Positions 1-5,601 of a stretch of DNA of 5,601 nt are shown one piece after another (the stretch's first letter is position 1; each line of letters begins with the position of its first letter). Made by a program: the position numbers and the translations under genes. Origin of the DNA: a virus. The stretch covers positions 1 to 5,601 of the IMG/VR virus record IMGVR_UViG_3300045988_013344; one strand, given 5' to 3'. Below the pieces are notes generated by a model. The model was not told the DNA's origin. It did not search any database and was given only the letters and a program-made list of their open reading frames with translations.

Positions 1-119
1 GTTTTTTTTTCACTTGGTAAAATTAACATAGAGAGCCAGCACCACAAAACGAAAGGAGAAAGCACTGCCTCCGGTGCTGGTGATCTGTGCTTCAACCATT
101 TATACAAATATGGAAAGAA
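1..119. repeat. Terminal direct repeat, copy 1. It is identical to 5483..5601 and marks the window as a circular genome of 5482 nt opened at an arbitrary point.
   Basis: Bases 1..119 (gtttttttttcacttggtaaaattaacatagagagccagcacc...tatggaaagaa) recur base-for-base at 5483..5601. Nothing else in the window repeats at this length. Confidence 0.9.
36..80 (+). other. Stable imperfect hairpin in the viral strand. The 8-bp stem CCAGCACC/GGTGCTGG closes a 29-nt loop that contains an inner GGAG/CTCC pair.
   Basis: Positions 36-43 (ccagcacc) are the reverse complement of 73-80 (ggtgctgg). The element is intergenic and lies immediately 3' of the ori-like A/T-rich stretch. It is duplicated at 5518..5562 as part of the terminal redundancy. 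Confidence 0.5.
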
Positions 120-132
120 AAGAGGTGTTGCT

Positions 133-240
133 ATGATCACTTTGAAAGACGTAAAGGGTATCTTTAACCAGCTGCGCAAAATCCTTGCCATGCTGGATAA
201 GATTTACCACGCTCTGAATCTGGATAAGGAGGAAAAGTAA
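133..240 (+). CDS. Small hypothetical protein of 35 aa (MITLKDVKGIFNQLRKILAMLDKIYHALNLDKEEK), predicted amphipathic helix.
   Basis: ATG at 133 follows the SD-like aGAGGTG at 122-128 with a 4-nt spacer. The TAA stop at 238-240 overlaps the next ATG (TAATG). It is first in the co-directional gene string. It falls below the ORF-track length cutoff, so I translated it by hand. Confidence 0.4.
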   Translation: MITLKDVKGIFNQLRKILAMLDKIYHALNLDKEEK

Positions 241-359
241 TGGCACACAGAATGACGGTCAACCCGAAAAAGGACAAAAAGGTGTTCACGAACACCGCGA
301 AGAAAACGAAGAAGATCAACGTCAACCCGAAGCCGTCGCGCGGCGGCATCCGACTGTAA
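240..359 (+). CDS. Small, highly basic 39-aa protein (MAHRMTVNPKKDKKVFTNTAKKTKKINVNPKPSRGGIRL). It is a putative DNA-binding/packaging protein of the J/ORF8 kind found in Microviridae.
   Basis: AAGGAGG at 226-232 sits 7 nt upstream of the ATG at 240. The product is about 30% Lys/Arg and has no acidic cluster. The gene sits directly upstream of the VP5/VP3/VP1 block, where gokushoviruses place their small basic DNA-binding protein. Its start overlaps the preceding stop (TAATG), which implies translational coupling. I translated it by hand. Confidence 0.5.
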   Translation: MAHRMTVNPKKDKKVFTNTAKKTKKINVNPKPSRGGIRL

Positions 360-371
360 AGGAGCAGAACT

Positions 372-635
372 ATGGAATTTCAGGTCTACGCAATCAAGGA
401 CGAACTTGCCGGAACTTTCGGGAATTTGATGGTGGTCAACGAAAAGGTAGCCGAACGAACCTTCAGATGGATGGCACAGGAGATGGAAAAAGCAGACTGC
501 GAGGATAAGCGAGTTTACCTCCTGGGAAACTACGACAACGAAACCGGACTGATCAGACCGGAGCAGCTGCCGCGTCTGATCTACAATCTCGAGCTGATGA
601 AGAAGGAGCAAACGAATGGGAGCCAGAATCTTTAA
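372..635 (+). CDS. VP5-like small non-structural protein of 87 aa. It is the positional analogue of gokushovirus VP5 (ssDNA synthesis/packaging, protein C-like).
   Basis: AAGGAG at 359-364 sits 7 nt before the ATG at 372. The protein is 87 aa and its 3' end overlaps the VP3 start (616). The call rests on position and size only. I cannot confirm homology without a database search. Confidence 0.55.
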   Translation: MEFQVYAIKDELAGTFGNLMVVNEKVAERTFRWMAQEMEKADCEDKRVYLLGNYDNETGLIRPEQLPRLIYNLELMKKEQTNGSQNL

Positions 636-1128
636 GCCCTACGAAGACGAAAAACCGCCTGCACTGCCGAACGAACCGGGAAACCAGTTTGAGCCGGAGT
701 ACAAAGAGCGCTACGATGACCACGGTCAGCCGTACCTTGAGAAGGTCGGCGAGGTGGACACCTACGAAAAAATCCAGAGCTACAAGGACGAATGCGACGT
801 CATGGCAATCCTGAGCAGATACGCTGCGGGAGACGAGAGCGTACTGGCAAAACCGGGCTGGTACATCGACACCAGCAAGCTGCCGAAAACCTACACGGAG
901 TACATGAACATGATGAACGAGAAGCGGGAAGAGTTTAACCAGCTGCCGCTCTCCATCCGTCAGGCGTTCGGTATGAACTTCGAAAACTGGATGGCAACGG
1001 CGGGCGAAAAAGAGTGGCTGGACAAAATGGGCATCAAAATTCAGCAGAATGCACAAGAAACCGCAAAGCCTGGCACGGAAGAACCTGGCACGGAAGAATC
1101 TGTGCAGAAAGGAGAAAATAAGGAATGA
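616..1128 (+). CDS. VP3-like internal scaffolding protein of 170 aa.
   Basis: AAGGAG at 602-607 sits 8 nt before the ATG at 616. The protein is acidic and placed immediately upstream of the capsid gene. Its C-terminal segment ...EFNQLPLSIRQAFGMNFENW... resembles the conserved LPxxIRxxF block of gokushovirus VP3. Its stop overlaps the VP1 start (ATGA at 1125-1128). Confidence 0.75.
   Translation: MGARIFKPYEDEKPPALPNEPGNQFEPEYKERYDDHGQPYLEKVGEVDTYEKIQSYKDECDVMAILSRYAAGDESVLAKPGWYIDTSKLPKTYTEYMNMMNEKREEFNQLPLSIRQAFGMNFENWMATAGEKEWLDKMGIKIQQNAQETAKPGTEEPGTEESVQKGENKE
1069..1098 (+). repeat. Perfect tandem duplication of a 15-bp unit (cctggcacggaagaa x2). It encodes PGTEE-PGTEE in the VP3 C-terminus.
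   Basis: Positions 1069-1083 and 1084-1098 are identical and in frame. Confidence 0.85.
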
Positions 1129-2756
1129 ACCGCAATGCTGAACAGCACTATTCGCAAGTGCCTCATGCAAATATTCAGCGCGCAAGATTCAAGCGGGACT
1201 ATTCGCTGCTGACCACGATGAACGAAGGCGATCTCGTCCCGATCTACTGTGATGAGGTATTGCCGGCGGACACGGCAAAAATCGACCTCAATGCGCTAAT
1301 GCGTATGAGCACCCCGCTGTTTCCTGTTATGGATAACTGCTACTGTGACTTTTACTTCTTCTTCGTACCATCGCGGCTGCTCTGGGAGCACTTCGAAAAC
1401 CTGATGGGGCAAAACGACTCTACTTTCTGGGCAGAGCCAACGGAGTACACGACTCCGAAAACAACTGCACCGGAAGGCGGATGGAACGTGGGAACGCTGG
1501 CAGATTACTTCGGAATTCCGACCGGAGTAGAAAACCTTCATGTCAACTCGCTGCCGTTCCGGGCATACGCCAAAATCTGGAACGAATGGTTCCGGGACGA
1601 AAATTTGCAGCAGCCTGTCACGATGAGCAAGACAGACGCAACGACCGCAGGAAGCAATACCGGCACGAACCTCACGGACGCCGAAGCAGGTGGTCTGCCA
1701 CTGAAAGTGTGTAAATACAAAGACTACTTCACGAGCTGCCTGCCAAGACCGCAAAAAGGAAATGCGGTCACACTGCCGATGAACGCAAATGCAAAGCTCA
1801 GAGTATTCAAAGATCAGGAACTTACGCAAGTAATCGACGGAACCGGAGCAAAGTGGAAAGACATATGGACATGGAACAATCAACCGGAAGGAATAGACAA
1901 CAAGAAAAACGGAACGCAAATCACTTTAACACAAGTAGGTTCTGGATTAGGAACAGAAACGGATGGATGGATAGGAACAGACCTGAGCGACGTAGCAGCC
2001 ACGACAATCAACGAACTCCGTCAAGCGATCGCAGTGCAACACATCCTGGAACGCGATGCCAGAACCGGCACCAGGTACAAAGAATACCTTCAGGGAGCAT
2101 GGGGGGTAACGAGTCCCGATGCACGTCTCGACCGGTCGGAGTACATCGGCGGCTACAGACTGCCTATCAACATCAATCAGGTCATCCAGACGTCGGCGAC
2201 CGACACGACGAGCCCGCAGGGCAACACGGCGGCATTTTCCATGACGACCATGTCCCGGAACATGGCCACCTACTCGGCAACAGAACATGGCTTTATCCTC
2301 GGTCTGGCAGCTGTGCGAGTTGATCACAGCTATCAGCAGGGACTGCCTCGTATGTGGACGCGCAGCACGCGCTTTAGCTACTATGACCCGATGCTGGCAA
2401 ACCTCGGGGAACAGGCGGTTCTTAACCAGGAAATCTATGCACAGGGCAAACCGGAGGACGAAGAAGTCTTTGGCTATCAGGAAGCCTGGGCCGATTACAG
2501 ATACCGCACGAACATGATCACCGGAGAAATGCGCAGCACCTACTCTAAGACTCTGGACGCATGGCACTACGCAGACAAATACGATGAATTGCCCAAACTG
2601 TCCAGCGACTGGATCAAAGAAGGTACGGAGAACATTGACCGGACGATCGCAGTGCAGAGCGAAAAAAGCCGTCAATTTATCTGCAACTTTTATTTTGACC
2701 AAACCTGGACGCGAGCAATGCCGATCTACAGCCTGCCGGGCCTTGATACGATCTAA
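1125..2756 (+). CDS. VP1 major capsid protein of 543 aa (Microviridae F-protein family).
   Basis: This is the longest ORF. Its N-terminus MNRNAEQHYSQVPHANIQRARFKRDYSLLTTMNEGDLVPIYCDEVLPADT is the characteristic start of microvirus major capsid proteins. The size fits gokushovirus VP1. AAAGGAG at 1108-1114 serves as the SD. The start overlaps the VP3 stop. Confidence 0.93.
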   Translation: MNRNAEQHYSQVPHANIQRARFKRDYSLLTTMNEGDLVPIYCDEVLPADTAKIDLNALMRMSTPLFPVMDNCYCDFYFFFVPSRLLWEHFENLMGQNDSTFWAEPTEYTTPKTTAPEGGWNVGTLADYFGIPTGVENLHVNSLPFRAYAKIWNEWFRDENLQQPVTMSKTDATTAGSNTGTNLTDAEAGGLPLKVCKYKDYFTSCLPRPQKGNAVTLPMNANAKLRVFKDQELTQVIDGTGAKWKDIWTWNNQPEGIDNKKNGTQITLTQVGSGLGTETDGWIGTDLSDVAATTINELRQAIAVQHILERDARTGTRYKEYLQGAWGVTSPDARLDRSEYIGGYRLPININQVIQTSATDTTSPQGNTAAFSMTTMSRNMATYSATEHGFILGLAAVRVDHSYQQGLPRMWTRSTRFSYYDPMLANLGEQAVLNQEIYAQGKPEDEEVFGYQEAWADYRYRTNMITGEMRSTYSKTLDAWHYADKYDELPKLSSDWIKEGTENIDRTIAVQSEKSRQFICNFYFDQTWTRAMPIYSLPGLDTI

Positions 2757-2768
2757 GGGGGTGCAGCA

Positions 2769-3698
2769 ATGTCACTCACCTTAATGGGTCTGATCAAAGG
2801 CGGTCTCACTCTGGCAAGCACGTTATCCAGCATCTACAGCAGCATCAAAGGAAGCACTTCGAGCGCACGACAGCAAAGCACAATGCAAAACAGTGTCCAG
2901 AGCGGCACGACAATGGGGACGACCGCACAGGATACTACAAGCACAGGCGGCAGCACTCAGACCGGCAACACCGGAGCACTGGGAAATCTGTTGTCAACAG
3001 CACTCGGCACACCGACCGGGAACAACGCCGGAGCAGCCGCAAACTTCAACGCCGGACAGGTGCAGACAGCCAACAATCTGCAAAACGGTATGTGGAGCAT
3101 GGGCAACGTCATAAACCTCGGCAGTATGCTGGCATCCAACGCGATGAGTGCAGCAAGCCAAAGCAGCGCAATGCGGTACAACTCCAAAGAGGCCAAAGCT
3201 CAAAGAGACTGGCAAGAACGTATGAGTAGCACCAGCTATCAGAGAGGGGTTAAAGACCTCGAAGCAGCGGGGCTTAACCCGGTACTGGCAGCATACAACG
3301 GCTTTGGAGCACAGACACCGTCAGGCGGATACGGAAGCCTGGGCGGGGGCCAGACCTTCGGTCATACTCAAGCTATGGCAATACCGGCTGCAAAGAATGC
3401 AACAATGCAAGCCATGTACGACTATGGCAACAACACAGCACAAATCGTAGAAAACTTCCAAGCTGCCATCAACAGTGCAAAGCAATCATCGGACTACTGG
3501 ACAGCCGAACACCTTGAGCAGATGCAGCAGCAGACCGTAAGCAGCAGCGCTCAGACCGTGGGTCAGCTGGCCGAAGCGGGTAGGAACAGCAACGCTCAGA
3601 CCTCGAGCACCAGAGAGACCAGCGACAGCAAACAGACCAACGTAGCCGGTGAGCTGTCCGGTGAATGGACAAACAAAAAAGACAATCGTAGAAGATAG
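2769..3698 (+). CDS. VP2 minor capsid / DNA pilot protein of 309 aa.
   Basis: GGGGGTG ends 6 nt before the ATG at 2769. The N-terminus is hydrophobic (MSLTLMGLIKGGLTLASTL). A long S/T/G/Q/N-rich low-complexity core follows. The block SYQRGVKDLEAAGLNPVLAAYNG matches the conserved AYQR...AGLNP.LA signature of gokushovirus VP2. The gene sits immediately after VP1. Confidence 0.85.
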   Translation: MSLTLMGLIKGGLTLASTLSSIYSSIKGSTSSARQQSTMQNSVQSGTTMGTTAQDTTSTGGSTQTGNTGALGNLLSTALGTPTGNNAGAAANFNAGQVQTANNLQNGMWSMGNVINLGSMLASNAMSAASQSSAMRYNSKEAKAQRDWQERMSSTSYQRGVKDLEAAGLNPVLAAYNGFGAQTPSGGYGSLGGGQTFGHTQAMAIPAAKNATMQAMYDYGNNTAQIVENFQAAINSAKQSSDYWTAEHLEQMQQQTVSSSAQTVGQLAEAGRNSNAQTSSTRETSDSKQTNVAGELSGEWTNKKDNRRR

Positions 3699-3734
3699 TT
3701 GACAAAAACAGAAAAGAGGTGTATATTATGAGTG
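3699..3734 (+). promoter_or_regulatory. Near-consensus sigma70-type promoter: TTGACA (3699-3704), 17-nt spacer, TATATT (3722-3727). It drives the RHH gene.
   Basis: The -35 hexamer is perfect and begins 1 nt after the VP2 stop. The spacer is exactly 17 nt. The -10 matches TATAAT at 5 of 6 positions. AGGAGG at 3757-3762 sits 6 nt before the ATG at 3769. Confidence 0.7.
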
Positions 3735-3768
3735 TACCAATCGCACACTTAGCTACAGGAGGTTAACC

Positions 3769-3981
3769 ATGAGAACACAGATCACAAAACGATTCAATGT
3801 CAATCTGACTAAGGCCGAAGAAGACGCACTCAAAAACCTGACAGAAGAGTATGCAAACCGAAACTGGAAAGCAAACACATCTGACATCATCCGGGACGCA
3901 ATCGTATACTACAGCGAAAAGATGACGGACTACAAAACCGAAGCAGAGGCAATCAGCGAAGAGGAAGACTTGCCCTTCTAA
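3769..3981 (+). CDS. Ribbon-helix-helix (Arc/MetJ/CopG-like) DNA-binding protein of 70 aa. It has an acidic C-terminal tail ending EEEDLPF, which mimics the SSB C-terminal tip.
   Basis: The protein is MRTQITKRFNVNLTKAEEDALKNLTEEYANRNWKANTSDIIRDAIVYYSEKMTDYKTEAEAISEEEDLPF. It reads as an N-terminal beta-strand (RFNVNLT), helix A (AEEDALKNLTEEY), an N-rich turn, and helix B (SDIIRDAIVYY). This is the Arc-repressor topology. A dedicated strong promoter and a perfect AGGAGG RBS support it as a real gene. The last 6 residues resemble the bacterial SSB tail DDD[IL]PF. Confidence 0.75.
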   Translation: MRTQITKRFNVNLTKAEEDALKNLTEEYANRNWKANTSDIIRDAIVYYSEKMTDYKTEAEAISEEEDLPF

Positions 3982-3992
3982 GGGACGATTTT

Positions 3993-4008
3993 GCCGGGGA
4001 GACCCGGC
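3993..4008 (+). other. Short GC hairpin GCCGGG-GAGA-CCCGGC (GNRA-type loop) 12 nt downstream of the RHH stop. It could be a terminator or RNA-stability element, but it lacks a U-tract.
   Basis: The 6-bp G/C stem with a GAGA tetraloop is seen directly. No T-run follows (caaatctgcaac), so it is not a canonical intrinsic terminator. Confidence 0.25.
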
Positions 4009-4064
4009 CAAATCTGCAACATTTATCCATGAGTTCTTTTAAGAAAGTGCTAAATTTTGTGTCA

Positions 4065-4103
4065 ATGGGCCCCTATAACATCAAGAGGGTTATAGGGGCC
4101 CAT
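4065..4103 (+). promoter_or_regulatory. Perfect 15-bp inverted repeat: ATGGGCCCCTATAAC, loop atcaagagg, GTTATAGGGGCCCAT. It lies immediately upstream of the rep gene and overlaps its RBS region. It may be a candidate operator, a complementary-strand origin (in the ssDNA form), or a translational control hairpin.
   Basis: Positions 4065-4079 are the exact reverse complement of 4089-4103. The loop is 9 nt. No T-tract follows. The 3' arm ends 2 nt before the TTG/GTG/ATG start region of VP4. Confidence 0.6.
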
Positions 4104-4127
4104 TGAGGAAAGGTGCAGCGAAACTAT

Positions 4128-5237
4128 ATGTCATGTACAAGACCGCTCGTCAGGATACCGACAAGAAACGGAGATTTTCGCGTGGTGAGCCTGAAAGGAT
4201 ACTTAAGCCACAGCGGAAAGAACCTCGAATTTATCGCAGACAAAGAGCATCAGAATCTGAACGAGAAAAAAATCAAAGAGCTGCTGAAAGCTCAAGAAGC
4301 GCAGCTGCTACCGTGCGGACAATGTCCGGGATGCAAAATGGCAGCAGCATCCAGCTGGGCAAACCGGATGGAGCTAGAGCTGCCATACCATCAAAATGCA
4401 TGGTTCATCACATTCACATACGATGATGACAATATACCATACAGAATGACCTGGGACGAAGGAACAGGCGAAATACTTATTGAAAACTATAGTCTCAGGT
4501 ATGAAGATATGCAAAAGTTTTGGAAACGCCTCAGAAGGTACTTGGAGTATCACAAGATAAACAACGGAAAACTGATGTACTTCCAATGCGGTGAATATGG
4601 CGGAAAAACACACAGGCCACATTATCACGCGATCGTGTACGACATACCATTCACCAAGGACGAGCTGAAAATCTACAAAAAGAAAAACGGCGCTGTATAC
4701 TACAACGTCGATTGGTTTACCAAACTATGGGGCATGGGTCATGTGGTCATCGCAGCAGCAGAATGGAAAGCGATGGCATACACAGCAAGATACACCACGA
4801 AAAAGGTCTACGGAAAGGAAGGAAAAGAATTTTATAGAGAACTGGGAATTTTGCCTGAAAAGTGTAACATGAGCAAAAGACCAGCAATCGGAGCAAAATA
4901 TTTTGAGGAACATAGCGAAGAAATCTATAAAAAAGACAAAATACAGCTGAAGAACGGAAAAGTCTGCAAACCGCCGAAATACTTTGATAAACTATACGAT
5001 GCACAGTATCTTAGAAAACCACTCACAGATAAAGAAGTAGAAGACATTGAGCTAGTAATAGAAAAAGCCGAGTCCGATGAACTCAAAGCGATAAAGAGAA
5101 AACGTCGTAAATTAGCAAATGACGCACTCTTCGCCAAGCTCAAGCAGAACAACGGCTTAACCATGCAAGAGTATTATAGCAAGGAAGAGCAGAAAATGCA
5201 AGACAGGTTCAAAAAACTCATCCGGGAAGAAATCTAG
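4128..5237 (+). CDS. VP4 replication initiation protein (rolling-circle Rep, superfamily I HUH endonuclease; phiX174 gpA analogue). It is 369 aa from the ATG at 4128, or 374 aa if the in-frame GTG at 4113 is used.
   Basis: The N-terminus MSCTRPLVRIP...LPCGQCPGCK is the gokushovirus VP4 type. RCR motif 1 is FITFTYDD at about 4404-4427. Motif 2 (HUH) is RPHYHAIVYD at about 4614-4643. Motif 3 has two tyrosines spaced Y-x-x-x-Y (AYTARYTTKK, about 4770-4799; compare phiX174 gpA YVAKYVNKK). The TAG stop is at 5235-5237. I prefer the ATG at 4128 (AAGGTG 12 nt upstream), but the start is uncertain. Confidence 0.9.
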   Translation: MSCTRPLVRIPTRNGDFRVVSLKGYLSHSGKNLEFIADKEHQNLNEKKIKELLKAQEAQLLPCGQCPGCKMAAASSWANRMELELPYHQNAWFITFTYDDDNIPYRMTWDEGTGEILIENYSLRYEDMQKFWKRLRRYLEYHKINNGKLMYFQCGEYGGKTHRPHYHAIVYDIPFTKDELKIYKKKNGAVYYNVDWFTKLWGMGHVVIAAAEWKAMAYTARYTTKKVYGKEGKEFYRELGILPEKCNMSKRPAIGAKYFEEHSEEIYKKDKIQLKNGKVCKPPKYFDKLYDAQYLRKPLTDKEVEDIELVIEKAESDELKAIKRKRRKLANDALFAKLKQNNGLTMQEYYSKEEQKMQDRFKKLIREEI

Positions 5238-5306
5238 CGGCCACAGCGCTCGAAAGACAGAGCAAAAGGAAAATCAAGCTGGAGAACGACCAGAATAGAG
5301 GACACT

Positions 5307-5346
5307 GGACGGCGTGGCCACGAAAGGCTGCGCCGTCCTTTTCATT
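5307..5346 (+). terminator. Rho-independent terminator downstream of rep. The stem GGACGGCG/CGCCGTCC closes a 16-nt loop and is followed by TTTTCATT.
   Basis: 5307-5314 (ggacggcg) is the reverse complement of 5331-5338 (cgccgtcc). A T-rich tract at 5339-5346 follows, about 70 nt after the rep stop. Confidence 0.6.
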
Positions 5347-5390
5347 CGGCGCACCAGCGCCGACCGGACGGCCTTAAACTCAAAAAGTGC

Positions 5391-5419
5391 TTAACAAGTG
5401 TATATTTTAAGTGCATAAT
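5391..5419 (+). promoter_or_regulatory. Candidate sigma70-type promoter TTAACA (5391-5396), 17-nt spacer, CATAAT (5414-5419). It would initiate the small-ORF/VP5/VP3/VP1/VP2 operon.
   Basis: The -35 matches at 5 of 6 and the -10 at 5 of 6, with an exact 17-nt spacer, in the AT-rich intergenic region. The spacer contains the 16-bp motif shared with the RHH promoter. Confidence 0.35.
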
Positions 5420-5482
5420 AAAGATGTAGAGAAGAATACAAATAAACCAAAAAAACATGAGGTTGACGAAATTCGGCCTTGC

Positions 5483-5601
5483 GTTTTTTTTTCACTTGGT
5501 AAAATTAACATAGAGAGCCAGCACCACAAAACGAAAGGAGAAAGCACTGCCTCCGGTGCTGGTGATCTGTGCTTCAACCATTTATACAAATATGGAAAGA
5601 A
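5483..5601. repeat. Terminal direct repeat, copy 2. This is redundant sequence re-reading the genome start.
   Basis: Exact match to 1..119. Confidence 0.9.

Follow-up and report, generated by a model that had tools for sequence, protein, structure and literature searches.

A perfect stem-loop just upstream of the gene for the rolling-circle initiator VP4 in a gokushovirus genome is one copy of a module that recurs across the Gokushovirinae. Its most likely function, to which comparison of sequences leads us to assign a probability of roughly 0.6, is that of a rolling-circle (viral-strand) origin of replication that is nicked by VP4. A nicking origin is favored by a match between the loop and the nick-site core of phiX174, by conservation of the loop in phages of different hosts, by the proximity of VP4 and by a conserved box that adjoins the hairpin.

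The window, by which we mean the whole stretch of DNA analyzed, is 5601 bases long and comprises one circular genome of 5482 nt together with a terminal redundancy of 119 nt (positions 1–119 recur as 5483–5601). The genome is that of a gokushovirus and carries all of its genes on the plus strand, namely those for VP5 (372–635), the VP3 scaffold (616–1128), the VP1 capsid protein (1125–2756), the VP2 pilot protein (2769–3698), a ribbon-helix-helix (RHH)-like protein of 70 amino acids (3769–3981), which is specific to the clade of the window and lies outside the conserved module, and VP4 (4128–5237), the rolling-circle initiator and the enzyme presumed to act on the hairpin. GenBank contains four gut or faecal Microviridae that are 83–89% identical to the window across most of the genome. 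VP4 matches the Pfam family REP_ORF2-G2P (E = 2e-15) as well as the PHROG 942 replication initiation protein (E = 7e-98), and its translation contains an HUH motif (HYHAIV) and a YxxxY pair (YTARY). A promoter-like site on the plus strand at 3699–3727 (TTGACA-17-TATATT, with 11 of 12 consensus matches) is kept in relatives and probably drives an RHH–VP4 transcript that crosses the hairpin. We also considered whether a conserved gene in the +2 frame overlaps the 5′ end of VP4 (4133–4426) and rejected it, since this frame is open only in close relatives.

The stem-loop occupies positions 4062–4106 and consists of a perfect 18-bp stem and a 9-nt loop, with the minus strand as the proposed functional strand. 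Its two arms (4062–4079, TCAATGGGCCCCTATAAC; 4089–4106, GTTATAGGGGCCCATTGA) are 18 nt each and 100% complementary, and the loop between them (4080–4088) reads ATCAAGAGG on the plus strand and CCTCTTGAT on the minus strand. A preliminary description of this DNA had reported an error-free palindrome with a 15-bp stem; the palindrome is real and free of errors, and the 15 bp (4065–4079/4089–4103) are the inner part of what is in fact an 18-bp stem. A TGACAC box (4059–4064; GTGTCA on the plus strand) directly abuts the hairpin on the 3′ side, as read on the minus strand, and overlaps the foot of the stem; beside it, again on the minus strand, lies an A/T tract (4052–4058; AAATTTT in the window and AAAAATT in relatives) whose conservation is confined to the window clade. 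An inverted-repeat scan found no comparable repeat with nearby arms elsewhere in the window, the arms of the other long inverted repeats being separated either by kilobases or, at 76% complementarity, by 29 nt. Folding energies, which the preliminary description had proposed to calculate, are far more favorable than those of shuffled sequences for ssDNA and RNA alike: the hairpin folds at −20.2 kcal/mol as plus-strand ssDNA (z = −6.3), at −19.8 kcal/mol as minus-strand ssDNA (z = −6.9) and at −40.8 kcal/mol as RNA (z = −7.9), and in none of these three cases did any of 200 shuffles fold as well.

To follow the hairpin through related genomes, we used VP4-based scans of IMG/VR and metagenomes, which yielded a clade of about 90 relatives with 47–98% VP4 identity, all of them from gut-type samples. 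Every relative with usable upstream sequence has kept the hairpin, down to 47% VP4 identity. Among 33 distinct relatives, 96% of the cells in the stem alignment are paired and 14 of the 19 pairs have changed on both sides, values that were reached by 0 of 500 shuffles; sliding the partner columns against each other reduced stem pairing to 30–47%. Compensated rewrites of the stem include TCACCTAGCCCC/GGGGCTAGGTGA, TCAGTAAGCCCC/GGGGCTTACTGA, AGTGGGGGGAATAGAC/GTCTATTCCCCCCACT and CACTGGGGGGAAATGT/ACATTTCCCCCCAGTG, and one relative (L035) carries a compensated 1-bp insertion in both arms. A chance palindrome is ruled out by the shuffles together with this conservation. Constraint extends to the unpaired sequence: the loop core TCAAGA (plus strand) is invariant in 33 of 33 aligned clade members, while the 3′ part of the plus-strand loop varies among relatives in both sequence and length; the 5′ flank TGTCA (plus strand) is invariant across the clade; and the TGACAC box is still conserved in three relatives in which it is unpaired (L079–L081). 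The hairpin is a selected structure in which both the pairing and the unpaired sequence are constrained, and the combination of an invariant loop core and one invariant flank with a rewritten stem points to sequence-specific recognition of the unpaired loop.

On the minus strand, the loop holds the core of the site nicked by phiX174 protein A, CTTG|AT (in the phiX174 RefSeq record, the origin of viral-strand synthesis is annotated at the A following CAACTTG). By our estimate, CTTG[AT] would turn up by chance, on one strand or the other, in only a few percent of random 9-nt loops. Three VP1-based surveys of IMG/VR provided about 170 more distant, largely complete genomes, and the module was found in 130 of the 177 distinct gokushovirus genomes surveyed. 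Read on the CTTGAT strand, it is composed of an arm of 11–19 nt that is free to vary if paired, a loop ending in (C/A)TCTTGAT, the second arm and TGACAC; the aligned elements can be written arm-(Y)nCTCTTGAY-arm-TGACAC. In most of the surveyed genomes the module loop sits on the strongest or second-strongest hairpin, and the module usually adjoins VP4, either upstream of the gene or just downstream. In the cultured Chlamydia phage Chp2, for example, the strongest hairpin is CTAGCGTATAACAG tctacttgat CTGTTATACGCTAG, which is intergenic, lies upstream of ORF8 and VP4 and has CTTGAT on the coding strand. SpV4 carries the module as TGGGGCATAT attacttgttata ATATGCCCCA. In the gut gokushovirus KT264792, the strongest perfect hairpin is TAGCCTAGTACCT atcaagta AGGTACTAGGCTA; here the module directly follows the VP4 stop codon and the motif is on the non-coding strand, as it is in the window. 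No module was found in phiMH2K, the genome of which is A-rich. With the elements oriented on the CTTGAT strand, a TGACAC-like box stands 3′ of the hairpin in genomes of both orientations, and hairpin and box always invert together, which indicates that the whole module, and not the loop alone, has been flipped.

The presence of the module in phages of Chlamydia, of Spiroplasma and of gut and environmental bacteria argues for recognition by a phage protein, VP4, rather than for host priming. Gokushovirus and phiX174-type Reps are monophyletic and mutually closest (PMC6668415), and in plasmids that use rolling-circle replication (RCR) the double-strand origin is located close to rep and presents its nick site in a palindrome loop, next to a binding site (PMC5703833). 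Set against that arrangement, the window has a cognate nick core in the minus-strand loop, a nick site that could be exposed (a perfect 18-bp stem and a 9-nt loop, stable folds as ssDNA, and covariation) and an adjoining Rep gene, VP4 starting 21 nt away. The TGACAC box, for its part, is a plausible candidate for the VP4 binding site. From these comparisons we infer that VP4 would nick the hairpin and, further, where it would do so and which strand would be packaged. In particular, the perfect inverted repeat would be extruded in supercoiled replicative-form DNA, or would fold in displaced ssDNA, and would thereby expose the loop. VP4, as a homologue of phiX174 protein A, would then nick CTTG|AT, the predicted position of the nick being on the minus strand between the G opposite C4082 and the A opposite T4081. 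The 3′-OH at the nick would prime leading-strand synthesis, and the regenerated hairpin would be cut and rejoined, releasing a unit-length circle. Since the motif is on the minus (non-coding) strand, it is the antisense strand that would be nicked, displaced and probably packaged.

A close point of comparison is the viral-strand origin of phiX174, CAACTTG|ATATTAATAACAC, which belongs to the same virus family and is served by a homologous two-tyrosine HUH initiator. The nick-site core CTTG|AT is identical, both sites are in or near the rep gene, and an ACAC-containing segment is found 3′ of the nick in both, although the resemblance is one of a 6-nt core that was noticed post hoc, and the phiX174 origin is not itself in a hairpin loop. 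The phiX174 site lies within gene A, where it occupies the coding (viral) strand and is not carried by a long perfect hairpin; the motif in the window is in an 18-bp stem-loop, intergenic and on the non-coding strand. (Note that on the plus strand of the window genome CTTGAT occurs as a single copy, at 2742, in the part of VP1 that encodes the C terminus. We considered this copy as a linear plus-strand origin of the phiX174 kind and rejected it; its synonymous positions vary, several relatives lack it altogether, and there is no hidden phiX174-like plus-strand site.)

Other rolling-circle systems offer further parallels. Plasmids of the pC194 family have the nick core CTTG|ATA, the same core as that in the window. 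RCR plasmids (pC194/pUB110, pMV158 and pT181) usually have their origin just upstream of rep, with the Rep binding site next to the nick site, and in pUB110 the RepU protein, when bound at the origin, silences the neighboring rep promoter as well (PMC5703833). The pUB110 case parallels a possible secondary effect of the module on VP4 expression in the window clade. The plasmids differ in that they are not encapsidated, that their Rep families are distant or different and that they use antisense-RNA copy control, of which none is evident in the window. Origins of CRESS-DNA viruses, likewise, have a covarying stem, an invariant loop motif and an HUH Rep, and are intergenic next to rep, although for the window nicking is only predicted. 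A CRESS-DNA origin can sit on either strand relative to rep, and genomes of both senses exist. CRESS-DNA viruses differ in having a Rep fused to an SF3 helicase, in their motif (for example TAATATT|AC) and in their eukaryotic hosts.

The main rival to a nicking origin is a complementary-strand (single-strand) origin, that is, a hairpin in the packaged ssDNA that is recognized by host primase, RNA polymerase or primosome and at which the second strand is started. It would produce much of the same comparative signal: the hairpin is stable as ssDNA on either strand and covaries strongly, and an origin of this type, being strand-specific as well, would also explain the link between module orientation and base composition that is described below. 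Moreover, fixed-loop hairpins near Rep in other microvirus clades, the Cap–Rep hairpins of the reekeekee- and roodoodoo-microviruses, are intergenic and have identical loops and compensatory stem substitutions, much like the hairpin in the window, and are tentatively linked by the authors who describe them to negative-strand synthesis (PMC9865509). In that description we found no analysis of a nick motif or of strand orientation (PMC9865509). We nonetheless judge a complementary-strand origin to be unlikely. The loop motif is common to phages of diverse hosts, while host priming signals differ, and it matches the nick core of the homologous phiX174 Rep; furthermore, an 18-bp stem is too short to hold a −35 and a −10 element as in origins of the ssoA type. 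Single-strand origins, whether of the ssoA/ssoU type, primosome assembly sites or primase-recognized hairpins of the G4 type, are characterized by −35/−10 elements in a long imperfect stem, by CS-6 and RSB motifs (described in part also in PMC5703833) or by a priming signal specific to the host, and neither CS-6 (TAGCGT) nor a −35/−10 pair was found inside the stem by reading of the sequence and by a promoter scan. The preliminary description had listed such a complementary-strand or primosome-assembly hairpin in the packaged ssDNA as one of three possible roles. The origin type is indeed the favored one among the three, with the qualification that the loop motif points to a nicking origin with the minus strand as its functional strand.

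Another of those three roles, translational attenuation of rep, belongs to a broader set of readings in which the hairpin acts in the mRNA, 5′ of the VP4 ribosome-binding site, by attenuating translation, by blocking upstream ribosomes or by stabilizing or processing the transcript. The RNA fold is very stable, the hairpin is within the probable RHH–VP4 transcript, and throughout the clade the stem stays between 19 and 32 nt from the ATG (21 nt in the window). In addition, the stem acquires, in the RNA fold only, weak A-U/G-U extensions that reach AAGGU (4110–4114) and that could sequester AAGG (4110–4113). A regulator of this kind is nonetheless improbable. The position of the module differs between lineages. 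It is about 60–90 nt upstream of VP4 in one sister lineage, 9–17 nt downstream of the VP4 stop codon in another lineage and in KT264792, and after VP1 in a further genome (L137); in genomes with the motif on the coding strand it lies 70–420 nt upstream of VP4 with another gene between; and in some genomes it stands in the opposite orientation to transcription. A dedicated translational attenuator of rep would not be expected to move in this way, and attenuation as the primary role is not borne out. Simple occlusion would leave the invariant loop and the TGACAC box unexplained, and uncompensated transitions in the stem give A.C on the mRNA-sense strand and not the G.U that RNA tolerates (6 versus 1, a difference that is not significant alone). 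A search of Rfam 15 gave no family at gathering score, the best scores being 17.6–26.6 bits against gathering thresholds of 53–100 and representing generic hairpin matches. Damping of rep expression, through bound VP4 or through the RNA hairpin, could still occur as a secondary, clade-specific effect alongside a nicking origin, because in the window clade the module is 21 nt from the VP4 start, at a near-fixed distance, and inside the probable RHH–VP4 transcript.

The start codon and ribosome-binding site of VP4 bear on the same region. Three alternative starts had been entertained, and the stem had been thought to cover the purine-rich GAGGAAAGGTG as the ribosome-binding site. On the comparative evidence the start of rep/VP4 is ATG 4128: this ATG and the N terminus M-x-C-T-R-P-L are invariant among relatives, GenBank relatives are annotated from the equivalent ATG, and the alternatives are not conserved. 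TTG 4103, which is inside the stem arm in a reading frame other than that of rep, becomes CTG in close relatives, and GTG 4113 becomes GCG; both were rejected. A Shine-Dalgarno-like sequence for VP4, GAGGAAAGG, is found on the plus strand at 4105–4113, 14–22 nt before the ATG. The stem takes in no more than the first two of these bases, G4105 and A4106, so that the hairpin abuts the purine-rich block rather than covering it, and relatives have a comparable block at similar spacing before VP4.

The third role in the preliminary description was that of an operator, a palindromic site in dsDNA at which the RHH-like protein encoded upstream would repress rep, as in copG–repB of pMV158. The RHH-like gene is directly upstream in every clade member, and the predicted DNA-reading N-terminal segment of its product, KRxNxNLT, is conserved, as is the hairpin. 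However, a profile HMM of the protein found it only in the window clade and in one further genome (L123), with no homologue in the dozens of other hairpin-bearing genomes, and most module-bearing genomes are without the RHH gene. The arms of the hairpin change completely (for example from GGGCCCC to GGGGGGAA) while the N terminus of the protein stays constant, which is unlike a palindromic operator; the conserved part is an asymmetric loop and one flank rather than symmetric arms; and a 1-bp insertion that is compensated in both arms fits base pairing and not half-site spacing. The RHH assignment of the 70-residue protein is itself weakly supported, Pfam RHH_1 matching 5 of 11 members (best E = 0.006) and a single-sequence AF2 model (pLDDT 61) showing an extended segment followed by two helices. 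A better operator candidate than the hairpin is AGTGT-N9-ACACT, which is located at the promoter (3731–3749). We consider it very improbable that the hairpin serves primarily as an RHH operator.

Very improbable too, in our view, is a terminator, whether for the RHH transcript on the plus strand or, on the minus strand, for a rep-controlling antisense RNA such as RNAII of pMV158. The stem is GC-rich, its position between two genes is typical of terminators, and some relatives have CACAATTTTT after the stem on the minus strand. In the window, however, the stem leads into GGAAAGG on the plus strand and into CACAAAA on the minus strand, with no T-run directly behind it on either, and a terminator scan did not list the hairpin, whereas hairpins at 5307–5338 and 5458–5481 in the same genome are clearly terminator-like. 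A terminator would have no need of an invariant loop, and a promoter scan of the minus strand gave no promoter-like site downstream from which an antisense RNA could start.

Returning to the nicking origin, the orientation of the module bears on the strand that would be packaged. We divided 130 distinct classifiable genomes by the strand that carries the motif and determined base composition at the 4-fold degenerate sites of VP1. In 84 of them the coding strand carries the motif; T exceeded A in 67 of these, and the sites were pyrimidine-rich (T+C > 0.5) in 72. In the other 46, which share the orientation of the window and have the motif on the non-coding strand, T exceeded A in 0 and the sites were pyrimidine-rich in 1. 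Mean values in the first survey were T 53% and A 11% for the coding-strand class and T 12% and A 36% for the non-coding-strand class, and the window has T 13% and A 27% in VP1 and T 17% and A 34% genome-wide. T-richness thus falls on the motif-bearing strand in all 46 genomes that share the orientation of the window and in 67 of the 84 of the opposite class, in lineages that are phylogenetically dependent. For calibration of polarity we used Chp2 and SpV4, whose viral strand we take to be the coding strand. Single-stranded DNA phages favor T-ending codons on the packaged strand, a bias attributed to C-to-T deamination in ssDNA (PMC3278643).

Derived singleton substitutions show an asymmetry that agrees with this. 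Among singletons at the 4-fold sites of VP1 in the window clade, there are 9 G>A changes and 0 C>T changes (44 G sites and 45 C sites). When synonymous sites were pooled from eleven gene clusters of window-oriented genomes, the rates were 0.196 per site for G>A and 0.102 per site for C>T, the asymmetry being weak or absent in some clusters; two gene clusters of the opposite class lean the other way. On the CTTGAT strand, uncompensated transitions in the stem leave G.T in 6 distinct cases and A.C in 1, counts that are not significant alone. Taken together, the strand of the motif, T-richness and the substitution asymmetry suggest that the minus strand is nicked, displaced and encapsidated, the displaced strand being equated with the encapsidated one because microvirus packaging is coupled to displacement. 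Antisense packaging would be mechanistically permissible, because the template for transcription is the double-stranded form, no matter which of the two strands is delivered into the cell. We see about an even chance that the window clade and several other lineages of gut gokushoviruses displace and encapsidate the strand complementary to mRNA, which would make them negative-sense Microviridae, and that polarity has flipped several times.

The number of flips behind these counts may be small. In a clustering of VP1 the two orientation classes fall into interleaved groups, consistent with several independent switches of orientation, but perhaps only 3–6; the tree is a UPGMA clustering on identity, which is crude and gives no more than a rough count. 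Base composition on its own was rejected as proof of polarity and is supportive rather than decisive, given phiMH2K and 12–17 exceptional environmental genomes that have the motif on the coding strand together with A-rich coding strands. Part of the scarcity of T on the coding strand could come from the codon usage of the host. As for the hosts, a scan of GTDB genomes with VP4 patterns gave no match, and neither did a comparison of the E. coli genome with the origin region of the coding-strand class.

It is well known that origin stem-loops are nicked by HUH Reps. To our knowledge, the replication origin of the Gokushovirinae has not been defined so far, and for the Microviridae we know only of descriptions of coding-strand packaging; a full-text literature search that included the major gokushovirus papers found no gokushovirus origin, conserved hairpin or variable polarity described. 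What would be new here is a phiX174-type nick motif, presented by a hairpin, as the gokushovirus origin, together with its inversion relative to the genes. The covarying stem, the TCTTGAT loop and the TGACAC box make up a concrete and directly testable candidate for that origin, and the module could also serve as a landmark by which to orient and circularize microvirus contigs. Among the microviruses of gut and environmental viromes, no group is more abundant than the Gokushovirinae. If the orientation of the module does reveal which strand is packaged, coding-strand packaging could no longer be assumed for all Microviridae, since a large share of the gut gokushoviruses would be exceptions; among the genomes classified here, the antisense reading would cover 46 of 130. 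Were this true, there would be consequences for strand-specific virome library methods and quantification, as well as for the way in which the mutation bias and codon usage of ssDNA phages are modeled, and on such genomes replication and transcription would run head-on rather than co-directionally.

The first 119 nt of the window (1–119) are repeated exactly at its end (5483–5601) as a terminal redundancy; the window is a circular genome of 5482 nt whose assembly ran past its own start. In the long non-coding region 3′ of VP4, the gene for the rolling-circle initiator, we found two terminator-like hairpins with T-runs (5307–5338 and 5458–5481); a second promoter-like site follows (5391–5419). 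Together, the hairpins and the promoter-like site past VP4 suggest that there are two transcription units, one comprising the RHH-like gene and VP4 and the other the structural genes. The sequence GTGTATATT.T.AGTG is common to both promoter-like regions (3714–3734 versus 5393–5413; repeat D17). Just 3′ of the −10 element of the upstream promoter-like site (TTGACA-17-TATATT, 3699–3727) lies an inverted repeat, AGTGT-N9-ACACT (3731–3749), that is also kept in relatives. The preliminary description had offered the palindrome before VP4 as a possible operator for the RHH-like protein; the inverted repeat at 3731–3749 is the better candidate for that role.

The RHH-like gene itself (3769–3981, with homologues in L001–L090 of the surveyed genomes) is a mosaic. 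Its product retains a conserved N-terminus, M[KR]SQ..KRxNxNLT, and the stretch SDIIRDAI, whereas the middle and the C-terminus occur in several unrelated versions, 53–79 aa in length, that do not track VP4 similarity, a pattern that suggests recombination. A homologue is also present in L123, a genome outside the clade of gut-type relatives, in which no origin-like module was detected under the criteria used. Directly 3′ of the RHH stop codon is a second conserved hairpin (3987–4014), which resembles GATTTTGCCGGG GAGA CCCGGCCAAAATC and carries one bulge. At the matching position, relatives have a stem that is likewise rich in GC and capped by a tetraloop or triloop (for instance, in L048, of the type GAAGTGACCGAG CGAA CTCTCGGTCACTTC; in L079, TTGACGCGGT TAC ACCGCGCCAA), and because the stem is kept despite the differing sequence, this hairpin also covaries. 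There is no T-run 3′ of it, and it could be an attenuator or the complementary-strand origin.

The Shine-Dalgarno-like block of VP4 is unusually distant from the ATG, at about 14–22 nt (4105–4130); the other genes of the window have GGAGG-type sites 6–8 nt before the start. This wide gap is conserved clade-wide, as is a GAAAC motif that lies within it. Overlapping the 5′ end of VP4, in the +2 frame relative to it, is a very basic ORF of 97 codons (4133–4426), the equivalent of which is annotated as 'hypothetical protein' in MG945186. This frame is open only where VP4 identity is at least about 80%; clade members further removed have it interrupted, and a conserved gene is therefore unlikely here.

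The proposed origin module takes a variant form in the L113–L125 lineage, namely ACCGGCACAAG cttccttgtctat CTTGTGCCGGT TGACAC with the loop CCTTGT, on the non-coding strand, and another conserved hairpin, TGTGGAAAAC ttga GTTTTCAACA, lies ~230 nt from it. Certain environmental gokushoviruses (L222, L225, L227–L229, L252, L254, L260, L267, L270, L280 and L292–L304) carry the module on the coding strand, yet their 4-fold sites are A-rich and very G-poor (A 0.4–0.7, G 0.02–0.15); these genomes are exceptions to the rule that the motif-bearing strand is usually T-rich at such sites in VP1. phiMH2K (L092) is A-rich as well, and the origin-like module was not found in it.

One clade member, L190, lies on a 26.6-kb contig from a human gut metagenome (OPDJ01000625, of which the analysis covered 2.5 kb), far exceeding the length of a microvirus genome. 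The contig may represent a prophage, a concatemer or a misassembly; a clue to the host might lie in it.
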